From an archaeon (lineage in GTDB: Archaea; Iainarchaeota; Iainarchaeia; Iainarchaeales; DTGL01), in assembly GCA_029258755.1 (NCBI GenBank), contig JAPDKC010000010.1, forward strand, positions 12,534 through 76,533: a DNA stretch of 64,000 nucleotides. The letters run 5' to 3'. How positions within the stretch are numbered: position 1 is the first letter of the stretch; every line of letters begins with the position of its first letter. Positions 1 to 64,000 of the stretch are shown here, piece after piece. The notes below the pieces were generated by a model. The model saw nothing but the letters and a program-made list of their open reading frames with translations. It was not told the origin of the DNA and ran no database searches. The position numbers and the translations under genes were made by a program.

Positions 1-461
1 GATTGCGTAGAATAGATTGCGCAATTCTTATCATAAAGCGCTAACATAAATTCCTTTTCAGAATCTTTAATAAGAACACTACTAACTTCTGGGCTGCATA
101 TCTGATAGTTATTAAAATTTCTGGTTACGGTAAGTTTTGCTGGCCTTCTTAATAAAATCTTATCATCTGTAAATGGAGTTGAAATTATATAATAACCAGG
201 GGTCTCAGCAGTAAATGAAAAAATTCCTTGTGAATCGGTTACGCCAGAAACAACAAAATTCTCCGGACCAGATACCTTTATGCTTATATCCTCCCTTGGT
301 ACACCAGCACACGCAACCAGAACTTTTACTAAAAAGGAATACTCTTTAGTGGTGATATTTGCATGGAGCTCACAACCAGAATATTTATCATATGCAGGGA
401 CTTGTGTGAAGAAAAGCATGGCAAAAACAAATACTAAAGATAGCTTAATTGCTCTTTCCAT
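1..461 (-). CDS. Secreted/surface protein, partial (runs off window start); signal peptide plus probable Ig-like/prealbumin-like beta domain
   Basis: Read by hand, not in ORF track: ATG at 461, open to window edge, MERAIKLSLVFVFAMLFFTQVPAYDK...GVTDSQGIFSFTAETPGYYII; hydrophobic N-terminus and a TDxxGxxxF..PGxY pattern. Confidence 0.75.
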   Translation of the reverse strand, partial: MERAIKLSLVFVFAMLFFTQVPAYDKYSGCELHANITTKEYSFLVKVLVACAGVPREDISIKVSGPENFVVSGVTDSQGIFSFTAETPGYYIISTPFTDDKILLRRPAKLTVTRNFNNYQICSPEVSSVLIKDSEKEFMLALYDKNCAIYSTQ

Positions 462-708
462 TTAACTCAACCTCTTTCATATTTTTACGCTTTTTTATTT
501 TAAAAGCTTTTTGATTTCCCGGTCTGTTCTAAATTTTGCTAGCAATAAAATTGAAAAATAACAGCGGACCTCTTTTCTAAAAAGAAGACATTTTTCTCGT
601 GCAAAGAACAAAAATCATTCTTTTGGTTTGTTTTGCTGATTTTCCAAAAATTTAGCAGAACCGAAAGCAAAATTATGTTAATAAGTTTTATTATGATATT
701 ATTTTGCT

Positions 709-945
709 ATGGAACAAAAAAGTGCAAAAGAAGGAAAGTGGAAACTGGGCTTTTTGGGTTTTTTAGGATTCTTAGGATTTCAAGCATTTAGATCGCATGA
801 GCCCTGGCAACTCTTCCTATTTTGCCTATTTGGCCTTTTTGGATATTTTAGGTACTTTAACGAAAAGCTAAAATATTTGTGGTTGCTCGGCATAATAGGT
901 CTGATTGTAGCTATTCTTGGGGTTTTAGGCATAATCAAAGTATAA
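709..945 (+). CDS. Small membrane protein with GFL repeats (DUF3796-like, tentative)
   Basis: 78 aa, KLGFLGFLGFLGF repeat, three hydrophobic segments, ATG start after AT-rich promoter-like region. Confidence 0.65.
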   Translation: MEQKSAKEGKWKLGFLGFLGFLGFQAFRSHEPWQLFLFCLFGLFGYFRYFNEKLKYLWLLGIIGLIVAILGVLGIIKV

Positions 946-1027
946 ATCCTTTTCGAAAAATTCTGCAAATAAAACCGAGTATTGCAATTGCACATTTAAA
1001 TGTTTTTCTTTCTCCAAATTTTTTAAT

Positions 1028-1122
1028 GGGCCCGTAGCTCAGCTGGACAGAGCACCGGCCTCCTAAGGCTCGAACGAGCCGGAAGAAGCCGGGTGTCGCG
1101 GGTTCGAATCCCGTCGGGTCCG
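1028..1122 (+). tRNA. tRNA-Arg(CCT) with 21-nt intron at 37/38 (1066-1086)
   Basis: Acceptor GGGCCCG/CGGGTCC, D arm GCTC/GAGC, anticodon stem CCGGC/GCCGG, CCT at 1062-1064, T loop TTCGAAT; intron hairpin GGCTCG-AA-CGAGCC; no encoded CCA. Confidence 0.93.
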
Positions 1123-1139
1123 TACCTTAAGGTTCGGAT

Positions 1140-2258
1140 TTAAAAAAATATGTAAAGCAAAGAAGCAATACTTGCAAAGATGAAGCTTGCTGGCAAGTTG
1201 TATAGGTAAAGCATAAAAGCGAAGAATAACGCTCGCGCAGCTTGCACAATGATCTCTCTGAAAACGATAAATTCCACGATGCTTCTTGCGTTTGCCCTAT
1301 CATAGCATGCAGCATCCAAAGGAATCGAAACTGCTGACCTTGCAGCACCATAAAGGGAATCTATAAAAAATAGCTGCAATATATCTCTTACAAAAATCTT
1401 TGGAAGCCAGGTTATTGCACTTGCTACACTTCCCACTTTTAGAACAAGTTTGCGGTTTATATCGGAAAATCTCGCTATCAAAAGGGTTGCAATTAGGGAA
1501 AAAACCAAAGACAAAGAAACAATAAACCCAAGCACCGCGAAATTTTTCAGTACAAAAATGAATATGAACATGGGCCATATGACAAATGCCACAGCTCCTT
1601 CTATGCCAAGTCCTATAAAGGCAACATATTCGCCAGCTTTTTGGTCAGAAAATATCTGCCTTATAGAAAAATTAAGTGGTTCATGCACATCTTTGGAAAG
1701 GAAGAGAGGTACTACTGAGAGAACAAGCAGTAGCGAAACAAAAGCGAAAAGAAAAGAAAATCCGAAGAACACTAGCATTAAACCTCCTACAAGTGGGCCA
1801 GCAACATTAAATATGAAGCTTATTATGTTTGCTAATCCTATCTCTTCACCTCTATATTTTTTGTCGCTAAATTTTGCGAAATCAGAGTGATAGCCAACCC
1901 AAAACAAAGAACTGCTTATGCCAGAAAGCGTGGCTAAAAACATTGGGTGCAAGGAAAGAAACTCAAGAGAGTAAAGGAGCACGTAAAAAGGCACTATGAA
2001 CAGCGTACTAAAGAATATCGCATGCTTAAATCCAAATTTGGAAGAAATCCTTGCCGCTGGAATAGCGAAAAGGGCATGTGTCGCACTTAGGACTGTATAA
2101 AAAATAAACACATCTTGGAGCGTATAGTTAAGTTCCAGGAGATATATAGGGACAAATATATTTATCATTGCCAAAGCAAATGATCTTATGGCTACTGTAG
2201 CATAAAGCTCATCAAGTTCTCTGTTTTTTAGGAAGTGGAGTACACTAACCCTGTGCAT
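1140..2258 (-). CDS. MFS transporter
   Basis: 372 aa, about 12 hydrophobic helices, MFS-like loop motifs (ARISSKFGFK, ARFSDINRK, GPLVGG). Confidence 0.85.
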   Translation of the reverse strand: MHRVSVLHFLKNRELDELYATVAIRSFALAMINIFVPIYLLELNYTLQDVFIFYTVLSATHALFAIPAARISSKFGFKHAIFFSTLFIVPFYVLLYSLEFLSLHPMFLATLSGISSSLFWVGYHSDFAKFSDKKYRGEEIGLANIISFIFNVAGPLVGGLMLVFFGFSFLFAFVSLLLVLSVVPLFLSKDVHEPLNFSIRQIFSDQKAGEYVAFIGLGIEGAVAFVIWPMFIFIFVLKNFAVLGFIVSLSLVFSLIATLLIARFSDINRKLVLKVGSVASAITWLPKIFVRDILQLFFIDSLYGAARSAVSIPLDAACYDRANARSIVEFIVFREIIVQAARALFFAFMLYLYNLPASFIFASIASLLYIFF

Positions 2259-2350
2259 AATTTAATAGTTTATTTAGAAGATTTTGTTTAATAAAATTTT
2301 ACTTCTAGGTTAAAAGAAAAATTTAAATCTATGCAAGCTTTTATTTTTAA

Positions 2351-3196
2351 ATGGCTAAAAAAAGTGTCCGCAAAAGAACAGTGAGATACAGGCCAGGTCA
2401 AAAATCAAAGGCACTAAGCACAATATCCGCAACGTATCATCTATTAGAAAGATATCCAGAGGTGTATGAGCAGCTTCACCAACGGCTTCTAAGAACCATA
2501 GTAAGGCTATCGGAAAAAAGAGCTAAAAAAGGCCTTACCCCTAAAGAGAGGCAGGAACTTGCCAACGCCATAATGAGCATGCGAAACCTTCCGAAAAAAG
2601 GATTAAGAACAATCGCTGGAAGAGCCAAGCATATAAGCCGCAGGGCAATGTATGATACAAGATTTGGAGCATTTCTTACAGATGCATATTTTAAGGAACG
2701 GTTACGCATAGAGGGAAAAAAGCATAGGAAGAGTGCAATAGCATTTATCGATATCGATCGCCTGAAACAGATAAATGATTCTTATGGTCACAGGGCAGGG
2801 GACATAGTAATAAAAAACATAGGAGAAGCTCTAAAAGAAGCTGTTGGTGAACTAGGTTTAGTAGGCAGACATGGCGGGGAAGAAGTACTCGTATGGGCTC
2901 CAACAAGCCCTGAAAAGCTCGCAGAAGTTCTTAGAAATGCAATAAGGATAATGCAGGACCGAATCCAATCTGATATGCGAAAAGCTGGAATAAAATTTAC
3001 ACAAAAAGCAACGTTTAGCGCTGGAATTGTACCCGTGTCAGGTGAAGAAATAAGAAAGAATTTTAAGGAAGCTTACGCTAAAGCCCTAAACGCTGCTGAT
3101 GAGCTGCTATATCGATCAAAAAAAGCCGGAAGGAACGCATTTACTTTCGTAAAAAGAGGAAAGCCCATTACAAAGCGTTTACTTAAGGGGGAATAA
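2351..3196 (+). CDS. GGDEF-domain protein (putative diguanylate cyclase) with K/R-rich N-terminal helical region
   Basis: FIDIDRLKQINDSYGHRAGD, RHGGEEV, TFSAG and AADELLYRSKKAGRN reproduce the GGDEF consensus in order. Confidence 0.93.
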   Translation: MAKKSVRKRTVRYRPGQKSKALSTISATYHLLERYPEVYEQLHQRLLRTIVRLSEKRAKKGLTPKERQELANAIMSMRNLPKKGLRTIAGRAKHISRRAMYDTRFGAFLTDAYFKERLRIEGKKHRKSAIAFIDIDRLKQINDSYGHRAGDIVIKNIGEALKEAVGELGLVGRHGGEEVLVWAPTSPEKLAEVLRNAIRIMQDRIQSDMRKAGIKFTQKATFSAGIVPVSGEEIRKNFKEAYAKALNAADELLYRSKKAGRNAFTFVKRGKPITKRLLKGE

Positions 3197-3268
3197 TTCG
3201 TCAAATAAACTTTTAAAAAATGACGATTGACGAAACAATTTTAAAGCTTGTCTGGCTCTAATTCTTAC

Positions 3269-3979
3269 ATGGAAAAGCTTGCAGTAACAATAGCCGGAGA
3301 GATAACTCTGAGCAAGGACCCTGGCGGAAGTATGAAAAAATGGCGTGAAATATTTGGTATAAGCCAAATCGAGCTAGCTGAGCATCTAAGGGTAAGCCCT
3401 TCAACCATAAGCGATTACGAAGGCGGAAGGCGCAAAAGCCCAGGTATTGGCGTAATAAGCCGATTTGTAAATGCGCTTATCGAAATAGATATGAAGCGTG
3501 GTGGAAAGATAGTAAAACAATTGATGAAGGATTTTGAGCCAAGTGAGGAAGCATTTGATGTGCATGAATTTTATGGTGCTGTAAAAGCCACCGAGTTTGC
3601 TAAGCGCATAAATGCTGTTTGTGTTGCAAACCATGCCAAACTCAAAGAAACGCTGATATACGGCTATACTATAATAGATTCTTTTAAGGTCATAGTTGAG
3701 GTTCCTGTACATGAATATATGCATCTTTATGGAAGAACTCCTGAAAGAGCTTTAATCTTCCAAAAGGTTGTGAGCGGTCGCTCCCCCATGATCGCTGTAA
3801 AGATTGGGCGTTTCAGTACTGATATGAAACCAGCTGTAGTGGTACTTCATGGCCCAAAAGATCCGAAAAAGGTTGATGAAATAGCTATAAAGATAGCGGA
3901 AAGCGAGCACATCCCTCTGCTTGTATGCAATACACCAGTCTACGAAATAAAACAAGCTCTAAAAGAATTCGAGGTTTAG
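3269..3979 (+). CDS. XRE-HTH transcriptional regulator with DRTGG-like C-terminus (archaeal COG1709 type)
   Basis: IAGEITLSKDPG..KKWREIFGISQIELAEHL..SPSTISDYEGGRRKSPG, RALIF..V.SGRSPMIA; ATG at 3269 chosen as start. Confidence 0.88.
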   Translation: MEKLAVTIAGEITLSKDPGGSMKKWREIFGISQIELAEHLRVSPSTISDYEGGRRKSPGIGVISRFVNALIEIDMKRGGKIVKQLMKDFEPSEEAFDVHEFYGAVKATEFAKRINAVCVANHAKLKETLIYGYTIIDSFKVIVEVPVHEYMHLYGRTPERALIFQKVVSGRSPMIAVKIGRFSTDMKPAVVVLHGPKDPKKVDEIAIKIAESEHIPLLVCNTPVYEIKQALKEFEV

Positions 3980-3986
3980 CTTAACA

Positions 3987-4676
3987 TTATATTCTTACGC
4001 TGTAAGTATATTTAACTTTGGGTTTTCCATCTTTAGTCAAACCAGCCAAAGTAGAGGATTTCTTTACATTGGCTTTATATTTTCTCTTCAGCTCCGCAAC
4101 AGCACTTTTTGCAGCTTTCTTTGATCCTATTAATAAATCGTAACCATTCTTTCTCTTTATCATTTTAACTATTTCAGCCAGAGTATCGTTTTTAAGCTGC
4201 GAGGCAAGAACATCCTTTATCAAATAAATGGCTCTCTTTATTTTTGCTTTATCTTCCGCTCTGAGCTGAATTGTTACCTCATAATAGGAAGAGCTTATTT
4301 TAAGGCAAGATTCGCAATACTGAAGCTTGTATTGGATAAACGTTTCGTAACTTGTGCTAAGAGGCACGCCTTCCACCTTGCATGAAACATTTAAATAAAT
4401 CTTTAACCCTTTGCCAGTATGCTCAGCTTCTATTGCCAGCGAAGGTCTTTCAACATCGCTCCACTTTACTTTACTAAGGATGAACTTAAGCAAGCTATCA
4501 GCATTTTCCTCCAACCACCGGCCGCGAACAAGGATCTTTCCACATCTTTTACATTTTGGAAGAATGAGCTTTCTGTCAATCCTAAGCAACCTATTATCTT
4601 CTAAGAAACACCTTGTGCAAAACCCCCTGACAAAAGGCCCTTTTTCTGTCCCGCATTTAGGACAAAAGCTTACCAA
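3987..4676 (-). CDS. nmd3: NMD3 family ribosome biogenesis protein (short form)
   Basis: Four CxxC pairs (CPKC, CTRC, CKRC, CESC) and YYEVTIQLR motif. Confidence 0.85.
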   Translation of the reverse strand: MVSFCPKCGTEKGPFVRGFCTRCFLEDNRLLRIDRKLILPKCKRCGKILVRGRWLEENADSLLKFILSKVKWSDVERPSLAIEAEHTGKGLKIYLNVSCKVEGVPLSTSYETFIQYKLQYCESCLKISSSYYEVTIQLRAEDKAKIKRAIYLIKDVLASQLKNDTLAEIVKMIKRKNGYDLLIGSKKAAKSAVAELKRKYKANVKKSSTLAGLTKDGKPKVKYTYSVRI

Positions 4677-5462
4677 CTACATCACCTTAAGATAAATAGA
4701 GGAACTCAAAACCATGTGGTAGGTATACAACACGGCAATGAGAATTCTGTAGAGGAGAAACAGGAGTATAAATAAAGGTTCGAGCACTGTTAGGATACTA
4801 AACATTAAACTAAGAATCGAGGCCGCAAAGGGAATGATGGCTGCTTTAGAGACCATGGCAAAATTTCTTTTAACAAGCTTAATTTCTTTACCCACACTTT
4901 CAACGACTCTTTTTTTCTCCAACATAAGAGCTGCATAAAGGAAATAAAAAAGCACTATGAGAACAAAGTAGAACAAGAAGATCAGAAATGTTATAAAAAT
5001 TGTATATGCTGGCGGAAGGGTTTTTAAGGAGTAAACGCTTAAGAAAGCCAAAGGAATTGAGAAAAAAAGCACCAAAAGCAAGCTTATGGGAACAACCTTT
5101 GATGAATTTTTGAAAGCTTCTGATAGCGCTCTTGCTAAGGAGAGTTTTCTTCCAGCGTAGAAATCTTTCACAAGCACAGGATACATCGCATTAGCTAAGA
5201 TATCTATTATAAGTGCAAATAGAGAAAGAACTAAAAGAAGTAGCGCGTACATAGCAACCGCTTGCACAGTATGTTCTTCTGCAACGCTAAGCGTTTTTCC
5301 TTGCAGAACATCTAAAAGCAGCTCATAGTTACCTATCACCAAAAAACATAGTGCTAAGATTATCGCTGCATAGATTAATGATGTGGCTATTTTTGGAACG
5401 AATAGTTTTGGCTCTCTTAAAAGAAGTTCTAATGATTCCTTAAGAAATCTTTTAAGCTTCAT
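4677..5462 (-). CDS. Uncharacterised polytopic membrane protein
   Basis: 261 aa, about 6 TM segments, overlaps the stop of the upstream gene (ATGA). Confidence 0.75.
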   Translation of the reverse strand: MKLKRFLKESLELLLREPKLFVPKIATSLIYAAIILALCFLVIGNYELLLDVLQGKTLSVAEEHTVQAVAMYALLLLVLSLFALIIDILANAMYPVLVKDFYAGRKLSLARALSEAFKNSSKVVPISLLLVLFFSIPLAFLSVYSLKTLPPAYTIFITFLIFLFYFVLIVLFYFLYAALMLEKKRVVESVGKEIKLVKRNFAMVSKAAIIPFAASILSLMFSILTVLEPLFILLFLLYRILIAVLYTYHMVLSSSIYLKVM

Positions 5463-6736
5463 TTTCCATCTACTTTAACCGTTCTACCATATTCCAAAGG
5501 CATTGCTTTTATGCCCAAGGTTTCCTCTATTTTTTTCCTAAAAGCTTCTATCTTTTCTGGTTCTCCATGAACCAAGAATATTTCCTCTGGGGACCATCTT
5601 TTTAATGCCTTCAGCATTTCGCTTTGACCTGGATGGGCTGAAAAATCAAATTTTCTAACAGTGCTTTTTGGCCTATAATCTTTACCATCTATATTTATAA
5701 CGCCTTCATCTAGCAAGCGTCTGCCTTGCGTGCCCTCAACTTGGTAGCCGGTTAAGAATATCGCGGACTTTTCATCGTTATAAATGCGCTTTATGTAGTA
5801 AAGAACAGGGCCACCTTCGCACATGCCCGCAGTTGTTACTATTATGCTTGGTTCCTGCAAAGCTTTTTTTCTTTCCCGCTCATTTTTGATCCATTGTGCT
5901 TTTCTAAGTGCTTTCTTGAGGGTTTTTACGTTCTTCAAGTACTTAGGATATTTTAAGGTTATATTGGCTGCTTTTTGAGCCATGCCATCTAAGTAGATTG
6001 GATAAGGCACTTTATACTCAACCAAAACATCTATGATTTCATGTGAGCGCCCTACAGCAAACGCTGGCACTACCGCATTACCGCCGTTTTCAACAACCTC
6101 CAAGCAAGCATCGACAAATTCTTTCTCTACTTGATGCCTATCAGGATGGTCTGAGTCGCCATAGGTGCTCTCTATAATCACATAATCTACACTTCCAAGC
6201 TTTATATCTGCTTTATGAAGCAATCTTGTTTCAACTACCTTGAAATCACCTGTGTAAACAAGCGTAGTATCATCAAAAACAAGCTTAGTTATAGCAGAAC
6301 CTACGATATGCCCAGCATCAAAGAATTCTAAGGAAACCTTTTCAGTTATGTCTATTTTTGTTCTGTATCCTAAAGGAAATGTAAATCTTCTTGTGCGCCT
6401 TATCTCTGTTTTCGAAAACTTTGCATCGAAGCCCTCTATGCCAGCTATCTTAAGAGAATCGTGCCAAAGCATCTCTGCCAAATCAAGCGTTGGCGGAGTC
6501 ATATAGCAGACCGGTCTGCTCTTAACGAAAAGGTGTGGCAGCTCACCAGAGTGATCCAAGTGAGCATGCGATATTATAACAGCATCTAAATTGGTTTTTA
6601 TCTTTGCTGGGTATTCTATTTTTTGAGGGGTAAGCTTCACACCTCTATCCAGGAGTATTTTTTCCCCCACATCTAAAAGGAAGCTGCTTCTGCCAACTTC
6701 CTTACAACCACCTAACCCGGTTATCTTAAAACTCAT
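5459..6736 (-). CDS. Beta-CASP metallo-beta-lactamase ribonuclease (aCPSF-like, no KH domains)
   Basis: LGGCKEVGRS, SHAHLDH, AGHIVGS, YTGD, ESTYG, PAFAVGR, FSAH, VHGE. Confidence 0.92.
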   Translation of the reverse strand: MSFKITGLGGCKEVGRSSFLLDVGEKILLDRGVKLTPQKIEYPAKIKTNLDAVIISHAHLDHSGELPHLFVKSRPVCYMTPPTLDLAEMLWHDSLKIAGIEGFDAKFSKTEIRRTRRFTFPLGYRTKIDITEKVSLEFFDAGHIVGSAITKLVFDDTTLVYTGDFKVVETRLLHKADIKLGSVDYVIIESTYGDSDHPDRHQVEKEFVDACLEVVENGGNAVVPAFAVGRSHEIIDVLVEYKVPYPIYLDGMAQKAANITLKYPKYLKNVKTLKKALRKAQWIKNERERKKALQEPSIIVTTAGMCEGGPVLYYIKRIYNDEKSAIFLTGYQVEGTQGRRLLDEGVINIDGKDYRPKSTVRKFDFSAHPGQSEMLKALKRWSPEEIFLVHGEPEKIEAFRKKIEETLGIKAMPLEYGRTVKVDGK

Positions 6737-6869
6737 AAAAGCGCCTCTAAAAAAGCAGTATATTAAGAAATAAAGCAGAAGTAAGCTTTAAAAACAGTCC
6801 GCTTGCTTATAATTGGCTTTATGGCTAAAAAAGATAGCTAATAAAAATAAGTTTTTTATATTAAAAATT

Positions 6870-8372
6870 ATGCATGCGAAGATATTTTCCGTGCTGTTTT
6901 GCGCCATTGCTCTAAGCATAGCCGCCAATGCTCAAATAACACATATAGATTGCAACTTAGAAATAAGCGAAAATATTGTTGATATGGTGCTGTATCTCAA
7001 AGCAAACAAGCCAGTAAATTATTTTGTGCTCTCGATGCCATTTTATGAGAATGCTTCGCTCCTTAGTTTGGAAGATTCCCTCGGAAAAATAACCAAATAT
7101 GAGCTCAAAAATGGGTCTCTTAAAATAACCACGAATAGTTCTGCAAAAAGAAGGGAGGAGATCGTTAAAATGAAATTAGAGTTAAAGGAGTTAGCCGTTG
7201 AGCGCTTCCCAGGAATTTTTTATGCTAAGTTTTCTGTGCCAGCAGAACCAAACACCAATGTAAATTTTTATGCGTATGGGAAAAAGATTGTCGGCTTTGA
7301 TTTAAGTGCTGGTTTTAGAGGAAGCCTGACCAATTATAGGTTGCATGCTTCCGGCAAAGGGCCATTAGCGATCTGTTTCTTCTATTCTGACAAAGGGAAG
7401 CGAATAGGCAAATTCTTAGTATTCGCTGAAAATTTATCAGAGAAGCAGATTTCAGCATTCGAAAAAGCTAATGAGCTTTATCCTATTGTGCCAGCTGTTT
7501 TAGGCATAGCTATAGATGTAAACATTTTTCCAGTATTAGTGCTTTCGGATGATAAATATGAGGAAAGCATCAATGATTATAGCGAGGGGTCCTATCTTAA
7601 GGGAGGCCTTATAGTCATAAAAGAAAGTTCCTTTGAGGAGCAAGCAGTGCCTACCATAATCCATGAGCTCACACATGCTTTTAATGCAAAGATATTGGCA
7701 TGGAACCAAAGCAAGGCAAGCTGGCTTGATGAAGGCTTAGCAAGGTTTGTTGAATATCTTACAAAAAAACAGCTGGGTATAAAGACGAACAACCTTTTCT
7801 ACGGAACAAAAAAATATGCCTCTGGAAACTACATATATGTGCTAAAGCCAGTAAGTGATTGGAAAGAGCTTATTAGATATTACAATGAAGGCCTTAACTT
7901 TATGGCTGAATGGAGCGCGGAAGAGGCTGAAACAAGAGAATTTGGCTATGCGTTCAGCGAGCTTTTTATAAGAGAATATGTAAGCAAAAATGGCCTCGAA
8001 AAATTACACAAATCTTTGCAAAAACTTCTTGAAGTAGAAAAAAATGTGCAAGAGGGAAAAGAATTTACCAAAATAGTGTTGGACTCTTTCGGCACAAAGT
8101 TGGAGCCATGCAAAAGAGAAAGCGAAAAGGAGATGTTAGCATGTATAAAGGAACTTAACAACTTTACACCTAAAATAGCTAAAACGGAAGCTCTGCAAAT
8201 AGGAATTGTTGAGAAAGAAAGTACTATAAAGCTAAATGTAATGGAAATAAGGAGAAGGGTTTTAGAAGAAAAAATACAGGAGTTAAAAAATGCTTTTAAT
8301 CATTTTATTTTACTCATAAAAAAAGATGTGAAAAAAATTCTGGTGCCTAAGGATGAGATGTTCGCTCAATGA
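6870..8372 (+). CDS. Secreted zinc metallopeptidase (gluzincin, clan MA / M1-like)
   Basis: Signal peptide (KIFSVLFCAIALSIAANA), IIHELTH and downstream WLDEGLA third ligand; ATG 6870 chosen. Confidence 0.85.
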   Translation: MHAKIFSVLFCAIALSIAANAQITHIDCNLEISENIVDMVLYLKANKPVNYFVLSMPFYENASLLSLEDSLGKITKYELKNGSLKITTNSSAKRREEIVKMKLELKELAVERFPGIFYAKFSVPAEPNTNVNFYAYGKKIVGFDLSAGFRGSLTNYRLHASGKGPLAICFFYSDKGKRIGKFLVFAENLSEKQISAFEKANELYPIVPAVLGIAIDVNIFPVLVLSDDKYEESINDYSEGSYLKGGLIVIKESSFEEQAVPTIIHELTHAFNAKILAWNQSKASWLDEGLARFVEYLTKKQLGIKTNNLFYGTKKYASGNYIYVLKPVSDWKELIRYYNEGLNFMAEWSAEEAETREFGYAFSELFIREYVSKNGLEKLHKSLQKLLEVEKNVQEGKEFTKIVLDSFGTKLEPCKRESEKEMLACIKELNNFTPKIAKTEALQIGIVEKESTIKLNVMEIRRRVLEEKIQELKNAFNHFILLIKKDVKKILVPKDEMFAQ

Positions 8373-8772
8373 AAAAACAAACGTTAGAAGCTTGCCTACT
8401 CACACAGAAGAGTTACATCTGGTAAGACCTATCTCCTATAAAAAAGCTTTAGCAATTCTTAAACGCTGCAAACAACTTAAAACAATAACAATGAGCATAT
8501 CTACCTACAGAAGAATTCCTAGAAAAGTGCTCTCCTTACTGAAGGAGCGCAATATTAAAGTAGCCATATGTGAAGAAAGAGGCAGGCCTATAGGCATACC
8601 TTTGGAAAAGCTTAAAATTGCGATAGAAATGCGTCGCGACTTTAGGCCTTTGCGCGAAATAGAGCACATCACTGGAATTCCAAAAAGCACCATACATTAT
8701 TTGGTAAAGTACTCTGCAAAGAGAAAGGTGAAAAAGGGAAATGTCATAATACATCTTAAATCCGCCGGGTGA
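8353..8772 (+). CDS. DUF1699-like protein with C-terminal HTH
   Basis: N-terminal EELHLVRP..KRCKQLKTI resembles DUF1699 (from memory); GRP..LREIEHITGIPKSTIHY is an HTH. Confidence 0.6.
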   Translation: MRCSLNEKTNVRSLPTHTEELHLVRPISYKKALAILKRCKQLKTITMSISTYRRIPRKVLSLLKERNIKVAICEERGRPIGIPLEKLKIAIEMRRDFRPLREIEHITGIPKSTIHYLVKYSAKRKVKKGNVIIHLKSAG

Positions 8773-8776
8773 AAAA

Positions 8777-9100
8777 ATGCCGGGTAATTTATACCGAAAA
8801 AAGCTAACAGAGCTCTTAAGGAAAAAAGATCTAGAAAAAGCAAGGTGGTTAGAGAATATAAACAAATACGTACTACCCAGCCATGTAAAAAGAATCCTTA
8901 GAAAAGACAAAAGCGTACTGCAGGAGCTTGTGCTGCCTAAATGGGTTACTTGGGAACTTCTTTATGACTGGGCGTGCACACAGAAAAAGGAGGAAGGAAA
9001 GTTATGTGTGCTTTGCGATGAATGGCACGAAGTTGGCATAGAGTTTAATGGCAAGTTTATTTGCGAATACTGTTTTTTAAGGATTAAAAATCTGAAATAG
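8777..9100 (+). CDS. Hypothetical protein with C-terminal treble-clef-like zinc finger
   Basis: CVLC..GIEFNGKFICEYC, similar to AbrB_C/Gin-type fingers; GGTG SD upstream. Confidence 0.7.
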   Translation: MPGNLYRKKLTELLRKKDLEKARWLENINKYVLPSHVKRILRKDKSVLQELVLPKWVTWELLYDWACTQKKEEGKLCVLCDEWHEVGIEFNGKFICEYCFLRIKNLK

Positions 9101-9230
9101 GTTCCTCATTTCTTACTTTTTCAGTGGTAAAGCCACAGGCAGGACACTGCCATTTTTCTACAATCTTATCCTTAAAAACATATGAGATTTCCACTCGAAT
9201 CATTCTTTCATTGCATTTTGGACATCGCAT
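9084..9230 (-). CDS. 48-aa CPxCG-type zinc-ribbon microprotein (below ORF-track cutoff)
   Basis: Hand translation MRCPKCNERMIRVEISYVFKDKIVEKWQCPACGFTTEKVRNEEPISDF*. Confidence 0.85.
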   Translation of the reverse strand: MRCPKCNERMIRVEISYVFKDKIVEKWQCPACGFTTEKVRNEEPISDF

Positions 9231-9282
9231 AACAAACAGTTATACCAAAAGATTATTAACGCTGTGGGGTTTATTAATATTT

Positions 9283-9981
9283 ATGATAAAGGCGGTTCTC
9301 TTCGATCTTGATAATACGCTTATAGATTTTATGAAGATGAAAAAGTCCTGCAGCGAAGCTGCAATAAGAGCCATGATCGAAGCCGGCTTGAAGATAGATG
9401 AGGAATCCGGAATAAAGAAACTTTTTGAGATGTACGATCGGTACGGGATGGAAAACCAAAACATATTTGACAAATTCATAAGAGAAGTTCATGGCAAACT
9501 TGACTATAACATGCTTGCTAGAGCAATTGTTGCTTACAGAAAAGTTAAAGCCGGGCATCTAACTCCTTATCCTAATGTTGTGAAGACGCTCATAAAATTG
9601 AAGGAACGCTCCCTAAAGCTTGGAATAGTTAGCGATGCGCCTATAAAGCAAGCATGGCTCAGATTAGCTGAGCTTAATCTTTGTGATTTCTTCGATGTGG
9701 TTGTTGCCAGAGGACCTAAAGCGAAAGCAAAGCCGCATGTTATGCCATTTAAGAAGGCGTTGAAAGCCCTGAAGCTTAAACCTGAGGAAATACTCTTTGT
9801 AGGCGATAATCCAAAGGCAGATATATTAGGGGCAAAAAACATAGGGATGAAAACTGTTTTAGCTAAGTATGGGCAGGTTATTTATGAATCTAACATAAAA
9901 GCGGATTTTGAAATTAACGACATAAGCGAATTGTTAAGCATCATTGAGATTTTGAATAAAAACAACAAAAGGAATAAATAA
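9283..9981 (+). CDS. HAD-superfamily hydrolase (archaeal IA-type, probable nucleotidase)
   Basis: AVLFDLDNTL, IVSD, KP, FVGDNPKADI; true start set at ATG 9283. Confidence 0.92.
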   Translation: MIKAVLFDLDNTLIDFMKMKKSCSEAAIRAMIEAGLKIDEESGIKKLFEMYDRYGMENQNIFDKFIREVHGKLDYNMLARAIVAYRKVKAGHLTPYPNVVKTLIKLKERSLKLGIVSDAPIKQAWLRLAELNLCDFFDVVVARGPKAKAKPHVMPFKKALKALKLKPEEILFVGDNPKADILGAKNIGMKTVLAKYGQVIYESNIKADFEINDISELLSIIEILNKNNKRNK

Positions 9982-10026
9982 AATGAAGAAACTATTTTGT
10001 TTAATGGTAATGGTGGAGGTGAGTAA

Positions 10027-10434
10027 ATGCCAAGCATACGTGCCAAGCTAAATGCAGCAAGGCAGAGGATAAGAGAAAGAAAAGAAACAAGACTCACATC
10101 ACGCAAAAGAAAACTGGAAATTAGCATTGCTAGAACAAAAAACGAGCTACAAAAACTAAATAACGATCTGAATTTGGTGAGACAAGAGCTTGGACGAGCA
10201 CGCGAAGAGCATGAAGCAATACTAAATGCGTTGGTTCAAGGAAAGAAGCTACCGCAAAGGGTTGCTATGAGATTAAAAGCCGCAAGAAAGGCGACAACTA
10301 TTAGTGAGCTTCAAAGATTGGAAAGACGACTAGCACAAAGGATAAGCAAGCTTGCCGCTAGAGAACAGGCTCTTACAAGAAAAATAACAAAAACTGCAGA
10401 GATGCTCCAAAGACTACAACAGCAGAGCCCTTAG
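10027..10434 (+). CDS. Highly basic coiled-coil hypothetical protein
   Basis: 135 aa, R/K/Q/L-rich heptads, strong GGAGGTGA SD upstream of ATG. Confidence 0.75.
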   Translation: MPSIRAKLNAARQRIRERKETRLTSRKRKLEISIARTKNELQKLNNDLNLVRQELGRAREEHEAILNALVQGKKLPQRVAMRLKAARKATTISELQRLERRLAQRISKLAAREQALTRKITKTAEMLQRLQQQSP

Positions 10435-10459
10435 TACTAACGTGCATCCCTTTTAATTT

Positions 10460-11482
10460 TTAATATTCTTTAACCTCTAGCTTGCTCTCTTTTTCTTTTA
10501 TTTTTGCAATAAGAAGCTCTAAGCATTTATGCAATACCTGATCCGTTGAGGAAGCCTTGCCGGTAAACGCTGCAGCTGTTGCATGCCCTCCGCCCTCACC
10601 TTCAAAGAAATCCGAAAGCTTGTGAAATATATCCTTTGCTAGGTCTAAGTTATACTCTTGGATCAAGGAAAATCTTGCTCTGCCAGAGACCCTAATGTTA
10701 TGATCTTCCGCAGTACCAACAAATGCAACATCCGCACCAAGATGAATTAATGCTGCTGCTGACTGGGATTCAAACGCGCCTATCTCGCTGAGAACAATAA
10801 GCAATTTATTTACTCTAAAAAGCTTTGTGCGTTGCGCAGCTTTAAGCAATGCTATTCGCTCACTTAACTCTCGTTTAACAGAAAATAGCTCAATTAATTC
10901 GCTAAGTGTCTTATCTGTTTTTTCAAAAACTTCAGCCATTACTTTAAAAGTGTTTTTGCTTGCAAAAGAAAAGTGCGCAGTATCTGCTATAATACCACAC
11001 GCTGTTAGCAAAGCAATTTTTTCATTAAGCTTGTCTTGTGCATTGGCTGAGAGAAAACGCCATAAAACCTCGGTAGTTGAAGCTGCATCTTCAACTATAA
11101 TCGAATCCTCCTCTTTAGCGATTTTATCCTTGCCCTTGCTGTGATGGTCAAAAAGGAAAATATTGCCACTAAAGTTTTTCACTTTCTCAGCGAAAGAACC
11201 GAGCATACCGTAGGAGTTCAAATCAACTATTACTAAAGTATCGAAAAAAGAGAAATCTGGGGTAAGCGAATAGGGTATCTCCATTGTTTCTGCCAAACGT
11301 TTTGCAGAATTATTCAAATGCTCCGGAACACCTATCTCAACATAGTTTTTACCCAGCAAAAGCAATCTGACTATTGCTGCAGAAGCTAACGCATCTACAT
11401 CCGCACCTCTATGGGAAATCACTAATACCTTTTTGTCTTTGAGGTTTAAAAGTTCAGCTATGCCCATAAAGACCGCATTCAC
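10460..11482 (-). CDS. DHH/DHHA1 phosphoesterase
   Basis: SHRGADVD, IVD, FDHH, DT and GGGHATAAA; conserved position after prefoldin. Confidence 0.9.
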   Translation of the reverse strand: MNAVFMGIAELLNLKDKKVLVISHRGADVDALASAAIVRLLLLGKNYVEIGVPEHLNNSAKRLAETMEIPYSLTPDFSFFDTLVIVDLNSYGMLGSFAEKVKNFSGNIFLFDHHSKGKDKIAKEEDSIIVEDAASTTEVLWRFLSANAQDKLNEKIALLTACGIIADTAHFSFASKNTFKVMAEVFEKTDKTLSELIELFSVKRELSERIALLKAAQRTKLFRVNKLLIVLSEIGAFESQSAAALIHLGADVAFVGTAEDHNIRVSGRARFSLIQEYNLDLAKDIFHKLSDFFEGEGGGHATAAAFTGKASSTDQVLHKCLELLIAKIKEKESKLEVKEY

Positions 11483-11826
11483 TTTGCTTCTTTCTTCTCT
11501 TTGCTTTCACTTGTTTTCCCTTCTATCTGCGCCCTAAGCTTGTTAAGTTTATTTATCAAGGAATCCTCCTGCTTCTGCAAGGTTTCGATGCGCATATCCA
11601 GGGTTTCTTTAAGTTCTTTGAGCTCTTTTTCCACATCCTTAGCGTTCTTCTCTATCATTATATTGCCCACAAGCTTGTACACTTTATCTTGCTTAGATTC
11701 CTTGAGTTCTTTCAATGCATTCTCAACCATTGCAAGCTGCATCTGGAGCTGTTGCTTTCTTGCCCCTACAGCTACAAGTTGTTCGCGTCCCCTTTGAAAC
11801 TCTATAATCTTTTGTTCATCTGCCAT
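11479..11826 (-). CDS. pfdB: Prefoldin beta subunit
   Basis: Coiled coils around VYKLVGNIMI hairpin; GGAGG SD before ATG 11826. Confidence 0.93.
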   Translation of the reverse strand: MADEQKIIEFQRGREQLVAVGARKQQLQMQLAMVENALKELKESKQDKVYKLVGNIMIEKNAKDVEKELKELKETLDMRIETLQKQEDSLINKLNKLRAQIEGKTSESKEKKEAK

Positions 11827-11851
11827 ACAAAAACCTCCCAAACGTTTTTTA

Positions 11852-12100
11852 TTAGCTAAATCTTATTAAAATACTTTCAGCAAGCATAACATGCTTCATA
11901 AAGGAACTGAACGATGCTCTAAGCGCTATTGGATCCTTTGCAACAATCTTAAAATAAATCTTGTTTTTCTTCACCTTCAGTTTTGAGATCGAGCGTTTGT
12001 GTTTTTTTTGAATATCCGGTGTAATAGCATTAAAGATTATTCTAGCTTGTGCTTCCTTATCAAACTCGAGCTCTAGGTTCAGAGCATAGTTGTGCATCAT
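11852..12100 (-). CDS. pcc1: KEOPS complex subunit Pcc1
   Basis: ARIIFNAITPD..RS..IVAKDPIALRASFSSF; located between rpoP and pfdB. Confidence 0.85.
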   Translation of the reverse strand: MMHNYALNLELEFDKEAQARIIFNAITPDIQKKHKRSISKLKVKKNKIYFKIVAKDPIALRASFSSFMKHVMLAESILIRFS

Positions 12101-12228
12101 CTCGCCTTTATTTTTTTGGTAACCGGTGGTCTTGCTTTGAGCACTATTCTGTAAGCGCAAAAAGGACACCTTATCTGCCCTTTAGGTAACTCTTCAAATT
12201 CTTTCCCGCAACGAGCACATTTATACAT
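12097..12228 (-). CDS. rpoP: RNA polymerase subunit P (Rpo12)
   Basis: MYKCARCG..IRCPFCAYRIVLKARP..KAR. Confidence 0.95.
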   Translation of the reverse strand: MYKCARCGKEFEELPKGQIRCPFCAYRIVLKARPPVTKKIKAR

Positions 12229-12241
12229 GATAACGCCTCCT

Positions 12242-12607
12242 TTATTCCTGTTTTGCCTCTTCTTTTTCTTCTTCCTTCGTTTCGGAAGCTTCGGCCTGTT
12301 CTTCAGCACCTTCCGTAGTGAGCAAAAGTTCTTTCATAAGCGGAACGAACTTCCTCTGCTTAACCATTCTAACAACTATTCTGCCAGTCATCGTAGATGG
12401 CGTATATGCACCGCCTGCAAACTCAGCGCCGCATTTTCTGCATTTGTAAATCCCTGTCGAAATTCTTTTTACCTTCTTGAAACCGCAGTTTGGGCATTTG
12501 TGTGGTTTGCGCTGCTTTTCCTCAACTTTCAGCACTCTTTCACGAATACCCCTTCCATAACGAACTCCAAATCTGCCTGCATACCTTACCTTTTTTGTTT
12601 CACCCAT
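12242..12607 (-). CDS. rpl37ae: 50S ribosomal protein L37ae (eL43) with acidic C-terminal tail
   Basis: GRFGVRYG, CPNC..VKRISTGIYKCRKC, AGGAY. Confidence 0.95.
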   Translation of the reverse strand: MGETKKVRYAGRFGVRYGRGIRERVLKVEEKQRKPHKCPNCGFKKVKRISTGIYKCRKCGAEFAGGAYTPSTMTGRIVVRMVKQRKFVPLMKELLLTTEGAEEQAEASETKEEEKEEAKQE

Positions 12608-13399
12608 TTACTCCACCTTTAGAAGTTTTCTTAATTCAGCGGATTTTTCAAAAGCAAGATCTATGCACTGTTCTATCTCCGCTTGTGTAAAAGAACCAGG
12701 GCCTCCCTTTTGTAAAGCAGACATTAGCTTTTCTTCTGTTGTCCCTATGGAAATCCTTGCATCCATCGCTTTTTCCTCCGCTATTGCTGGATCTAGCAAA
12801 AGTTTTCCATTTATCTTTGCAAATGTTGTCAGCAAAGGTCTCTTTGCGACCTCAAGCTTGCCAACGAACTCATCTTTAACTATCTTATCATCCTCAAGCT
12901 TTGGAATCTTTGTATTAAGCAATGCACCCAATGCAGCTAATGAGCTAGCATCAAAGAGATTGCCAGAATCATTGGCAACATATATGTCGATGAAAACAAA
13001 CCATGCCTTTTCACCTTCTTCTATGCATAATTTCTTAAAATCTATAGCTTTGCTTTCCCTTATGCATCTATCAACTACTCTCGCTAACTCAGTTGCGTTT
13101 TGATCTGGTGGCCCTGGCTCAAACACTGGCGAAGCCATGGGCATAAATTCTACGCCAACGGTTATAGAACCCTCATCTGGCGTATCTGGATATGGCTCAG
13201 CAACATCCATCTTTACGCCAGCAATAACGTCTGTTTCCCCTAAAACAACCCTGCAAGAACCATGTGCGTTCTTTGAAAAGTCCGTTTCTATTTTGATAGG
13301 TCTATATTCGTATAAAGCCCTTCCATCTAACCTTTGCGAGGATTTTATGAGCTCTCTAACTTTATCTGAGCGCAATTCCCAAATTATATCATCCCTCAT
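12608..13399 (-). CDS. rrp42: Exosome subunit Rrp42
   Basis: RLDGR..EYR, GSCRVVLGET, PYPDTP.EG, ELARVVDR, GNLFDA; GAGGTG SD before ATG 13399. Confidence 0.95.
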   Translation of the reverse strand: MRDDIIWELRSDKVRELIKSSQRLDGRALYEYRPIKIETDFSKNAHGSCRVVLGETDVIAGVKMDVAEPYPDTPDEGSITVGVEFMPMASPVFEPGPPDQNATELARVVDRCIRESKAIDFKKLCIEEGEKAWFVFIDIYVANDSGNLFDASSLAALGALLNTKIPKLEDDKIVKDEFVGKLEVAKRPLLTTFAKINGKLLLDPAIAEEKAMDARISIGTTEEKLMSALQKGGPGSFTQAEIEQCIDLAFEKSAELRKLLKVE

Positions 13400-13418
13400 G
13401 TTTAGCACCTCTGCAAGC

Positions 13419-14216
13419 TTACTTTTTTTCAACCTTCTTTAGTTCTTTGTCGATTTGCTTTATCGTCTTTTCTTCCTCCTCAGCGATCTCTTCATACTTT
13501 CGCTTAAGCGCCTTTTTCTGTATCTCGTATACTTGAAGACATCCTTTGATGCCAAGCTCGAACGCTTTCTTCCACTCCTCTTTTCCGATGAGCCCATCCA
13601 TTTGAAGCAGCACTACTTCTTTTGTGCGGGGCATTATAGCAAGCGGCATATCTACAGCATCGCTTGCATCCTCTTCGGCTTTACAAGGGTCTAGAATGAT
13701 TGTACCTGCTGCTCTGCCAACAGCGCAAGCAGAAACCAAATCGCGCATAGGAATGCCCGCGTCTGCTAAAGCAACACTTGCAGCTGTAAGCGCAGCACAT
13801 CTTGTGCCAGCGTTGCTATCGAAAAGATAAACGTAGATATCTATTGTGGTGTTTGGAAACCTTTCTACAAATATAGCTCTTTCTAACGCTTCGCCACTTA
13901 CCTTGGATATTTCTATCTCACGCCTTCCTGGTTTAGGGCTTTTCCTGTCAGGAACGGAAAACGTAGCCATTCTGTAGACATAATTCACAAGTGCTTTTGT
14001 AGGATCCTGGATATGCTGAGGCAAAGCTTCTCTGGGCCCAAAAACACCAACAAGAGCTTTATTTTGCCCCCATTCTATATAAGCAGAACCTTCAGCCCTG
14101 CTAAGTACGGAAGGAACTATCTTTATAGGTCTGAGCTCATCCACCTTTCTACCATCAACCCTTTTACCTTCTGAATTTATATAAACGATTTCCTCACTTT
14201 TTGCCAAAAGCACCAC
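13419..14216 (-). CDS. rrp41: Exosome subunit Rrp41 (RNase PH-like)
   Basis: RVDGR..ELRP, GPRE, YRMATFS..RK, AGTR, DMP, LLQMDG. Confidence 0.95.
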   Translation of the reverse strand: MVLLAKSEEIVYINSEGKRVDGRKVDELRPIKIVPSVLSRAEGSAYIEWGQNKALVGVFGPREALPQHIQDPTKALVNYVYRMATFSVPDRKSPKPGRREIEISKVSGEALERAIFVERFPNTTIDIYVYLFDSNAGTRCAALTAASVALADAGIPMRDLVSACAVGRAAGTIILDPCKAEEDASDAVDMPLAIMPRTKEVVLLQMDGLIGKEEWKKAFELGIKGCLQVYEIQKKALKRKYEEIAEEEEKTIKQIDKELKKVEKK

Positions 14217-14832
14217 CTTTTTTCTTTTCTTCTTCCAACATCTTTTGTACTCTCAGAGTCAGATTGCTTAAATGTGATTCGCGTTCTATCTTTGCTAAGG
14301 CCTTTTTAAGAAGCTCTATATTGCCACCTTTTGCCCATATTCGGCCATTCATGCCAACCATAAGAGAGCAGCCAGTGCCTTTTTTTAGAATGTTAAGCAT
14401 GCTAGCGTTTTTCCCTATGACGCGGGGAACCTTGACTGGTGAGATTGTAAGAATTTCGCCGCCTCGAAAAACCCTTATATCTGAAAGGGTTGCTGCATTT
14501 ATTTCATCAACCTTAACTATTTTCGCACTTACTATCGTACCTTTTTTAAGAGGTATTTTTATCTCTTCTTTCGGAACGAAGGAGTAGTAAAAGGAATTGA
14601 TATCTATCGCATAATAGGAATATTCCTCAGCAACGACTATTCCTATTACAACATCTCCTGCCTTTGGCATGTATTTTCCTTGAAGCGGGACAACTCTCAC
14701 GCTACCTCTCTCGATCTTTACAAGGCCGACAGTATCTGAATAAATTTTGCCATTTTCAACAAAAACGTGCGGACCGAGCTTCATACGCCTCGTTGTAATA
14801 AGCTCGCCTGGGATTACGAGCCTGCCTTGCAT
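14194..14832 (-). CDS. rrp4: Exosome RNA-binding subunit Rrp4
   Basis: VIPGE, YMPKAGDVVIG (S1 domain), PVKVPRVIGK..GMNGRIW (KH domain). Confidence 0.93.
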   Translation of the reverse strand: MQGRLVIPGELITTRRMKLGPHVFVENGKIYSDTVGLVKIERGSVRVVPLQGKYMPKAGDVVIGIVVAEEYSYYAIDINSFYYSFVPKEEIKIPLKKGTIVSAKIVKVDEINAATLSDIRVFRGGEILTISPVKVPRVIGKNASMLNILKKGTGCSLMVGMNGRIWAKGGNIELLKKALAKIERESHLSNLTLRVQKMLEEEKKKGGAFGKK

Positions 14833-14833
14833 T

Positions 14834-15535
14834 TCACGCACCTTCATTCAGTATCTTTACCTCCGCTTCTCCATGAGTGAGTTTGCTTATTTTATCTATA
14901 AGCTCATTTTTTAGCCCTGCTGGAACCTCAAGCAGAGCTATCAAGCTGCCATCACTTTGCCATTCCTGCTTTTTCACATCATACTCATAAAGCATTGAGC
15001 TTGCTTTGCCTGCATACTGTGCAGGCACCTTAATAGCTATCTCGAATCTTTCTACAGAGATTGGTAGCACGCGCTTAAGCTCTTTGAGTATTCTGTTTGC
15101 TTGCTCTTCGGCTGGCTCAAATTCGTTTATGTTCACCTTTAGTTCCTCTAGGGCTTTCTCTATTCTCGCTGGTGGATGCGGTGCATTAGTTTGCGGATTG
15201 TAAGCATTTTTGCATATTATCTGTATTATCTCTCTTTTCTTCTTCTCTCTAAGCTCTCTTCTCTGCTCGGTTGTTAGCTGAAGTTCGCCTTTTGTTATTA
15301 TTTTTTTAGCGATCTCCTTTATATCATCTGTTCCGAAAACCTCCATAATGAGTGCTTCTGATTGGCGTTCACCACGCATCGCGTCTTTAAAAACCTCATC
15401 TACCGCTAGCAACTCCTCGAAATCAACCTCTCTGTTTTTACGCAACTCCATCGCTAACTTAGGATCAACTAAAATTTCGAACTTATTATTAGCATGTATA
15501 TAACGAGCTATTACGGCATCTTCAAGCTTTACCAT
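14834..15535 (-). CDS. Ribosome maturation factor SBDS/Sdo1
   Basis: KFEILVDP, GELQLTTEQR, NPQTNAPHPPARIE. Confidence 0.95.
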   Translation of the reverse strand: MVKLEDAVIARYIHANNKFEILVDPKLAMELRKNREVDFEELLAVDEVFKDAMRGERQSEALIMEVFGTDDIKEIAKKIITKGELQLTTEQRRELREKKKREIIQIICKNAYNPQTNAPHPPARIEKALEELKVNINEFEPAEEQANRILKELKRVLPISVERFEIAIKVPAQYAGKASSMLYEYDVKKQEWQSDGSLIALLEVPAGLKNELIDKISKLTHGEAEVKILNEGA

Positions 15536-15548
15536 CGCTTACCACTGC

Positions 15549-16277
15549 TCACTTTCCAAGCACGTGTTTTAGCTCTTTAGCTGTAAGCTTTGTGTAAGGC
15601 ACTTCCTCCTCTATGTAAGCGAATTCTAGATTGCTGACGTTGAACGCTTCACCCTTTTCCTTGCATTGCTTTATTATGTTAGCTATAAGTCTTACGCCTT
15701 CCTCAAAGCTTAGTTTTTCGTTATACTTTTTCTCTAGAAGTTCCATCGCTTTTTTCTTGTTCTTTCCTATGGCAGTAGCTTTATACTCCGCCAAGGCGCC
15801 AGAAGGCTCTGTTTCAAATATCCTTTTTCTGCCGTTATTTATGCCACCTATTATTAAGCTTACGCCGAAGGGGCGCATGCCAGCATACTGCGTAAATATC
15901 TGCTTTATGGATGCAATCTCTTTTACAAGCACTTCTACGTCTATCTTCTCCTCAAAATAAATCATGTTTTCCTGTGCCTTTTCGCGTGCGATCCTTATTA
16001 AGCGCCTTGCGTCACCAACTAAGCCAGCGCTTATGGCACCTATATGGTCATCTATCTTGAAAAGCTTCTCAACAGATTCTGGAAGCATTAAAGGGCTTGT
16101 TATTGCTTTATCTGCACCGAAAAGAACGCCCTTGTTATAGATGAGCGCTATGCCCAAAGTTCCTTGCTCAACTATTTTTGATGCATATTCAACCTGATAA
16201 AGCCTGCCCTTTGGGGAAAACATGGTAGCGGCTCTATCATATGCTGTTGCTATTCTTTGGCTATCGTCTATGTACAA
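15549..16277 (-). CDS. psmA: Proteasome alpha subunit
   Basis: YDRAATMFSPKGRLYQVEYA, RPFGVSLI, EPSG. Confidence 0.96.
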   Translation of the reverse strand: MYIDDSQRIATAYDRAATMFSPKGRLYQVEYASKIVEQGTLGIALIYNKGVLFGADKAITSPLMLPESVEKLFKIDDHIGAISAGLVGDARRLIRIAREKAQENMIYFEEKIDVEVLVKEIASIKQIFTQYAGMRPFGVSLIIGGINNGRKRIFETEPSGALAEYKATAIGKNKKKAMELLEKKYNEKLSFEEGVRLIANIIKQCKEKGEAFNVSNLEFAYIEEEVPYTKLTAKELKHVLGK

Positions 16278-16410
16278 CTAATTTCACCTCTTAAGCATGA
16301 GTTTAAGTACGCAAACAAGAAAGCTGGTAAATCAAACTATTTAATGCTCCATAATAATTTAAATGTTTTCTGCAAAGGCCTCTTCGAGGCTATTTTGCCC
16401 GTATTTTGCT

Positions 16411-16761
16411 TTATTTTGCACTTTCGCGCAGCTTTCTCAAGGTACCGCTAACCAAAAGCACTCTAGGCACAACTGTGCTATCTTTTACTTCCCTAACGAA
16501 TTGAAGCGCTGCTATTGCATGCTCTTTTGCTGAGCGCTCGCACTTTAGTATGCCCCTATTTTGCTCCTTATCCCATTCGATAAGCTTTGCGCTTACACGT
16601 GCCGAACCAAACGAGCCGAAAAGAGAAAGGAAAGCATCATTTAATGCATAAGCGACATCGTTAGTTTCTAACTTATTGTCGCAGATAAGCTCGAATAGAA
16701 TATAGCGCTTCTTTTCCCTGAGTGTCGGCGGAATCGGATTAAGCCTCTTTTTTGTTTTCAT
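16411..16761 (-). CDS. rnp2: RNase P subunit Pop5/Rpp14
   Basis: PPTLREKKRYI, LFGSFGS, VSGTLRKL; ATG 16761 chosen. Confidence 0.92.
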   Translation of the reverse strand: MKTKKRLNPIPPTLREKKRYILFELICDNKLETNDVAYALNDAFLSLFGSFGSARVSAKLIEWDKEQNRGILKCERSAKEHAIAALQFVREVKDSTVVPRVLLVSGTLRKLRESAK

Positions 16762-16799
16762 ACTAAGATTAAAAATATGTTTTAATCTTTTAATACAAT

Positions 16800-17621
16800 A
16801 TGGCAAAATCCGTTTTCTTGCAGTTAGCGGTGCTTTTTCTTATAACCCAGATTCTTGGGCTTATGGTAGCAAATGGCCTTATAAAAGAGAACATAAAAGC
16901 CACTATAGTAACTGAAAATCCAGAGGATATAGAGAATGCTCTGGGTCTCTTCGCATATATTATTACTATAACTGTAGTTGTGCTTATCATAATCTCCTTC
17001 AAAAGAGCCTCTCTGATGCTCTTTATCCTCGAGCTTTCTGCCATATTTGCTACCTCAGTTATTGTTTTTGGCATACTGCTCCCTGAGATAGCCGGCATGC
17101 TTGCTATCCTTTTGCTATCGCTTCGAATCCTGCTAAAGGATAGCATCCTCATAAGAAATATCGCTTGCTTGATTGCTGTTGCAGGAGCCGGCTCGCTTAT
17201 AGGCGTAAGCCTGGGTGTTTTGCCAGTAGTGCTCTTTATTGCAATATTGGCAATCTATGATTATGTGGCGGTTTTCAAAACAAAGCACATGGTTAAAATA
17301 GCAAAGACTGTAGTGAAGGAAAAGCTAGCGTTTACTTTCAGCATTCCAGGTAAAAATAAGGTGTATCAGCTCGGTACTGGCGATTTGGTTATGCCCCTTG
17401 TTTTTGTCACTTCAGTAATGAATAAGGCAAAGCAAGCGATAGGCATATATGCAACTATTCCAATAATAGCTACTATTATGCTAGCGTCATTGCTTGGATT
17501 GTTAGCAACGCTTTATTATAGTGCTAAAAAGAGAAAAGTATTGCCAGCGCTTCCGCTGCAAACCCTGTATATGCTTATTGCATGGGCTTCTTTCCTTGCA
17601 TTAGGTGCACCCGTATTATGA
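16800..17621 (+). CDS. Presenilin/SPP-family intramembrane aspartyl protease
   Basis: YD (AIYDYVAVFKTKHM), LGTGD and PALP motifs; about 9 TMs. Confidence 0.92.
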   Translation: MAKSVFLQLAVLFLITQILGLMVANGLIKENIKATIVTENPEDIENALGLFAYIITITVVVLIIISFKRASLMLFILELSAIFATSVIVFGILLPEIAGMLAILLLSLRILLKDSILIRNIACLIAVAGAGSLIGVSLGVLPVVLFIAILAIYDYVAVFKTKHMVKIAKTVVKEKLAFTFSIPGKNKVYQLGTGDLVMPLVFVTSVMNKAKQAIGIYATIPIIATIMLASLLGLLATLYYSAKKRKVLPALPLQTLYMLIAWASFLALGAPVL

Positions 17622-17626
17622 AGGTA

Positions 17627-18736
17627 TTATAAATAATCTCCTATGCGGCTTTGCATACTATTTCCTATTTTTATAAAAGGCCTTGCTCTTCTGACAACAA
17701 CTCCTAAAGCCGCTAGCTCTTTTACATCTCTTATCCTTTTACCTTCTTCTCTTAGCTCTATTATTCTTCTGGCGCTTTTTGGACCTATGCCTGGCACATG
17801 CAATAGCTCATCATAGCTAGCGTCATTTATATCCAGCGGGGCATCAAAGTAGTGCATAGCTAAATGAATCTTTGGATCGCCTTTTGGTAGGTTGCCATCA
17901 ACCATTATTTGTTCAAACTCTTTTAGAGGAAAACCATATTTCCTAAGCAGGTAGTCGGCCATATATAGGCGCCTTTCTCTTTCATCAGGAGTTTCTTCCT
18001 TATGCTCTAACGGTGTTCCTTTTAATGGTTTAAATGCGCTAAAATAAGCCCTTTTTAGTCCAACCTTTTTATATTGCCAACAAAGCATCCTTAGTATTTC
18101 TGCATCGCTTTCATTAGCGGCACCAACAACAAACTGCGTTGTGTGACCAAAGCGTAAGTTTTGTTTCGCTATCCAGCGCTGTCTGCGCAACAAATCTATT
18201 TTATAGTCCTTTGTGCTGCTTAGTTCAGCTAACCTAGAAGCACTAGGGGCTTCAATATTTATTGATACCCTGTCAGCTAGCAGGCATGCTTCTTTTAGAA
18301 GCTCTCGTGAAATACCAGGTAGAATCTTCAAATGAATGTATCCTTGAAAGCGATACTTTTCCCTTATTAAGCGCACAGCTTCAAGCATTCTCTCTTCAGC
18401 TAAATCAGCATCGCAAGTAACTGCCGAGGAGAGAAAGAGACCTTCTACAAGGCGATTTTTATACAGCCTGTAAAAGAGCTCTGCGAGCTCTTCTGGCGTA
18501 AAAGCTGCTTTTGGCTTGCTACAGCATGCTGAATTCTGGCAATACTTACAATCGAATGAGCAAGCATTGCTCATTAGAACCTTAAAAATAGGTACAACAC
18601 AGCCGCTTTTGTCAGAATAATAGATCCCTGGAAAGCGAGCTCTTCTAAACTCGCTTTTTCTGCTAAGCGATACCGCATTGCATCTATCCCACTTACTGCT
18701 TGCTCCTAAGATTCGAGCTTTTTCGATAACGTTCAT
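17627..18736 (-). CDS. Putative DNA modification/repair radical SAM protein with HhH domain (TIGR03916-like)
   Basis: CSFDCKYC, GLFLSS, GYIHLK, ADRVSINIE, TQFVVGA, RE.RLY.AD.L.R.YGF, DINDA..LLHVPGIGPKSA. Confidence 0.92.
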   Translation of the reverse strand: MNVIEKARILGASSKWDRCNAVSLSRKSEFRRARFPGIYYSDKSGCVVPIFKVLMSNACSFDCKYCQNSACCSKPKAAFTPEELAELFYRLYKNRLVEGLFLSSAVTCDADLAEERMLEAVRLIREKYRFQGYIHLKILPGISRELLKEACLLADRVSINIEAPSASRLAELSSTKDYKIDLLRRQRWIAKQNLRFGHTTQFVVGAANESDAEILRMLCWQYKKVGLKRAYFSAFKPLKGTPLEHKEETPDERERRLYMADYLLRKYGFPLKEFEQIMVDGNLPKGDPKIHLAMHYFDAPLDINDASYDELLHVPGIGPKSARRIIELREEGKRIRDVKELAALGVVVRRARPFIKIGNSMQSRIGDYL

Positions 18737-18788
18737 CTTGCAATAAAAAGAGCAAAATAAAAATTAATTCAAGCAAAGTTCGGTTCCG

Positions 18789-19340
18789 TTAAAAATTAGC
18801 TAGGCATGCCTTCATTTCTTTAAAAAGCCTTTTTGCTGTAGCCGTGCTAAGCTTAGCTTCAGCATTGCTGAAGAAATCGCTAGCGTTAGCAAGTTTACCA
18901 TGTTTTACATAGTACAGTGCTTGTAAGCATGTTTCTAAGATATCCATATCCTTTACAAATATTGCTTCTTTTGTTTTCATCTCGAAGAGCTCTTCGCTAA
19001 GCTTTGCAAGCTTTTCTTTTTTCTCTGGGAAAGCCGCAAGCATGCTTTCTGCTGCTTCAAGCTCTCTTTTAAGCTTTTCGCGAGCATCAAGGCCTTGCAA
19101 GCAATACTCTTTGCTTATTAGATCACCGCATTCCGCTTCATGGAGATCGTGCAACAAAGCAAGCTCTATGCATTTCCTTACATCTAAGTTTTCATCTTCA
19201 GCAAAAAGCACGCATAGTAGCGCAACATTAAAGCTGTGCGAAGCAACACTTTCAGCATCTTTTATATTACGCACGAGCCAGCCAGTTCTCTTCAATTCCT
19301 TAAGCTTAAGCACCTTTTCCATAAAAGAAAGGAAGGTCAT
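18789..19340 (-). CDS. HD-domain phosphohydrolase (YfbR/HDDC2-like 5'-deoxynucleotidase)
   Basis: LKRTGW..ESVASHS, ALLHDLHEA..GD, VKDMDILE; start uncertain (19349/19340/19322). Confidence 0.88.
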   Translation of the reverse strand: MTFLSFMEKVLKLKELKRTGWLVRNIKDAESVASHSFNVALLCVLFAEDENLDVRKCIELALLHDLHEAECGDLISKEYCLQGLDAREKLKRELEAAESMLAAFPEKKEKLAKLSEELFEMKTKEAIFVKDMDILETCLQALYYVKHGKLANASDFFSNAEAKLSTATAKRLFKEMKACLANF

Positions 19341-19421
19341 AAAGGTCATTTTAAAGAAAATGTATAAATAAACTTGCTCTTTAAAATTTACAACAAATTG
19401 CAAAGGCAAAAGGTGTTGTAT

Positions 19422-19562
19422 TTGGCAAAGTATTTGTTTGCGGAACGACTAGCAAAAGCAAAGCCGAGCAGAATAAAAAATGCTTTAAGCAGTGGTGTTA
19501 GCAGGATAAAGAAGAAGCTTGTAGGTTTTGCAAGACGAATTAGAAGAAATAAGGAAGCTTAA
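19422..19562 (+). CDS. Putative 46-aa basic microprotein
   Basis: TTG start preceded by AAGGTG SD, as for top6B; MAKYLFAERLAKAKPSRIKNALSSGVSRIKKKLVGFARRIRRNKEA. Confidence 0.45.
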   Translation: MAKYLFAERLAKAKPSRIKNALSSGVSRIKKKLVGFARRIRRNKEA

Positions 19563-19600
19563 GCAGCCTCTGCCTATATCTGATTTTTGTATAGTTTGTT

Positions 19601-19626
19601 ATGGTACGCCGGGAGTGGGATTCGAA
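19601..19626 (-). repeat. Duplicated tRNA-Ser 3' end (att-like direct repeat)
   Basis: ACGCCGGGAGTGGGATTCGAA exact at 19606-19626 and 19687-19707; match extends to ATGGTA with one indel. Confidence 0.9.
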
Positions 19627-19687
19627 ATAGGAACCTCCAGCGGGTTCCTATTACCTCCAGCAACCATTAGGAACTTGATAATGGTAA

Positions 19688-19785
19688 CGCCGGGAGTGGG
19701 ATTCGAACCCACGCGTGCTTGCGCACACCAGCTTTTTGGCATGAAAACTCCAAGCTGGCGCCTTGGGCCGCTCGGCCATCCCGGC
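19688..19785 (-). tRNA. tRNA-Ser(GGA) with 14-nt intron at 37/38 (19734-19747)
   Basis: Acceptor GCCGGGA/TCCCGGC, G73, anticodon stem CCAGC/GCTGG, long variable arm, TTCGAAT; intron CCAA pairs with TTGG at 32-35. Confidence 0.93.
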
Positions 19786-19838
19786 TCTTATAAAAGAATT
19801 TACCACCAATATTTAATTTAAAGGTTTTATGCATGCTG

Positions 19839-20480
19839 TTAGCTTCCCACACCGAGGAAAAATGCTAATGCCTTAAGGGAAAGCATGCCTGCATAGCCAA
19901 CAAGAACATAGCGAGCAATCTTGCCAACAACACAAGCAAAGAAAAATCGTCTTGGATCAAACTTTATAAGGCCAGCTGCGATACCAACCAAATCAAAAGG
20001 AAATGGCGTAAGGGCTGCCAGCGCTATTATAGAAAAACCATACTTGTTTATTCTTTTTTGGAGCTTGTTTATCTGCTCAAGCTCTTTTCTTTTAAGCTTC
20101 TCGATACCGCGTATGCCCAAAGTACCTACAATATAGCCGCTCATCTCCCCTATAGCGGAACCTAGGCCTGCAAAGATTCCTATCGCTAAAGGGCTTGCAG
20201 CTCCAAAACCCATATCAAACTGCCCTAAGAAAAAAACTGCAATATCTAAGGGTACTGGAAAGAAAAGAGTAGCATTTGCAACTATAGCAGCAATAAATAT
20301 GCCCAAAAGCCCATAAGTTTGGAAGATGGTTTTTAGATTATTAGGAGCGAACATTTCTGGGTGTGCAGCTACATAGCGGTAGGCAAAATAAAGCAGCACT
20401 ATGAAAAGCGCTATAAGTAAAAATCGCTTTATGCTCTCTAAAGTGAAGAGGTTTTTGAATATATTAGGTTTTCCTCTCAA
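19839..20480 (-). CDS. VTT/DedA (SNARE-associated) membrane protein
   Basis: GLGSAIGEMSGY..G, TPFPFDLVGIAAG, GKIARY. Confidence 0.88.
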   Translation of the reverse strand: MRGKPNIFKNLFTLESIKRFLLIALFIVLLYFAYRYVAAHPEMFAPNNLKTIFQTYGLLGIFIAAIVANATLFFPVPLDIAVFFLGQFDMGFGAASPLAIGIFAGLGSAIGEMSGYIVGTLGIRGIEKLKRKELEQINKLQKRINKYGFSIIALAALTPFPFDLVGIAAGLIKFDPRRFFFACVVGKIARYVLVGYAGMLSLKALAFFLGVGS

Positions 20481-20547
20481 ATGACCACCAAAGCGAGCTA
20501 TGTTAAAGTTAATAAGTTTACCTTAATAAAATTATCTGTGATAAGGC

Positions 20548-21066
20548 ATGCGTGCTACGGCTTTGCGACTTCCTTTAATTGAGCTTAGAGATGCAGAGTT
20601 TGTTAAAGTAGCTGAGCAATATATGCCTAGCTATGCGCTCACAAAATCCGGGCTTAAGGCATCTAGGGTAAGCGTTTTCGGCGTTGTTGTTAGGCGTTAT
20701 GATAGCGATACCTTCACAAGCATAAAGCTTGATGATTTCACCGATACTATAGATGTTATTGCATTCGATCCAGATAGAGAAATCCTGAAGGACATAAAGG
20801 TCGGTCTTTCCGTAAAGGTTATCGGCAGGGTTCGTGAAGGCAAGAATGGCTTGTTTATTGTACCCGAAGCTGTTCGAAAACTTGATTTTAAGGAAGAGAT
20901 GTTCAAGCGCTTAGAAATAGTAAAGCGCTTCAAAGAATATCTAAAAAGCGCGGAAGAGAAGAAAACCGTCTCTGAGGAAAAAAGCAAGGAAAAGGAAAAA
21001 GCTGCCAGCGGTTCTGAATTTGTATCAGCAGATGAACTAATAGTGGATAAAGAGGTGGTAAAATGA
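20548..21066 (+). CDS. OB-fold protein, RPA32-like ssDNA-binding subunit
   Basis: SRVSVFGVVV, KLDDFTDTI, VKVIGRVRE..IVPE. Confidence 0.75.
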   Translation: MRATALRLPLIELRDAEFVKVAEQYMPSYALTKSGLKASRVSVFGVVVRRYDSDTFTSIKLDDFTDTIDVIAFDPDREILKDIKVGLSVKVIGRVREGKNGLFIVPEAVRKLDFKEEMFKRLEIVKRFKEYLKSAEEKKTVSEEKSKEKEKAASGSEFVSADELIVDKEVVK

Positions 21067-21464
21067 GATATGAAGAAATGCTTGAAAGAGCCTATAAATC
21101 CATGCCGGAAAAAACACTTAAGAGAGAGCGCTTTGAAATGCCAAAAGCCCAGTCATTCATACAAGGAAACAGAACAATAGTTACAAATTTTTCCAAGATA
21201 CTTGATACTATAAACAGAGATGAGAAGCATGCATTAAAGTACATAACAAAGCAGCTTGCAACAGCCGCAAGTATCGATTCTGGAAGGTTGGTGCTAAAAG
21301 GCGTATTTACACCTGAGCAGATTCAAAACATTATAGCCGATTATATAAAAACGTTTGTTTTATGTCCAGAATGCGGAAGACCTGATACAAAAGTGATAGA
21401 GCAAAAGGGAATAAAGATGCTAAAATGCACCGCTTGCGGCGCTATAGCTCCTTTGAGGGAATAG
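21063..21464 (+). CDS. eif2b: Translation initiation factor aIF-2 beta
   Basis: YEEMLERAY, RFEMP, CPECGRPDT, CTACGA. Confidence 0.95.
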   Translation: MRYEEMLERAYKSMPEKTLKRERFEMPKAQSFIQGNRTIVTNFSKILDTINRDEKHALKYITKQLATAASIDSGRLVLKGVFTPEQIQNIIADYIKTFVLCPECGRPDTKVIEQKGIKMLKCTACGAIAPLRE

Positions 21465-21465
21465 C

Positions 21466-21759
21466 ATGTACTGCAAGATACACATTTCTGGCAACAGAAC
21501 TGTATTAGCTGCTTGCGATGCTGAGCTTATTGGAAAAACACTTAATTTTAAGGGTGTTCCTTTCCATATAAGCGAAGCGTTTTATAAAGGAAAAAAGGTT
21601 GATGAGCAAGAGCTAGCGAAGCTTTTAGATGAGCACAATAACATAAATCTAGTTGGAGAAAAAGTAGTAAGCGTTGCATTAAAGAAGGGTTTAATAAGTG
21701 AGCGTAGCATTATTAGAATAGAGGGAATTCCACACGCTCAAATCTACAGGTTGATCTAA
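21466..21759 (+). CDS. DUF424 family protein
   Basis: VLAACDAELIG, FYKG, INLVGEKVV, IEGIPHAQ. Confidence 0.88.
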   Translation: MYCKIHISGNRTVLAACDAELIGKTLNFKGVPFHISEAFYKGKKVDEQELAKLLDEHNNINLVGEKVVSVALKKGLISERSIIRIEGIPHAQIYRLI

Positions 21760-22083
21760 ATGGCAAGTGAAACCAACGAAGAAGCACAGGATTTTGGTAT
21801 AAGAAAAATGCGCATGCCAAATAAGGAAGAAAATGAAATGTTTGCTATTGTTACAAAGCTTTTAGGTGTCAACAAGGTTTTAGCAGCCTGTCAAGATGGG
21901 AAGGAAAGAAAATGCAGAATACCTGGAAAAATGCTGAAAAGAGTATGGCTGAGAGAAGGAGATCTAATAATAATAAAAGTATGGGATTTCCAGCCAGATA
22001 AAGCAGATGTTGTTTGGCGCTATTCAAACTCGCAAAAAACCTACCTTGCAAGCAGAAACATGCTTGAAGGACTCCCTGTCTAA
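21760..22083 (+). CDS. eif1a: Translation initiation factor aIF-1A
   Basis: CQDGKERKCRIPGKMLKRVWLREGD, WDFQ..KADVVWRY. Confidence 0.95.
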   Translation: MASETNEEAQDFGIRKMRMPNKEENEMFAIVTKLLGVNKVLAACQDGKERKCRIPGKMLKRVWLREGDLIIIKVWDFQPDKADVVWRYSNSQKTYLASRNMLEGLPV

Positions 22084-22113
22084 TTTTAAACCTTACAAAC
22101 TTCTAATTATTTT

Positions 22114-22860
22114 ATGAGCGTGCGTTTCCGAGTGGAGGATTTCATAAAAGAGGAAAAGCTGCGAAACATATTCAACCAAGTATTTGACTACTTTACAATA
22201 GAAGCTATACACGAGCTAGCCAATAAAGGATACATAGATTATCTTGAGCATATTGTAAGCACAGGGAAAGAAGCACATGTGTATAAGGCACGTGACAAAA
22301 GCGGCAACGTTAGAGCTGTAAAGATATACAAGATAGAAACATCAAGCTTCAAGAATATGCGTGCGTACATAGAAGGAGATGTTAGATTTAAGCACGTAGG
22401 TCCAGACAGAAGGGATGTTATATACGTTTGGACGCGGAAGGAGTATAAAAATCTGGAGAAGTTTGTAGAAGCGGATGTAAGAGTACCTATGCCTTATGCC
22501 TTCAATCAAAATGTTCTTGTTATGGAATTTATAGGTGATGAGGAAGCAGCGCCTATATTAAAAGAAAAACCTATAGAAGATGTAGAAGAGCTCTACAAAA
22601 GAATTGTTGAAGAGTTGGCAAAGATGATTTACAGAGCTGAGCTTGTCCATGCTGATCTATCTGAATACAATATCCTAAACTACAACGAAGAGCCGGTAAT
22701 AATAGATTGTGGGCAAGCGGTTCTTTTGAGCCATCCAATGGCCAAAGAATTTTTCGAAAGAGATGTAAGAAATATGTGTAACTATTTCAGAAAAAGAGGG
22801 TTGGAAAAAACACCTGAGGAGATGAAAGCCGATATAAAGGAATTGAAGGATAGCGTCTAA
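22114..22860 (+). CDS. rio1: RIO1 kinase
   Basis: STGKEAHVY, AVKIY, LVMEFIG, LVHADLSEYNIL, IIDCGQ. Confidence 0.95.
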   Translation: MSVRFRVEDFIKEEKLRNIFNQVFDYFTIEAIHELANKGYIDYLEHIVSTGKEAHVYKARDKSGNVRAVKIYKIETSSFKNMRAYIEGDVRFKHVGPDRRDVIYVWTRKEYKNLEKFVEADVRVPMPYAFNQNVLVMEFIGDEEAAPILKEKPIEDVEELYKRIVEELAKMIYRAELVHADLSEYNILNYNEEPVIIDCGQAVLLSHPMAKEFFERDVRNMCNYFRKRGLEKTPEEMKADIKELKDSV

Positions 22861-22933
22861 ACATGCTCTAAATTCATTTTTTAAATGTTTTGCACTTTTT
22901 TTGATTGGAAGCACATTTATTTTGGTTTTTTAT

Positions 22934-23464
22934 ATGCCAGAGCAGTATCTTAGGGTGCCAGAGGACCGTATTGGCGTGCTTATAGGGCCTAAAGGAAAAA
23001 CCAAAAGGAAGATAGAACAGCTCACAAAAACAAGGTTGAGCGTTGATAGCTCTACAGGCGAGCTTACAATAGAAGGTGATGATGCACTTAATGTTATAAA
23101 AGCAGCAAAGATATGCAAGGCTATTGCAAGGGGCTTTTCTCCCGAGAAGGCCTTGCTTTTGAGCAAGGATTATTATGAGCTACTAATAATAGATTTGCGT
23201 GAGGAAGTTGGCAAGAGCAGGAAAGCGATCCATACTAAAAAAGCTAGGGTTATCGGCACCAAAGGTAGCGTGCGCAAGCGCATAGAGAAAGAAACAAATT
23301 GCTTTGTTTCAGTTTACGGTGACACTATCGGAATAATAGGGCTTGAAGATGATCTTAAAGATGCTGAAGAAATAATACTTGATATACTTCACGGCGCAGA
23401 AATTCCTGCGGCATTTGAAAGGCTCGCAGAAAGAAAGCTTTCAAAAAGCAAGTTCGAGCTCTAG
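22934..23464 (+). CDS. KH-domain pre-rRNA processing protein Pno1/Dim2
   Basis: RIGVLIGPKG, AIARGFSPEKA, RVIGTKG; located between rio1 and top6B. Confidence 0.92.
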   Translation: MPEQYLRVPEDRIGVLIGPKGKTKRKIEQLTKTRLSVDSSTGELTIEGDDALNVIKAAKICKAIARGFSPEKALLLSKDYYELLIIDLREEVGKSRKAIHTKKARVIGTKGSVRKRIEKETNCFVSVYGDTIGIIGLEDDLKDAEEIILDILHGAEIPAAFERLAERKLSKSKFEL

Positions 23465-23477
23465 CAAGGTGTTTTGT

Positions 23478-25154
23478 ATGGAAGAAGAGCGAAAGAAGGA
23501 GATAGTAACTGGTGAAAAACTGGCTAAGGAATTTAGAGAGCATAGTGTGGCGGAATTCTTCAAGAAAAACAGACAGATGCTTGGGCTCTATGGAAAGGTA
23601 CGTACGCTAACTACTATAGTGCACGAGTATGTTACAAACTCCTTGGATGCTTGCGAAGAAGCAGGAATATTGCCAGAAATTGAGGTAAGGATAGATGAGC
23701 TAGGTCCTGAGTACTATCAAGTAACAGTAAAGGATAACGGCCCTGGCCTAACTAAAGAAACCATTGGAAAGGCCTTAGGAAAGCTGCTCGCGGGAACAAA
23801 ATTTCACAGATTGATACAGAGCAGAGGACAGCAAGGCATAGGTGCAAGCGGCTGTACAATGCTATGCCAAATGACGACAGGAAAAGCAGTTAGAGTTATA
23901 ACAGGTACTGGCAAAGGCAAGCCGTTTGCATGCGAAATCACAATAGACCCTAAAAGAAATGAACCAAAGATTGAGAATTTCCGCGAGCTAAACAGGAAGT
24001 TCAGAGGCCTTATGATTCAAGCAAGATTTAAAGGCGTGCTTTACAGAGAATCCGCAACAGGCCCTCTGGAATATTTACGTAGAACAGCCATAGCAAATCC
24101 TCATGCTAAAATAATATTTAGATCGCCTAAAGGCGAAAAAATAGTTTTCAACAGAACATCAGCTTATATTCCAAAGCCGCCTAAGCCAATGAAGCCTCAT
24201 CCCGCTGGCGTTATAGTGGATGATATAATCACAATGGCACATCACACAAAAGCTAAAAAAGTTTCATCATTCCTTAAAAACGATTTTCAAAGAATAGGTG
24301 ATTCTGTTTTAGAACAAATTCAGAAGCTTGTTTCTTTTGACCTGAATAAGGATCCTAAAAAGCTCACATGGAAGGAGGCCGAAGAAATAGCAAAGGCTTT
24401 CAAGAAGATAAAATTTTTAGCTCCGAGCACTGATGGTTTAAGCCCAATAGGCGAAGAGCGTATAAGAAAATCTCTTGAAAGCATAGTACAGCCAGAATAC
24501 GTTGTAACACTAACAAGGCCTGCGAAGGTTTACGCTGGCGGTTATCCATTTCAGGTTGAGATAGGCATTGCTTACGGTGGAAAAGCAGGCATAACTAGCG
24601 AAAATAATCGCTCGCAAGAAGAAGAATCTGCAAAAGTTGAGATAATGCGTTTCGCTAACAGAGCTCCTTTACTCTTTGATGCTGGCAACTGTGCAATAAC
24701 AAAAGCCGTGCATAGCATTGACTGGAAGCGCTATGGCGTTAAAGATTTGGAAAACACACCACTTACCATATTCGTTAATTTTATCTCAGTTCATGTGCCA
24801 TATACTGGAGCCGGAAAGCAAGCGATAGCTGATGAAGAAGAAATTATGGAAGAGCTGCGCTTAGCTTTGATGGCTTGTGCAAGGAAGACCGCTCGCTACA
24901 TATCTGCGAAAAGAGCGGCTATAGAAAAAAAGATGAAAAGAGATATGTTCTATAAATATATACCCGAAATAGCTGGAGCCTTGAGCAAGATTACTAAAGA
25001 AAACAAAGAAAAGCTCGAGAAAAAATTGCAGGAATTGGTTGTAGCTAAGTTAAAGATGGAAAAAGCTAATGAAATATTGGAGAAGGTTCAAGCCACAACC
25101 CAAGCTAAGGAAAAATCAAGCAAAGATGAAGATTTAGGTGAGGAAGATGAGTAA
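23478..25154 (+). CDS. top6B: DNA topoisomerase VI subunit B
   Basis: [36 protein letters not shown]; ATG 23478 with GGTG SD. Confidence 0.96.
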
Positions 25155-26319
25155 AAAAAGAGGTGCTAAAAAATTAAGTAAAGGAAAAATGATGCACAGT
25201 AAAACCCATGCAAAAAAAGAAGAGGAAGGGCCTAAAGAGATAGCAGCAAAAATAAGAGAACTCGCTATGGAAATCGTTAAAGATATTTACGCTGGAAGAA
25301 ACCCAAAGTTTAGAACAAAGCAGAGAGGCCGAAGCAATGTTCTGTTTGATATAGAGGAAGGAATAATCCGACTTGGTGAAAAGAGCACCACAAGAACGTT
25401 TTTGAATATCGCTCATGCAAAAAGATTTCTCCAAACAATGCTTGTGATGAGCAAAACATATGAGTATCTAACAAGCAATAAAACAGCATCTATTAGAGAA
25501 GTGTACTATGAGCTTAAACATACTATAGGAAATACCAAAGAAAATACATTTGATGATCAGAGAGAGAGCGATGCTTGCATTGTTGACTTGGAGCATAGCA
25601 TAGATACAATTAGGGAAAAGCTAAATGTGCACGCCAATCCAAAAGGAGCTCTCTATGGGGACATAACACTTGTTGACAGACAGCATCATAACGATACCTT
25701 TAACTGCCTTAAGCTAGGCCGCGGTGGTTGGAGTATTATGAGCAGAATGGAACCCCATGAGATAGAGATAAAGAAGGTAAACGCTAACTATGTGCTTGTG
25801 ATAGAAACAAGCGCTATGTATGAAAGATTGATAGAAGAAGATTTTGCAAGAAAAAATAAAGCGATTCTTATTGGTACTGGTGGTCAAGCTGCAAGAGGAA
25901 CAAGAAGGCTTATTCATCGCTTGCATTATGAGCATAAATTGCCTGTATATGTCTTTACCGATGGTGACCCTTACGGATGGTATATCTATAGCGTTATTAA
26001 ACAAGGTTCTATGGCATTAGCTGCTCATTCAGAACTGCTTGCATGCCCAGAAGCAAAATACATAGGCATGACTTTAGAAGATGTCGAAGAATATGGACTG
26101 CAAAACGTAACCGAAAAGATGAAGCCTGGGGATATAAAAAGAGCTAAGGAACTTTTATCCTATGAATGGTTCCAGAATAAACCATGGCAGAAGGAGCTAA
26201 AGAAAGCGATAAATCTAAAAATAAGGATAGAGCAACAGGCTCTAGCAAATAAGAGTTTGGAGTTTGTTGCAAAGGAATATTTGCCAAAGAAGATAAAGAA
26301 TAAAGAATTCCTGCCATAA
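25147..26319 (+). CDS. top6A: DNA topoisomerase VI subunit A
   Basis: IREVYY (catalytic Tyr), FDDQRESD, VIET, FTDGDPYG, EQQAL. Confidence 0.96.
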   Translation: MSKKRGAKKLSKGKMMHSKTHAKKEEEGPKEIAAKIRELAMEIVKDIYAGRNPKFRTKQRGRSNVLFDIEEGIIRLGEKSTTRTFLNIAHAKRFLQTMLVMSKTYEYLTSNKTASIREVYYELKHTIGNTKENTFDDQRESDACIVDLEHSIDTIREKLNVHANPKGALYGDITLVDRQHHNDTFNCLKLGRGGWSIMSRMEPHEIEIKKVNANYVLVIETSAMYERLIEEDFARKNKAILIGTGGQAARGTRRLIHRLHYEHKLPVYVFTDGDPYGWYIYSVIKQGSMALAAHSELLACPEAKYIGMTLEDVEEYGLQNVTEKMKPGDIKRAKELLSYEWFQNKPWQKELKKAINLKIRIEQQALANKSLEFVAKEYLPKKIKNKEFLP

Positions 26320-26323
26320 GGGA

Positions 26324-26343
26324 ATAATAAAAAAATAAAAAAG
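26324..26343 (-). terminator. Oligo-T terminator for acs
   Basis: A-rich tract on + strand (T-rich on -) immediately after acs stop, between convergent genes. Confidence 0.5.
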
Positions 26344-26347
26344 AAGG

Positions 26348-28312
26348 CTAGCCCTTGTAGCCAACCGCTTCCTTTAGGTGCTCTATGCTCTCTGGATTCT
26401 GCAGTGTTGTTGTGTCACCAAGAGGCTCATTCTTTAGCAATGCCTTCAGCATTCTTCGCATTATTTTACCTGATCTTGTTTTCGGAAGCTCTTTAACGAA
26501 GATTATTTCTTCAGGTTTAGCTGTTGGCCCTATGTGCTGCTTTACAAGCTCTATAAGCTCTTGCTTTAGCTGCTCACTTGGCTCAACATTCTTTAAAACA
26601 ACGAATGCTACTGGCACTTCGCCTTTTATTGCATGTGGCTTAGGAACAACGGCACATTCACTTACTCTCTCATCAGAATCTATAGCATTTTCAACTTCTG
26701 CGCTTGAAAGCCTGTGACCTGCAACGTTCATGACGTCATCTACGCGCCCTGTAATTCTTATATACTTCCCCTCGATCCAACGAGCACCATCATTTGTGAA
26801 GTATATTTCTTTACCATACTCCTTCCAATACGTTTCGATGTATTTCTCTTCGTCTTTGTAAAGCCCTCTTAGCAAGCTTGGCGGAAATGGGCTTTTTATT
26901 ACTAAGTAGCCACCTGTATCACCGCCTACCGGCTTGCCCTCAGAGTCAAGGATGTCTGCGGTAACACCAGGAAATGGCCTGCCTGCTACTGTTGGAATAA
27001 AAGGCCCTATCCCGGGCAAAGAAGTGATCAATGTGCCGCCCGTCTCTGTCTGCCACCAGGTATCAACTATTGGGCAGCGAGAGCCGCCTATGTGCTTGAA
27101 ATACCACATCCAAGCATCCCTGTCTATAGGCTCACCAACAGTACCGAGTATGCGCAAGGAACTTAGATCATGCTTTGCAGGCCATTGTTCACCCCATTGA
27201 GCAAACATTCTTATAGCAGTTGGGGCTGTATAAAACACTGTCACCTTATTCTCTTCTATAATCTGCCACCATCTATCCTTTTCTGGCCAATCAGGGGCAC
27301 CTTCATAGAAAAGCAAGGTTGCTCCGTTAGCAAGAGGGCCATAGCAATTATAAGTATGTCCTGTAATCCAACCTATGTCCGCTGTACACCAGAATATATC
27401 ATCCTCATGCAGATCAAATACCCAGCGTGAGCTCCAGTAGGCCATAACTATGTAGCCTCCTGTTGTATGCACAACACCTTTTGGCTTACCAGTAGTGCCG
27501 CTGGTATAAAGAAGAAATAGCATATCCTCAGAATCCATAGATTCAGCTTCGCAACTGCTGCTAACGTTTTCCATAAGCTCATGCCACCAGAGATCGCGAC
27601 CTTCTTTCATATCGACTTTAATACCTGCCCTCTTAACAACGATAACTTTTTCTATGGTGGTATTTTCCACAGCTTTATCTGCATTTTGTTTTAGGTTTAT
27701 AATCTTACCTCTTCGGTAGTAACCATCAGCTGTAATCAGTATTTTTGCTTCACTATCCTCAATTCTAGTTCTTAGAGAATCCGCACTAAAGGCGGAGAAT
27801 ACAACACTATGCACGGCTCCTATTCGTGCGCAAGCAAGCATTGCTATCTGAACTTCCGGAATCATAGGAAGGTATATAGCAACGCGATCGCCTTTTTTTA
27901 CCCCAAGATTCTTAAGAACGTTTGCAAACTTTTGGACTTCTCTGTAAAGGTCGTTATATGTGAGCACGCGCTTTGGCTCATCTGTGGGCTCTGGAATCCA
28001 TATTATCGCTGGCTTATCTCCTTTGCCGGCCTCAACATGCCTATCAACACAGTTATAGCAAACGTTTAGCTTAGCGCCAACAAACCATTTATAATAAGGC
28101 GGGTTCCACTCGTAAGCTTTATCCCATTTCTTAAACCATGTTATTCCTTCGCTTGCCAATTTTTCCCAAAAAGCAACAGGGTCTTTTGCCGCTTCTTCAT
28201 ATATTTTTGGATCATTCACCCAAGCATGCTTTTTAGCTTCCTCATTTGGCCAAAAATAGCCTTTCTCATCTGGGCCAACAACCCATTTAGTTGCCAATAC
28301 CATCCCCTCCAT
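26348..28312 (-). CDS. acs: Acetyl-CoA synthetase (AMP-forming)
   Basis: [50 protein letters not shown]. Confidence 0.96.
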
Positions 28313-28386
28313 AGATTTGATTTCTTCAAAATCAAAAAAGGATGTTAAATTGTAAGCCAGTAAGGTATAAATAATTAATGGCAGTA

Positions 28387-29862
28387 TTACTTCTTCCTAA
28401 CCCATCGTCTTCTTGAGATTGTATAAGTGATAATGTTCCCATGAAGTGTTTTACGTATTCTGCCGTGCATCTTCCTAAAAAGCTTATCTCTTTCAGCTAT
28501 CCCTTTTTTACACTCTTGTAAAACTAAATCAAGCTTTTCTCGTGGTATTCCAAAGTATGGGCCTAATGCACGCAAATAAGGGACTCTTGGATCTATTTCC
28601 CTATTTTTTGCATAAGACCTTCTGCGTCCGAAGTCTTTGTTTAAACCGCTTCCAATATCTTTAGGGGGTCTTTTTCTTGTCCAGCCACGATCAGCAGGGC
28701 CGCCATAATAACCATCTGTCCTTGCATCGGAATCTTTTGGAGAATACTTATCTCGCTCTCCGATTATAGGCGAAGCTGTGCCAAAATGCCTCTCAATCAA
28801 CAATGGCCAAGGATCCTTTGCTCTAAGCACAGGGCCGCCAGGAAGACCAAACAAAGCTAGATTCGATCTAAGCTTTTCTCTCCCAATAACTTTTTCTGCT
28901 GCAATAAGTCCTCTTAAAGGTTCTCCAACAAGATCTCGAGCGTGAAGCATAAAAATAGTAGGTTCTTTTACGGAGAAAAAGTAAGCAAAAAGCCTTAACC
29001 ATGCTTCACTTTCTTCTTTGAAGAGTTTATCATAAACATTTATCTCCTTTTTTCTTGCATCAACATACATTCCCTGAGCTGCCGATCTTTCAGCAGTCAT
29101 TATTTCAGGATGTTTTAGCGCAAAGTTTCTGATAACCTGTTGGAATTTTGGAGAATGGGTGAGAACGATTTCTAATCTAACATCAGGAAATACTCGCTTT
29201 TGAAGTTTTCTTAGGACTTTTTCATATGTTCTTCCTATGCTCTCAACTGCTTTAGCAACCTTATTTGGATCTAAGCCCAAAACTTTAGCATTAGCCATCA
29301 TTCCTCTAGAGTATTCATAAGTGGGAATTATTAGTTTCAATTTAGTGCCTGCAGCCCTTGCAATCTCGAAGTATCTAACAGCTTTCACTAGCATTTCTAA
29401 GGGGATTCCCAACTTTTTTGCTGGAACAGCAAGTTTCCATTTCCCCTTGCTTAAATCTGCCCCATTAAGCCTTTCCATGATTTTTTTACTAAATTTTTTT
29501 CCACCTTTTAGCAGTGGCTCCCTAAGTAATCCTTGCAGATCTATGTGAACTCTCATTTTTCTTCCATTTCTATCTCTCACCACCTTCGTTGCTGTAACCA
29601 TCCCCGTCTCAAGAAAGCAAAAGCCTCCAACTATTTCATGTGTTTTGTTAAGTCTATTAATTACTCTTTTTGCCTCTAAGGTGTGTATTATAGAAAACGC
29701 AGGCCCTCTAATGCCTGAAAACAATTCTTTTATATCGCTTACTGTGAGATCTCCTATTAACTCATTAACCCCTGTTTTGCGCATTTGCTTTTTACTAGCA
29801 ATAAATACATCTTTCCCAAAATGCTCAATCACATAATCTGTGCCAGGAATATACTCTTTCAA
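28387..29862 (-). CDS. Basic hypothetical protein, possible Rossmannoid (HUP-like) alpha/beta core
   Basis: 491-aa uninterrupted ORF filling the gap between acs and the thiI-like gene; no recognised family motif; ends RRRWVRKK. Confidence 0.7.
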
Positions 29863-29958
29863 CTTGTCCCCCGTTAAAGGTAAGATTTCCGAGATTTAAA
29901 TATTTTACCCTCCTTTAAAAAGCATAACTTAAACTTTCTTTCTGCTTTTAGGTTTTTT

Positions 29959-30879
29959 ATGCTTGAGCCAAATGTTTTGCTTATAAAGCCCTCGAGCAGT
30001 GTTTTTTTGAAGAGCGAGAAGACGCGAGCGTATTTCAACAAAAAGCTGCGAGAAAATATAAAATGTGCTCTAAATCGCAACAATATAAAATTTGAGCGAT
30101 TGGAGCAAGCAAGGATTAGGCTTTATCTCTATGCAAAAGAATTAGAAAAATGTGTTCCAATACTGCAAAAGATATTTGGCTTGCACTCAATTGCTTTAAG
30201 TCATAAGTTTCATTTTTCAGATTTGGATGAAATTGCAAAGCAAGCGGTTGATTTCTTCTTAGGCCGCTTTGATAAAGCCGACACATTTGCTGTTGAGTGT
30301 TCTCGTACAGGAATGCACTACTTTAGCTCACAGGAGGTTGAGCGCAAAGTTGGAGCAAGCATAGTTAGAGAATTTGGCTTAAAAGTAGATCTAAAAAATC
30401 CAAATAAGTTGCTAAAGATAGAGATACAGAACGATATTGCATATGTTTATTTAGATGAAGTGAAATGTTTTGGCGGCTTACCAACGGGGGTTGAAGGCAA
30501 CGTAGCTCTATTTTTTTCTGGTGAGGATACGGAGCTAGCAAGCGCATGGCTTATGTTAAGAAAAGGCTGCAATGTTTTCCCTGTTGTGGAAGAGAAAACA
30601 AAAAAAGTTGATGAAGCAATAAAATTGCTTATTCCATGGAACTGCTACAGAAAGTTTGCATTAACAGAAATAAATGAGCTAGAAAAGCTTATTAAGGAGC
30701 GAGAAATACTCGCTCTTGTTAAGGCAGATACAGATGTTTCCAAAAAGGCATTTAAAAGCTATGCTGAGCTTGACTCAAGATATAAGCTAGCAGTACTCAG
30801 ACCTCTGCTTTTCTATCCTGAAGATAAACTCAAAGAACTTATAAGAATTGTAAAGAGCGGTACCTCTGATTTTAATTAA
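29959..30879 (+). CDS. THUMP-domain protein, degenerate ThiI homolog
   Basis: THUMP (TFAVECSRTG.H.FSS.EVER.VG, VDLKNP), GGLP.G.EG, WLMLRKG and LRPL retained; PP-loop reads SGEDTE. Confidence 0.85.
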   Translation: MLEPNVLLIKPSSSVFLKSEKTRAYFNKKLRENIKCALNRNNIKFERLEQARIRLYLYAKELEKCVPILQKIFGLHSIALSHKFHFSDLDEIAKQAVDFFLGRFDKADTFAVECSRTGMHYFSSQEVERKVGASIVREFGLKVDLKNPNKLLKIEIQNDIAYVYLDEVKCFGGLPTGVEGNVALFFSGEDTELASAWLMLRKGCNVFPVVEEKTKKVDEAIKLLIPWNCYRKFALTEINELEKLIKEREILALVKADTDVSKKAFKSYAELDSRYKLAVLRPLLFYPEDKLKELIRIVKSGTSDFN

Positions 30880-30899
30880 TTTCCTACTGTAAGATTTTT

Positions 30900-32216
30900 A
30901 TGCGCATCGCACTAATGTCTGATTTCCACCTAGGTTTTGTACAGGCAGAACGCGAAAATGATGCCTTTGAAAATGCAAAAAAAGCTGTTGAGTTAGCGAT
31001 CAAGGAAAATGTTGATCTTATACTTATAAGCGGAGATATATTTCATGAAGAGGTGCCTGATGCTAGTGCCCTTCTACAAGCAATAGAAATATTTTCATTA
31101 GCAAAGAATGCTAAAAGCGAAAAAACTAAGGTGGTAAAAGTAAAAAATGGTGAAAAAAGGGAGTTTCTGCTTGCAGGCATACCCATTATAGCAATACATG
31201 GTACGCATGAATTTAGAGGACGCGACTACATTAATTACCTACAACTTTTTGAAAGCGCTGGCTTTATAGTATATCTTCATGCCGCAAAGGCAATCTATGA
31301 AAAACAAGGTGAAAAAATTGTCATACACGGCTTGGGCGGCGTACCTGAGAAAAAAGCTTGTGATGTGCTAAAACTGTGGAACCCTAAGCCGGAAAGCAAC
31401 GCTTTCAACATACTGATGCTACATCAATCCCTAAAGGAGCTTCTTCCCTTCGAAGATGAGATGGTAGCTTCACTAAGCATTGCTGATTTGCCTGAAGGGT
31501 TTGATCTTATTGTTAATGGCCATCTCCATTGGCAGAACGTATTTAAAGAAAACAACAAATTTTTGGTTATCCCAGGCTCAACAGTAATAACCCAGATGAA
31601 AAGATTAGAGGCAAAGAAGGCCAAAGGGCTTTATATTATAGATACTAAAACGCTTGCTCTTAATTTCCTCGAGCTACCTGAGCAGAGGAAATTTTTCTAT
31701 TACAAGTTAGAGTTCGAAAACGCAAGCTGTGAGGAAGTAGTGAAAAGAGTCTCTGAGTTGCTAAGCGAACTCTTATCAAAGGATTTTAACAAAAAACCGC
31801 TTGTAAAGATAAAGCTAACAGGGAGCTTGGCGAAAGGTTATAGCCAAGAAAATCTTGAGCTAGAAACTCTTTTAGAGAAGTTTAAAGAGAAGGCAATAGT
31901 TTCTATAGATGCTGATTTCGTTCATGAACAGTTTGAGAAAAAGTTTGCGATGCTCAGCGATATGCAAAAGGAAAAGAAATCACTAATAGAACTCGGCTTT
32001 GAACTTTTAGAGAAGAATCTAGCAGAAACCAATTTTAATAACGCTTTTGACATCAGGCGCATCTTTAGGCTTTTAGAGAACGGAGATGTAGAAAGAGCGA
32101 GAGAGCTTCTTATGGAAAGGAAGCAAGTAAACAAAAAAGAAGAACCCATCAAAGAAAACGCTGAAGAGAAATGCGCTTCTACAGGCAAAAAGGTCAAGCT
32201 TAGCGATTTTGTTTGA
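30900..32216 (+). CDS. mre11: Mre11/SbcD-family DNA repair nuclease
   Basis: SDFHLG, GDIFH, IHGTHE, MLHQ, GHLH, PGS. Confidence 0.88.
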   Translation: MRIALMSDFHLGFVQAERENDAFENAKKAVELAIKENVDLILISGDIFHEEVPDASALLQAIEIFSLAKNAKSEKTKVVKVKNGEKREFLLAGIPIIAIHGTHEFRGRDYINYLQLFESAGFIVYLHAAKAIYEKQGEKIVIHGLGGVPEKKACDVLKLWNPKPESNAFNILMLHQSLKELLPFEDEMVASLSIADLPEGFDLIVNGHLHWQNVFKENNKFLVIPGSTVITQMKRLEAKKAKGLYIIDTKTLALNFLELPEQRKFFYYKLEFENASCEEVVKRVSELLSELLSKDFNKKPLVKIKLTGSLAKGYSQENLELETLLEKFKEKAIVSIDADFVHEQFEKKFAMLSDMQKEKKSLIELGFELLEKNLAETNFNNAFDIRRIFRLLENGDVERARELLMERKQVNKKEEPIKENAEEKCASTGKKVKLSDFV

Positions 32217-32266
32217 GTTTCAAAAAAATTATTAAAAAGAGTTTCAAGTAAAATAATATTAGGTTT

Positions 32267-32337
32267 GCGGGAGTGGCAGAGCGGCCATGCACCCGGCTGC
32301 AGACCGGGTTAGACGGGTTCGACTCCCGTCTCCCGCT
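32267..32337 (+). tRNA. tRNA-Cys(GCA)
   Basis: Acceptor GCGGGAG/CTCCCGC, U73, anticodon stem CCCGG/CCGGG with loop CTGCAGA, T arm ACGGG-TTCGACT-CCCGT. Confidence 0.94.
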
Positions 32338-32365
32338 TTAAATAGCTATTAGCTATAAAAAATAG

Positions 32366-33040
32366 TTATTTTTCTTCCTTTTTATCCTCGGCTTTTTCTT
32401 CCTTCTTTTCCTCTTTAGCTTCTTCCTCTTTCTTCTCTTCCTTCGCTTCTTCCTTCTTCTCTTCTTCAACAACCTCTTCCTCTACAACACGCTTAGGCCT
32501 TGTACCTATAGAAGCGATATCCTGATGCACTCTAACGCTTACCTCACAAGGCAGCTTATCCTTTGCACGCAATAGCGCTTGTTTTGCCAACTCAATATTT
32601 TCTTCCATAACAAGAACGCTCATTATAACCTGCCCTTTTCTAACGCGCACGGCTCTGCCTATTGGCTTGCCGAACGCGTGGCTCATACCTTGCGAAACTC
32701 TATCTGCGCCAGCACCTTGGGCTTGCTTATGCTCTCTCAAGATCTGGTGAGGGAAAACACGAATACGCATGAAATAGTTGTCTTTGCCTATCTTGTTTTG
32801 TAAGAATTTGTGAATACTTATTCTTGCCGCTTCTATCGCGTTATCCCTTATCTGTACACCTTCCTCAGCAATTAGATCTACTACATGCGTATAATCCTTA
32901 AGTGGATTTCCCATATTGAACTGTCTTATCCTGAGAGGCGGAACAGCCCCTACATAGTTCCTTTCGGGCACTTTGATAGCTATCCTTGTATAGGGCCTCT
33001 GCTTTAGGCTGGAGTAGCACCTACCAGGTCTTAACCCCAT
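32366..33040 (-). CDS. rpl10e: 50S ribosomal protein L10e (uL16) with E/K-rich tail
   Basis: LRPGRCY, QIRDNAIEAAR, FPHQILREHK, AGADRVSQGM..AFGKP. Confidence 0.96.
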   Translation of the reverse strand: MGLRPGRCYSSLKQRPYTRIAIKVPERNYVGAVPPLRIRQFNMGNPLKDYTHVVDLIAEEGVQIRDNAIEAARISIHKFLQNKIGKDNYFMRIRVFPHQILREHKQAQGAGADRVSQGMSHAFGKPIGRAVRVRKGQVIMSVLVMEENIELAKQALLRAKDKLPCEVSVRVHQDIASIGTRPKRVVEEEVVEEEKKEEAKEEKKEEEAKEEKKEEKAEDKKEEK

Positions 33041-33186
33041 GCAAAACACCTGCAAGAACTCGCTATTATAGAATAACATCCTATGATTGTTTTTTAAATA
33101 TTGCCTTTTTGTCTTAAAAGCTAATTTTGGCTATAACGACGTTAGATTAATAAATCAGGTTTCTCTTTTTCTTATAGGTGTTTCAA

Positions 33187-35874
33187 ATGCGATATGTTGT
33201 TTGGTTTCGGGAGGTAGGGGCTAAAGATATTGCTTTGGTAGGTGGCAAAGGAGCAAACTTAGGCGAGCTAGTTAATGCTAACTTCCCCGTGCCAGCTGGA
33301 TTCATAGTTACATCAAGAGCTTATTTTGATTTTATAGAAAGCACAGGGCTTAAACAAAAGATTATTGGACTTATAGATCCTCTAGATGTTGACAACACCG
33401 CTGAATTGAAAAGAGTGACTGCTGAAGTAAGGAAGCTCATAAAAGAAACACCTATGAGCGAAACACTGAAGAACGAGATCACAACCGCTTATCGTAAGCT
33501 GGGCCAGCATAAGCTTGCTTGGTTAACATCAAGTGAGCAAGCGTATGTAGCTGTTCGTAGCTCTGCTACCGCTGAAGATCTGCCAGAAGCAAGTTTTGCT
33601 GGACAGCAAGAGACATATCTTAATGTTTGCGGTACCGAGGCTGTTTTGCAGGCAGTAAAGAACTGCTGGGCTTCACTTTTCACAGCAAGGGCCGTTTTCT
33701 ATCGCAAAAAGAAAGGATTTCCTACTGAAAAGGTTGGCATAGCCGTAATTGTACAAAAAATGGTTGATTCTGAGATAAGCGGAGTGATGTTTACAGCAGA
33801 TCCTACGGGAGATACAAGCAAGATAATAATAGAAGCCGCCTTTGGTTTGGGAGAAGCCATAGTTTCGGGCAGCATTACACCAGACACATACATAGTTGAT
33901 AAAAAAACGCTTAAGATATTGGAAAAGAAGATAAGCTATCAGGAATGGATGCTTAAGAGAACTGCAGGCAAAACAAGGAAGATAATGCTGAGTGAAGCAA
34001 AAGGGTCTAAGCAAAAGATAAGCGATTCTACAATAATTGCTCTTGCCAAGCTTGGCAAACAGATAGAAGCTCACTATAAAGTGCCTCAAGATATAGAGTG
34101 GGCTATTGAAGGAAAAGAAATAAAGATTCTGCAAAGCAGGGCCATAACCACGCTATCTCTTAAGGATAAGGTTGAGAAAGCAAGGGAGCGGAGAGAAAAG
34201 CTTGCGGAGCTTAAAGGAAAGGTGCTTGTCGATGGTTTGGCAGCAAGTCCTGGCATAGCTACAGGTAAGGTTGTTGTAGTGCCAAGCATAGAAGATATAG
34301 ATAAGGTCAAAGAGGGCTCTATTCTTGTTACAAAGATGACAAACCCAGATTGGGTTCCTGTAATGAAAAAAAGCAAGGCAATAGTGACCGATGAAGGAGG
34401 CACAACCTGTCATGCAGCAATAGTAAGCAGAGAACTTGGCATTCCTTGTGTAGTAGGTACAGAAGACGCGACAAAGAAGCTAAAAGATGGTATGCTTGTC
34501 ACGGTAGATGGATATAATGGCTATGTGTATGAAGGTGCTTTGAAGATAGAGATGCCCGAAAAAAGTACTGATAAGATAATAAAGTTACAGGAAGTTGATC
34601 TGCTCGAAGAAGCGATAAAGCTCGAGCTTGATGAAGCAGAAAAAGAACGGTTCAAAGTATTACAAAAAGAAGCTGTTTATGTAAGACCCAAACCAGGGCT
34701 CAGCGGCATCGCTGAGCAGATAAAGGAGGAAAAAAAGGCTTTAGAAGAGTGGAAAAAAGAGAAGGCGAAAATAAAGGAATTAAAGGAGCGTATTGAAGAG
34801 AAGAAACGTTTGCTTGCAAGGGGACTTGAGGAAAGGCATAAGATAAGAAAGTTTAAGGAAGAAGCCAGTAAGATTGTAAAGCTTTGGGGTAAAAAGCCGG
34901 CTTCAGAGCTAAGCGAAGAAGAGCTTGAAGAAGAGATAAAAATGCTTACGGAGCTTCTCAAAGAAATTGCAGCAAAGGTCAAGGTAAATGTTGCATTACC
35001 TGAAGCGGCAAAAAGAGCTGCGGAAACGCAAGCAGACGGCGTCGGCTTACTGAGAGCGGAGCATATGATAACCGCAACTGGCGTGCATCCAGCAGAATAT
35101 ATACGCAGAGGTGAAATAGACAAACTTGTGAAGGTTGTACATGATGGCATAGAAACGGTTCTTAAGGAATTTAAAGGAAAACCAGTATGGTATAGGACAT
35201 TCGACGCACGCACTGATGAATATAGAAACTTGGAAGGCGGCCAATACGAGCCGCATGAAGAAAATCCCATGCTTGGCTGGCATGGTATAAGACGTGACTT
35301 AGATCAGCCGGAGCTCCTCAAAGCACAGTTTTTAGCTATAAAAAAGCTCTTGGATGAAGGATACGAAAATATCGGAGTTATGCTTCCTTTTGTGCATGAT
35401 GCTTCTCAAGTTAGAGAAGCAAAGAAAATTGCCGAGGAAGTGGGGCTTAAAAGAGAGAAAGGAAAATTCGAATTTGGGGTTATGATAGAGGTGCCAGCTG
35501 CTGCTTTAACAATAGAAGACATAATAAAAGAAGGCATTGATTTTATCTCATTTGGCACTAATGACCTTACCCAATTAACGCTAGGCGTTGACAGAAACAA
35601 CGAACGTTTACAAAAGCATTTCAACGAGATGCATCCAGCTGTACTAAAACAGATAAAAATGGTTATTGATGCTTGCAAAAAAGCTAATGTGCAAACATCT
35701 ATATGTGGCCAAGCTGCCAGCAATCCTGAAATGGTTAGGTTGCTTGTGCGCTACGGCATAGATTCTGTATCCGCAAACATAGATGCTGTTGATGAAATAA
35801 GGAAGGTTGTACTGAGCGAAGAAAAGAAGCTTTTGCTTGAGACGCTAAAAGAGCTTAAGGAAAAGAAGGAATAA
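33187..35874 (+). CDS. ppsA: Phosphoenolpyruvate synthase with long coiled-coil insertion
   Basis: VGGKGANLGE, AVRSSATAEDL, SFAGQQET, GGTTCHAAIVSRE, ENPMLGWHG, SFGTNDLTQ, ICGQA. Confidence 0.96.
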   Translation: MRYVVWFREVGAKDIALVGGKGANLGELVNANFPVPAGFIVTSRAYFDFIESTGLKQKIIGLIDPLDVDNTAELKRVTAEVRKLIKETPMSETLKNEITTAYRKLGQHKLAWLTSSEQAYVAVRSSATAEDLPEASFAGQQETYLNVCGTEAVLQAVKNCWASLFTARAVFYRKKKGFPTEKVGIAVIVQKMVDSEISGVMFTADPTGDTSKIIIEAAFGLGEAIVSGSITPDTYIVDKKTLKILEKKISYQEWMLKRTAGKTRKIMLSEAKGSKQKISDSTIIALAKLGKQIEAHYKVPQDIEWAIEGKEIKILQSRAITTLSLKDKVEKARERREKLAELKGKVLVDGLAASPGIATGKVVVVPSIEDIDKVKEGSILVTKMTNPDWVPVMKKSKAIVTDEGGTTCHAAIVSRELGIPCVVGTEDATKKLKDGMLVTVDGYNGYVYEGALKIEMPEKSTDKIIKLQEVDLLEEAIKLELDEAEKERFKVLQKEAVYVRPKPGLSGIAEQIKEEKKALEEWKKEKAKIKELKERIEEKKRLLARGLEERHKIRKFKEEASKIVKLWGKKPASELSEEELEEEIKMLTELLKEIAAKVKVNVALPEAAKRAAETQADGVGLLRAEHMITATGVHPAEYIRRGEIDKLVKVVHDGIETVLKEFKGKPVWYRTFDARTDEYRNLEGGQYEPHEENPMLGWHGIRRDLDQPELLKAQFLAIKKLLDEGYENIGVMLPFVHDASQVREAKKIAEEVGLKREKGKFEFGVMIEVPAAALTIEDIIKEGIDFISFGTNDLTQLTLGVDRNNERLQKHFNEMHPAVLKQIKMVIDACKKANVQTSICGQAASNPEMVRLLVRYGIDSVSANIDAVDEIRKVVLSEEKKLLLETLKELKEKKE

Positions 35875-35884
35875 AGTGCATAGC

Positions 35885-36844
35885 ATGCCAAGGCTTTTTA
35901 TCGATACAGATGGAATCTTAAAGGAAGTACGAAAGAGAAAAGCAAAGAAGGTTCTGCTTCAGGCACCAGCAGGGCTTAAAAGAGAAAGCATGAGAATAGC
36001 AAGCGTTATAGAACGTAAAACACGTGCTAGCGTTTTTATCTCTGCTGATAATTGCTTTGGTGCTTGCGACCCGCCAATAAAAGCGATTAATGTCTTAAAG
36101 CCTGATTTGGTTATTCACATAGGACATAGCAAAATGCTGAACATTAGAAATATTTCATATTTTCCTGCAACATATAAGTTCTCTAAAAGAGAGATAAAAA
36201 CTCTTGTTAATTTGGTTGAAAAGGAGCTCAAAAAAAGAAACCTAAAAAGAGTTTGCGGCGTAGCACCAATACAATACATAGAGCTTTTAAAAGAGCTTAG
36301 AAAAGAGCTAAGAAAAAAACACTTTACATTAGAAATCAAAAAAGGCCGCCTAAAAATTCCGGGGCTCATTCTTGGATGCGAAACTAGCGCTGCAAAAACA
36401 AATGCAAGCACGATACTCTTGCTAGCTGATGGTTTATTCCACGCTTTAGGTGTGCTCCGTTCACAACGAAAAGAGGTGCTGTTGCTTAACCCTCTCTCTA
36501 AATCGCTTATGGAGCTATCTGAAAAGGATCTGGAAAAATTTATAAGGAAACGTTTTGCAATTCTTTCAAAAGCACTCCAAGCGAAAAAATTCGGCGTGCT
36601 TCTCTGCTTAAAGCCAGGGCAGTATGATGAGAGAAAAGCGCTTTCTGCCAAAAGGATTCTAGAAGAAAAAGGAAAAGAAGCCTATATACTGGCAATAGAT
36701 GATATAAGTGAGCAAGCGTTGCTTGATTTCGGCCTAGATGCCTATGTTTTCATAGCGTGCCCCAGGCTAATTGATGATTCGATGAATTGGAAGAAGCCAT
36801 TAATAAGTTTTGAAGAGCTGCTTGAAATATTTAAGCGCAGCTAA
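35885..36844 (+). CDS. dph2: Diphthamide biosynthesis enzyme Dph2
   Basis: LQAPAGLK, FGACD, HIGHS, ILGC, KPGQ, ACPR (three Fe-S cysteines). Confidence 0.9.
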   Translation: MPRLFIDTDGILKEVRKRKAKKVLLQAPAGLKRESMRIASVIERKTRASVFISADNCFGACDPPIKAINVLKPDLVIHIGHSKMLNIRNISYFPATYKFSKREIKTLVNLVEKELKKRNLKRVCGVAPIQYIELLKELRKELRKKHFTLEIKKGRLKIPGLILGCETSAAKTNASTILLLADGLFHALGVLRSQRKEVLLLNPLSKSLMELSEKDLEKFIRKRFAILSKALQAKKFGVLLCLKPGQYDERKALSAKRILEEKGKEAYILAIDDISEQALLDFGLDAYVFIACPRLIDDSMNWKKPLISFEELLEIFKRS

Positions 36845-36847
36845 GCT

Positions 36848-37639
36848 TTATTGTTCTTCCCTCTCAATTATCCGCGTGCCTCTATACTCGTAACCTCGAA
36901 TCGCTGAAACAAAGTTTTCCAAATCGTTGCCGTTCAATATAATTGCTGGAATCTTTGAGCGTTTCAATATCAGGCATGAAGGCAAATCCAGTACAACATT
37001 CTGCCCTGGTTTGCTTTCTGCAAGTTTCATCAAAGCAATTAAACGATCGTATGTTATTTCAGGATAGAACTTTGCATTTGGATTGGTTTTTGGATCTGAG
37101 GAATAGATGCCATCAACGTTTGTTAGGTTAACAAACTCCGCTTTTAAGAATTCGGCTATTAGTGCAGCAACGCAATCAGTGGTTATGCCAGGCAAAAGAC
37201 CGCCATAAACAGGAATCTTACCTGAATCAAGGATTGGCTTCGATTTTTCAACTTCTGTTAGAACATTAGGGTAAGCGTTATCGAGCGCTTGAATCATAAG
37301 CATAGCATTTATCCGTGTCACAGCTATGCCTATGGAATCTGCAATAAAATTGCTAGCACCTAACGCCTTTGCTGCTGCTATATAATTCCTGCATACCTTT
37401 CCGCCGCCGACAACTATAACAAAGCGGTAACCTTCTTTTTGAAGCATATTTATTTTTTCAGCTAATTTTCCTATCAAAGCAACATCTGGCTTTTCTTTTG
37501 CAATTAGTGAGCCACCCACAGAGACCACGTAAGTTTTGCTTGCGGTTATGGTTTCTATGGGCTCAATTTCTTGCGTTTGCGTATCCTTTTTTTCTTCACC
37601 GGATTCGTCAAATATCTTGAAAATACCCTCATCAAACAT
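36848..37639 (-). CDS. pyrH: Uridylate kinase (archaeal type)
   Basis: SVGGS, VVGGG..R.YI, D.IGI.VTR.NA, PG.TTD, TNVDGIY..DP. Confidence 0.92.
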   Translation of the reverse strand: MFDEGIFKIFDESGEEKKDTQTQEIEPIETITASKTYVVSVGGSLIAKEKPDVALIGKLAEKINMLQKEGYRFVIVVGGGKVCRNYIAAAKALGASNFIADSIGIAVTRINAMLMIQALDNAYPNVLTEVEKSKPILDSGKIPVYGGLLPGITTDCVAALIAEFLKAEFVNLTNVDGIYSSDPKTNPNAKFYPEITYDRLIALMKLAESKPGQNVVLDLPSCLILKRSKIPAIILNGNDLENFVSAIRGYEYRGTRIIEREEQ

Positions 37640-37740
37640 GCTAGCACCTTATTAACGTTTTTTATATTTATGGGAACTTTTTATATTTAAACCTACTCCC
37701 TTCTTATTTTAGCTTAAAGCGCCATATTGAGTGAAACACC

Positions 37741-38979
37741 ATGGAAAAGAGTGTTATAGAAGAAGTTGATGAGGCAGAGCTGAATCTATTCAATAAGAAG
37801 TTGAGAAAGCTAAAAAGCTATAAGGGCTCTGGCACAGAGCTCATATCGCTTTACATACCCTACGGTACGGACAGAAGCTCGGTGATGACGCAGCTTATAA
37901 ACGAGCAGAGTCAAAGCTCAAATATAAAGGACCCTAATACAAGAAAAAATGTACAAGGGGCATTAAAGAAGATAATAAACTTGCTAAAACAGATTGATTT
38001 TAAGATCCCGAAAAATGGCTTGGCTATATTCGCAGGCAATATATCTAAGCAGGAAGGAAAATCTGATATCAAGCTTTTCACAGTAGTTCCAATAAAAAAA
38101 CTTGAAACAAAGCTTTATTGGTGTGACTCTGAATTCAACCTAGAACCGCTTGAAGAAATGGCAAAACCAACAGATATTTATGGAATCCTTGTTATGGACA
38201 AGAGCGAAGCAACAATCGCAATACTTAAAGGGAAAAAGTACGAGATTGTAACAAAACTTAGAAGCAATGTTGCTGGCAAAATCCGTGCCGGTGGCCAATC
38301 TGCAAAGAGATTTGAACATCTAAGAGAAGAAGCAGAATACAACTTTTACAAAAAGATAAGCGAAGCTATGGCAAAGGCATTTATTCCATACATAGATAAG
38401 ATAAAAGGGATTATTGTTGCTGGACCAGGCATGACCAAAGAAACCTTCCTTGAAAAGGATTTGCTCGATTACAGATTAAAGGATAAGCTCATAGGCACTG
38501 TAAGCACAACCTATACTGACGAATATGGTATCAAAGAAGCTATTGAAAGGAGTAAAGAATTGCTGAAACATACGGAAATAATAAAGGAAAAGGAAGTAAT
38601 GCATGAATTTATGCGACATGTTGTTAAAACTGGTTTAGCGACTTATGGGGAAAAGGAAACCGTGGAAGCGCTTGAGCTTGGCAAGGTTGATACTCTGCTT
38701 CTTAGTGAAAGATTAAACAAAAACATTGTCACGTTTAAATGCCCCAACTGCGGTCATAAAGAAACGATCGTGGTTGAAGAAAGCGCTGAGCCACAGCTGA
38801 AATGCAAGAAGTGCGGTGCTGAGATGAATTCTGTTGAGGAAAGGGATTATATAGAAACCCTTATGGAGAAGGCAAAAGCAATGGGCTCAAAGATAAGGAT
38901 AATAAGCACAGAAACTGAAGAAGGTCAGCAATTCTGGCAAATATTTGGTGGCATAGGCGCAATCCTTCGCTTTAAGTGA
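37741..38979 (+). CDS. prf1: Peptide chain release factor aRF1
   Basis: GTELISLYIP, NIKD, YWCDSEF, AGGQSAKRF, zinc ribbon, FGGIGAILRF. Confidence 0.96.
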   Translation: MEKSVIEEVDEAELNLFNKKLRKLKSYKGSGTELISLYIPYGTDRSSVMTQLINEQSQSSNIKDPNTRKNVQGALKKIINLLKQIDFKIPKNGLAIFAGNISKQEGKSDIKLFTVVPIKKLETKLYWCDSEFNLEPLEEMAKPTDIYGILVMDKSEATIAILKGKKYEIVTKLRSNVAGKIRAGGQSAKRFEHLREEAEYNFYKKISEAMAKAFIPYIDKIKGIIVAGPGMTKETFLEKDLLDYRLKDKLIGTVSTTYTDEYGIKEAIERSKELLKHTEIIKEKEVMHEFMRHVVKTGLATYGEKETVEALELGKVDTLLLSERLNKNIVTFKCPNCGHKETIVVEESAEPQLKCKKCGAEMNSVEERDYIETLMEKAKAMGSKIRIISTETEEGQQFWQIFGGIGAILRFK

Positions 38980-38983
38980 TCCC

Positions 38984-40243
38984 ATGACTGGAATAAAGCA
39001 CTTTTTTACTAGCTGCCCGGGAATAGGGGGGAGGATAAAGTATAGATACGCTGATTTTGTAGTTGAAGAGATAACTGCTAACAGGATTTGTGAAGCAAAA
39101 CGCTTTGTTGTTGAAAATCCTGAAGATGAAACATTTAAGATTCCTCCAAAAGAAGCTGGAAAAGAATACTTACATTTAGATTTAGAAAAAATAAACAAGG
39201 ATTTGCACGATGCTATAAGATACATTGCAAGATTCCTCCATTGTAGCAAGGATAGAATAAGCTATGCTGGAATAAAAGATAAGAGAGCAGTTACATGTCA
39301 AAGAATAAGCATATGGAATCCTAACATAGAAAGGTTACAAGAGTTTAAGGCAAAAGGACTTGTGCTTAGGAATCCTGAATGGTCAAAGAAAAAAATAGAC
39401 CTTGGCGATTTGAAAGGCAATAGATTCACGGTAATAATAAGAAATATCAAACTTGAAGAAGCTGAGATCAAAAAAAGGTTAAAAAAATGCTTTGAGGAGA
39501 TCAAAAAAGGCATTCCAAACTATTTTGGTGAACAAAGATTTGGTGGTATAAGAGGCATAAGCCATCTTGTAGGCAAAGCGATAATAAAAGAGAATTATAA
39601 GGACGCGGTTATGCTTTATCTCTCAGCTACTGCTCCTGAAGAAGAACCAGAAACGAAAAAAGCCAGGGAACTTGTCGCAAAAGGAAAACTAAAAGAAGCT
39701 CTAAATACGTTTCCGAAAAAATACAGGTATGAAAGAGCAATACTCCATCATCTGCTTGAAAACGAGAAGGACTTTATAGGGGCTTTAAGAAAGCTTCCAA
39801 GGAAAATACTTTTTCTCTTTACGCATGCTTATCAAGCTCATCTTTTTAACGAGCTTATAAACAAAAGAATAGAACACGGCATAGGCTTAAAACCTGTAGA
39901 CAATGAACCTGCTGAAGGAAACATTCCCCTAGGCCTTCTTCCAGGATACAACTCAAAGTTTTCTCCTGGCATAGTGGGAAGGCTCGAAAGAGAGCTGCTT
40001 AAAAAAGAAGGAATAACACTTGCGGACTTTAGAGTTAAGAAATTGAGAGAATGTTCAAGTGCAGGATCTAGAAGAAAAATAGTAATGATTCCTAAAAACC
40101 TGGAGCTTCTTGAAGTTAAAGACGATGAATTCTTTCCTGGCAGAAAAGCATGCAAAATAAGATTTGAGCTGGAGAAAGGCTGTTATGCTACAGTGCTTTT
40201 GAGGGAAATAATGAAAAAACAAGACCTATATAGCATTGAGTGA
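38984..40243 (+). CDS. truD: tRNA pseudouridine(13) synthase TruD
   Basis: DFVVEE, YAGIKDKRAVTCQ, GNRF, PNYFGEQRFG, GCYATVLLRE. Confidence 0.95.
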   Translation: MTGIKHFFTSCPGIGGRIKYRYADFVVEEITANRICEAKRFVVENPEDETFKIPPKEAGKEYLHLDLEKINKDLHDAIRYIARFLHCSKDRISYAGIKDKRAVTCQRISIWNPNIERLQEFKAKGLVLRNPEWSKKKIDLGDLKGNRFTVIIRNIKLEEAEIKKRLKKCFEEIKKGIPNYFGEQRFGGIRGISHLVGKAIIKENYKDAVMLYLSATAPEEEPETKKARELVAKGKLKEALNTFPKKYRYERAILHHLLENEKDFIGALRKLPRKILFLFTHAYQAHLFNELINKRIEHGIGLKPVDNEPAEGNIPLGLLPGYNSKFSPGIVGRLERELLKKEGITLADFRVKKLRECSSAGSRRKIVMIPKNLELLEVKDDEFFPGRKACKIRFELEKGCYATVLLREIMKKQDLYSIE

Positions 40244-40288
40244 TGAATTTTTAATTTTTTGTTGCCTATTTAGAATTGCGGTGAGGTT

Positions 40289-41224
40289 ATGTTAAACTCT
40301 TTTGCAATGTATTTGCTGTGTTTTATTCTTTCCACAATTTCTGTGAAAATTGTTGCAAAATATAACAAAGCATTAGGAATTGTTGGAATAGACATAAATA
40401 AGCGGGATCAAAGAAAGCTTCCTGAAAGCACAGGCATAGCTCTTTTAATCCCGCTTTGGGCTGCTAGCTTAATTTCATTTCTCCAAACTGCCTATACTGG
40501 TTTTCTTGTTTGGGCCACAATGATAAGTGGTTTTGCGATAGTTGGTTTTGCTGATGATACAAAGCATAAGTTTGCAGCCAAAACCCTGCCATGGAAATTG
40601 CGGGCCTCTTTTATAGCGATAATCTCATTGCTTTTCTCTTTCTTCTTCTTTGGCAATAATCTGGTCATAGTTATTCTGGCTGCTTTATACCTTGCTGGTC
40701 TTGCAAGTTTTGAGAATACGTTCGCAGGCCTTAATGGTTGGGAAGTGGGCTCAGGTTTTATAATTTCCATCTTCTTTGCCTTATTGTTACAAAATACCCC
40801 CTACTTTATGCTTGCGCTTGCTTTAAACGCGAGCATTCTTGGCTTGCTTATATTCAACAAATATCCTGCCAAAGTGTTTCCGGGCGATAGCGGAACACTG
40901 CTTATTGGCTCCGCTCTTGCTGGCCTTATAATAATGAAAGGAAGTTTATATCTTATGATTGGCACATTTTTATTCTTTATTCCACATATGTTTGATTTTC
41001 TTTTGAAGATTATCACAAACCCTCAAGATCCAAGCCAGCAAAAGGAAAAACCTTACGTGTTAAATAAAGAAGGTAAGCTCGATATACCAAAAAGCAAAAA
41101 ACTAGATTTTGCCAAGTTTTTGGTGTTTTTACTCGGACCACAAAAAGAGTACATTATTGTAGCTATAATATGGTGTGTTGTTGCCCTAAACTGCTTATTG
41201 TGGTATCTCGTGATTACACTCTAA
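40289..41224 (+). CDS. Glycosyltransferase family 4 (AglH/GPT-like polyprenol-phosphate GlcNAc-1-P transferase)
   Basis: GIDINK..PES.G, GFADD, N.FAGLNG.E, NKYPAKVFPGDSG; multiple TMs. Confidence 0.9.
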   Translation: MLNSFAMYLLCFILSTISVKIVAKYNKALGIVGIDINKRDQRKLPESTGIALLIPLWAASLISFLQTAYTGFLVWATMISGFAIVGFADDTKHKFAAKTLPWKLRASFIAIISLLFSFFFFGNNLVIVILAALYLAGLASFENTFAGLNGWEVGSGFIISIFFALLLQNTPYFMLALALNASILGLLIFNKYPAKVFPGDSGTLLIGSALAGLIIMKGSLYLMIGTFLFFIPHMFDFLLKIITNPQDPSQQKEKPYVLNKEGKLDIPKSKKLDFAKFLVFLLGPQKEYIIVAIIWCVVALNCLLWYLVITL

Positions 41225-42209
41225 TAAATCTTTTTCTATACCCAAATACAAATAATACTACTGAAAGGCTTACCGGGAAAACTATGCGTGCGAAATCAAA
41301 GATCGCTAAGAAAGCTATTATCTGCTGCTGAGTCATCCTAAAAGCTAAAGATGTCGAAAGGAGAACATAGCTTATAGTTTCAACAAAACCTATGCCGCGG
41401 GGCATAAACGGCACTCTCTCTAGGATTGCTACAATTATAAAAAGCACAAAAACCGATTGTAGGCTCGGGTAGATGCCTAAAGAAAAAAACGAAAGATAAA
41501 ATGCTAAAAACTCAAAAAACCAGGAAAGAATGCACATAAACGCTAATGAAAAAAAGTGTATGCGATGTTTTTTAAGGTAGGCTGAATACTGAACAAAAAA
41601 ACAGCCTGCTGGCTCTAAAAGCAAAATATTTTTTGTCAATTTTCTAAAGATATTGGATATTAAAAGCGCAAGCCTTTCGTTTAACGGCAGTAAAAAAAGC
41701 GCTGTAGCTATAAAAACAACCAAAAGCCCGCTTAAAAGCAATATAAGGAAAACAGGATTAAGCTTCGTTGTGCATAAAAAGAAAAATACCACTGCCAGTG
41801 ATATCACAAATAAGGAAAGAAACTTGAAACCCTTAACAAGCATGCTTGCGCTTATTCCCTTCGAGAATGGAATCTTGTGAATTTCTTTTAATAGAAGTGC
41901 TCTTAGTGCATCCGCTCCCAGTTGAACAGGAGTAAGGGAAGCGAAAAGAGAAGAAAAACCTAGGAAAAGAAGCCTATTATAGGAAATATGATAATCTTTC
42001 TTTATAATCCAAGCCCAAGTCAAAAGCCAAATAAATACTGAAAGCAGGAAAACCAATGCCGCTGTAAATATAAGTCCTATATCAGCTTGTTTTAATACGT
42101 TTATTGAATTTGTGAATAGAACAACAACGGAAAAAACAGCAACAAAGAGCACAAGTACTATAAGTGCTCTCTTAATCGCTTTTATTATTTGCTTTTGGTT
42201 CTTTTGCAT
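41214..42209 (-). CDS. Lysylphosphatidylglycerol-synthase TM / UPF0104 flippase-like protein
   Basis: LTP.QLGADALRA, P.GIGFVE, about 8 TMs; between GT4 and S-layer genes. Confidence 0.82.
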   Translation of the reverse strand: MQKNQKQIIKAIKRALIVLVLFVAVFSVVVLFTNSINVLKQADIGLIFTAALVFLLSVFIWLLTWAWIIKKDYHISYNRLLFLGFSSLFASLTPVQLGADALRALLLKEIHKIPFSKGISASMLVKGFKFLSLFVISLAVVFFFLCTTKLNPVFLILLLSGLLVVFIATALFLLPLNERLALLISNIFRKLTKNILLLEPAGCFFVQYSAYLKKHRIHFFSLAFMCILSWFFEFLAFYLSFFSLGIYPSLQSVFVLFIIVAILERVPFMPRGIGFVETISYVLLSTSLAFRMTQQQIIAFLAIFDFARIVFPVSLSVVLFVFGYRKRFIRV

Positions 42210-42261
42210 GAAGTTAAATTAGAACTAAAAGAATTTAAAAATCCTGCCTAAAAATCAACGG

Positions 42262-42304
42262 AAAAATAAAAATAAAAAAGAAAGAAAGGCTTGGCGCCTT
42301 TCTT
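42262..42304 (-). terminator. Hairpin plus U-tract terminator of the S-layer gene
   Basis: AAGAAAGGC(42282-42290)-TTGGC-GCCTTTCTT(42296-42304), followed on - strand by TCTTTTTTATTTTATTTTT. Confidence 0.75.
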
Positions 42305-42310
42305 CTAAAT

Positions 42311-45300
42311 TTATCCTAACAATGCATCTAGCGCCTCGATCAACTTCTGAGCTGCTGTTACAGTGTCTGCTGCTGTGTAACCAGCAACGATTATATCACC
42401 GTTCTCAAGCTTTGCTACTACGCAGTCACCAGCGCTCTGCAATACTTCTTCCAGAGCTGCTTCTTCCTCTAGAACTGTGCCGTCACAGAGCTCTGCACCA
42501 GCAGGTACCACTATGCCGGAAGCCAAGCTGTTGGCTTTCCAGCCACCTATAATAATGTGCTGCTTGCCTACTGGTGCTGTCTCGTCTGTGTATACCAACT
42601 GACCTACTTTGACTGGTGTCATTCTTGTGACTGACTCAACTGTTATCTGGTCAGGTGTTATACCGCCAGCTGGACATGTGATTGTAACCTTGCCGTCTTC
42701 TACGCTGCTAGTGATTGTTTCTGGTGTAACGCTAAATGTATAGTTTACGCCTGTAACCTTATAAGATGTTGAATCTACCAACTGTTCCTGGTCTGGAACC
42801 AATGCTGGATAGTCACAGTCTTCCTCATCGCAGAACTTTGTTCCGCCTGTAACTGTTACTTCCGCACCCTGACCAACAACTGTTATCTTAAGCTTGCGCT
42901 GATCCTGTGGAATAACAGCTTCTAAGTAGCTACCACTAGAGACATCGTACAATGCACCGAAGTCAGAGTATGCTTTTGCTATATAGCTCGATGGTGTATC
43001 TGCTCTCAAGATCCAGCTCTGGCTGCCTTCTGCGTAATTGAAGTCTGCCCCATAATTGCTTAGGTTGTTGTTCGGCAAAGTAAGCAGCTTGTCGTCGCCT
43101 GTATAAATATATGCTTTACCTTCGTACGTGCTGTCCTCATCTTCATCTATTAGGAATGTCGCTACGTAGAAGTCATTGTCTGTCGAGTCGCCGCCCACCT
43201 CAAGGTCATCTGGCAAGTAATAGCTTGCCTCGTAAACCATATCCTCGTCTGTATCTGTACCTCCCAATGCTAAACCCTTGTTATACTGCACATTGAATGT
43301 TGTACTGCTATCAAGCAGCAACCAGAAGCTGCCGTATGTCTCGTTTACATAGAACGCATAGTTGAATGTCTCGTTGTTTGTACCTGAGCCGGTCAAAGGC
43401 ACATAAGCTCTACCGCTTGCTGTTGGTGTAGTGTTGTTATCCTCATAGAACCACATATGATAAGTAGTATTCTGACTATAGCCACTCTGAATGTAATCGC
43501 TATCTGCAGCAGAGCTGAACTGTGCTGTTGCTATCTGGAAGTAACCATCCGCCTGGCAGTTGAAATCAAATGCTGGGCCTGCACCGTAAGTGGTACAGGT
43601 GTATGTTATGCCATTGATATCTACAACCTTGGTCTGCTTTGTACCTGTAGGTGTCCACAAGCCCTGGTCTGTCAATAGGTTACCGTCAGTTTTCATTACA
43701 TAAACTCCATTAAGTTTGTCGGTTGTATCGTCTATCAAGAAGTTTGTGTCGTCTGTAATTACCTTATAGTAGAATGTCTGGTTGTCCAACGTGAATGTTC
43801 CCTGGGTGGATGTTATACTAAGCTGATAATAGAACGGCACTTTGTGCTCAAAGTCGCCTGTATCTGTAAACTCAACGTATCCATCACCGAGTTTTATTTC
43901 TGTTGTCTCCTGGTCGCCCTTGAAACCCTCAAATACAATCTTTACATAGCCATAGCCCAATGTATCTTCGCTCTCGCCAGCGAGGAATACAGCTTCGTTA
44001 GCACTTTCATTGTAATCCTTCAGAGCCCATGTCTTGCTAGCAAATACTGGCTCTGTATCACCAGAATACTTCCAGAGCTTTACGCTGTTCTTAATGATTA
44101 TATCTGTAACAACGTTTACATCTGGGCTTGAGCTAGTACCTGTTACAAACTCAGCGACCCAGTAGTCATCTGTTGTATCTGTATCTGTAGCACTGTAAGG
44201 ATACTGCTCATTATTAGCTAGAGTTATCATCTCTGCGCCCTTCACTATAACAACGCTACCCTCACCGGTAGCTGCGTTGAAGTTAACCTGCTTCAAGTAC
44301 AATGGTGTCTTGAGCGCGTACTCGCCCTGTGAATCTGTAAACAACTCGTGCAAGTAAATACCTTCTGTAGATGTTGTAACACTATCCACAACATTGCCTT
44401 CCTCGTCAAGAAGCTCAAATGTTGCTTCGTTACCGCTCCATACGCTAGCCACCCTTACTGTCATTGTTTTACCTGCATACTCGCCGTCACCCTCTAGCTC
44501 TGTTATCTCGTCACCGATGTTATATGTCTTTTCCCCTGTGCTCTTTACAAGCTTTATCTTATCTACACTAGCGATTGTTCCACCGCTTCTTGTTGTATCA
44601 ACATCGTAAAGCAAATACTCCTGACCAAAGAATATCACAGGTATTCTATCTGTGTCGCCAGCTTGGAAGTCGCTTATAGAGGAACCTGTCTCGCTATTAT
44701 CGAGCGGCAAACCCTTAGAGAAGTGCACTCTATAGTTAAAGTCACCAGGCATATCCATTAGCAAAACTAGGTCGCCAACATCAACATGGGTGTAGTCCAT
44801 CCTAGCGTCTGCCTCTATACCTATGTATTCTCTGATTGTCTGTGTATATGTTGTACCTTTATATCTGAAGTTCTTTGTTTCGTTTGCCAAACTACCAAGC
44901 TGTGAAGAAGATAACTCTGCTACAAGCTCTGCTGTTGTGCCCAAAGTAGAATCCATTGTTAAGTTATCATAAGTCTTACTGTACTCTTCGCTGTAGGTTG
45001 TTGTACCGCCAACTACCAAGTCAACGCTAACGCCTGTTACTTCTGCTGTAACTTCTTGACCCTCCAAGCCCTCTGGCAAGCTTACTGATGGTGTTACTTC
45101 CTCTTCCTTGTAAGCAAGCTGTGCTATCTTTGCAGCTATGTTACCTGCCCAAACAGCATCGCTTACCTTAGCTTTGCTACCAACAACTACGTCAACTACT
45201 GGGCTGCCAGCATCATTTACTATATCGCTTTTGTCCAAAGAGAACGCTGAAACAGCTGGTGCCAAAGCAGTGCCGAGCAAAGCAATTCCTGCACCAATGG

Positions 45301-45343
45301 CGGCTAGGCGCTTTACATTAAGTCCTTTCATAGATTTTTTCAC
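42311..45343 (-). CDS. S-layer protein (S_layer_N / S_layer_C architecture)
   Basis: Signal VKRLAAIGAGIALLG, VVVGSKAKVSD..A..IAA, C-terminal IIIGGWKAN and IIVAGYTAADT..AA; very acidic, Thr-rich, many NxT/S sequons. Confidence 0.93.
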   Translation of the reverse strand: MKKSMKGLNVKRLAAIGAGIALLGTALAPAVSAFSLDKSDIVNDAGSPVVDVVVGSKAKVSDAVWAGNIAAKIAQLAYKEEEVTPSVSLPEGLEGQEVTAEVTGVSVDLVVGGTTTYSEEYSKTYDNLTMDSTLGTTAELVAELSSSQLGSLANETKNFRYKGTTYTQTIREYIGIEADARMDYTHVDVGDLVLLMDMPGDFNYRVHFSKGLPLDNSETGSSISDFQAGDTDRIPVIFFGQEYLLYDVDTTRSGGTIASVDKIKLVKSTGEKTYNIGDEITELEGDGEYAGKTMTVRVASVWSGNEATFELLDEEGNVVDSVTTSTEGIYLHELFTDSQGEYALKTPLYLKQVNFNAATGEGSVVIVKGAEMITLANNEQYPYSATDTDTTDDYWVAEFVTGTSSSPDVNVVTDIIIKNSVKLWKYSGDTEPVFASKTWALKDYNESANEAVFLAGESEDTLGYGYVKIVFEGFKGDQETTEIKLGDGYVEFTDTGDFEHKVPFYYQLSITSTQGTFTLDNQTFYYKVITDDTNFLIDDTTDKLNGVYVMKTDGNLLTDQGLWTPTGTKQTKVVDINGITYTCTTYGAGPAFDFNCQADGYFQIATAQFSSAADSDYIQSGYSQNTTYHMWFYEDNNTTPTASGRAYVPLTGSGTNNETFNYAFYVNETYGSFWLLLDSSTTFNVQYNKGLALGGTDTDEDMVYEASYYLPDDLEVGGDSTDNDFYVATFLIDEDEDSTYEGKAYIYTGDDKLLTLPNNNLSNYGADFNYAEGSQSWILRADTPSSYIAKAYSDFGALYDVSSGSYLEAVIPQDQRKLKITVVGQGAEVTVTGGTKFCDEEDCDYPALVPDQEQLVDSTSYKVTGVNYTFSVTPETITSSVEDGKVTITCPAGGITPDQITVESVTRMTPVKVGQLVYTDETAPVGKQHIIIGGWKANSLASGIVVPAGAELCDGTVLEEEAALEEVLQSAGDCVVAKLENGDIIVAGYTAADTVTAAQKLIEALDALLG

Positions 45344-45428
45344 CTCACCTTATTTTTTAAGCATAAAGCCCGCTCGACGCAGTAGAGTTAGGAGCAGGCC
45401 TTTTACTATTTATTCCATATATTCCCCT

Positions 45429-45447
45429 GTATTTAAATACTTTTCGC
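45429..45447 (-). promoter_or_regulatory. BRE/TATA promoter of the S-layer gene
   Basis: - strand GCGAAAAG-TATTTAAATAC about 90 nt upstream of GTG start, which has an AAGGTGAG SD. Confidence 0.7.
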
Positions 45448-45540
45448 TTTCCGCGCTTTTTCGGGTTTTTGCGTGTCTCAATAAGGTAAAAATTCTATGA
45501 TTTGTTGAATGTCTTTTCGTTGATTTGCGAAAAAACATCT

Positions 45541-46191
45541 TTATTTCGCACCTTCCTGAAAGAGCTTTTTATAGAATTCTACAAGCTCCGCTTTCTTGAG
45601 ATGTCTAGCGATATATGCGTTGTATTTGAATATAAATTCGGCCATTTCGTTTAAACCTTCCTGCAGTTCATAGGCACTAAGCTCAAGTTTAGCAGGTTTT
45701 ATTATTTCTACAGTACTTGGCCCATAGAGATACATGAATCTAACAAGCGATAAGAAATCTTTAAAGCCGGCTGTAAGCTCTATATAAGCGCTGTAATCGG
45801 ATTTGTGCTTCATTGGTTCAGCAATTTCCATGGAATATATGGTAAGCGATCTATCCGCCTTAAGGCGTTCTTCAATTGTCTTGAGCCGCGTCTTTACAGC
45901 TTTCTCAGATATACCGCTGACCTCTATGTAAGCTTGTAGATCCAACTTTGGTTTCTCTTTTTCCCTAAGTTCTTGTCTTTCTCGCAGCCCTTTTTTAACC
46001 TCCTCCGAGAGCGAAAACATGTTAGCAGTTTCATTCACAACTTTAAGCTTTACCATCTGCTTTAGTGCTTTTTCTATCTCGAAAGGATTTTCACCTAAAA
46101 GCTTAGCAAGCTGTTCTATACTTTTAGGTCCGTCAAGCAGGTGGTAAGCAATCTTCTTCTGCAACCAACTGAAAGTAACCATAAATATCAC
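45541..46191 (-). CDS. Hypothetical protein with N-terminal winged HTH
   Basis: LLDGPKSIEQLAKLLG..IEKALKQMVKLKVV; C-terminal RFMYLYGPSTVEI. Confidence 0.7.
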   Translation of the reverse strand: MIFMVTFSWLQKKIAYHLLDGPKSIEQLAKLLGENPFEIEKALKQMVKLKVVNETANMFSLSEEVKKGLRERQELREKEKPKLDLQAYIEVSGISEKAVKTRLKTIEERLKADRSLTIYSMEIAEPMKHKSDYSAYIELTAGFKDFLSLVRFMYLYGPSTVEIIKPAKLELSAYELQEGLNEMAEFIFKYNAYIARHLKKAELVEFYKKLFQEGAK

Positions 46192-46247
46192 GCAATAGTA
46201 AAAGCGCTCAAAAATCGTTTTAAAATGTTTGTAACAAAAAGTTTCTG

Positions 46248-46613
46248 ATGCTCACTATAGAAAAAATTCCGGGTTTAGAAGACCTTGGAAAAGAAACAGC
46301 TAAACAGGTTGCGGAGCAAGCAGCCACGATTACTCAAGAAGCTGGCTCAAAAGCAATTGGTTTTTTTAGCAGCATGGTAGGCGATCCTAAAATACTTGCG
46401 TTAGGGATAATTCTCATAGTGGCAACAATTGTTGTGATATTTTTTATCAAAAGAATAATAATAAACTCTGTTTTAGGCCTTATCGCTTGGGCTGTGCTCA
46501 AATACTACTTCCAAGTTGAGCTTCCTTTTATTCCAAGCTTGGCTGCAAGCATTATTTTTGGTTTAGCAGGCATAGGCACAATGCTTGTGTTAAAATTTTT
46601 TGGTGTTATTTGA
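46248..46613 (+). CDS. Small membrane protein (BofA-like)
   Basis: Three TMs with IINSVLGLI..P....IIFGLAG pattern. Confidence 0.6.
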   Translation: MLTIEKIPGLEDLGKETAKQVAEQAATITQEAGSKAIGFFSSMVGDPKILALGIILIVATIVVIFFIKRIIINSVLGLIAWAVLKYYFQVELPFIPSLAASIIFGLAGIGTMLVLKFFGVI

Positions 46614-47664
46614 CCTTTATACCTAAGTTGTAATTGCAATATTTGCACCTTCCTTTTTCATCAAGCGCGATAAGCGTGATTTCATAACCAATGCGTTCAA
46701 TTACTACATTCTGACACTTAGGACAATATGTATGCTGTGCCTCTGGCACATTGCCAAGATAAACATATTGTAAGCCAGCCGTTTTCGCTATTTCATATGC
46801 TTCTCTAAGCGTTTCTATAGGAGTGATTGGTGTGCTGAGCATTTTATAATGAGGGAAAAAGCGAGAAAAATGCAAGGGAATCTTTTTATCCAAGCTCGCG
46901 ATAAAAGAAACTATTTCTTTTATTTGCGCTTTGCTATCGTTGTAACCAGGGATTAGTAGATTTGTTACTTCAACATGCACCTTTTTCTTGTGCAAAAACT
47001 TTATGCTCTCTTTTACGAAATCCACATCTGCATTTCCACAAAGCTTTTTATAAAAGCTAGCGTCACCTTTCAGATCTATGTTTGCCCCATCTAAGTAGCG
47101 TACAAGCTCTTTTAGTGCGAATTTGCTCATATAACCGTTGCTTACCCAAACATTGTATAGGTGCTCTTTGTGTGCAAGTTTCATGATATCTAAAGCATAT
47201 TCTATGAAGACCGTTGGCTCAACATAAGTGTATGCTATGCCCTCTAAGCCACGCTCTAAGGTATTTTGCACTATTTGTTCAGGAGTTGTTTCTGGAACCT
47301 TTGCTATATCTTCCTCCAAAAAGTCCTGAGAAATATCATGGTTTTGGCAGAACGGGCAAGAAAAGTTGCAACCGTAAGTACTTATGCTATTACAAAGGGT
47401 TCCAGGCATGAAGTGATAGAGAGGCTTTTTCTCTATAGGATCTGCTGTCATAGTAAGTGTTTTGTTATAAACAAGGGAATAGAGCTTGCCATCAATGTTT
47501 TTTCTTACACGACAAAAACCCGTTTGGTTTTTATCTATAGAACAAAATCTGTTGCAAGCAGTACATTGCACCCTATCGTTGGCAAGTTTTTTATAAAACC
47601 TTGCCTCCCGCATCTCAAAAACCTTCCATGCGCTTTTTAGCTCATCTTTTAATTTCTTTTTCAT
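46606..47664 (-). CDS. AmmeMemoRadiSam system radical SAM enzyme
   Basis: VQCTAC.R.C, G.C.VR.N, DPIEKKPLYHF.PG, GCNFSCPFCQN, YTYVEP, HFSRFFP, YVYLGN, CPKC. Confidence 0.92.
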   Translation of the reverse strand: MKKKLKDELKSAWKVFEMREARFYKKLANDRVQCTACNRFCSIDKNQTGFCRVRKNIDGKLYSLVYNKTLTMTADPIEKKPLYHFMPGTLCNSISTYGCNFSCPFCQNHDISQDFLEEDIAKVPETTPEQIVQNTLERGLEGIAYTYVEPTVFIEYALDIMKLAHKEHLYNVWVSNGYMSKFALKELVRYLDGANIDLKGDASFYKKLCGNADVDFVKESIKFLHKKKVHVEVTNLLIPGYNDSKAQIKEIVSFIASLDKKIPLHFSRFFPHYKMLSTPITPIETLREAYEIAKTAGLQYVYLGNVPEAQHTYCPKCQNVVIERIGYEITLIALDEKGRCKYCNYNLGIKVK

Positions 47665-47695
47665 ATATAATAGTGGAGCGCGGTTATTTTAACGA

Positions 47696-48979
47696 TTGCA
47701 GGTGTTACTCTTGCGGCAGTTTGATTGTGATCTGCATATTCACGGCTTATATTCCGGCGGCACAAGCAACAATATGGTCGTGCCAACGCTAAGCAAACAG
47801 GCTAAGCTTAAAGGCTTGCATGTTTTGGTTAGTGGCGACATATTGCACAAAGATTGGCTTGAGCATCTAAGGAAACATTTAGTTGAAGAAGACGGTTGTT
47901 TTAAGGAAGAAGAAAATAATGTTTACTTTATTCTTGGTGGAGAAATCAACGACATTAATAATGTGCATCATATATTCTTTCTCCCAGATTTTAATAGCGC
48001 CTATGAGCTTAGAGAAAAACTGCAGAAATTTGCCAAGCTAGATGGTCAAGGATTTGGAAGGCCAACGCTCAACACAAATGCGGAAAACATCGCTCAGCTT
48101 GTAATAGATTCTGGTGGCATTATAGGCCCAGCGCATGCTTTCACACCATATTATTCTGTTTTTTCCCATTTCAATTCAATAAAGGATTGTTATGGCAGCA
48201 TGGCTGAAGAAATACATTTTATTGAGCTTGGTCTTAGTGCAGACTCATATTTTGCAGATCTCATAGAAGAAAACCAAGAAAGAGCTTTTCTAACATGCAG
48301 CGATGCACATTCCCCTTGGCCATATCGCTTGGGTAGAGAGTTTACAAGAATAGAGATGAAAAAACCCTGCTTTAGCGAGCTGAAAAAAGTTTTGGAGCAT
48401 GAAAAAGAAAGAATAAAGCTTAATGTTGGCCTAGATCCAAGGGAAGGAAAATACCATTGCACAGCTTGCAACAGGTGCTATACAAAGTACTCAGTAGAAA
48501 GCGCAATAAAATTGAATTGGCGCTGCCCAAGATGCAAAGGAACTATAAAAAAAGGTGTTCGCGACCGCATTCTCGAGCTTGCAAAATTTCATTCAGAAAT
48601 TCATCCTGAGTTTAGGCCAGAATATTTGCATATAATTCCTTTGGCTGAAATAATTAAGCTTGCTTTAGGGGTTGAAAATATAAATTCACAAGCGGTACAA
48701 AGCACATGGCAGGAACTTGTTAGTGTTTTTGGTTCAGAAATAGCTGTGCTTGTAGATGTTCCTATTGTAGAGATTGCTGACATAAACGAACTTGTTGCTA
48801 AGAAGATAGAATCGTTTAGAAAGAAAAGAGTTCTTTACATAGCAGGTGGGGGCGGTAAATATGGCGAGCCAATTATATGCGACTCTGAAGAGGAGTTTGA
48901 GCTAAAGAAACTAGAGCTAAAAGACGTTTTAGAATGTAGAAGTTCTTTTAAAGGCCAGAAAACCCTTAATGAGTTTTAG
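47696..48979 (+). CDS. PHP-domain endonuclease Q family (TIGR00375-like)
   Basis: DLHIH, VHH, PAHAFTP, ELGLSAD, SDAHSP, GREF, GKYH.TAC..C, CP.C..IKKGV.DR; C-terminal QKTLNEF. Confidence 0.9.
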   Translation: MQVLLLRQFDCDLHIHGLYSGGTSNNMVVPTLSKQAKLKGLHVLVSGDILHKDWLEHLRKHLVEEDGCFKEEENNVYFILGGEINDINNVHHIFFLPDFNSAYELREKLQKFAKLDGQGFGRPTLNTNAENIAQLVIDSGGIIGPAHAFTPYYSVFSHFNSIKDCYGSMAEEIHFIELGLSADSYFADLIEENQERAFLTCSDAHSPWPYRLGREFTRIEMKKPCFSELKKVLEHEKERIKLNVGLDPREGKYHCTACNRCYTKYSVESAIKLNWRCPRCKGTIKKGVRDRILELAKFHSEIHPEFRPEYLHIIPLAEIIKLALGVENINSQAVQSTWQELVSVFGSEIAVLVDVPIVEIADINELVAKKIESFRKKRVLYIAGGGGKYGEPIICDSEEEFELKKLELKDVLECRSSFKGQKTLNEF

Positions 48980-49768
48980 CTAGCGCACATAGGTAAGCTT
49001 TTCTTCAACCTTTGGAACTTCTTCTCTTTTTGCTGAAAGTTCTGCCAGTATCTGCTTGAATGCTTTATCTATATTGCGTGCTTCCTTGGCTATTGCTTGC
49101 ATATTTATCTTAAACCCGTAGCGCTTTACTAGAATCTCTAAAACCTTCTTTGCCGCTCCATGGTCGCCATATATTAGCTTATCGCTTGTTTCGCCCATCA
49201 AGCATGCTCCCTTAAGCCCGTGCCTTTTACCTATGCCCAGAATTAAGCCTGCTGCACCAGAGATTAAGCCACCTTGCATGCTTGCCTTTGCACCTAAAGC
49301 CCGGAATTCTTCCAGAATTTTTTTATGTGTTGCAGCAACTACCACTCGAGGCGAGCGATGCAATCTTGCTTCGCCAATGTTTATGCCTGCAAGCGTGTAT
49401 ATTTCCTTAACGCCGAGCGCCTTTACTGTTTTCACTACAGTTTCCGCAAATTCATAATGGTCACGTAAACTCGAGAAACGCACATCCAAAGCTGGTTGTA
49501 CAGGTCCTGCTAAGAACAAGAAGTCCCTGTTGTTGAATCTATAGAGAAGAATCTCATCCTTTATAAGCTCTAAAACCCCCTTCTCAATATACACGCTTGG
49601 CGGAAAAGAGTCTGAGTAAACATTAGCGATCTTTTCAGCTTTAAATTGCTTGAGCATGTAATCAACGGCTATCTTGCCAACAAGACCAATACCAGGCAAA
49701 CCCGTAAAGAGAATCGGCTTTTTTAGGCGCTTCTTCCTTTTCCATACAAACTCCACGGTTGTGTTCAT
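48980..49768 (-). CDS. PAC2-family proteasome assembly chaperone
   Basis: GLPGIGLVGK, FPP, I.GAAGL, CLMGET, D..AA; C-terminal HbYX-like YVR. Confidence 0.9.
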   Translation of the reverse strand: MNTTVEFVWKRKKRLKKPILFTGLPGIGLVGKIAVDYMLKQFKAEKIANVYSDSFPPSVYIEKGVLELIKDEILLYRFNNRDFLFLAGPVQPALDVRFSSLRDHYEFAETVVKTVKALGVKEIYTLAGINIGEARLHRSPRVVVAATHKKILEEFRALGAKASMQGGLISGAAGLILGIGKRHGLKGACLMGETSDKLIYGDHGAAKKVLEILVKRYGFKINMQAIAKEARNIDKAFKQILAELSAKREEVPKVEEKLTYVR

Positions 49769-49810
49769 ACGTAGCTAATTTTTGCAGAAAATATTTAAAA
49801 AGCAGTAACG

Positions 49811-50581
49811 TTATTTTACTTCCTCAAAAGATGCTGTGCCTTTAGCTTTTTTTATCTCATCCATCACTTTCTGACAAACAGCATCAAGGTTTCTTTTTGC
49901 AGTTTTGTAATCATAAGCAACACTGCTTACCATGTACTTGCCTCCGCCTGCATACGTTATCTCAACCTCTGCATCTTTGGCTTCTTTAAGCCCTGCTAAA
50001 AGTGCTTTCTTTATTGCAAAAAGTGCTTGCGGCTCGTAGCTCTTTATTTTTATTATACCCCTTACCTTTCTTTTTGGAATTTCTATGCTCTTTTCAAGCA
50101 AAGCAATTAGCGGTTTTACATATTTTTTTGGAATATTTTTGAGTACTTCTTGCCCTTCAAGCACAACATCCTGGAAAGCATCCATTAATGTATCGTATTC
50201 CTGAAGGAGGGGTTCAGCTACTTCCTTCCAAACCTTATTAAAAGACACTTTTTGCTGTTTTGCAAAGACCTCTAGTATCTTCCTTGCCCTTTTTGCCTGC
50301 TCCCATTCTTCTATCTTTGCTCTCTCTTGTTCAGCGGAAAGCTTTGTTAGGGAAAGATCAACTTGGTGCTTCGATGGATCAACATTTATCACTTGTGCGG
50401 CTCTTACCTGATTCGGCCTAACATAATTTCTGATATTTTTTACCCAACGTGAGGCAACCTGAGATATGTGAATAAAACCCTGCAAGCCATCATATTCTAA
50501 TAACTCAGCAAATGCACCATAGTTTAGTACCTTGTTAATTCTGATAACAACGATTTCCCCTTTTTCAGGCCATTTTTGCAA
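49811..50581 (-). CDS. eif2a: Translation initiation factor aIF-2 alpha
   Basis: WPEKGEIV, YGAF.EL.EY..GFIHISQVA..WVKNIR, VDLSL. Confidence 0.95.
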   Translation of the reverse strand: MQKWPEKGEIVVIRINKVLNYGAFAELLEYDGLQGFIHISQVASRWVKNIRNYVRPNQVRAAQVINVDPSKHQVDLSLTKLSAEQERAKIEEWEQAKRARKILEVFAKQQKVSFNKVWKEVAEPLLQEYDTLMDAFQDVVLEGQEVLKNIPKKYVKPLIALLEKSIEIPKRKVRGIIKIKSYEPQALFAIKKALLAGLKEAKDAEVEITYAGGGKYMVSSVAYDYKTAKRNLDAVCQKVMDEIKKAKGTASFEEVK

Positions 50582-50597
50582 GCAAACACCTCGCTAA

Positions 50598-50798
50598 CTA
50601 ATTGTACTCCCTAAGCTTCTTTGCATTCTTAAGCTTTATTTTGTGCCCTGTAGTTTCTGCTAGCTCTGCATTGCAAACTAAGCACTTTATTTTTGTGGAC
50701 GCGCAGGAAAAAACTATCTGCTCATTTCCGCAAGCATTGCACTTTATACGATAGAATTTATTCTTTGGCTTAGCTATTAATTCTTCGCGCGAAACCAT
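50598..50798 (-). CDS. rps27e: 30S ribosomal protein S27e
   Basis: KFYRIKCNACGNEQIVFS..CLVC..L..TG. Confidence 0.95.
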   Translation of the reverse strand: MVSREELIAKPKNKFYRIKCNACGNEQIVFSCASTKIKCLVCNAELAETTGHKIKLKNAKKLREYN

Positions 50799-50813
50799 GG
50801 TATCACCTTTAAG

Positions 50814-51356
50814 CTATTGTTGTAAAGCAAGCTTTCTGGCTATTAGAAGTTCAGCGGTTTTTGAAGGCAACTTTACAATCTGCCCTTTTTTAAATGGTCC
50901 GTACTCTTTTAAATCTGTGCCTACAAAAGCAGGCACATCCTGAATAATTTGAACAGAAACCATATTTAAATCCTTTTGTTTTTCTTCAGCTTCTGGTAGC
51001 GCAAACAACGCATCTATTTCTTTTTTGTATGACTGGAATGTCTTTGTTAAAGCTTCGTAAAGCTTTTTTTCCTGATCGCATAAGTTTGTTACGTCTGGCT
51101 CAGCGCCAAACGATGCCTGCAAGGCTTTATTTACAATCTTCTTTTCCCTTATTTGTATTATCTCTCTTGCCATCCGCTCTATATTCGATACATCTTGAGC
51201 TTTTTCTAAAGCACCTGTTTTTAATGATTCCAAATACTGCTTCCGCTTTTCAGCAATGAATGCCTTCAGCTGAAGGAAAAAATCCTCGCTTATGTTGGCT
51301 AGTTGTGAAGAATTTTTTTCTTGCCTGTGAATCTGCCTTAGCTCATCAAAATCCAT
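50814..51356 (-). CDS. GINS subunit (Gins15/Gins51)
   Basis: EK....L....DF, R.KKI, C-terminal VPAFVGTDLKEYGPF..G. Confidence 0.88.
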   Translation of the reverse strand: MDFDELRQIHRQEKNSSQLANISEDFFLQLKAFIAEKRKQYLESLKTGALEKAQDVSNIERMAREIIQIREKKIVNKALQASFGAEPDVTNLCDQEKKLYEALTKTFQSYKKEIDALFALPEAEEKQKDLNMVSVQIIQDVPAFVGTDLKEYGPFKKGQIVKLPSKTAELLIARKLALQQ

Positions 51357-51357
51357 A

Positions 51358-52578
51358 TTACTCACATAAGCTTGCTAAGCCCTTCCCAATCAAGTAAATT
51401 GCTGCATACTCAGGCAGCACTGCTTCTTCATTTTCATAAGGGCCGAAGCTTTGATTGCCTAACCTAAATCTTGGTGCTTTATTAATAAAAACCTTTATTT
51501 GTCTGTCTCCAAAGGCCAAAGCATGCTCCAAAGGCCTGAAATCAGCTAGCGCTTGCAAAGAAACAATTTTTGCAATAAGCCCTGTGCTACCATGCAAGCT
51601 ATTTGGAACGCGGATTATTTTGTACTTATCTATAGAGGTCTGCCTATCAATCTTTATAGATTCTTTTTGTTTTGCGTACTCAAGTAGGTTTCGCCAAAAC
51701 TTTAAACTTGTTGCTCTAGAGCTAGCAATAGGTGGCAAGCGACCTTCATCTATCTTAGCAATAATTTTTTTCTTATTCTCATAAACTTCTCTTGCTTTGC
51801 TAAGCTTTATACCCCCGTAAAGCGCTATTTGATCAGGATTTGCTCTTAAGAGAAACTCTTTAAGGGTTTTTAGAATTCTGCTTAAAGGTGCCTTAACCTG
51901 CTTAGATTTTTCAAAAATAGGCACCGCTTGCGAAAAATCGATTGCAAGCTCAAAGTCAAAACCTGCAAGCGTTAGATAATCAATAAGTTCTGCTCTAGCG
52001 TTTTCGCTCAGAGTTCTTATGCGCTCACTCCTTATGTGCAAATGATAGCCAGCGTTTCCGGAAAAGTTTATGCTTATATCCTCTAAAATGCCGAGCTCCT
52101 CATCTAATACTTTTATTAATCTATTGAGCTGTTTTTTCGTTTCTGCAAGGCAGTTTTCGCATATGAACTGATATTGTTCTGTGTCGCTGCCGCAGCTTGC
52201 ACATTTTTTGGCAGTGCCTTTTCCATAGCTTTTGCAATTCTTGCAATACCAAAAATCATGCTTTTCCCTGCAATCAAGCTCAAGCTCATCGGCATCAAAT
52301 TCATAAATTAGGTCAGCACCTAAAAACGACTTTTTTTCCATAGGCCTTGCGCTAGGATCTTTATAGTATGCAGCAGAGTAAGAGATATAGAGCGGTGCTT
52401 CGCTTTTCAAAAATCTATTAAGCTCAGCTGTGCTGCTAAAGCTCATGTGCCTTTTAACAATCTTTTTACCCCAATCACCTATGCCAAATTCCCTGCTTTC
52501 GATAGAAGGTACGCTAGCAATGCGGTGCTTAGCGTAGTATTCCTTAAATTTTCTCCTTATAAACTCTTGCTCATTCAC
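51358..52578 (-). CDS. priS: DNA primase small subunit PriS
   Basis: REFG, RH, Y.S.AYY..P, LIYEFDAD, FSGNAGYH, IDRQTS.D..KIIRVPNSLHG. Confidence 0.95.
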   Translation of the reverse strand: MNEQEFIRRKFKEYYAKHRIASVPSIESREFGIGDWGKKIVKRHMSFSSTAELNRFLKSEAPLYISYSAAYYKDPSARPMEKKSFLGADLIYEFDADELELDCREKHDFWYCKNCKSYGKGTAKKCASCGSDTEQYQFICENCLAETKKQLNRLIKVLDEELGILEDISINFSGNAGYHLHIRSERIRTLSENARAELIDYLTLAGFDFELAIDFSQAVPIFEKSKQVKAPLSRILKTLKEFLLRANPDQIALYGGIKLSKAREVYENKKKIIAKIDEGRLPPIASSRATSLKFWRNLLEYAKQKESIKIDRQTSIDKYKIIRVPNSLHGSTGLIAKIVSLQALADFRPLEHALAFGDRQIKVFINKAPRFRLGNQSFGPYENEEAVLPEYAAIYLIGKGLASLCE

Positions 52579-53578
52579 GCTTTTTCACCCTGCTTTGGGA
52601 TTTTGTAAGCTGCCTTCTATAGTACTGTATAGGATTTCGTACATTACAGTTAGCTATACAAAGCCCATAGCTTTTCATCTTTTTGCAGGACGCAGGCGCA
52701 TAGTTCTTTCCAGATTTTGCATGAACAATTCTGGCTACCTGATAGCGAGTTATCTTTTCGTTATAATTTGGTGCATGTGTAAATGCTTCAATGATTTTTT
52801 CCTCAGGCACATTTATTGCATTGAGGAATGTCGCTAACACAAACCTTGCCATATGAGGAATGTTTTTGCCTGCTAGCAACTCTGAATATATTTTCTCTAT
52901 GCACGGTGGCAAATAAGCTAAATTTGCTTTTATGCGCAGAGTTTTTTTGGCAAAACTTGTTGCTTGCGTCAAGGTTTCAAAAGCGAGTTCTTTTAGCTTT
53001 TTAGGCAAGCCCTCAGTATTGACCGGCATATTTTCCTTTGCGACCTGCGCTGCAAAGCCAGCAACAAATTTTCTGAAGCGATTCTCATTTAGAAAAACTT
53101 GCCCTTTAGAAACGCTTTGATTTACAAGTTTTAGCGTATTTTCTTTTGCCTCGCACTTTAAAAAATCCAGGATTGGCACAGCCAACATGCCATTGGAATC
53201 TATCCTGAAGGAAATACCAAGATCTGCTGCAAGCTTATCCCAATCCTCAAAACTACTCATATGGTTTAGAGAGGTTTTGTAGATAGCGTCCGAGAAGTAT
53301 TCGTAGTATTTAATATTATCCAGAAAGGAAAGCATTATTCTTACAAGAGGATATGCAAGAACCTCTACCAAAAGATCGTCTTGGTAAGGGGTAAGAAAAG
53401 TAGGATATGGCTCGCGTTTTAATATTGCTAAAAGCTTATTTCTTGCATTATCCATGAGCTTTGAGTTTGCAACAACACTGTTCATATCTGGGTTTAGGGT
53501 TTTTACAATCCGCTTGGCTGTATTAGAAAAAGGATACCTGGCAGCAAAGCTTAGCTCCTCTATAGGAAAATCCGCCAT
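52571..53578 (-). CDS. priL: DNA primase large subunit PriL
   Basis: ARYPF, LPPCI, H.ARF.LATFL, PNY.EKITRYQV, Y...SC..M...GLC..C..RNP..YY. Confidence 0.93.
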   Translation of the reverse strand: MADFPIEELSFAARYPFSNTAKRIVKTLNPDMNSVVANSKLMDNARNKLLAILKREPYPTFLTPYQDDLLVEVLAYPLVRIMLSFLDNIKYYEYFSDAIYKTSLNHMSSFEDWDKLAADLGISFRIDSNGMLAVPILDFLKCEAKENTLKLVNQSVSKGQVFLNENRFRKFVAGFAAQVAKENMPVNTEGLPKKLKELAFETLTQATSFAKKTLRIKANLAYLPPCIEKIYSELLAGKNIPHMARFVLATFLNAINVPEEKIIEAFTHAPNYNEKITRYQVARIVHAKSGKNYAPASCKKMKSYGLCIANCNVRNPIQYYRRQLTKSQSRVKKRE

Positions 53579-53644
53579 AAAGAAGTTTGTTAGCGTTCTA
53601 ATTTTAAACTCTTTGAGAGGAGAGTTCCGGTTTTATACACCTTC

Positions 53645-54061
53645 CTACAACAGGCGAAGTTCAGCCAACAGCTCCTTTGTGCTAAAAACCTTAACAGCAG
53701 ACTGCTGTTTGAACCCTTTATCATTACTCCAAATAGGGATATGTTTAGCTAGAGCTAATGCAAGGAACGGCCAATCTTTTTCGTCTGTCAGCATTTCTAA
53801 TGCCTGCTTTTTAAAGTTTACATATTCTTGGGCTGAAACAATAGTAACTTGTGAAAATATTATCGCAAGTGCAAGCCCAAATTCTTTCTCAGATTTGCCC
53901 ATGCGCCTGGCAAATTCGGAGGAGTATTTTTCAATTTCTTCTAAGCAATGCTCTGGTACATACAATCTGAGCTTCTCAGAAAACAGCAATTGCTGGGTTG
54001 TCGATGGTTTAAGTAAAGCTGCAAGCAGTATGTTGGTGTCTACAACAAGTTCCATTGTCAT
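53645..54061 (-). CDS. PIN-domain (VapC-like) toxin
   Basis: VVDTNIL, EE, DEKDWPFLALA, WSNDKGF. Confidence 0.9.
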   Translation of the reverse strand: MTMELVVDTNILLAALLKPSTTQQLLFSEKLRLYVPEHCLEEIEKYSSEFARRMGKSEKEFGLALAIIFSQVTIVSAQEYVNFKKQALEMLTDEKDWPFLALALAKHIPIWSNDKGFKQQSAVKVFSTKELLAELRLL

Positions 54062-54294
54062 TCCTTCTTCTCGTGCGCTTTTACAATTCCCTTCTTAATT
54101 TTTTTACCAAGTTCTTCTATGTCTTTCTTTGTTAACTTACTATCTTTTGTGAGAGCTTCCAATAATTTCAGTTTGTTGATCTTTTCAACGAATGCTTCTC
54201 TCGCAACCGCGCTCCAATTAATGATTTTAAATTTCTCCATCTCCTTTTTCAGCTCATCTGGGACAGAAAGTGTTATCGTAGCCATAATCACCAC
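54058..54294 (-). CDS. RHH-type antitoxin (VapB-like)
   Basis: TITLSVPDELKKEM....INWSAVAREA; overlaps toxin start (ATGA). Confidence 0.85.
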   Translation of the reverse strand: MVIMATITLSVPDELKKEMEKFKIINWSAVAREAFVEKINKLKLLEALTKDSKLTKKDIEELGKKIKKGIVKAHEKKE

Positions 54295-54302
54295 TCCGTT
54301 CT

Positions 54303-54341
54303 AATATTTAAATTATGTGCAAATATTTAAAGTAATTACTT
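54303..54341. promoter_or_regulatory. Putative TA promoter/operator
   Basis: AATATTTAAA twice (54303, 54322) and perfect palindrome AAGTAATTACTT (54330-54341) upstream of the antitoxin. Confidence 0.45.
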
Positions 54342-54420
54342 ACATTTAGCGGTGCGTTACACTGGCTTTTTAGTCCAAAGTCGAAAGTTATAGAAAAATT
54401 ATGTTTTTAGAAAAATCAGT

Positions 54421-55143
54421 TCATAATATCATATGGGCTAGGTGAAACTGTATCTTTGCAGGGCCTATGTTGTAAGTTATTCTCATAGGCGCTTCGCTTT
54501 TAAGCTCAAGCAAGATGCGCTCGCCTGGCTCTGCCTCTTTTACAATATTCTCCAGAAAGTTGAGCGAATATTTGCTTACAACATTGTCCTTTGCTTTTAT
54601 CTTTACAAGCTCGCTCTGGCTGGCTTCTGTTTTAAGGGTTCCTTCCGAGCCTCTTGCCTCTATAAAGAGTTTTGAACCCTCGATCCTAAAAACAACGCTG
54701 CTTCCAAACAGAGAAGCATCCTTTAAGGCCTCTTGCAATACGCGTGCCTCTATTTCTATGTTAGCATCGTAATCCTGCTCAGGGATCTCTGGCTCTTCCT
54801 CAAGAACATCGATTAGCGGAAGCATAAAGTTTCTGGTTAAGCTTCCTCTAAGTGTTATTCTTAAAAACGAGTCCTCGAGCTCCATCTCAAGCTGATCGTT
54901 GCTCGATGCCCTTCTTATAACCTTATTGAGCTCATCTATGTCAAGGCCTATAAGATTCGGCTCTATATCGAATTCATCGAAGAAGTCGTTAGCGGCATGG
55001 TAATTTACAAGCACTATTTGGCTTGGATCTATTGCACGGAAGAAAAGCCCTTTTTCATTGAAGCGAAAGTTTCCTTCTGAAATAAAATTAGAGATCGCAC
55101 GAATAGCGCTCTGAAACGGCGCGATTCTACTTATCTTGATCAT
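54421..55143 (-). CDS. pcn: PCNA sliding clamp, divergent paralog
   Basis: AIDPSQIVLV, IGLDIDEL.KV..RA, F.LPLID, ALKDA, KYSL.FL, APMRI.Y; ends FHLAHMIL. Confidence 0.9.
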   Translation of the reverse strand: MIKISRIAPFQSAIRAISNFISEGNFRFNEKGLFFRAIDPSQIVLVNYHAANDFFDEFDIEPNLIGLDIDELNKVIRRASSNDQLEMELEDSFLRITLRGSLTRNFMLPLIDVLEEEPEIPEQDYDANIEIEARVLQEALKDASLFGSSVVFRIEGSKLFIEARGSEGTLKTEASQSELVKIKAKDNVVSKYSLNFLENIVKEAEPGERILLELKSEAPMRITYNIGPAKIQFHLAHMIL

Positions 55144-55209
55144 GAACCCACCTGAAAAGCTAATTAAATTAAATGCGGATAAGGATTTAAATTGTTTGCT
55201 CGCAAGCAG

Positions 55210-55956
55210 CTATTCTGCCTCTATTCTTGGAGCTAAATAATAAGTGACGCGAGCTTCGCCAATATTAAAATCTATCTTTACTGGAGCATCTGTGCGTAAA
55301 TGTAAAGCGATAATATCATCGCTTGCAGGCGTTTTTAGCATATCCTTAAGGTAGTCCAGCGGAAACATTGCTTTGCATTCATTTTTTACCTCAAACTTCT
55401 TTATCACATCCTCTGTTTTGGGAGTTTCGCTATTAAGAGTGCCTTTGCTGCTGTTAGCTTTTACATAAAATACTTCTTTAGTACAGCCAAGGATAACATG
55501 CCCAGAAATCAGCTCAGCATCCTTTAAAGCTTCTTGAAGAACTGATGCTTCCAAAGCAATATCTGCTTCAAACTCAATCTTTGGATTCGGAATTTGCCCT
55601 TTTGAAACATCAATTAAAGGGATTGAAAAGCTCCTTGTAGATTTGCCCCTAAAGCTTATGGTAAGCGCTGTTTTTTCCGGATTTAGCTCTAAATGCAAAG
55701 CATCTTTGCTTTTGGCTCTTGCCATTATCTGCCTAAAATAATCCACATCTATTCCCAATGTAACTTCCTCAGAGACCTCAAATTCTTTGAAAGCCTTTTT
55801 TGGCATCTCAAAATCAACCATGGCTATTTGACTTGGATCTGTTGCTTTTAAAGTAAGACCGTTTTCATTAACTATAAATTCTGCCTCATCTATTAGTGCT
55901 GCTATTGCTTCTATGCTCTTTCTGAAAAGGGTTGCATCTTCAAAAGTAAGTTTCAT
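55210..55956 (-). CDS. pcn: PCNA sliding clamp, canonical
   Basis: LIDEA.F, ATDPSQIAMVD, FSIPLID, F.LDYL, DAPVKI, YYLAPRIE. Confidence 0.95.
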   Translation of the reverse strand: MKLTFEDATLFRKSIEAIAALIDEAEFIVNENGLTLKATDPSQIAMVDFEMPKKAFKEFEVSEEVTLGIDVDYFRQIMARAKSKDALHLELNPEKTALTISFRGKSTRSFSIPLIDVSKGQIPNPKIEFEADIALEASVLQEALKDAELISGHVILGCTKEVFYVKANSSKGTLNSETPKTEDVIKKFEVKNECKAMFPLDYLKDMLKTPASDDIIALHLRTDAPVKIDFNIGEARVTYYLAPRIEAE

Positions 55957-56309
55957 GACCCATCACCAGTTAAGCTTGACCACAATTCTTTCACCTTCCT
56001 GAATAGATTAGCATCAAAATCTTTTAATTCTTGTGCAAGTTCAAACTGTAAGGTTAATGGCTTCAAATTTATTGGCTTAGCGAAAATCCTAAATATCTTG
56101 CCTTCCTTGAAGCCTCTCATCTCAGCGGTGCTATTAAATCTAATTATAGCTTCTCCTGTGCTGTCAGCAACCACTGCTGTTTTTTCAGCCCTGTTAACGG
56201 AAATTACGCTTACAACTATAGCTACTCTTGTCTCATTTCCTTTTATCTCTTTAATAAATCGCTCCTTTGCAGGAACCCTCTTCGGCTGCGTTTCCTCAAA
56301 CTCTTCCAT
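55953..56309 (-). CDS. Single OB-fold protein, RPA14-like
   Basis: R.PA.E..I.EI, RVAIV..V, VVADSTG, FD..L..KV.EL; translationally coupled to pcn. Confidence 0.7.
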   Translation of the reverse strand: MEEFEETQPKRVPAKERFIKEIKGNETRVAIVVSVISVNRAEKTAVVADSTGEAIIRFNSTAEMRGFKEGKIFRIFAKPINLKPLTLQFELAQELKDFDANLFRKVKELWSSLTGDGS

Positions 56310-56364
56310 AAAGAATAAGAGGGAAAAGCTGTTTTTAAAAGGGAATGTAAGCAGATTGGATGAG

Positions 56365-57750
56365 CTAGCGAAGTTTGAGATATTCCATCTTTTTAAAGCC
56401 AAAAGCTTTTGCCACTATAACGAATGGGAAGAGCTCTATAAAAGTATTGTATTTAAGCACGGTTTTATTGTAAAAGCTCCTAAAGTATGCTATATTTTTC
56501 TCTATGACAGCTAAGCGAGTTGCAAACTCAAGGAAAAGCTTGCTTGCTTTTAGCTTAGGATACTGCTCAACCTTTGCAATAAGCTTAACGAGCTCCTTTT
56601 CTTTCTGGTCGTATTCTCTAATTTGTTCTAAAATGCCTAGCTTTTTAGTGGTTCTTAAAGCAGTGAGTCTTTTGAGAACCAGTTGTTCATAATTGGCATA
56701 GCCTTTTACCACGTTAGCGAGCATTGGAATTAGATTGTTTCTTTTCTTGAGTTCTATTGAGATTTGATGCAAGGCATTTTTGCATCTGTTTTGCAGCTCA
56801 ACCATTCTGTTGTAAGTACCATAAACCATCCTAGCAAGAACAAGCAAAAGAGGAATAAAGAGCAAGGATAAAGGAAGTCCGATAGAATAGTGAGCAAACA
56901 AAAAAAGCGCAACTAAACCCAACATCAGCAAAAAATTTGACGTATAGAAGAAATTATCCCCTTTTGCAAAATCTTCCAAATAAGCTTCCTTTTTCTTTCG
57001 GCTTATTATTAACGGCGTACTTGCATGCTCCGCAAGGTACTTTTTTCCATCTTCTTCAAACACATAGCCGTTGACAAAAACATCAATGCCTTCAGGCAAA
57101 ATATACTCAGAAACCCTAACGTTAGAATAAAGTCTTAATCCCAAAATTTTTGGTCCTGGTAAGCGCTTGCGATAACAAAGCTTAACAGCATCTATTTCGC
57201 TATTATCATAATCAGGATATTTGTCCCTCAAAGCTCCTTCTACAGCATATCCACTCAGATCAGAGTCAACATTGCGTAGGTTTATAAGAATCTCGCCAGA
57301 ATCATCAACAACTTTAAAAGGTACATAGCACGCTTTATTTTCAACAACAACCCACGAGCCAGATTTGCCGTGCTGTCTATATTCTTCTTTAATATAATGA
57401 TAAAAAACACAGGGCTTTTTTTCTAAAGGACTTACGAGAAGCTTGCCATCAACAGATTTTATCTTCCCATAAACCTGTGCTACCGTACCAGGCGTACAAT
57501 ACTTTACTGGAATTATCGGCTGCCTTGCGATCTTATAGATAAGCATATCTGTACTTGCCCACACACGCGAATAATGGAAGGTTCCGCCTATGAAAACAAT
57601 TCCGAGAATTAAAAATATATAACCTAAAATCCCTCCTGGGAGCGTTATGCCTGGGTAAAAAACAAAAGATATAATGAGTATAAGAAATGAGGAGAAGATC
57701 ATAGTAGCTAATGCTTTTGAGAAGCTTAATCTTTCCACCATGCATGCCAC
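56365..57750 (-). CDS. Membrane protein: GIDE-like domain fused to C-terminal LemA domain
   Basis: SPLEKKPCVFY.Y..EE, W......VPF.V.DDSG, RVSE..L; then YNRMV.L, I..ELK.R..LIP, E.YP.LKA, IE..IA..R..YN..V..YN..I..FP. Confidence 0.85.
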   Translation of the reverse strand: MACMVERLSFSKALATMIFSSFLILIISFVFYPGITLPGGILGYIFLILGIVFIGGTFHYSRVWASTDMLIYKIARQPIIPVKYCTPGTVAQVYGKIKSVDGKLLVSPLEKKPCVFYHYIKEEYRQHGKSGSWVVVENKACYVPFKVVDDSGEILINLRNVDSDLSGYAVEGALRDKYPDYDNSEIDAVKLCYRKRLPGPKILGLRLYSNVRVSEYILPEGIDVFVNGYVFEEDGKKYLAEHASTPLIISRKKKEAYLEDFAKGDNFFYTSNFLLMLGLVALFLFAHYSIGLPLSLLFIPLLLVLARMVYGTYNRMVELQNRCKNALHQISIELKKRNNLIPMLANVVKGYANYEQLVLKRLTALRTTKKLGILEQIREYDQKEKELVKLIAKVEQYPKLKASKLFLEFATRLAVIEKNIAYFRSFYNKTVLKYNTFIELFPFVIVAKAFGFKKMEYLKLR

Positions 57751-57764
57751 TTTCTATGAGCCTT

Positions 57765-58652
57765 TTAAGGAAGCCTACATTTCTTCATAAAATCTAAAGG
57801 GTGCGTTATAATACAAGGCAGATCATCCATCAAAAGAAGTTTTACATAGCCAAGCTTTGGTATTGCAAATATCACCTTGCCCTGAAGCTCTTCTATTGGA
57901 ATTGCTCCGCTAGCCAAACCAGCTTCTTGATCTATAAGGGGGTTGTAAACGGAATCTCCTTTAGTCAGAACAAAAGCGCCATCTTTAGCATACAGCTTTA
58001 CAACAACCCTATGAATAACTGGTATGCCTAAAGTATCAGAATTGTATACAACGATATCGTTTTCTTTACTTATATCTACACATCTATCTGCTGAAGGAAA
58101 GCATATCTGCTTACTTCGAAGCTTTGAGTAGGGAAGCATTCCTGCCTGCATGTATGGGATTAGTTCTCTGCATTCGAATGTCTTATCGCTTCCTTTCAGC
58201 TCGCAGTAGGTTATTGCATAATCGTAAAGATTCTTACTGCCTATTGCTACAGGCAGATTTACACTTGGAGCATTAAGCGATTCTGCATCTACGCCCTGCA
58301 ATATCATTATATCTCCTCTATAAAAGGTTGGCTCCATAGAGCCGCTCATAACAACAACTGCAGGCGAAGCTGTGCCTAAAATAAATCCTGCAATAGTATA
58401 AATGAGCCATGCGGTAATAAAAGCGGTAAGTAAATAGATGGGCCAAGCCACAAGCTTATTATCTTGCTGCCCGATGCGCAAAAGCAAAATATCGGCATAA
58501 GTGAAAGGGTCCAGCCAACGCATCTTTTCTTTTGCTTTTTTTAGCATACCTCCAAACGCGCTATGCTTTTGTCTTCCGGGCCTTAGCTTATCTCTCTTTC
58601 CCACAAAAACACCATAGGAAAAAGTAATTAAAGAGATTCCGCTCTCAAGCAC
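57765..58652 (-). CDS. Signal peptidase I (Sec11-type) with Cys-containing insert; start uncertain
   Basis: VVVMSGSMEP..RGD, VIHRV, TKGD, IPKLGY. Confidence 0.88.
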   Translation of the reverse strand: MLESGISLITFSYGVFVGKRDKLRPGRQKHSAFGGMLKKAKEKMRWLDPFTYADILLLRIGQQDNKLVAWPIYLLTAFITAWLIYTIAGFILGTASPAVVVMSGSMEPTFYRGDIMILQGVDAESLNAPSVNLPVAIGSKNLYDYAITYCELKGSDKTFECRELIPYMQAGMLPYSKLRSKQICFPSADRCVDISKENDIVVYNSDTLGIPVIHRVVVKLYAKDGAFVLTKGDSVYNPLIDQEAGLASGAIPIEELQGKVIFAIPKLGYVKLLLMDDLPCIITHPLDFMKKCRLP

Positions 58653-58668
58653 TTTTTAAAAATGCCTA

Positions 58669-58872
58669 CTAAGCTACTGTCTTCTTTGTTTGCAGTATTG
58701 GTTTTATTATATTTAACGCGTTTTCACTTGCATTTAATATTTCAATCTCTATGGGTTTTCCATCTTTGTTGTAATGTGTTATAATGTCGCCCGCTTGCTC
58801 ACCAAAATCTGGTTTTTCATCCGAGAGTGTTATTATAAGAATGTCTGTCTCCTTATCATACTTAAATTTCAT
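58669..58872 (-). CDS. DUF2283 family protein (putative antitoxin)
   Basis: KYDKETDILII, DG..I.IEILNAS. Confidence 0.85.
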   Translation of the reverse strand: MKFKYDKETDILIITLSDEKPDFGEQAGDIITHYNKDGKPIEIEILNASENALNIIKPILQTKKTVA

Positions 58873-59122
58873 ATCTTTCCCTCCTCGCCCTATATACAGT
58901 AATTACAACAACTTCTTTATCTCTTTCCTCAAATATCACTCGCAATACATAACTATTAAGTCTTTTCTGTGCGATCTTCCTACCTGAATGGCCATCAAGC
59001 AAAACATTTAGTTCCTGCAATGCTTGCACAACTTCCCGCTTAGAGATTCCATATATTTTCATTCTTCTTTTCGCATGCTTTGTTATCCTTATTTTAGTAG
59101 CTGGCACAATGAACAAATGCAA
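58862..59122 (-). CDS. DUF4258 family protein (RelE-like putative toxin)
   Basis: ITKHAKRRM...GIS..EV, LRVIFE, VVITVY; overlaps DUF2283 gene. Confidence 0.82.
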   Translation of the reverse strand: MHLFIVPATKIRITKHAKRRMKIYGISKREVVQALQELNVLLDGHSGRKIAQKRLNSYVLRVIFEERDKEVVVITVYRARRERYEI

Positions 59123-59145
59123 GAAAATTCTTAAAATAAGTGGGA

Positions 59146-59730
59146 TTAAGGCGTTGTGCTTCTGCCAAGAGTTATTGCACTAGCGATCAGGTGTGCCATT
59201 CTTACAGGTTCTGGTAGATTTGAGTGAATGGAAAATTTCTTTATAAGTGCTTTTGCTTCGCTAGCTTCTATGCCTGCACATTGGAAGAATATATGCTCCG
59301 CTTTATAAATCCTTCCAGCTTTTTTAATGAGCTCTTTTCTTAGATCCTTATCGGCAAAGCGTTCTAACGCTTTAAATATCTTCTCCATCTTGGGCATTTT
59401 TCGAAACACCACTATTACAGGCATCTCTAAAGCATTGCTTAAAGCATTTATATCCACAATGTTAAAGCCCGCAAAATTAATGCCATCCAGAAATACTACG
59501 CTTGCCTGCTTAATGAATTTTGAATCGTCTTTTTTCAGCATATTGAGTATGCGAGCTGTTGCATCAAGTGCATCAACCTCTATTTCGCTGCAGAGTATGC
59601 CTTCTAAACGACAATCAGCACGCAATAAAACAGCCACAAGCTTTGTTTTGCCCTTTCTCTTAGGCCTAAAATAACCATCATCTATGCCTATCGCACGGAT
59701 ATTTTCCTTTATATAGGACAAAACTATCAC
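59146..59730 (-). CDS. DUF99 family (endonuclease V-like, 'endonuclease dU')
   Basis: AIGIDDG, VD.LDAT, LDGINFAGFNIVD, PEPVRMAHLIA. Confidence 0.9.
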   Translation of the reverse strand: MIVLSYIKENIRAIGIDDGYFRPKRKGKTKLVAVLLRADCRLEGILCSEIEVDALDATARILNMLKKDDSKFIKQASVVFLDGINFAGFNIVDINALSNALEMPVIVVFRKMPKMEKIFKALERFADKDLRKELIKKAGRIYKAEHIFFQCAGIEASEAKALIKKFSIHSNLPEPVRMAHLIASAITLGRSTTP

Positions 59731-60002
59731 TTAAATGCTTCTTTAACCTTCTTCTTAAAATCTTCAAGATCTGCTATAATCTCCTTATTTACCTCAAGAA
59801 GCACTTTGGCTGGTTTTGCCCCTTTGGTTTTGAGAATGAATAAAGCATCCTTATCGAAAGGATGATTTAACTTATAGGACGCATACTCGACCTCTGGATG
59901 CTTAAGCAAATAATGCTTCAGCAGCTGAGCGAATGTATGTCTTTCGCCAATTAATTTGAATTCAACCATATTTTTTTCAGCACTCAAAACCTCTATTTGC
60001 AT
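59727..60002 (-). CDS. rpoL: RNA polymerase subunit L (Rpo11)
   Basis: GERHT...L...L...V..ASY...HP; follows csl4. Confidence 0.93.
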   Translation of the reverse strand: MQIEVLSAEKNMVEFKLIGERHTFAQLLKHYLLKHPEVEYASYKLNHPFDKDALFILKTKGAKPAKVLLEVNKEIIADLEDFKKKVKEAFK

Positions 60003-60029
60003 GCAAACACCTCTCAACATTAAAGGGAA

Positions 60030-60590
60030 TCAAACCTTTAAAATGTATTCCGCACTTAGCTTGCGTTTCTCAACGCTTCCACAGCGCTTACACATAAGCT
60101 TTTGGTTTGTTAGGTACAGCGGTGCTCTGCAAACAGAGCAGTAAGCTTTTATTACGCCAAGCGAGGGCTTATTAGTGCGCAAATAAACGCCATAGGGCTT
60201 TATGGATTCTACCTCTGCGATTATAAAATCGCCTACCTTAAATTCCTCGTTTAAGTCCTTTATGAATCTTTCATCAACGTTTGATATGAAGAGTGTTGCA
60301 AAGAATTGTGTAAGTATGCGTTTTTCAGGACCTAAGCGCGCTTCTATAAGCTTAACAAGCACTCTCGATTTTCTAACAGCAAGCACTTGGGCTATTACCT
60401 TGCATCCCTCAGTAAAAGGCTTTGCTGTTTTCTCTGCAAGCACGCTTATCTCATGCTTTGCTTTATCATACTCTGCCCTGCCCAAAACGCTGGCATATAT
60501 CCTCTCGTTTTCCTCAAATGTATTTTCGCTAGCTGCATATTCTTCCGCTATCGCTAATTCCTCCCCTGGAATCACAACCTTCTTCCGCAT
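60030..60590 (-). CDS. csl4: Exosome subunit Csl4
   Basis: VIPGEEL...EEY, FKVGD.I.A.V, LGVIKAYCSVCR..L..CKRCG.VE.RKLS. Confidence 0.93.
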   Translation of the reverse strand: MRKKVVIPGEELAIAEEYAASENTFEENERIYASVLGRAEYDKAKHEISVLAEKTAKPFTEGCKVIAQVLAVRKSRVLVKLIEARLGPEKRILTQFFATLFISNVDERFIKDLNEEFKVGDFIIAEVESIKPYGVYLRTNKPSLGVIKAYCSVCRAPLYLTNQKLMCKRCGSVEKRKLSAEYILKV

Positions 60591-60689
60591 AGCATCGCCA
60601 AAAGCGTTTAAAAAGCAGTAGCACTAATTTATTTTTTAGACCTAAGAAATTAAATATTGCAAAGTTATTTAATAGTTGTTGGTGCCAGC

Positions 60690-61628
60690 ATGGTTTTGGA
60701 ATCGCTCGTAAGCGAAGCTCAGGCAATAAAAAAGCCCCAAATAATGCTATTTCTCGGCTTTGTGTTTAGCTGTGTTTCCATGTGGGTTGTTAGCTTTTTC
60801 TTTCAAACAAACGTAAGCTTTCTTGCGATAGCATTCATAACCATAGCTTCCGCGCCTATAATCCACGGCATATTTATAAGGGAGGAGGAAAGCGAAGCAG
60901 CAATACCTTTGATGAGCAAAAGCTTTATCGAGAGAAACTTTGAGCTTATAAGCGTTTATGCTTGCTTTACTTTGGGGGTCATAATAAGCTATGCTCTTAT
61001 GTATGTTGTAATGCCTGCTGAACAAACAAAGTTTTGTATTAGCGTAGCATGCATAGATGTGCCTGCAAAACAAAAATTGTTTGCAGAGCAGGAAAACACG
61101 CTAGCGTATATAGCAAAGGTGGCAAAAGGCAAAACCGCAAAGGTTGTTGAGCTAACGCCTGCAAAGCTCAATGAGTTCTTCTATTGGTTTGAGCTTATAT
61201 TAGTAAACAATGCTAATGTTTTGTTTATAGCCGTGCTTTTTTCCTTCCTATTCGGAGCTGGCGCTATCTTTCTGATATCGTGGAATGCAAGCGTTGTCGG
61301 GGTTTGGATAGGTAAAAGCATACTTGCATCAGATCACCTAAAGTTTTTGGGCCTTCTTCCGCACGGCATACCTGAATTTATAGGATATTTTTTAGGGGCG
61401 ATCTCAGGCGGTCTTATATCAGTGGCAATAAGTAAAAGGAGGCATTTCACACACGAAATCGAGCGTATAGCAGCTGATTCATTTCTGTTGCTTGCAGCAG
61501 CTTTTATTTCCCTAATATTTGGAGCTGCTATAGAAGCAAGCGCAAAAACTGGCTTAACATCGCTAGGACTTACAATTTCTATTTTTTACATTGCAATCCT
61601 CGGTGCATTAGCAATAAAAATCGAATAA
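60690..61628 (+). CDS. SpoIIM-family membrane protein
   Basis: ILVNN..V, WNASVVG, LPHGIPE, AAIEA; multiple TMs. Confidence 0.85.
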   Translation: MVLESLVSEAQAIKKPQIMLFLGFVFSCVSMWVVSFFFQTNVSFLAIAFITIASAPIIHGIFIREEESEAAIPLMSKSFIERNFELISVYACFTLGVIISYALMYVVMPAEQTKFCISVACIDVPAKQKLFAEQENTLAYIAKVAKGKTAKVVELTPAKLNEFFYWFELILVNNANVLFIAVLFSFLFGAGAIFLISWNASVVGVWIGKSILASDHLKFLGLLPHGIPEFIGYFLGAISGGLISVAISKRRHFTHEIERIAADSFLLLAAAFISLIFGAAIEASAKTGLTSLGLTISIFYIAILGALAIKIE

Positions 61629-62609
61629 CTACTTGGTGCTTTTAGCTTCTTTGCCAGAGCTTATATCTAGGGCTTTCTTTATTAAAGGAAGCAGCTTTTC
61701 TATCTCGCTTGATGAAAGCCGCTCACTTAAGGATTGTGCCAAAGAAGTAAATGGAAGTGGGAATATTATCTTAGTGCTTTTGCCGTCCGACATCTTTTCG
61801 AGAGCTTTTATATAGTAATAGTTTAGCGCTCTATCGCTTAAATCGCCAGCGGCTTCTTTGACAGCGTTTATCTCTATCTTCTGCGCTTCCGCACGCTCTA
61901 AGCGAGCAAGCTTTTCTTGAACAGCTGCTTTTTGTCTGTGCATAGCATTAAGCACGACTTCTGGCAGATCAACATCCTTTATCTGTACTGCGGTAACATG
62001 CAAACCCCATTTCTCAGCAACAGGAGCTAAATGAGCATAAAGCTGCTCGTTTATCTTATCTATATTTGCTATAACTTCTTCCGCTGTCATTCCGCCAACT
62101 ATGTCACGAAGCAAAGAAACAACAAAGGTTTTTGATGCCTCTTCAAAGTTTTCGACCTCAAGCACCGAACGGGCAACGCTTTCTTCATCCTTCTTAACTC
62201 TTAAATAAATCACGGCATCTATCTTAAGCTGTATCGAATCCTTTGTAATAACGTCCTGCTTCTCAACATCGAGCGTTTTTACCCTTAAGTCAACTTTAGT
62301 GTATGACTCTATGAAAGGTAGCACTATGGTCCAACCAGGGCCACCTATGCGATTGAATTTTCCAAACCTAAAAATAACGGCTCGCTCATAGTCCTTAAGC
62401 TTTATAAGTACTGGTGTTTTAGATGCGCGCAAAATAAAAACAAAAAAAGCAATCAATGCGATAAACCAAAATATTTCGCTTAGAAGCAGCGCTACAACTA
62501 GCTCGCGGTATAGGTACAGAAGAAAAAGAGCTCCTATTATAAGAAGCAAAACCTCTGCAGAGGGTTTCTTGAATTTTTTCTTTATTTCCTCATATAGCAT
62601 TAGGTTCAC
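61629..62609 (-). CDS. SPFH/band-7 (stomatin-like) protein
   Basis: YERAVIFRFG, PG...P.IE...VDLR, VITKD, LR.IVG, WG..V..V.IKD. Confidence 0.92.
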   Translation of the reverse strand: MNLMLYEEIKKKFKKPSAEVLLLIIGALFLLYLYRELVVALLLSEIFWFIALIAFFVFILRASKTPVLIKLKDYERAVIFRFGKFNRIGGPGWTIVLPFIESYTKVDLRVKTLDVEKQDVITKDSIQLKIDAVIYLRVKKDEESVARSVLEVENFEEASKTFVVSLLRDIVGGMTAEEVIANIDKINEQLYAHLAPVAEKWGLHVTAVQIKDVDLPEVVLNAMHRQKAAVQEKLARLERAEAQKIEINAVKEAAGDLSDRALNYYYIKALEKMSDGKSTKIIFPLPFTSLAQSLSERLSSSEIEKLLPLIKKALDISSGKEAKSTK

Positions 62610-62711
62610 TCTTAGGCGTAGAAATAAATATATGTGCCAACCATAAATATATGGGCGTATGAAAGTTTAAATAATTAACCAGAGCAAATTAATTAGTTAA
62701 AAGTGGTAGGA

Positions 62712-63974
62712 ATGCGGAAAGAAGCCAAAAGGAGCGGAAATAAGCAAAGGGTTACGCTCATCGTTTGCGTTGATAGAGACAACGATCTCGGAAGAAAAGC
62801 TAAGATTGAAGGACCCATAATAGGCAGAGATAAAAATATTAAAGCTGCAGAAAAACTTGCTTTAGCGGATCCTACAGAAAGCGACGCCAACTGCCTCTTT
62901 GCCGCTGTGAAAAAGTACGATGAGCTCAAAGACAGGATTCAAAACCTTGAGATTGTTACGCTAACGGGCCATGGAAAAGCTGGTTTTAAATCAGACCAGA
63001 AGATAAACGAACAGCTAGATATGCTAGAAAAGAAGTACAAAATAGACGGTTTTATTTTAGTTACTGACGGTGCTGAAGACGATCAAGTATTGCCTATACT
63101 TCAATCCAGAGCCAAGATACTGTCTAAGGAGGTTATTATTGTTAGGCAAGCAAAGCCTGTTGAGTCAATGTATTACACCATTCGAGATGCTTTAAAAGAC
63201 CCTTATCTTGCTAGAATTGTCTTTGGCATTCCGGGAGCCATAGCGCTTTTCTATGCTTTAACTCAGCTCTTTAATATGCAGAGCCTCTTTATTCAAGGAA
63301 TCTCTTTCATAGTTGGGTTTTATTTGCTTATGAAGGGTCTCGGGATAGAGCTGAAGATGCACGCTGCTTACGAAAAAACGCTAAGCATGATCTCGCCACA
63401 AAGAGCATCTTTTCCGATATACGTTGGCTCTATGTTCCTTCTCATCTTTGGTCTTTATACTGGCTTTCAGAATGCGTTCTTTGGCGCTGCGGAGCAAAAC
63501 GCATTAACCACTTATATAAGGGCTTTGCAATCAACCTACTTATTCATTGCTATGGCTGCTATCCTAGTATTTGTCGGTAGGATTGCTGATTCACTGCAGA
63601 TAAAGAAAGCCATTCTGTTAAGGAAGTACGCTCTCTATGCTATCTCAACGCTTACTATATGGATAATACTTGATTCAGCAACACTTGTTTTCTTAAGGGA
63701 AGCAGACCTAAACTTCTTCCTCTTCTCAGTACTTATTTCATTTGCCATACTGCTCATCGCATTTAAGATCTTTGATGCTTTGGATATAACAAGGAAGGCA
63801 ACTAAGCTCCTCATAGGATTACCTGTGTACAGTGCAAGTGGTCAATGGCTTGGAAAAGTAGTTGCTATAGACAGGCATAAAAATCTCATAATGTTTTCAA
63901 AGGACAATACTGAGGATGTGAATAAAGAAAGTAAATTCAAGCTTGTTGGAAACAGGGTTGTTATAGCAAGCTAA
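62712..63974 (+). CDS. DUF373 family membrane protein with C-terminal PRC-barrel-like segment
   Basis: CVDRDNDLG.K, DP.ESD.N, VTDGAEDD, RQ...VES.YY; C-terminal LIGLPVYSASGQWLGKV. Confidence 0.88.
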   Translation: MRKEAKRSGNKQRVTLIVCVDRDNDLGRKAKIEGPIIGRDKNIKAAEKLALADPTESDANCLFAAVKKYDELKDRIQNLEIVTLTGHGKAGFKSDQKINEQLDMLEKKYKIDGFILVTDGAEDDQVLPILQSRAKILSKEVIIVRQAKPVESMYYTIRDALKDPYLARIVFGIPGAIALFYALTQLFNMQSLFIQGISFIVGFYLLMKGLGIELKMHAAYEKTLSMISPQRASFPIYVGSMFLLIFGLYTGFQNAFFGAAEQNALTTYIRALQSTYLFIAMAAILVFVGRIADSLQIKKAILLRKYALYAISTLTIWIILDSATLVFLREADLNFFLFSVLISFAILLIAFKIFDALDITRKATKLLIGLPVYSASGQWLGKVVAIDRHKNLIMFSKDNTEDVNKESKFKLVGNRVVIAS

Positions 63975-64000
63975 GCTACCGCTTTACTAATAACGCCTTT

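Follow-up and report, generated by a model that had tools for sequence, protein, structure and literature searches.

A GGDEF protein with a basic N-terminal module, probably a stand-alone diguanylate cyclase, in the archaeal order Iainarchaeales

The window in this study, meaning the whole 64,000-nucleotide stretch of DNA that was analysed, carries a genuinely archaeal gene for a 281-residue protein whose GGDEF domain, as read from its sequence, keeps every residue class required for Mg2+ and GTP binding and for phosphodiester catalysis. The protein is probably a small stand-alone diguanylate cyclase, a dimerisation-dependent c-di-GMP synthase in which an N-terminal module mediates or gates the pairing of two copies. 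It is a solid new example of a predicted archaeal diguanylate cyclase and not the first. The preliminary description of this DNA knew of no characterised archaeal enzyme of this kind, a premise outdated by Sidorov et al. (Mol Microbiol 2026; PMC13725321), and more than 300 archaeal BLAST hits had already been noted in 2021 (PMC8646023).

The paper by Sidorov et al., which appeared in September 2026 and is the first experimental one on the subject, reports in its main text that archaeal GGDEF proteins have diguanylate cyclase activity in Salmonella and E. coli assays. Among them are DPANN MAG proteins (e.g., KHO53289.1 and KHO53915.1), a number of which have a short N-terminus or are “GGDEF only”, and these resemble the protein in this study in their DPANN MAG origin and in the conservation of GG(D/E)EF and the signature residues. 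Three of the seven cloned archaeal MAG proteins gave a catalysis-dependent signal in the Vc2 c-di-GMP riboswitch assay, and by the same account no MAG protein was consistent over all three assays. The abstract states that c-di-GMP has so far been detected in no archaeon, and it had not been detected in two model archaea examined in 2021 (PMC8646023). The paper, which deals with 20 proteins, names occurrence, phosphodiesterases, receptors and origin as open questions. Its main text contains none of the four public accessions belonging to the cluster described below, and it gives no order-wide census, no basic N-terminal module and no survey of receptors and phosphodiesterases.

Catalytic domain and predicted fold

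The gene is an open reading frame of 281 codons plus stop with an ATG start and with orthologues in related genomes, and its product matches the GGDEF profiles of both Pfam (PF00990, E 5.7e-25, 88.4 bits against a cut-off of 23.8, residues 113-262) and TIGRFAM (TIGR00254, searched in NCBIfam, 91.3 bits against a cut-off of 37.4). The features within it are as follows.

2351..3196, + strand: gene for the GGDEF protein
2351..2650, + strand: basic N-terminal module, residues 1-100 (composition, AlphaFold2 model)
2651..2686, + strand: lead-in to the GGDEF domain, residues 101-112, YDTRFGAFLTDA (cluster alignment)
2687..3136, + strand: GGDEF (diguanylate cyclase) domain, residues 113-262 (Pfam envelope, pLDDT 91-98, Foldseek)
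2750..2758, + strand: metal-binding Asp motif, D134-I-D136 (both Asp residues invariant in 23/23 cluster sequences)
2765..2803, + strand: GTP/guanine-binding motif, K139-QIN142D-SYG-H147-RAG150-D151 (translation, cluster alignment)
2846..2857, + strand: G166-E-L-G169 at the position of the RxxD inhibitory site (alignment to DgcR)
2867..2887, + strand: active-site hairpin, R173-H-G175-G176-E177-E178-V179, a GGEEF variant ending in V (translation, cluster alignment)
3095..3136, + strand: C-terminal catalytic helix motif, A249-D-ELLY-RS-K257-KAG-R261-N (translation, cluster alignment)
3137..3178, + strand: extra C-terminal beta-hairpin, residues 263-276 (model strands 263-268 and 271-276, pLDDT 93-97)

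The motifs DID, KxxNDxxGHxxGD, RxGGEE, SxG and ADxxLYxxKxxGRN, which the preliminary description had listed in this order, were all found in the translation, SxG as S223-A-G225. In a gap-free HMMER alignment to the diguanylate cyclase DgcR, D134, D136, N142, D151, K257 and R261 are all present. The roles of the metal-binding Asp residues, of the Asn and Asp that bind guanine and of the Lys and Arg of the catalytic helix are known from established structural work on GGDEF domains. The RxxD I-site, which is expected five residues before GGDEF, is absent, and since the same alignment sets G166-E-L-G169 under R-K-S-D of native DgcR (6zxm), the earlier reading that this feedback site is replaced by GELG is borne out. 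The lead-in matches a cluster-wide “RDPKF...D..F.E” motif in place of the usual bacterial one, and is diverged when compared with the canonical bacterial GGDEF lead-in. This divergence, together with a hairpin motif that ends in V and not in F, counts against the protein being a diguanylate cyclase.

The AlphaFold2 model of the protein has a mean pLDDT of 87.3, with the blocks of the GGDEF domain at 91-98. A Foldseek search returned 128 PDB matches at E<=0.001, and the roughly 40 that were listed are all GGDEF proteins, the best of them active diguanylate cyclases, with SiaD (7e6g_A) first, followed by DgcR, DgcZ and PleD. SiaD of Pseudomonas aeruginosa is the best whole-chain structural match (E 4e-11, 248 columns, TM 0.59/0.62) and also the second-best match in NCBIfam, and the two proteins have in common a length of ~260-280 residues, long helices running into the GGDEF domain, an Arg/Lys-rich N-terminus and the lack of a sensory domain. 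In the 2021 eLife paper (PMC8457831), SiaD is described as having no sensory domain and an Arg-rich N-terminus, and as being active only as a stalk-mediated dimer. It differs in having a canonical I-site, where the window’s protein has GELG, and stalk motifs that bind the activator SiaC (PMC8457831); the helices of the window’s protein are, in addition, modelled as an antiparallel hairpin in what is a monomer model. The SiaD equivalog NF038266 was matched at 86 bits, below its cut-off of 290, and profile and sequence searches detected no homology between the two N-terminal sequences. SiaC (PF09345) gave no match in the window’s genome, in a search that carries little weight because its control likewise matched nowhere.

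Among solved structures, DgcR (6zxb/6zxm) is the best sequence match (E 1.5e-15, residues 97-263), with no gap in the catalytic core, but it possesses a receiver domain and an RxxD I-site, and its equivalog, DiguCycDgcRLepto, was matched at 73 bits against a cut-off of 500. DgcZ (YdeH) of E. coli (4h54), the third Foldseek match with 265 columns, is similar in joining a small helical N-terminal domain to GGDEF. The N-terminal domain of DgcZ is a zinc-binding CZB four-helix bundle; Pfam found no CZB domain in the window’s protein. The fold class is shared with the Cas10 palm and with the Hypr GGDEF proteins, cGAMP synthases that include GSU1658. The main text of Sidorov et al. gives a Ser at the xxGD position as the mark of cGAMP-making GGDEFs (PMC13725321), whereas this base-specificity position is an Asp (D151) here. 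A Cas10 or other defence system was considered and rejected, as the sole PADLOC match, to Cas10 (E 0.0095, 13 bits), is noise, which agrees with the earlier view that the motif is not the Cas10 GGDD palm.

The N-terminal module

There are 25 K/R against 6 D/E among the first 95 residues, which contain no hydrophobic stretch (maximum 19-residue Kyte-Doolittle mean of 0.03). Pfam found no domain besides GGDEF in the protein, and the N-terminal module has no significant match in either the PDB or Pfam. The AlphaFold2 model places a low-confidence beta-hairpin at residues 9-22, followed by a helical hairpin (helices 27-58 and 64-100). The composition, the Pfam result and the model support the preliminary description of an N-terminus of ~100 residues that is K/R-rich and helical and has no PAS, REC or TM domain.

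A profile search with the N-terminus against 1.84 billion representatives produced only five convincing clusters, each fused to GGDEF, and the region is a conserved helical module that is always GGDEF-fused. The claim that the protein has no sensor is right in that no known sensor domain is present, but is too strong for a protein with a conserved module of this kind, the nearest structural analogue of which is the regulatory stalk of SiaD. The polybasic character, also noted in the preliminary description, is not peculiar to this protein: in the same genome, kinases, a methyltransferase and a RelA/SpoT homologue have similar tails, and the tail may be a general habit of the lineage rather than a specific regulator.

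Promoter and neighbouring genes

The features around the gene are as follows.

2322..2327, + strand: TATA-like box TTTAAA, -29..-24 from the ATG of the GGDEF gene (sequence, orthologues, genome-wide peak)
3239..3245, + strand: second TATA-like box, TTTTAAA, 30 nt ahead of the HTH_3 start codon (sequence)
3269..3979, + strand: gene for an HTH_3 protein (236 residues, counting from MEKLAV) whose C-terminal domain is outside named families (Pfam)
3987-4676, - strand: NMD3, the gene after HTH_3 (Pfam)

The position of the TTTAAA box implies that the GGDEF transcript is leaderless or near-leaderless. An AT box lies at an equal distance upstream in all five orthologues, whose upstream sequences were read directly, and TATA-like hexamers peak genome-wide at -32..-28 from the ATG, where the -30/-29 bin holds 114, compared with 20-40 in most bins off the peak (919 ORFs). 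The leaderless archaeal promoter proposed earlier, from a TTTAAA ~25 nt before the ATG, is therefore beyond chance.

The HTH_3 match of the next gene agrees with its earlier designation as a typical archaeal regulator. The protein is 69-90% identical across 10 sequences, and its PDB sequence matches are restricted to the HTH. The possibility that it is an obligate partner or receptor of the GGDEF protein was rejected, as it is also present in all five GGDEF-less relatives that were searched and as its separate TATA-like box indicates a promoter of its own. In the three GGDEF-less loci that were read (G003, G004 and G008), the HTH_3 gene stands beside NMD3. In L018 and L034, two distant members of the cluster, the GGDEF gene adjoins this HTH-NMD3 block or lies within ~2 kb of it, which is no evidence of function. 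No partner gene is conserved cluster-wide among the flanking ORFs of 27 loci; the flanks differ by family, with diphthamide synthase, a GATase and an amino-acid kinase in f30, and GatD in f21 and f6. Elsewhere in the window, a “tRNA-Pyl(CTA)” called at 1027-1123 becomes, in intron mode, a tRNA-Arg(CCT) with an 11-nt intron and is not an amber suppressor.

Archaeal origin of the gene

The GGDEF gene is genuinely archaeal and chromosomal. Its source is a 93.7%-complete Iainarchaeota (Diapherotrites, DPANN) assembly of 1.2 Mb, and the gene lies 12-15 kb inside a contig of at least 76.5 kb whose genes are archaeal, including NMD3 and beta-CASP neighbours (Pfam) and tRNAs with introns. The order GGDEF, HTH, NMD3 is found in five genomes of two genera (the window’s genome, G000, with G001, G006, G010 and G012). 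Orthologues share 45-57% identity along 84-96% of the protein; in the four related genomes the range is 32-54%, and orthologues also occur in “Candidatus Iainarchaeum” MAGs. The junctions of the gene are spanned by DNA contigs of two studies, which, with the locus shared by five genomes, speaks for the integrity of the contig and against the chimeric assembly that had been raised as a possibility. The GC content, GC3 and codon usage of the gene are within the range of the genome. Nor did a near-identical bacterial gene turn up, the nearest named bacterial matches being to the domain only, at <=42% identity.

Contigs from one metatranscriptome library cover 2250-2504 and 2733-3284, a weak hint that the gene is expressed, given that DNA may be present in libraries of this type. 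Where the RNA libraries give no contig cover, its absence is without significance. The ORF contains three strain-level differences, each of them non-synonymous, which at n=3 weighs only slightly against the cyclase reading.

Distribution and phylogeny

A GGDEF domain is present in 69 of the 196 genomes of the order Iainarchaeales, about a third, and many of these sequences belong to a cluster, archaeal almost throughout, that is characterised by a basic helical N-terminus and no I-site. All of the cluster members that were read have a basic N-terminal region, and none has RxxD. D134, D136, N142, H147, G150, G175, G176, E177, E178 and K257 are invariant in all 23 aligned cluster sequences, as is F114, whilst D151 and R261 are not cluster-invariant. 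With these 23 sequences only 19-54% identical to the window’s protein, such invariance indicates selection on catalysis. The last hairpin residue is V or I in the window’s family and mostly F elsewhere, and some orthologues lack R261 or have another residue there. In a sister subfamily (G012, P0049 and P0051), K139, D143 and D151 have been lost and the base-specificity position holds an Asn, which means that catalysis is not preserved throughout. The gene is also dispensable, given that seven of the 12 other genomes of the window’s family have no GGDEF match.

In a tree whose bacterial rows are 73 pattern-selected loci, the window’s family is a clade (SH-aLRT 99) within a set of 32 rows, 31 of which are archaeal. 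Members score 148-316 bits with the cluster profile, against <=137 bits for bacterial GGDEFs. The free tree suggests two separate origins of GGDEF in the order, an idea that was not retained, as the AU test fails to reject a single clade of all 42 archaeal rows (p-AU 0.455), a group that was named after the tree had been seen.

Phosphodiesterases and receptors

That no EAL, HD-GYP or PilZ partner lies in the window, as noted previously, holds for the whole of the 93.7%-complete genome, in which profile searches found no EAL, HD_5, PilZ, MshEN or DUF520/YajQ. The GEMM-II riboswitch (RF01786) was not found in this genome either, and RF01051 gave no matches in a search whose control also matched nowhere. 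A complete c-di-GMP pathway therefore cannot be drawn, though receptors of unfamiliar types may be present. Across the order, EAL above cut-off and PilZ each occur in 0 of 196 genomes. HD_5 (HD-GYP-type) occurs in 17-20 of the 196, 17 of them over the cut-off, and in none of the 12 other genomes of the window’s family. It is not associated with GGDEF: of the 20 genomes with HD_5, eight also have GGDEF, where ~7 would be expected by chance.

One HD-like protein (P0054, G000:C8:32295-33230), which has a basic “MPAKKP” start in common with the GGDEF protein, was considered as a phosphodiesterase partner and rejected because it does not track the GGDEF gene; among the 61 genomes searched it occurs in G000 and G001 only, with a weak match in G033. 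It has no Pfam or PDB match, with cas3_HD at E 0.015.

Proposed function and alternatives

In the proposed mechanism, two protomers, each carrying one GTP, would meet to form c-di-GMP. The N-terminal helical hairpin may mediate or gate this pairing in the manner of the SiaD stalk, whether by self-association or by binding a partner or a polyanion, although dimerisation through the N-terminus is something we infer purely from this analogy. Without an I-site there would be no classical feedback, and output would depend on the N-terminal module and on transcription from the gene’s own leaderless promoter.

It is unlikely that the domain is catalytic with another outcome, making a different cyclic or linear dinucleotide or mainly hydrolysing or binding GTP. 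Such a protein would fit a genome in which no known c-di-GMP receptor or phosphodiesterase was found, and the Asn of the sister subfamily shows that the base-specificity position drifts in this lineage; the lead-in motif and the last hairpin residue are atypical as well. Against this, the guanine-reading pair N142 and D151 is kept, the Ser that marks cGAMP synthesis is missing from xxGD, and all of the sequence and fold matches are c-di-GMP synthases.

A mainly non-catalytic protein that binds GTP or serves as a scaffold, anchored to nucleic acid or the ribosome through its basic N-terminus, is decidedly unlikely, as catalytic residues that are invariant in 23 diverged sequences are hard to explain without catalysis. 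The degenerate sister subfamily nevertheless persists with its N-terminal module intact, and several archaeal GGDEF proteins gave catalysis-independent phenotypes, according to the main text of Sidorov et al. (PMC13725321). Cluster neighbours such as NMD3, diphthamide synthase and GatD are translation-related housekeeping genes and could point in the same direction. This neighbourhood is, however, weak evidence, as DPANN genomes are rich in translation genes anyway, and no neighbour is common to the whole cluster.

The proposal that a presumed episymbiont directs the cyclase or its product at its host or at a neighbouring cell has little to recommend it and appears improbable. A small 1.2-Mb DPANN genome without a detected cognate receptor or degrading enzyme would be compatible with it, but the protein has no signal peptide or TM segment, its gene, with a native promoter and housekeeping surroundings, is patchy within the genus, and none of the 27 loci has a secretion-related neighbour. 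The “unregulated effector” acting on a host, as first suggested, thus gains nothing from these results. Equally improbable is the more specific idea that the N-terminal module is a polyanion sensor for RNA, DNA or the ribosome, which would pair the cyclase domains, as a GGDEF-based archaeal counterpart of cyclases activated by nucleic acid such as cGAS or Cas10, and send c-di-GMP to the host or to receptors of a type new to all domains of life. Were it true, the basic tails on several nucleotide and kinase enzymes, including the RelA/SpoT homologue, would fit a targeting principle shared by the signalling enzymes of these reduced archaea.

That the gene is bacterial, through contamination, a chimeric contig or very recent transfer, is scarcely credible: GGDEF is an overwhelmingly bacterial domain, and a 2018 census treated archaeal hits with suspicion (PMC5847659), but the gene sits deep in an archaeal contig, in a locus kept in five genomes of two genera and bridged by contigs of two studies, with native composition, an archaeal promoter, nearest named bacterial matches that are domain-only at <=42% identity, and a branch to the sampled bacteria with an SH-aLRT of 99.

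Implications

It is currently an active question whether Archaea have c-di-GMP signalling, and this locus, together with the census of the order, gives a concrete handle on it. If the enzyme is inactive, the invariance of its catalytic residues demands another explanation. If, on the other hand, it is active, these organisms must have undescribed components for sensing and removing c-di-GMP, and genomes of ~1.2 Mb make an exhaustive screen for receptors feasible.

The GGDEF gene and its product

The gene encodes a GGDEF protein with the sequence motifs of the family in order, preceded by a promoter-like box and a predicted helical N-terminus.

Features of the GGDEF gene (window coordinates) and of its product (residue numbers)
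2322–2327, + strand: TTTAAA box, −29 to −24 from the ATG of the GGDEF gene
2351–3196, + strand: GGDEF protein gene, 281-codon open frame beginning with ATG
Residues 9–22: beta-hairpin (AlphaFold2, low confidence)
Residues 27–58 and 64–100: two long helices (AlphaFold2, 10-residue block means 67–90)
GGDEF fold (AlphaFold2, block means 91–98)
D134-I-D136: motif present
K139..N142-D..H147..G150-D151: motif present
R173-H-GGEE-V179: motif present
S223-A-G225: motif present
A249-D..Y..K257..G-R261-N: motif present
Residues 263–276: extra C-terminal beta-hairpin (AlphaFold2)

Residues 113–262 match Pfam GGDEF (PF00990; E 5.7e-25, 88.4 bits against a cut-off of 23.8), and TIGR00254 scores 91.3 bits against a cut-off of 37.4. 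All 18 NCBIfam equivalog models listed stay below their own cut-offs, the best being SiaD with 86 bits against 290. A sequence search of solved structures returned 47 distinct sequences at E ≤ 0.001, all of them GGDEF proteins and led by DgcR (6zxb; E 1.5e-15). Judged from the sequence, the guanine-reading Asn/Asp pair and the whole active site are intact. The I-site motif is absent, with G166-E-L-G169 aligning without gaps under R-K-S-D of native DgcR. The N-terminal 95 residues carry 25 K/R against 6 D/E, and neither a hydrophobic segment nor another Pfam domain was found. The finding is genuine and was well described in the preliminary description, which was borne out on every point regarding the GGDEF motifs, the missing I-site, the basic N-terminus and the TTTAAA box. 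Contigs from two studies differ within the ORF at positions 2463, 2513 and 3101 (V38A, E55K and E251K); all three changes are non-synonymous, a number too small to interpret.

Archaeal origin and genomic setting

The source assembly (G000) comprises 1,212,838 bases in 71 contigs, is 93.7% complete with 1.3% contamination, and holds the window at C1:12534–76533. The GGDEF gene is flanked by genes for an MFS transporter, an HTH_3 protein, NMD3 and a beta-CASP/RMMBL nuclease, GC content stays at 0.36–0.43 along the window, and two of its three tRNAs contain introns. The order GGDEF, HTH (same strand), NMD3 (opposite strand) is found in all five genomes compared, namely G000 and four relatives whose orthologues share 54% (G001), 49% (G010), 47–49% (G006) and 32–34% (G012) identity with this protein. 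Full-length orthologues (45–57% identity) also occur in metagenome collections; the contigs matched are publicly labelled 'Candidatus Iainarchaeum archaeon', 'Candidatus Diapherotrites archaeon' or 'uncultured archaeon'. The integrity of the contig, which the preliminary description had wished to see confirmed, is upheld by contigs from two studies, each running through the borders of the GGDEF gene with the MFS gene and the HTH gene, one of 2,715 nt spanning 1900–3845 with 1 difference and one of 5,069 nt spanning the whole of 1900–4300 with 18, of which one may come from the source sample. The GC content of the gene (0.415) lies at the 79th percentile of the genome and its GC3 (0.32) at the 14th, and its codon usage is ordinary, 52% of 256 ORFs of similar size being further from the genome mean. 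Contamination, chimerism and recent transfer are thus excluded within the reach of the methods used, and this is almost certainly a genuine archaeal gene.

Both intron-containing tRNAs change identity with the ARAGORN intron mode: 1027–1123 is called tRNA-Pyl(CTA) without it and tRNA-Arg(CCT) with an 11-nt intron under it, so that nothing points to an amber suppressor tRNA-Pyl there, and 19688–19785 changes from tRNA-Asn(GTT) to tRNA-Ser(GGA) with a 14-nt intron.

The HTH_3 protein (3269–3979, + strand) has a C-terminal domain of ∼150 aa without a Pfam or PDB match and is far better conserved than the GGDEF gene, with 69–90% identity across 10 genomes. It was found in all five GGDEF-less relatives searched, adjoining NMD3 in the three loci read there, and it is paired with NMD3 at every locus read. 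No neighbor common to the whole GGDEF cluster, the largely archaeal group that includes this protein, was found among the cluster loci compared.

An AT-rich box ending 22–24 nt before the ATG precedes all five GGDEF orthologues and the HTH gene. Across 919 long ORFs of G000, TATA-like hexamers peak sharply at −32 to −28 from the ATG, with 114 in the −30/−29 bin against mostly 20–40 in off-peak bins; such a hexamer starts between −33 and −26 in 198 of these ORFs. This spacing points to widespread leaderless transcription in the genome, as read from sequence, and together with the box in the orthologues it would make leaderless transcripts habitual here, a pattern to which the GGDEF gene conforms.

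Distribution and phylogeny

Of the 196 genomes of the order Iainarchaeales, 69 carry GGDEF domains scoring over the cut-off (31 of 73 genera; 22 of 55 high-quality genomes), at one or two copies per positive genome, and the 19 genomes of the phylum outside the order carry none (69 of 215 overall). The tree was built from 157 non-identical domains, of which 42 are archaeal, 73 come from named bacterial loci and the other 42 belong to unnamed metagenome proteins, excluding exact duplicates and domains matching <130 profile positions. The family of the window's protein (10 rows) forms a clade with SH-aLRT 99. Of the 32 rows of the set containing it, 31 are archaeal and the other is bacterial and long-branched. 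This set is set apart, by a branch with SH-aLRT 99, from 125 mostly bacterial rows (11 archaeal among them); the bacterial rows were picked by pattern scan and are a small and biased sample. The AU test did not reject the grouping of all 42 archaeal rows in one clade (p-AU 0.455), and therefore no claim is made on the number of GGDEF origins. A profile built from 23 sequences of the cluster was run against a collection of 5.8 billion proteins; among the 8,000 word-sharing candidates scored, cluster-type proteins reached 148–316 bits against at most 137 for ordinary GGDEF proteins, and every named cluster-type protein was from a 'Candidatus Diapherotrites archaeon'.

A second GGDEF type in the order (family f31 and others) is marked by N-termini that are longer and hydrophobic and by far higher Pfam scores. 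The f31-type proteins (L101–L106, from G042, G058, G061, G062, G064 and G065) are 260–380 aa long with Pfam E-values of 1e-36 to 1e-41, have N-terminal regions of ∼165–185 aa containing hydrophobic stretches, and were placed among bacterial sequences in the free tree.

The N-terminal module and a possible mechanism

Most archaeal-cluster members read have an N-terminal region of ∼90–125 aa with 20–34 K/R and 4–13 D/E, these values being taken from first-ATG starts, with a few rows lying outside the ranges. An RDPKF-like motif stands immediately before the GGDEF domain in the members read, and none of them has an RxxD upstream of the GGDEF motif. Residues F114, D134, D136, N142, H147, G150, G169, G175, G176, E177, E178, F222, G225 and K257 are invariant across cluster sequences 19–54% identical to the window's protein. 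A profile of the N-terminal 110–122 residues of five orthologues matched seven of 1.84 billion representative proteins at E ≤ 0.001; the five convincing matches (E ≤ 1e-20, lengths 241–313) all carry a GGDEF domain, and the other two are fragmentary matches to repeat or coiled-coil proteins. No significant match to the module was found in PDB or Pfam.

A sister subfamily (G012, L006:1240–2199; P0049; P0051) keeps the module and GGEE, with His for K139, Thr/Ala for D143, Asn for the base-specifying D151 and a 25–35-residue insertion after the active-site hairpin. Its members may have an altered substrate or lost activity.

The AlphaFold2 model, from a 23-sequence alignment, has a mean pLDDT of 87.3 and a pTM of 0.71. 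Foldseek returned 128 PDB matches at E ≤ 0.001, led by SiaD with SiaC (7e6g_A; E 4e-11, 248 aligned columns, TM 0.59/0.62) and followed by DgcR, DgcZ, a phytochrome-linked cyclase and PleD. SiaD is described as having an arginine-rich N-terminus and no sensory domain, and as an inactive pentamer when alone, which becomes active when SiaC binding to the stalk stabilizes a parallel, stalk-mediated dimer (PMC8457831). The same source gives SiaD a canonical I-site, whereas the window's protein has GELG instead.

In the GGDEF family each domain binds one GTP and activity requires two domains together (background on the family, including PMC8457831). The window's protein combines a conserved, predicted helical N-terminal module with a GGDEF domain lacking an I-site, and its gene has its own promoter. 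The helical hairpin could mediate or gate the pairing of two GGDEF domains, either constitutively or upon binding of a partner or polyanion, and as the I-site is absent there would be no classical product feedback. The protein is somewhat more plausibly than otherwise an active c-di-GMP synthase whose pairing depends on this module.

Basic N-termini are also found elsewhere in G000. Among 932 ORFs at least 150 aa long, 12 have a net charge of at least +19 over residues 1–95 and 22 have at least +17; some of these look like ribosomal proteins. Others are a PRK/uridine-kinase-family protein, a methyltransferase, two Kdo/RIO-like kinases, an HTH protein and a RelA/SpoT homologue (HD_4 and RelA_SpoT; TIGR00691 E 2.8e-94). 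Because the tails occur on unrelated enzymes, they appear to be a habit of the lineage rather than something confined to the cyclase, which lowers the odds that its N-terminus is a specific sensor and prompts the question of their role. L134, L135, L138, L139 and L142 (contigs C2, C4, C6 and C11) are the loci of the kinases, the methyltransferase and the HTH protein, the two Kdo/RIO-like kinases being adjacent.

The RelA/SpoT homologue is 483 aa long with a poly-Lys N-terminus (L145:1–1449; G000:C26:3362–4810, + strand). Since (p)ppGpp went undetected in both model archaea of PMC8646023, it stands as a second bacterial-type nucleotide-messenger enzyme in this genome. P0054 (L141; G000:C8:32295–33230, − strand) is a 312-aa protein with an H..H...HD pattern, no family assignment and a basic 'MPAKKP' start as in the GGDEF orthologues; among 61 genomes it was seen in G000 and G001 only (81% identity), plus a weak match in G033.

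Partners in the genome and the order

The lack of EAL, HD-GYP and PilZ partners, first noted for the window, extends to the whole 93.7% complete genome, in which searches for EAL, HD_5 (an HD-GYP-type model), PilZ, MshEN, DUF520/YajQ and the GEMM-II riboswitch gave no match. GEMM-I and SiaC also gave none in G000, results of little weight as controls for both gave none anywhere. Across the 196 genomes of the order, PilZ was found in none and EAL over the cut-off in none, with one sub-threshold match. HD_5 was matched in 20 at E ≤ 0.001 (17 over the cut-off), with no match in the other 12 genomes of the family to which G000 belongs. GGDEF occurs in 8 of the 20 HD_5-positive genomes against ∼7 expected by chance, which is no enrichment, and leaves 61 of the 69 GGDEF-positive genomes without a known phosphodiesterase domain.

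Significance

As of 2018, Methanocella arvoryzae had the one GGDEF domain accepted as archaeal, other matches being suspected contamination (as stated in PMC5847659). A 2021 BLAST survey gave >300 archaeal matches, many from Asgard and DPANN archaea, and c-di-GMP went undetected in both Haloferax volcanii and Sulfolobus acidocaldarius (PMC8646023). The surprise that the preliminary description saw in a diguanylate cyclase from an archaeon has been superseded by a publication in which proteins from archaeal isolates show this activity in bacterial hosts (Sidorov et al., September 2026; PMC13725321). The same work examined 20 archaeal MAG proteins, mainly DPANN and 'class II', several being GGDEF-only or with short N-termini; three of the seven cloned gave a catalysis-dependent riboswitch signal, and none of the seven was consistent across all three assays. 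Occurrence, phosphodiesterases, receptors and origin are left open there. In the library searched, no paper was found that links Diapherotrites to GGDEF, or Iainarchae to diguanylate cyclase, and the supplements of PMC13725321 may list a cluster member.

What is added here is a cluster without an I-site, in genomes without known downstream parts, and the placing of this GGDEF gene within it as part of an order-wide, largely archaeal group with its own N-terminal module.
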